63,717 bases of DNA, filler included, from Reclinomonas americana ATCC 50394 (GCA_048213135.1; 6 parts of 2 records of this genome joined end to end with filler, not necessarily neighbours in it); one strand, 5' to 3'. Counted from the first letter of the whole stretch, positions 1 through 63,717 are shown. The notes: generated by a model from the sequence alone, not told the origin. Made by a program: numbers and translations.

Positions 1-13345: not shown

Positions 13346-13498
13346 ATGGAGCCCATCCCACCATTTCCCGTTCCGAGGCCCTTTGCAGGCTGTACAGATG
13401 CCATGACCTTTCTCAAAGTTACACTCAGAGAGAGAGAGAGCAAAGCATGAATGCACCTTTGAATCTGTGAATCACTCTCACTCACTGACTCTCAGTGT

Positions 13499-13543
<45 letters not shown>

Positions 13544-16500
13544 GAGACGAAGAGAGTGTGTGTCGTCTCTGTNNNNNNNNNNNNNNNNNNNNNNNNNNNN
13601 NNNNNNNNNNNNNNNNNNNNNNNNNNNNNNNNNNNNNNNNNNNNNNNNNNNNNNNNNNNNNNNNNNNNNNNNNNNNNNNNNNNNNNNNNNNNNNNNNNNN
13701 NNNNNNNNNNNNNNNNNNNNNNNNNNNNNNNNNNNNNNNNNNNNNNNNNNNNNNNNNNNNNNTCTCTCTGCATTCACTCGTCATCACTCACCTTCTCTCT
13801 TTCACTCTCACTCACTCTCTCAGAGCAGCATCGCTCACACACTGCATTCAGTCACTCGTCACTCACTGTTCTTCCTCGCTTTTCCTCCCCGTTGCCTTCC
13901 CTTTTCCCTCCTCCGTGTTCTTCATTTTACCCTCATTCACTCAGGTTTACTCCATCACGCCCTCATTCACTCACTCCTCTCTGTTTCCTCACTCGTTTGC
14001 TTACTGTTCTTCTTCCCCTTTCCTCCCCTTTTCCTCCCCTTTCCCTCACAGGGTTGCTCAATCACGCCCTCCTTCACTCACTCCTCTCTGTTTCCTCACT
14101 CGTTTGCTCACTGATCTTCCTCCCCTTTCCATCCCCCTTTCCTTCCCTCGCCTCACAGGTTTACTCCATCACGCCCTCATTCACTCCTCTCAGTTTCCTC
14201 ACTCGTTTGCTCACTATTCTTCCTCCCCTTTCATCCCCTTTTCCTTCCCTTCCGCTCACAGGGTTGCTCACTCACGCCCTCATTCACTCTCTCCTCTCTG
14301 TTTCCTCACTCGTTTGCTCACAATTCTTCCTCCCCTTTCCTCCCCTTTCCCTCCCAGGTATACTCCATCACCGCTTGCATCGCTCTGGCCGCGTGCTTTG
14401 TTTACAACACCATTGCTGGCTTGCGCAATCGGTCAGTCAGACTCCTCTCCACTACACGCTCTTCTCCTTCGCTCATTATCATGACTCCAGTGAATACCTC
14501 CGATCGCTTCCGGAAAAGGCATCGGCGCTCGGTCGCATCTATCTGTACCAGGCGCTGCGATTGGTGTCTCTGGGCGATGCCATTTGTGAGTTGTGAGCAA
14601 AGAGTGTCTCGTTTTCTCGGACGTTCTTCTCATCGATGAGTGCAGCGGCCACGGTGTACCTCTTTCAGGATTGGTTGACGTGTGTGGCTCCACAAGCAGG
14701 GTTGCGTCTCTCTCACTCGCTGTTTCATGTGTTTCGCAGCTCGTGTCGTCGTGTATCTCTCTGTCACTCTCACTCTCACTCGCTCTCTTGTTGATTGCCT
14801 ATGTTCCACCTTTGTATCCCCATCTCATAGCATGTACTCCTCGGTGTTTTCTGCTCTGAAATATTCGCCTAACCACACCCGTCTCCGTCTGTGCGATGCG
14901 CCTTCACCTCCTCCGTCCTTTATTCATTTTGTTTTTCCCTTTTTCCTCTCTCATCGTCCTTCCTGCGACTGCTGTCTGTCTCTCACTGTGCCTGCCCCTC
15001 TGCACTGTTCACTGACTTTTCGATTTCTGCAGCGGCCGTCAAGGGGTCTGTGGACAAAAGCCAGCTCTTCACATGTGCCGCTCTCTCTCCGCTCACTTCT
15101 CATCCCTCTCCCCGCTCACAAAGGTGTTGGACTCGTGGAAGGCCTACTACATCCTGGCCGTGTGCAAGCAAATGATAATTATCGCGACGTGGAGCTCCAC
15201 CTTCACGCTGGTGACGCAGTCGTCCAAGTGGGTCATGTTGACGTTTTTGGCGGCCGATGCGTTTTTCGGGGTGCGTGCATTCAGGTCCAGGCGTCTGTCT
15301 CTTGCTCGTCTCACCCCCGTTGCTTGCAGGTCAGCTACATGATCACTGAGGGCATCTTGTGGACGAAGCCACTCGTTGCGTTTACCGATACCTCGAGGGC
15401 AGGCACTCCCTGCATACTGACATGCTTTTCCGCGACGCAGTTTCCCGTGGCCGTGACACTGACCAGGCTGAATGCAGCGGTAGGCATCCATCTGTATTGC
15501 TTCTTTTCATCAAGATCTCGATTTGTTTCCTCGTCTCCCCTTTCGCTCTCTCGTGATCCTATTTGGTTTCGATCTCGCTTTCCCTCTCTCTTCTCCTCTC
15601 CTCCCTCTCCCCTTCTCTCTCGTGATCCCTTTCTGCTTCGATATTGTCCTCCATCGCCGCCAGTCATGCTTCGCTCTCTCTCTTTCTCATGCCATGCCAC
15701 GTTGCTGTGCCGTCCCTTTGCTTGGGCTGGTGCAGTTGGCTGTTTCCGCTCACTCTTCCTGCCAACCCGCCTCGCCTTGCTCTCTCGTACCACCCTGTTT
15801 TTCCCCTCTCTTCGCTGCGAGGTCCGCTGCCTGCATGTCTCCAGGACGTTCTCTGTCGCTCGCTTCTCCATCTGTCTGTTCTGTCTGTCTGCCTGCCTGT
15901 CTCTTCTTCTGTCTCTCACTCTCCCTGTTATTGCGTCTCTCCTTGTCTTGTTTCCATTGCAGTCCATCATCTGCACTTTCTTTTCCCTCCTTCCATTCCA
16001 CTCATCTCTCTCCCTCTCTCTCCTTGTCTGTGTCTCCTTGTCCTGTTTCCTTTGCAGCTCTCTCTCTCTCTCTTTCCCTCTTCTCCCCTTCTTCTCACTC
16101 TCCCGCTTCCCTTATTCCGCAGTTCGCCCTCGGCCTCCTCTGCATCTTCATGTGCGTGCTGGTCGGCACCCTCAGCACCATGATCCGCGGCTGGAGCAAG
16201 TTTGGCACCTCGGGCTTGCGTCTCGCTCTGCTGAAGCTCACCGCCATTGGCACCACCGCCTTGGCGTTCTCGCTGACCGTGGTGGCCTACCTGTTTGGCG
16301 TGTTGCGTTGTTTTTCCCCCCGCATCTACCTCCCGCAATTTGTGCCTTTTTTGTTCACGTCGCGCCCGATGCAGAATCGCCGAGGACGTCTTCACGATCC
16401 AGAACGAGTCGCTAGTCACCTTCTTGTACTACTTTTTCGACTTTACGGATGCCATGTTGCGTCATTGTGCGCGCTGACATGTGCCGCACTGCTTTCTTAC

Positions 16501-16798
16501 CCCACCCGTCGCACAGCATGATTGCGCTGCTGCTCAACATGCCGTGGAACAAGGAGTCGCTGTCGGTACGTTAACCGTCCTCCTCCGTTCTCCCGCTGTT
16601 GTGCGCACACTCTCAACTCACCCCTGTGTGCAGAGCGCGGCAGCCAGCTTCCGCCAGTCAACCGCATCGCAGCTCAGGTCGCCATCGTCCCCAAGCGTCA
16701 CCAGCAGCGGAAGCCACCCGACGGACGGCAAAGCGCTGGTCACCAAGCAATCCAGCGTGCACACCGACAGCAGCAACACAAACGCAAACCAAGTGTAA
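13346..16798 (+). CDS. Multi-pass (7TM-like) membrane protein, paralogue 2
   Basis: Exons FAGCTDAMTFLK / VYSITACIALAACFVYNTIAGLRNR / WKAYYILAVCKQMIIIATW / QFALGLLCIFMC..LLKLTAIGTTALAFSL / LVTFLYYFFD / MIALLLNMPWNK. Stop at 16796-16798. Confidence 0.75.
13860..14372 (+). repeat. Intronic ~100-bp tandem repeat containing copies of the 3' splice site
   Basis: Unit pattern cag-gtttactccatcacgccctc or cag-ggttgctca.tcacgccctc, with AG ending at 13944, 14051, 14158, 14261 and 14357. Confidence 0.85.
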
Positions 16799-16835
16799 CA
16801 GTAGCATATTTTTTTGATTCGTGATTCGTGCGACC

Positions 16836-18939
<2,104 letters not shown>

Positions 18940-18998
18940 GAGGAAAGAAAGGCACGCACGTCCACACGCATACACACGTCCCGAGAGACAAGGACAGA

Positions 18999-21685
18999 AT
19001 GAGAACTCGCCAGAGGCTAAAGAAACAGCATTTGCGACTAGTACAGAGAACAGCAAGCTTATTCTGCAAGCTTGTGCATTCTTTCCTCACGTTCTCCCTC
19101 CCCCTGCCTCCCTTCCCCGTTTTCCGCAGTCCTCCGACGAAGTCGTCAACATCCTCCGCTGGTGCCGTCGCACCTCCACCCGCCTGCGCACGCTCGACCA
19201 GGACGCGCAATCGCTCCGTGGCGCTCCCTTCCTGCTCTTCCCGAGCAAGTACGTCAAGTCGCAGTTCACGGCCAGCAGCACCGAGCAGATGCTGTCGGTG
19301 GTGGACATGTGCAACGGATCGTTTGATCACCTGGAGCTGTCGAGCCTCGGCCAGGTCGAGGAGTGTCTGCGGGAGGTGTATGCGCGACTGAGGACGTTTG
19401 AGGCGAGCCTGCGATCGCTCTCCATTCGACATCCAGTGGATAGAGTTGCGTTGCGAAGTAAGGGGAGGAAGAAGGCTGGAAGATGAGTGCTTTCTTCTTT
19501 GTCTTACATTCTTGTGTGAGATGTGAGGAGTGCTTATGATTTCTCATTCTGTCTCATCCCCTTCTCCTGACGCTCCTTTCTTCCATCATAGGCCGCTCTG
19601 GAGGCTGCGGCAGCCAATGCCCGCGGGCAGGTGGCGGATTGTGTGCAGGAGCTGGCCGAGTTGGCCGTGGTTGTGCCGTCAAGTTGCGATGAGCTGTCCG
19701 TGTCGATTCTCGTGTCAATCTCTCACGTGTTGGACTGGCAAACAGGACAAGCAAGTCGTCGCGGCTCGTGGGCGCCATCCACAAAGGAAGTGCTCACTGT
19801 GCTTCCACCGTTTTCGCGTGCCAAGTTGCGTTCCTCAAAACAGATGCAAGACGCTCGTCGTGTACCTTCTGGTTCATGCCGCCATGATCTTCCCATTTCT
19901 GTCTTCTGAGTGCCATTCTCCTCTCAGTTGCAGTCACCGTCCCCTGTCACGCTTTGACCCCTGTCAATATATTTGCCTCCACTTTCCTAGTCTCTGCGCT
20001 TTCTGCCTCAATCTCGCACCACTTTCTTCGCCACCTCCGCTCAGTCTCAGCACTCTCTCTCTCGCTCTCCCTGTCTCTCTCTCTCTCTCTCTCTNNNNNN
20101 NNNNNNNNNNNNNNNNNNNNNNNNNNNNNNNNNNNNNNTTAATTAATTAANNNNNNNNNNNNNNNNNNNNNNNNNNNNNNNNNNNNNNNNNNNNGCTGAG
20201 CACCATGCATTCTCGTCTTGTTTGTCTCACGAGATCACATGCCACTGTTCTCTCATCTTGTTCTGCAAGACTGCGGTGTGATGTGCTGCATTCTCATTCC
20301 TTTCTTTCGCGTCGAGAGCACGCGTCACTATTCTCGCGCTTCTTGCTTGTTCTGCAACAGTACGATGTGAACTGCTTAGGTTTGCATCTGCTCGTTCCTT
20401 TGTCTCTCCTAGAGCACGCGTCACTGTTTTCTCTCTTCTCGCTTGTTCTGCAAGACTGTGGTGCGAATAGCTGAGCACCATGCATTCCCCTCTTGTTTGT
20501 CTCATGAGACCGCATGCCGCTGTTCTCTTGTCTTGCTTGTTCTGCAATACTGCGGTGTGATGTGCTGCATTCTCATCTTTCTTGCACATCGAGAGCACGC
20601 GTCACTATTCTCTCTTCTTGCTTGCTCTGCAAGATTGCGGCGTCCTCAGCAGAGCACCATGCATTCCCGTCGTGTCTGTCTCCCCGAGACCGCATGCCAC
20701 TGTTCTCTCATCTTGCTTGTTCTGCAAGACTGCGGTGTGATGTGCTGCATTCTCATTCTTTCTTTCGCGTCGAGAGCACGCGTCACTATTCTGGCTCTTC
20801 TTGCTTGTTCTGCAACAGTAAGATGTGAACTGCTTAGGTTTGCATCTGCTCGTTCCTTTGTCTTTCCTAGAGCACGCGTCACTGTTCTCTCTTCTCGCTT
20901 GCTCTGCTCAGTCTTGCCTTCTATGTCTCTCACTCTCCCTCTCTCTCTTTCCCTCCTCCGCAGGAACGCGATCGCGCCCGCGAACGCGAGAAGCTGCTGA
21001 CGGCCAGACCTGCCGATCCATCTGTGGTGGTGGGGCCGCCGTCTGCGATCGCTGTGACCATGCCATCGTCGGTGCAGTCGTCGCTGTATCCGGCCATGGC
21101 TGTGGATGTGCCTGGTCCGCCATCGCCACTGGCCGAGTCTCCGTCGGCCGCTAGCTACTCACCACCATCGGCTGCGGCGCCGCTGGGTTCTCCTCTCGAT
21201 GCGGTGTTTGCGCCGGGTGTGTTGGAGACTGCAGTGACGGCATCTGGAGGGTACGCACTTGCGTGTGTTTGTGTGGCGCGAGAGAAATGTGATGAGATGG
21301 TGTGACTCACTGTTGTTGAACATGCAGATCGTCAAAGGGATCCAAGCGGAGGGTGAAGAAGCTGGATGAGAAGTAATTTGCGTGTGGGGGTGAAGTGCGG
21401 TTTGTGTGGTCAGTGAAATATTTTGGCGTGCGGAAGCCGACCAGGGTGTGTACTCGGGAGCTGCACTGGGCAGAGGGACAGTTTCTCGGAAGAGGTAGCA
21501 AGGCTCAGCAAATCGCGGTCTGTACCGATGGCACGATCTGCGATGGCAGAACAGGTTTTCATCCAAACAACACAGCTGCGAGCAGCAGATTATCGTGTGA
21601 CAACTGCACAGGTCAAGAATAAGGCGATGGTGAGGGTGAAGGAGACAGAGGAGGAGGAGGAGGAGGTGAAGAAGAAGAAGAAATA
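18999..21685 (+). CDS. Hypothetical multi-exon protein spanning a scaffold spacer
   Basis: Putative exon 1 MRTRQRLKKQHLRL, intron 19041-19129, then exons SSDEVVNILRWCRR..ECLRE, AALEAAAANARGQVADC.., ERDRAREREKLL.. and a Pro/Ser-rich exon. Both ends, and continuity across the 20095-20193 gap, are uncertain. Confidence 0.5.
20139..20150. other. Artificial assembly spacer TTAATTAATTAA (also 49480-49491, 53984-53995, 58265-58276, 60444-60455)
   Basis: Identical 12-mer with stops in all six frames, centred in ~100-nt N blocks. The GT41, CHID1 and GILT genes continue across it. Confidence 0.97.
20194..20900. repeat. Degenerate intronic minisatellite
   Basis: gagcaccatgcattc recurs at ~20197, 20473 and 20652, with repeated subunits gagcacgcgtcact and cttgttctgcaa. 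Confidence 0.85.
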
Positions 21686-22254
21686 ACAAAAGAGAGAGAG
21701 GGACAGAGCACGTAAGCAACCCGCAGTTGCATTATGCGGAGGTTCTCAGAGCATTGAATGCAATTGTCGATTCTTTTCTTTGCCATCTCGACTGACTGCT
21801 TCCGCGGCAGCCTAACATGCATCTGCCATCTGGACCAAGTTGACGGCCAGATACACCACCTGAGTGTCTCTACTGCTGCTCCCTCCCCTGACCATTCTCC
21901 TCTCGGCTACAATGGAACAACTGTTGCCTGTCCAACCTCCACCTTCTGCCTCTGCTGCACGCACTGGACGATCCCGTTACACCTCAGGCTCTTTCTTCCA
22001 CCCCTATCCCCGGTTCGCTATCAGAGCATTGAAATTGAAATGCTCCTTCCCCCCTAACCCTCTCCCCCACCCCTTCCCCCTTTTAAACAGCAAAGTGTGG
22101 TGATGTCGTTTCAATGTATTTTGCATGAAACGCCCCGCCATCTGGCGAGACGTGAAAAAAGGAAAGAGCGGCGAGGGAAAAAACAAACAAGCGCGTGGTG
22201 AAGATTTTCGTCAACCATAATGTAATGGGGTGCGTGTGCGTGCACTCCTTCTCT

Positions 22255-24743
22255 TCAGAGGACGACGCAGCCTCCCTTCTTCTTCTTCTTCTTGTCGTCC
22301 TTGGATTCGTCGGGGAACAAGACCACCTGTGTGTGTGGAACAAGTCCATTGAATACACACANNNNNNNNNNNNNNNNNNNNNNNNNNNNNNNNNNNNNNN
22401 NNNNNNNNNNNNNNNNNNNNNNNNNNNNNNNNNNNNNNNNNNNNNNNNNNNNNNNNNNNNNNNNNNNNNNNNNNNNNNNNNNNNNNNNNNNNNNNNNNNN
22501 NNNNNNNNNNNNNNNNNNNNNNNNNNNNNNNNNNNNNNNNNNNNNNNNNNNNNNNNNNNNNNNNNNNNNNNNNNNNNNNNNNNNNNNNNNNNNNNNNNNN
22601 NNNNNNNNNNNNNNNNNNNNNNNNNNNNNNNNNNNNNNNNNNNNNNNNNNNNNNNNNNNNNNNNNNNNNNNNNNNNNNNNNNNNNNNNNNNNNNNNNNNN
22701 NNNNNNNNNNNNNNNNNNNNNNNNNNNNNNNNNNNNNNNNNNNNNNNNNNNNNNNNNNNNNNNNNNNNNNNNNNNNNNNNNNNNNNNNNNNNNNNNNNNN
22801 NNNNNNNNNNNNNNNNNNNNNNNNNNNNNNNNNNNNNAAGACGCAAGAGGAAAAAACACAAACGAACAGGTCCTGTTCTTCCTCCTCGTCTCGTCACATC
22901 TTTTTCACGTTCTTCCTCCTCCTGCTGCTGCTGCTGCTCCTCTCCTTCCTCTCGTCTCTCGCCTCTCGTCTTCCTCCTCACAGGACGACGCAGCAGCCCC
23001 CACTCGCCGGCGCTTCTTCTCGCCTGCTCGGATTGAGGACAATCTACAAGAGAAAGCACAAAAAGACACACACACACATGAGCATCATGAATAACAGAGA
23101 CAGGGGCGGAGACGACAAACTGCAGCTACGCTGGCCACCCTCTCACTGACTCGGTGTGTTGTACCCTGCCTGCACTCTTCTCACACTCTGTCGCCCTGCT
23201 CCTCCTCCATCATGCACTCACCCGAATGGCCGTGTCGAACACCTCCTTCAGTCCCTTTTGCGTCTTTGCAGAGCACTCGCAGTAGCCGACGGCGTTGATC
23301 TCCCGTTGCATGTTCACGCCCTGTGACACACAACAGTCAGTCAAATGCATCATCTCATCAGCAGCAGGAGACAGCGGACAACAACAACAACAAACCTCCT
23401 CCCTGGTGATGGGTGCCAACCTCTTCTGCTTGAGCTCCTTGATGATCTCCGGGTCCTCACGCATATCGAGCTTGGTGCCGACCAGCAGAATCGGAACCTC
23501 CGGTGCATGGTGCTTCAGCTCCTGATACCACTGTGACACACACACAAACAGAAAAAAAAAGTCAACAAAAACTCGCCACGTGGAAAGCGGCACTCGGCTA
23601 CACAGTCGCCTCTCCACCACTCCTCACCTTGTCCTTGACGTTCTGGAATGAGGAGGGGCTCACGAGCGAGAAGCAGATGATGAAGATGTTTGTGTTGGGG
23701 TACGACAGAGGGCGCAGACGATCGTAGTCCTCCTGACCTGCAATGAGAGAGACGCACGAAACACACAAGAGCGCACACGTGAGCATAGAGACCACGTGCG
23801 CGTGTGGCGTGTGTGCAGGAGATGGCGGCTGAGCGCGCGCGCGATGTTCCGTTTCCACTCATTATCTCTCTTTCTCTCGTCGCACAACGCGTGCAAGACA
23901 AACACACCAGCTACCTCTCTCTCTGTACGTGCGTCTATGGCGTGGAGCGTGGGGGGCAGGGGGCCAGATGGCGCGCGTGTGCGTGTGATATCTTCCGCTC
24001 CAGGCACAGAGCGCACGTGCAACACACAAACACACACCAGCTGCCTCTTTCCACGCGTGCACACGGTGGGGCGTGCAGCGTGGGGAGGGGCGAGATGGCG
24101 CGCGCGTGCGTGTGCGTGATATGTTCCGCTCTCACAGCAACAACCCCCCTCCTCTCTCTCTCTCTCTCTCTGGCTCTCTGACCGTCACTCACCAGCGGTA
24201 TCCCACAAGCCGAGGCCAATGGTCTTGTTGGCAACCATCACGTTGGCGTTGTAGTTGCTGTCCGCACACGTGAAGTCAGACACACACTCTCACTCACGCC
24301 ACTCTTCTTGAAGACGCAACTCAAACACCGTGGGCACGTAGTCCTCCGGGAATTGGTTGTTGGCATACGCAATGAGCATGCACGTCTGTGTGTGCGTGCG
24401 TGCGTGTGTAAGCAAGCAACACAAGTGCGACACTTTGACAAAACAAACGCCTCTCACACAGTGAGCGAGTGTGTGTGTGTGTTTGTTATCTCACCTTACC
24501 GACGGCACCGTCTCCGACCACCACACCTGTGGAGAACACACACACATAAGTGAGCGACACGTGTGAACAAGAGAGAGTGGAGGAGTGAGGCGAGAGAGCA
24601 GTGTGACATTTTCAACCAAACACCCTCTTCTCCTTGCGCCCCCAGACTTTTCACATGCGCGCACTGCCTCTCTCTCACACACTCTCTCCCGGTGCGTGTA
24701 TGTGTGTGTAATGGAGAGAAACGCAACACTTGATGTTATCCAT
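22255..24743 (-). CDS. RAC: Rac-type Rho-family GTPase with two candidate terminal exons
   Basis: [65 protein letters not shown]../[17 protein letters not shown]../[23 protein letters not shown] exons at 22978-23043 and 22255-22326. Confidence 0.96.
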
Positions 24744-25357
24744 TCTCCCTCACTGCCGACAAATCACGTGTGGTGAGTCACACGAATTGTGCGCCGAAAG
24801 CTATTTGTGGCGAGTTGGTGGGCCCGTTTGCATTTTTGGTTGATTCGTGATTTCTGGCTGGCCCGCCACTTCGCCCCGGCCTGCCAATTGGTCTGACTGC
24901 GGGCCAGAAGGGTGTTGGGCGTATTTCGGTCGCACTGCGGGGGAGCTTTACGACGATCCACTCCACTTCCGGATCCGGATCCGAGCTGCAGACCTTCAGA
25001 TCGATATCCCACTTGTGTTCCAGGAAACGTATCCGTTCGGCATCGCGCTCTCCGCCTGTCCAGATCCCGAAAAAGTCGACTGAACTCATCAGAAACAGCA
25101 TTGATACCGAGCTCGCAGCACTGCGCGTCTGCCAATCGATGCCAGCGTGCCCTTGTCCATTCGATATTTCGTCGTATCTGCCTCCGAGAAGTCTCATTCT
25201 GCAGCTGTGTCGTGTTGTTGGTTCATAGCACAGCGGGCCCATTTGCATTTCGCTTTCTCCACACTCCACTCGCACACACAATATTTCGTAACCCACTCGT
25301 CACGCTCTCTCTCTCTCACTCACTGCCGTTCTCCCTCGCGATCTGGTGATTTCGTGC

Positions 25358-27359
25358 TCAGAGCGAATCGATGGCGGCAATCACTTGCGGATCGGTAAAA
25401 CCCCAGCGCTGTCGCAAGCCAGTTAGTCAGCCACACGCAACAGTATCGTGCTACAGCTGCAAATGCACACACTCACCGCCGCACACAGCTCGGGGACGGG
25501 CAGCTTGCGATTCTGTGCCCACTTTTCCCACGGCTGCTTGAAGCCGCGACCGTTGAGGACCTCGCCTGTCGAGTCGCAACTCATCTGCACAACGCGGCGT
25601 GAGAACACTTGTCTGTACGAGACTCTGTCTTCTCTGCCTCTAACATCAATTCGTTCACCAACAACAAGCAAACAGCTGTCTTGATGACCGAGTCCAACCT
25701 TATTCAAATTATCAACACAAACACTAGTCTTCAGCAGCAGGTTTCATGTGTGATCTTCTCCATTCTGGAGTCCTCTCGTTTTCTTCATACTCTTCTCTCT
25801 CTCTCTTCTCTCTCTCTCTTCTCTCTCTTTTCTCCTTCTCTCTCTCTCTCTCTCTCTTCCTCCTCTTCTTCATGCGCCACTCTTTTTCTTTCCCTCCTTC
25901 CCTCTTCAACCCCCCTTCTCTCTTCAACCCTCCTTCTCTCTTCAACCCTCCTTCCCTCTTCAACCCTCCTTCCCTCTTCAACCCCCTTGCCCTTCCCTCT
26001 CATGACCTCACCTCAAACTCTGGTCCCTTGGACGTCTCGCGGATCTCCATCAACCACTTCTCCATGGGGCGGCCGTAGTACGCGGGAATGAAACATTCCT
26101 GCACCACACATATGATGAATATTCTCGCCGACGTTACAATGCTGACAAGCCAGCAAAAAAATATATATCGAAAACACATGATCAACGCAACAGCGCGGAA
26201 GCCGACGGGAATGTGTGACGGCCGTGGCTACAAGAGCACAAACAGAGGGTGACATTGTCAGCTACTGCATCGCAGATGAAAGGAGGGGAGAGACGCACCG
26301 GCTTGGACGTAAACGTGTATCGCTTCATGACGGCGGCGGTGGGATGGCGGAAGCGGTGGCCGAGGGAGATGACGCGCACGTGGCCCTTGATTACGCCACG
26401 AGAGACACGCCCTGTGGCCTCAAAGGTGAACATCGAGGTGAGGTCGGCCACCACATTGTCGGGCTCTTGCAGGCGGCTGCGTTTGCGCGGAGGCGGAGCC
26501 ACCGCCGGCCCGCTGCCGTCGTCATAATCTCCATCACTGTCCACATGATCCACCGCGCCATCGTCGGCCTCCTCCTCCTCCNNNNNNNNNNNNNNNNNNN
26601 NTGCCATGCGGCGACAGCAGTGCCGACTCGATCGACCCGGGCGAGCCCACCTCCAGCGGCACATGCGGCAGCGACGAGCGACTCCCTCGCCGTCGCGTCA
26701 ACAACACCGGCGTGCTCACACTCATCGGTGCCGCCATCATCATCTTGTCGATCTCGCTCACCACCTGCGCTCGTTCCGCCCCCGCCATTGCCAGCACCTG
26801 CTGATCCTCCTCGCCTGCTGCTGCTACTGCTGCTGCTGGTGGAGCAGGCGCAGCAGGCAGCGCACTTGCCTGCTGCGCCAGTGTGCGATCGAGCTCGAGG
26901 CGCGCCTGCTCGGCCGCGTACTGCGCAAAGGCGTCAGAGGCCAGAAACGACTCAATGTCGGTGCGCGATCGCGTCGGCACCAGCATCGGCGCCACGCTCA
27001 GCACCTGCTCCGCAGTGGAGCCTGTGAACACCACTGTGAGCATGAGTCACACACCAAGAGAGAGAGGGAGAGCACGCACCGAGTTGCGCGGCCGTGTAGA
27101 GCCCGCGTCGCTCTTGCTCGTTCCATGGCACCGACGCGGGCGTGTGCACAACTGAGCGGCGACAGTGAGTGCGACACACACGCACAGGACGACACACAGA
27201 CATGTGCGCACTCTCTGTGACTGCTGTTGTTGTTGTTGCACTGGAGGCAGTGGAGGAGGCAGTGGCAGCAGCAGCGCGGCTTTCTTCGAAATCGCGCTGT
27301 ACGCGGTCAACGTGGACCTCCGGCATGCCTTGTGACTCGAGGCGATCCCAGTCGAGCAT
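25358..27359 (-). CDS. Protein with N-terminal SANT/Myb-like and C-terminal FYRN/FYRC-like domains
   Basis: PWNEQERRGLYTAA..VPTRSRTDIESFL resembles SANT. VRVISLG..HIPVGFRA..WLMEI..GPEFE..PWEKW..RWGFTDPQVIAAIDSL* follows the FYR pattern. Introns are GT-AG. Confidence 0.65.
25643..25746 (-). repeat. Dispersed repeat family, copy B (inside an intron of the FYR gene)
   Basis: ttcaccaacaacaagcaaacagctgtcttgatgaccgagtccaacc..atcaacacaaacactagtctt..cagcagcaggtttc is the reverse complement of copies A and D. Confidence 0.85.
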
Positions 27360-27791
27360 TACCGAAGAGACAGAAGGAAGGATGGAAGAGAGCGCGTGAC
27401 AACGAAAGCACGCACGCTTTGTCGTTGTTTTCAATGCAATGGATGTCGATGAATTTTCATCTGTATGCCTCTGTTGTCTCTTTCGTGAGTCGCGCCTTTG
27501 TGCTTCGTTAGATCAACGCGGCAGGTCCGCGGTTTGCGTTGTGTAAAAGAAAAGGCGGATTCGTCGCGAGATATCGATCGCAACATTTGACCGTTTCCGG
27601 CGATTGATGTAAAAACACCGCTTCCGCACATTCTCTTCATTTGTCGTGCAGCGCGCTGCCATCCACGTGCGCGTGCAAAAGAAAACAGTTCACGTGCTCA
27701 CCACCACCACCACCGCCACCACTCGTCGCAAGAGAGGAAAAAGAGTAGACTCCAAAAAATCAACACCAACANNNNNNNNNNNNNNNNNNNN

Positions 27792-56203: not shown

Positions 56204-59200
56204 GGGAGGGAGAAGAGAGAGCTTTGTGTTGTGTGTTGTGTGCATTTGTGTTTGTGTGTTGAGAGTTTGCAGTATGCATGTGTTTTGCATGTTTGGAGTG
56301 TGTGAGTGTTTGCGAGTGTGTGTGAGAGAGAGTGTGTGTGTGTGAGAGAGAGAGAATGAGATAGTTTGTTTGGTGCGCTTAGGCGTCACGGATAATGCAG
56401 CAAAAGGTGCACTTATCCGTCGCCTGCATGCACTTTTTTCTCTCACTCACTCCTGCTCATTCTCTCACACACACTCACATATGCACACACACATGCATAC
56501 TTATTAAAACCGGACACAAAACGAATGTGAACCTGCTCTCACCCTCCTTCTTCTGCCTCCCTTCACTCCCACACTTTCCCTCTCTTCCCCTCACTATCCC
56601 ACTCTTTCCGCTCACTTTTCCACTCTTTCCACTCACTTTTCCACTCTTTCCACTCACTTTTCCACACTTTTCCACTCTTTCCCCTCATTTTCCCTCACTT
56701 TCCCTCACTCTCACATCTTCACACTCTCTCGCCTCACTTTCCCACTCTTTCCGCTCACTTTCCCTCTCTTGCCCCTCACTATCCCACTCTTTCCCCTCAC
56801 TTTCCCTCACTTTCCCTCACTCTCCCATCTTCACTCTCTTTCCCCTCACTCTCCCACTCTTTCCGCTCTCTTTCTCACACTTTCCGCTTACTTTCCCACT
56901 GTTTCCGCTCACTGTTCGTTTCCCTCACCTTCCCTCTCTTTCCCCTCACTTTCCCTCACCCTCCCTCTCCCTCTCCCTCTCCTCTCCTCCCCAGCAGGTC
57001 GACGTTCAACAAGCCGAGCTGGCCCTCCAACGCGCCCGCGAACAGGCGAGCGCCGAGGAATTCGCTCGCATGCGTGCTGAAGCCGAGGCGCAGCGACGCG
57101 CCGAGGTGCAGGCCGCTCACGAGCGCGCAGAAGCCGAAGCCGCGCGGTTGCGTGCCGAGGCCGAGGCAGAGCTTCTGAAGCAGCAAAAGGAGCGGGAGCG
57201 GAAAGCCAAGGCTGCGGCTGCTGCTGCTGCGCCGGCGTCTGCGCCTGTGGAGACGAGTGAGGCGGAGGATCGGTTGCACTCGGTGTCGCCGTTCATGGGC
57301 ACTGCGTTGGAGGTGCAGCAGGTGCACGACTCGTTGGTGATGAAGCCGCAGCCGCGCACCAGCAAGAACTTCAAGGGCTTCACTCTCGGCTTCACCTCGC
57401 CGCAGTCGCCAGCCGGTGATGAGATGGCGCTGCGCTATGCGTGCAAGTTGAATGCGGTGGCGCCGGCATGGTATACTGTGCGGCGGTGAGTGCACGAATG
57501 CAGGGGAAGCGAGGGTTGTGCAATCTCACTCACTCTTACCTGATCAGCGGCTCTGATGGCTCGTTCGTGGTTCACGGAGGCGACGGCAATGCAGTCGACG
57601 ACAAGCTTGACTACGTGAGCGACATGCGCTCGAGCTGCAAGAAGTTGAGTCGCGCACGTGTGTGTCTTCGGTTCCCTGACAGATTCCTTACTTCTGGGGG
57701 CGGCGGTCCAGATCGCCCAAGGTGATGCCACGCTGCAAGTTTGAGGCCGGTTCGTGGTCGGAGGACGACATTAACGCGTTCTTCCGGGAGGGATCGCAAT
57801 CGTTTGACGTTGCTGGCGCCGTCGCTGCTCGTCTCCGATCCATTGCCGCGTTGCGTCAGAGGGGGAGGAGAGGGGAGGAAGGGGAAGGGAGTGGGAGGGA
57901 GAGAAGAGAAACGGGAGAAAAGGTGGCAGAGCAGGAGAAGAATGAGGGAGAGAGAAGTGTCGCGTGCTTCGTCTTGCCACTCTCTTCCTATCCTGTTAAC
58001 TTTCTTTCTCCTTCCAGCTACCCTTTCCCCCTCATTCCTCCACTTTCCCCTCTCTTACCCCTCCTTCCTCCTCTCCCCCTCTTTCCCCTTCATCTTTCTT
58101 CCCTCTTCCCCCTTTCTCTTAATCTCTCTTCCCTCTTCCCCATCTCTTCCCCTCTCCTCTCTTTCTCACTTAATTCTTCCCCTATCTTACCCTGCTTCCC
58201 CTCCTTCCCCTCCTTCCCCTNNNNNNNNNNNNNNNNNNNNNNNNNNNNNNNNNNNNNNNNNNNNTTAATTAATTAANNNNNNNNNNNNNNNNNNNNNNNN
58301 NNNNNNNNNNNNNNNNNNNNCTTCCCCCTCCTTCCCCTCCTTCCCCTCCTTACCCTCCTCCCACTCTTCCCCCTCTCCTCCCACTCTCCCTCCCCCCACT
58401 CTTTCCCCTCCTTCCCCTCTTCCCCCTCCCTTCCCCACTCTTTCCCCACTCTTTCCCGTTCTTCCCCGCTTCTCACTTTCCCCCTCCTGTCCCAGTGACA
58501 CCGGTGTGGACGGCTTCGTGGTCGACTGGAGTGGCTTCACCACCGAGGACATCACCAAGATCGCTCCGGCGTTTTTCGAGGGCCTCAAGACCGGCCGTAT
58601 TGGTGGCCGTGAGATTCGTCCCGTCAATGGCACGGCCGCGGAGCTCGAGTCGTTGACCGTGGTGTGGTCCGTGAAGGTACTGGGAGAGACAAGGGAGAGA
58701 GAGAGAGAGAGTCCACTTGTCCCGTTTTGCTGATTATGTTGCAGGTTCCCAATGCCGTCGACGCGGTTCCGCAGCTCGCCGACGTGCTGCACTCGACCGA
58801 CAAGCACGTGGACATGTTCTCGCTGAACACGTACTCGTACGCCGGATCGCTGCAGTTTTGTTGATGGTATCTCTCTCTCTTTCTCTTTCTATCTGCTCAC
58901 TTGTCTTTTTCGCAGAGGCCCGCTGGCTCCGTACCAGTGGCTGAGCAACGTGTTGCGTGTGTTGACTCGCGGTGCCGGCGTGACGGTGAATGTGTCGACC
59001 TCGGATGCCGCGGCGGCCGCGGACAGCCAAGTCAGTGATACTCGCTTCGCCAAGAAGCTGCTACTGGGTCTGCCGTTCTTTGGGTGAGTGGGGGGTGGTG
59101 GCAAGGAGAGGAGAGGGCGATTCTGTTGTTCATCTCTTGCTTGTGTGCAGATACGAGTACGTGGACGGCGCGCGCATGCGCCAGGTGAATTCCAAGTACT

Positions 59201-59590
59201 TTGCCGAGCAGGTGGAGTCGCCGCACAACATTTACTGGAACGAGGAGGACCACGAGCATGTGTTCATGTCGTTGACGGCGTCGATGCATGGTCGCCACCG
59301 CATGACGTACCCCACGTTCCAGGTGTGTGAGGGAAGGGGAGAGGGGGAGGGAGGGAGAGGGGGAGAGGGAAAGTGAGCGGTGATTCTTGCCTTGTGTCTC
59401 ATTTTTTCTCTCTGCGCCTCCAAAGTTCCTCGCCGACCGCCTGGAGCTCGCCAAGGAGTACCACGTGGGTGTGGCCGTGTCGGATTTGGGTGAGTGGGCG
59501 CGGGTGTTGGCGTGTGCGTTGTGATCGCCCGCCTCTAACTGCAATGACAACGCAGGTGATGGACTCGAGGGCTTCTTTGGCCTTCTCTAA
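55887..59590 (+). CDS. CHID1: CHID1/SI-CLP-like inactive GH18 protein with N-terminal membrane anchor and coiled-coil stalk
   Basis: NFKGFTLGFTSP, KLNAVAPAWY, VDGFVVDW, FSLNTYSY..GPLAPYQW, KKLLLGLPFFGYEY, EHVF, YPTFQFLADRLELAKEYHVGVAVSDLGDGLEGFFGLL* are colinear with the CHID1 motifs. Confidence 0.88.
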
Positions 59591-60015
59591 GCCGCACACG
59601 CCCACAAGCCGGCGATTGTTCTCCTCTTGTGCCGTGTCGCACTCTCGTCTTCGACAAGTGCAGACAGCGTGACGAATAAAAGAGGTGAATGTGCGGGGAA
59701 AAGGAAGCGAGGGTGTGTCGGAAAGGGGGCGTGCTGAAGGAGGCAACAGCAAGACCAATGTCGACAATGACAACCACTCGGCTACACCTCAGTTCCTTCC
59801 CGAACTCACTTGCACTTGCCTGGCTGTGTTGGTTTTCCTTATGTCTTCTGACACCAACACCTCTTGCTATCTTTCTGCATTCCTTTGTGGAATCCATGAT
59901 CGTCATGAGCCTTGCAGAAACGCCAGCATCAGCCATCTTCTCGCTTTTTCCCGTGATGTCTGAGTTTCTGGTACTCACTCAAGATGGTGATCATCACACA
60001 GCTGTGTTGCTGAAA

Positions 60016-60170
60016 ATCGCAGTTCTCGACTTGTTCTGAGCTCCGAGAGCGAACACACACAAACACAAGAAACCTGCTGCTGCATCAAGACTGGTGTTTG
60101 TGTTGATGTTTTGGATACGGTTGAACTTGGTCATCAAGACAGCTGTTGCTTGTTTGTTGGTGAATGAGTT
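60016..60170 (+). repeat. Dispersed repeat family, copy D
   Basis: Directly similar to copy A; ends ~90 bp upstream of the GILT ATG. Confidence 0.85.
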
Positions 60171-60263
60171 TGTTGTTGTAAGTTGCTTCTGTAGGGTTGG
60201 TTGTCTACGGCTGACGTCATTGTCTCCATCTGTCCCCTTTGTCTGTTTTTTTGTGTGTGTGAC

Positions 60264-62077
60264 ATGCGCTCTTCGTTTGTGCTTCTCGCGTGCGCCTTGG
60301 CGCTGAGCTGCGTGGCGGTGTCGGTGTTCGCCGCCGGCAACATCGTCAACTTTGAGTTGGTGAGTGCGTGTCAAGAGAGATGTCATGACTTGGACAACAN
60401 NNNNNNNNNNNNNNNNNNNNNNNNNNNNNNNNNNNNNNNNNNNTTAATTAATTAANNNNNNNNNNNNNNNNNNNNNNNNNNNNNNNNNNNNNNNNNNNNA
60501 AGGCTGTGAGAGCGGAGTATGAGTACTGCGTGGAGTGGGTGTGAGTGACAATGGGGAAATGCGCTGGAAAGGCATATGCAGTGCTTCGTCTTCTGAGCCT
60601 CGAATCATGGTCTCATGCTTGCTTTGTCTTGTGCAGCTTGAACATCACCCTGGTGCCGTACGGTGAGGATTCATTCCTTCTTGTGCATGAGAAATGTGTC
60701 CCTCGTTCTCGCTTTGTTGACTGTGTACCTCGCACCCCTCAACGTCTTTCTCCTCTTGCACTCATCTCCCCTTGTTCAACCAATCACAGGCAATGCCCAG
60801 GAGTACCGTGACTCGAGGTGAGCCAGCACCTGTCCCGCCTGTGCCTCCTTCCTTTCTCTCCCTCACGCATTCCTTTTCTCTCGCGCAGCGGAAGCTGGTC
60901 GTTCAACTGCCAGCACGGCCCGTCGGAGTGCCAGGGCAACATCATGGAGGTACCTCTTCTCCCGGTCGTACGTCATCGCTGCCCAACACACGCATTCATT
61001 CTCGTCTATCCGCCAGACCTGCGCCCTCAAGCTGAACCCCTTCAACACGGCCCTCAGCTTTATCCTGTGCGCCGAGAAGGGTGACAGCCCCGCCACCGTT
61101 GCGTCCACACACAAGCCTATTTCGTCGGCAGAGTCGTCTCCGTGCCCATTTTCTTTGTGAGCAGGTCGGCTCTGTGTGCGCGCAAAAGTACGGCCTGAAC
61201 TGGAGCAACATCTCCTCGTGCATGACCTCGGCTCAGGTGCGTGTCGGTGGTGTCCCTTCCCCCGTTCCCTCTACATCCATCTCACCTCCTCTGCAGGGCA
61301 ACCAGTGGGAGCACGAGATGGCACAGAAGACCAGCGCCCTGCGCCCGGCTCACCAGTACGTGGTTCGTTGACCCGTCCTTGTGCATCGGAGTCATGTCTC
61401 TCTCGCTCTCTCTCTCACACACACACTCACTCACTCTCGCTGCGCGTGTACGTTTCTGTGTAAGTACGTGTATCGCTGCCCGTGCCTTCGATACCTCTTC
61501 GTCACTTTCTCTCTGTCTGTCTCTATGTGTCTATCTGTTTGTGTGTATGTGCGCGTACGTGCGTATTGGTGATACCTGCTTCCCGTGCCTCCTATCTCAT
61601 TCGTATCTATCTCTCTGTCTGTGTGTGTGTCTCTCTCTCTCACTCTTGCTGTGTGCATTAGTACGTGCCTCCAGTTCCTCTTCGTCACTTTCTCTCTGTC
61701 TGTCTATGTGTCTATCTGTTTGTGTGTATGTGTGTACGTGCGCGTGCGTACGTATTGGTGAAACATGCGAGCTCTTTCGTATCTTTCTCTGTGTTTATCT
61801 GTCTCTGTGTGCGTGTGCGTGTGTGTTCTTTAGGCCTGCTTCCCCTGCCTCCCAACTCTCTCCGTCTCTATCTCTCTCTGTCTGTCTGTCTGTCGGCTTC
61901 CCGTCTCTCCTTCTCCGTCTCTTCCTCTCCCTTTGTGTGCTCACCTGCACTGCCCCACAGCCGTGGGTCGTCGTCAATGGTGTCCACACCGAGAGCATGA
62001 ACGATGCCGTGCTCGACGACATGCTCGGCTACGTCTGCAAGCTGTTCACTGCTCCCAAGCCGGCCGGCTGCCAGTAA
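60264..62077 (+). CDS. IFI30: Gamma-interferon-inducible lysosomal thiol reductase (GILT) homologue; CXXC exon falls in gap
   Basis: Signal peptide MRSSFVLLACALALSCVAVSVFA; LVPYGNA; signature CQHGPSECQGNIMETC; HQYVPWVVVNG; YVC..PKPAGCQ*. Confidence 0.92.
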
Positions 62078-62225
62078 TTGCGCACCGACTCGCTGCGCCT
62101 CTTTGTCTCGCGACTCGTGGATGATGGCGCGTTTGTTCTTTCCTCTCTCTTTTCCATCTCAACCCCTCGAATATTACAAGCACACAATTCCTGAAACATA
62201 CAATTTTTTCCTAACAAATAATTCA

Positions 62226-62900
62226 TCATTTTCCGCCCTCAAACACGCTGCGCCCGCACCAACGATGAGCAACAGAAAACAAGGGAAATGTGCGGGCGAT
62301 GAAACGCAACTTTGCCGCAGGCAGCGGATGCTCCTTGAACCAGTCGTGCTCCAGCGCCTTGGCCGCCGTCATGCGCTGCGTCGGATCGTAGTGCAGCAGC
62401 TGCATGATGAGGTCAAAGCCGGCGCGCGAAATGTGCCGTTGCACAAAGGCGAATGGTCGTGAGTTGAACGGGCGGCTGCGAGCGAGATGGATGAGAGGAG
62501 TGAGAATAGAGGATCAGGACGGTGATAGCACTCACGTGTCACCGGGCAGCTCGCAAAACCGCGACCACAGCGGCATGCGCTCCAGGTCGGGCCACTCTTG
62601 CACGGTGGGTTTGCCGCGCACCTGTGGGACGAGAGATTGAGGGAAACGGAACAGGGAAGAGAATGGAAGGAGAAAACGGGTGGGGGACAAGAAGAAAGCA
62701 TACTAAGAGAGCACGAGAGAGAAAGAAAGAAAGGAGAGAGAGAGAGAGAGCAAGTGAGAGAGAGGGAGAAGTGGGAAAGAGAAAGGAGGGGAAGTGGCAA
62801 GCAGGGGGCATGCAACAGTTGCAGGCAGTCGGCACACTGAGCGACGCAGGTACGAAGAAAAGAGAGCACAGAAACGGTGGAGAAAGAGAGACAAAGAGAC

Positions 62901-62939
<39 letters not shown>

Positions 62940-63181
62940 AGCGAGAGAGGAAGGGCAGTGACAACTAAATCCNNNNNNNNNNNNNNNNNNNNNNNNNNNN
63001 NNNNNNNNNNNNNNNNNNNNNNNNNNNNNNNNNNNNNNNNNNNNNNNNNNNNNNNNNNNNNNNNNNNNNNNNNNNNNNNNNNNNNNNNNNNNNNNNNNNN
63101 NNNNNNNNNNNNNNNNNNNNNNNNNNNNNNNNNNNNNNTTGGTTGACTTCTCAGAGCCCTTGTACACGTCGCCATATGTAC
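62226..63181 (-). CDS. CDK-family kinase, probably CDK8/CDKE-like (partial; middle in gap, 5' end unresolved)
   Basis: TYGDVYKG; GKPTVQEWPDLERMPLW; GFDLIMQLLHYDPTQRMTAAKALEHDWFKEHPLPAA/NVFEGGK*. Confidence 0.8.
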
Positions 63182-63644
63182 TGCACAGAAGAAAGTAACG
63201 GGTGAATGAGGGGAGAGCAAGAGGGAGAAGAAGGAGGAGGAGGAGGAGAAGAAGATGATGATGATGATGAAGAAGAAGAAGAAGAAGAAGAAGAAGAGCG
63301 TGTTTGAAAGCAACCCTGCCAGATGTGATGCTGCATAGAGAGGGGAGAGAGAGCGCGCGCGAGATCTCTTCTCTTTCTCTCTCTGTCTCAGCACACTGTC
63401 TCGCTGTCGTCATTGCCCCCACTTATCCTTCTTCTCTCCTCGCTCTCCCCTCTCTCTCTCGCACTCTCTAGAGGAAGGAGAGAGGAGAGAGAGGAGAGAA
63501 GAAGAAGAAAGAGAGAACGTGAGAAAGAGAAGGCAAAGAGGACAGTGCGAAATGCAAGCTGAGTTCGTTAAATGTGATGATGCACAGAGAGAGAGGCAGG
63601 TCGAGTTCGTATTTGAATGCATCGATGCCGTCAGATGTGATGAT

Positions 63645-63694
<50 letters not shown>

Positions 63695-63717
63695 AACGAA
63701 GAAGAGAAGAAGAGAGA

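Follow-up and report, generated by a model that had tools for sequence, protein, structure and literature searches.

Two candidate alternative last exons with different predicted membrane signals behind a Rac-like GTPase core

Does one Rac-type gene carry two alternative last exons, one encoding a polylysine tail and the other a tail with a double cysteine, so that a single GTPase core could be given either of two membrane signals? The question is raised by a locus on the minus strand of the window (the whole stretch of DNA that was analysed, 63.7 kb, from an intron-rich eukaryote), for which a preliminary description had claimed such a tail-exon switch. Judging from the sequence, we favour the reading that the two are true alternative last exons of one Rac-type gene, with a probability of about 0.55. 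One core, a common phase, a homologous start, complete CaaL boxes and a differing second membrane signal were all found; the remainder of the claimed switch stays putative, and we infer the splicing of exon 7 to each of the two in mRNA, the predicted lipid attachments and any regulation of the choice.

The Rac-like core and its two candidate tails

The core is formed by seven exons spanning 1.5 kb (24743-23222, minus strand), which on joining of their coordinates give 522 nt in frame, and its introns (201, 109, 63, 455, 97 and 75 nt) are all of the GT..AG type:

24728..24743, minus strand: exon 1, 16 nt, starts with ATG, donor gttgcg (sequence reading and frame check)
24495..24526, minus strand: exon 2, P-loop, acceptor ccacag, donor gtgaga (sequence reading and frame check)
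24321..24385, minus strand: exon 3, switch I region, donor gttgcg (tblastn with P0004)
24193..24257, minus strand: exon 4, ..LWDTAG (tblastn with P0004 and splice sites)
23628..23737, minus strand: exon 5, switch region (tblastn with P0004; Pfam Ras PF00071, E 6.7e-9; exon 5/6 junction in run X1)
23396..23530, minus strand: exon 6, TKLD motif and Rho insert region (tblastn; Rac3 alignment)
23222..23320, minus strand: exon 7, CSAK motif, ends ..FDTAIR (tblastn; Rac3 alignment; phase-0 donor gtgagt)

The N-terminus encoded by exon 1, M-D-N-I-K-C, runs on into exon 2 and resembles that of P0003. The Rac-like protein P0004, used as a full-length query, produced three tblastn alignments at the locus, covering exons 3-7 (E 3e-36 and 6e-14), and the exon translations contain the G-domain motifs (P-loop, DTAGQE of switch II, TKxD and CSAK). 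Pfam Ras (PF00071) was recovered both with exons 6-7 read through (E 1.4e-10) and with exon 5 (E 6.7e-9), in each case above the curated cut-off. The solved structures nearest to exons 6-7, which account for 78 of the 174 core residues, are those of Rac3, Rac1 and Rac2 (E ~7e-23), followed by Cdc42 (1.6e-17). Rac3 residues 97-140 align ungapped with exon 6, the Rho insert region included, and residues 141-175 align with exon 7, whose end (..AIR) is the point that precedes the Rac tail and falls immediately behind the final helix of the G domain. Because of this alignment and of the position at which exon 7 ends, the core reads as a Rac-like Rho GTPase that is missing just its tail.

The gene is expressed. 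In X1, the one public run found to contain part of this DNA (at a share of 0.05 of the sampled words), mapping on the 2701 bases of 22100-24800 gave one contig of 168 nt, which joins 23628 to 23530 across the 97-nt intron 5 with no mismatches; the Rac-like gene is thus transcribed, and its splicing at the exon 5/6 junction agrees with the model. A WD40 ORF is found as a neighbour of the locus.

Two possible ends follow the phase-0 donor of exon 7, whose GT is at 23221-23220 (gtgagt), and here the preliminary description, which had placed two in-frame last exons with acceptors of their own after this donor, was accurate in coordinates, frames and peptides:

22978..23043, minus strand: candidate last exon 8a, acceptor ttgtag, tail ending GGCCVVL-stop
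22255..22326, minus strand: candidate last exon 8b, acceptor cacacag, tail ending GGCVVL-stop

Exon 8a encodes 21 amino acids and a stop in phase 0, and its addition to the core gives an open frame of 195 amino acids free of internal stops. Its acceptor is preceded by a long pyrimidine tract, the intron before it (intron 7a) measures 178 nt, and 140 nt of downstream flank separate it from an N gap. As had been described, the tail is non-polybasic and ends with a double cysteine: it is non-basic, has no net charge and carries its second cysteine directly before the CaaX cysteine. Exon 8b encodes 23 amino acids and a stop, likewise in phase 0, and core and tail together form an open frame of 197 amino acids, again with no internal stop. 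Its acceptor is of the CACAG type found at four of the six constitutive acceptors of the gene, and the intron before it (intron 7b), at 895 nt with the gap at its nominal size, is the longest of the gene. Six lysines had been counted in this exon; there are seven, of which six are consecutive, and the run stands directly before GGCVVL-stop.

Motifs of the form Cys-aliphatic-aliphatic-[L/F/M]-stop occur five times in the 63.7 kb read in six frames, and two of the five are the ends of exons 8a and 8b. Since these two lie on the same strand as the tail-less Rac core and directly 3' of it, a chance origin of the tail exons was discarded. A CFLL-stop motif at 23058-23044 was also considered and rejected as fortuitous, being the translated pyrimidine tract of the 8a acceptor together with its TAG; its phase does not fit that of exon 7, since intron 7a is 178 nt long.

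Kinship and origin of the two tails

Exons 8a and 8b, on the same strand and in phase 0, have the same homologous start after ..AIR: both tails begin with hydrophobic-V-L-x-P, matching the tail start of the relatives (..AIR-AVLxP). Both end in CVVL-stop, that is, Cys-aliphatic-aliphatic-Leu, a GGTase-I substrate motif. As the two share the tail-start motif of the relatives, we read them as homologues of a single Rac segment that share the position of the intron.

The relatives indicate how ordinary each tail is. In a search with the exon 6 protein among longer proteins, two of six candidates matched (65% and 60% identity, both on short contigs), and a search of 1.84 billion representative proteins returned 4437 matches. 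The closest single-domain relative, P0007 (74% identity over exon 6/7), comes from a contig of 813 nt, and its one tail is weakly basic and of the CaaL type. Among the 150 best of the 4437 matches, 72 end in C-x-x-x; 55 of these 72 CaaX-ended relatives are polybasic (at least four K/R in the ten residues before the Cys) and 49 have a final Leu. An extra Cys within six residues upstream is present in three of the 72 (P0009, P0083 and P0088), all with at most two K/R, and one tail of this 8a type ends in ..SSGCCILL, while tails resembling 8b include those of P0087 and P0070 (..KKKGGRGGCMIL). On these sequence comparisons, 8b is a standard Rac tail and 8a is of a rare but recurring type. A metagenome scan gave 39 pattern matches, from which two loci were confirmed (45% and 40% identity); the two-tail arrangement was not found at these two distant metagenome loci, where a single tail is continuous with the core and there is no intron at that place.

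An exon duplication had been put forward as the source of the two tails. A sensitive blastn comparison of the 8a region with the 8b region gave one meaningful match, 13 identical nucleotides over the CaaX codons, with an E value (0.004) that comes from this small search of one region against the other; the introns and the remaining flanks are unrelated, and the other matches are microsatellite noise. One further resemblance was located 3' of the tail exons:

22850..22863, minus strand: T-rich element GTTTGTGTTTTTTC, starting ~115 nt after the 8a stop
22175..22188, minus strand: matching T-rich element, starting ~67 nt after the 8b stop

The element is 14 nt long and follows the pattern GTTTGT(G)TTTTTTCC, which has three matches in the window against 0.19 expected, a number that none of 100 shuffles reaches. 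It could be left over from a duplication that took in the 3' flank as well, or else be a 3'-end signal common to both tails. The duplication is therefore supported in the DNA by the CaaX identity and the T-rich element, and weakly so, since introns and other flanks show no relationship; as an origin of 8a and 8b it is plausible, barely visible in the DNA, and, if it was tandem, would date from long ago.

Since acceptor, frame, CaaX box and stop have all been kept despite diverged surroundings, the sequence argues that both tail exons are under selection. Moreover, because 8b is the standard Rac tail and has an acceptor of the constitutive type, and because tails of the 8a type are rare, the comparison suggests that 8b is the ancestral default tail and 8a an exon added within the last intron.

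One gene or two: the assembly and the rival explanations

The stretch between and beyond the two tails is interrupted by the following features:

22362..22837, no strand: scaffold gap, 476 N, between exons 8a and 8b
20095..20194, no strand: artificial linker, 44 N + TTAATTAATTAA + 44 N, at which the scaffold piece bearing the Rac locus ends

The gap had been given as 22362-22838, one position too far. The window is made of scaffold pieces joined at five places by artificial linkers of the composition given above, and it contains 27 N runs, with 17 sized gaps, all of at most 659 N. The contig bearing 8b (20195-22361, 2167 nt) is held solely by the link across the 476-N gap and, because of the linker at 20095-20194, it is the last of its scaffold. 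Towards this contig the gap is bordered by a (TG) run, of a kind at which assemblies typically break, and microsatellites are also present in the 3' flank of 8a. Phase, strand and order of 8a and 8b fit a single gene; given the gap and the scaffold-terminal contig, the two are candidate exons of one gene.

The rival explanation that survives best uses precisely this weakness of the assembly. It proposes that 8b terminates a second Rac paralogue, whose upstream exons are hidden in an underestimated gap or sit at another locus, the 2.2-kb contig having been wrongly scaffolded, and that there are two ordinary single-tail genes. Upstream of 8b, 35 nt of intron are visible and the N gap hides everything beyond; the 8b contig, at its scaffold end, is anchored on one side only; and microsatellites, here bordering the gap and downstream of 8a, can mislead scaffolders. 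Each of the two tail types is found elsewhere on separate Rac-like genes. In other organisms, predictions that fuse several Racs (P0005, P0006, P0008-P0010) indicate the existence of tandem Rac genes, and because of such arrays the prior for a neighbouring paralogue is raised. Nevertheless, the gap, with an estimated size of 476 N, would have to accommodate a core of 1.5 kb, and the sized gaps of the window reach 659 N at most. A recent duplicate that had collapsed in the assembly would have similar tails and flanks, whereas the flanks of 8a and 8b are unrelated, and an old, diverged core (at least 1.5 kb) would be expected to form separate contigs in the assembly. In the tblastn search of the window with P0004 no second Rac core was found, the other eight alignments having E values of at least 1. 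It is also unlikely that a contig placed by accident would match a preceding Rac core in order, strand and phase at once. A paralogue or a mis-join is thus an unlikely explanation, and less likely than alternative last exons; if the polylysine exon did belong to a hidden paralogue, the locus would amount to a pair of ordinary Rac genes in a draft assembly with many gaps.

Improbable to a further degree is a locus that does contain both exons and uses one, the other being a silent remnant of exons duplicated or replaced long ago; 8a could, for example, be the real end, with 8b decaying in the downstream flank. Run X1, in which 4 of 30 bins have any depth, contains neither exon 7-tail junction and no contig over exon 7, 8a or 8b, which is what such a leftover would allow, and, for 8b to be used, splicing would have to pass over an exon that has a strong pyrimidine tract and remove an intron of ~895 nt, the longest of the gene. 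A neutral exon of 66-72 nt, however, is not expected to keep its acceptor, frame, CaaX box and stop amid diverged DNA, and 8b in particular has kept an uninterrupted lysine run and an acceptor of the constitutive type of the gene. That 8a and 8b were created by the assembly, which would have set two haplotypes of a single terminal exon one after the other across the gap, is most improbable and, on the sequence, effectively refuted by the unrelated flanks, for even though false duplications often lie beside gaps in draft assemblies and the window has N runs in plenty (27), alleles would be near-identical, while here just 13 nt and the 14-nt T-rich element are common to the exons and flanks and the peptides (21 and 23 amino acids) differ over most of their length.

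Predicted membrane anchoring and comparison with KRAS and CDC42

A polylysine stretch beside the prenylated cysteine is the usual electrostatic anchor of Rac and of KRAS4B-type tails, and a cysteine directly before the prenylated one is a typical S-acylation position in prenylated GTPases, where the palmitate is reversible and trafficked through the Golgi. Cysteines near the CaaX cysteine likewise serve the dual lipidation of the RhoB and yeast Ras2 types. With 8a and 8b as true alternative last exons, exon 7 would be spliced either to 8a or past it to 8b; 8a might have a 3' end of its own or act as a stop-containing cassette, like KRAS exon 4A. In the 8b isoform the lysine run beside the prenylated cysteine would bind acidic lipids of the plasma membrane, and the 8a isoform would be S-acylated on the cysteine beside the prenylated one and would cycle via endomembranes and the Golgi. 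Both predicted isoforms would be geranylgeranylated, because the X of each CaaX box is Leu, which directs modification by GGTase-I (PMC9868626).

Two vertebrate systems invite comparison. In KRAS, exons 4A and 4B are mutually exclusive, with 4A inside the intron that precedes 4B, and 4A derives from a captured NRAS exon; KRAS and CDC42 are given as the only two of 167 human RAS-superfamily genes with splice variants of distinct membrane-targeting tails (PMC9882654). The alternative last exons of CDC42 give either a prenylated, polybasic tail ending in CVLL or a palmitoylatable double-cysteine tail ending in CCIF (PMC9868626), and the CDC42 isoforms are described for vertebrates in a further report (10.1101/2023.02.27.528078). 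Both switches are treated as vertebrate features in these sources (PMC9882654, PMC9868626).

The resemblance to KRAS4A/4B lies in the single GTPase core followed by two homologous tandem tail exons, the upstream one with its own stop, and in the division of signals, since polylysine and prenyl in 4B correspond to 8b, and the palmitoylatable cysteine and prenyl in 4A to what is predicted for 8a. Nevertheless, KRAS belongs to the Ras family and is farnesylated, whereas the present gene is of the Rho/Rac type with CaaL boxes that predict geranylgeranyl; and splicing is proven for KRAS, whereas the Rac tails are known from genomic sequence. CDC42 is closer in family, being a Rho-family GTPase in which a polybasic and a double-cysteine tail are exchanged by alternative last exons (exons 6 and 7). 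Here too there are differences: the second cysteine of Cdc42-palm is inside the CaaX box (CCaX), whereas the extra cysteine of 8a precedes an intact CaaL; basic residues are kept in both CDC42 isoforms, whereas the 8a tail is non-basic; and the alternative exons of CDC42 change residue 163 and start earlier in the protein than the Rac tail exons do. Among Rac-like GTPases, P0009, P0083 and P0088 share with 8a a non-basic tail of the form Cys-Cys-aliphatic-aliphatic-X, but are separate single-tail genes with no alternative polybasic exon, and canonical Rac tails share with 8b the polybasic region and the CaaL box, so that with 8b alone the gene would be an ordinary Rac.

Among the papers listed by a full-text search of the non-subscription literature, none described alternative last exons for membrane targeting in a Rac, or in a Rho GTPase from outside the vertebrates. 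That one Rac gene in a non-vertebrate eukaryote, probably a unicellular one, gives rise, by choice of its last exon, to one isoform with geranylgeranyl and polylysine and another with geranylgeranyl and palmitoyl is a claim for which we see the chances as evenly divided. If the two exons are true alternatives, the two-tail switch of KRAS4A/4B and CDC42 probably had an independent origin here, which would be the first in the Rac subfamily. The pairing of electrostatic anchoring with trafficking by a reversible acyl cycle would then be a recurrent solution among GTPases and not a vertebrate peculiarity, and the locus would offer a simple system in which to learn what cells gain from placing one GTPase on both a polybasic and an acylated anchor.

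Linkers and gap edges

Five linkers of 100 nt, all identical, each composed of 44 N, TTAATTAATTAA and 44 N, interrupt the window:

20095-20194, artificial linker
49436-49535, artificial linker
53940-54039, artificial linker
58221-58320, artificial linker
60400-60499, artificial linker

Scaffold pieces were concatenated into a pseudomolecule to make the window and, therefore, neighbourhood across the five linkers carries no meaning. Long microsatellites of the (GA)n, (CA)n or (TACG)n type adjoin many of the assembly gaps across the window (for example, at gap edges 10458, 18779, 31483, 37579 and 54941/55588), and a (TG) run borders the Rac gap, the run of N that separates the two candidate last exons of the Rac-like GTPase gene, on the side of exon 8b, the candidate beyond the gap. 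The breaks in this assembly seem to be due mainly to simple repeats, this (TG) run included.

Other coding regions

Three further regions gave protein family matches:

192-2057, plus strand, long single open frame of 621 amino acids with WD40 beta-propeller matches
42452-44078, plus strand, HSA domain followed by the start of a SNF2-related helicase domain, in consecutive frames
52704-53987, minus strand, open frame with a match to glycosyltransferase family 41 (O-GlcNAc transferase-like; PF13844, E 2.6e-11)

The first frame matched PF00400 (E 8.8e-13) together with many propeller families, and an Atlas search with it retrieved generic WD40 clusters only. The succession of HSA (PF07529, E 5e-6) and SNF2-related helicase (PF00176, E 9e-7) domains is probably a gene for a chromatin remodeller of the SWR1/INO80/Brahma type, broken up by introns and a gap.

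The Rac gene and its database relatives

Five database proteins (P0005, P0006 and P0008-P0010) each contain two to four tandem Rac/Rho-like domains, seen as four to eight matched stretches; either these are genuine multi-GTPase proteins, or the predictions have fused neighbouring genes of tandem arrays in other eukaryotes.

Within the Rac gene itself, we noted one intron and two donors:

23738-24192, minus strand, intron 4, 455 nt
24727-24722, minus strand, GTTGCG donor
24320-24315, minus strand, GTTGCG donor

By eye, intron 4 contains three similar blocks of approximately 120 nt each (..gaacatatcacgcacacgc..ccatct..cacgc..), which look like an internal tandem repeat. Both GTTGCG donors have the support of protein homology across the junction; the other five of the seven donors are of the GTGAG type, and this genome may have GTTGCG as another donor type in common use.
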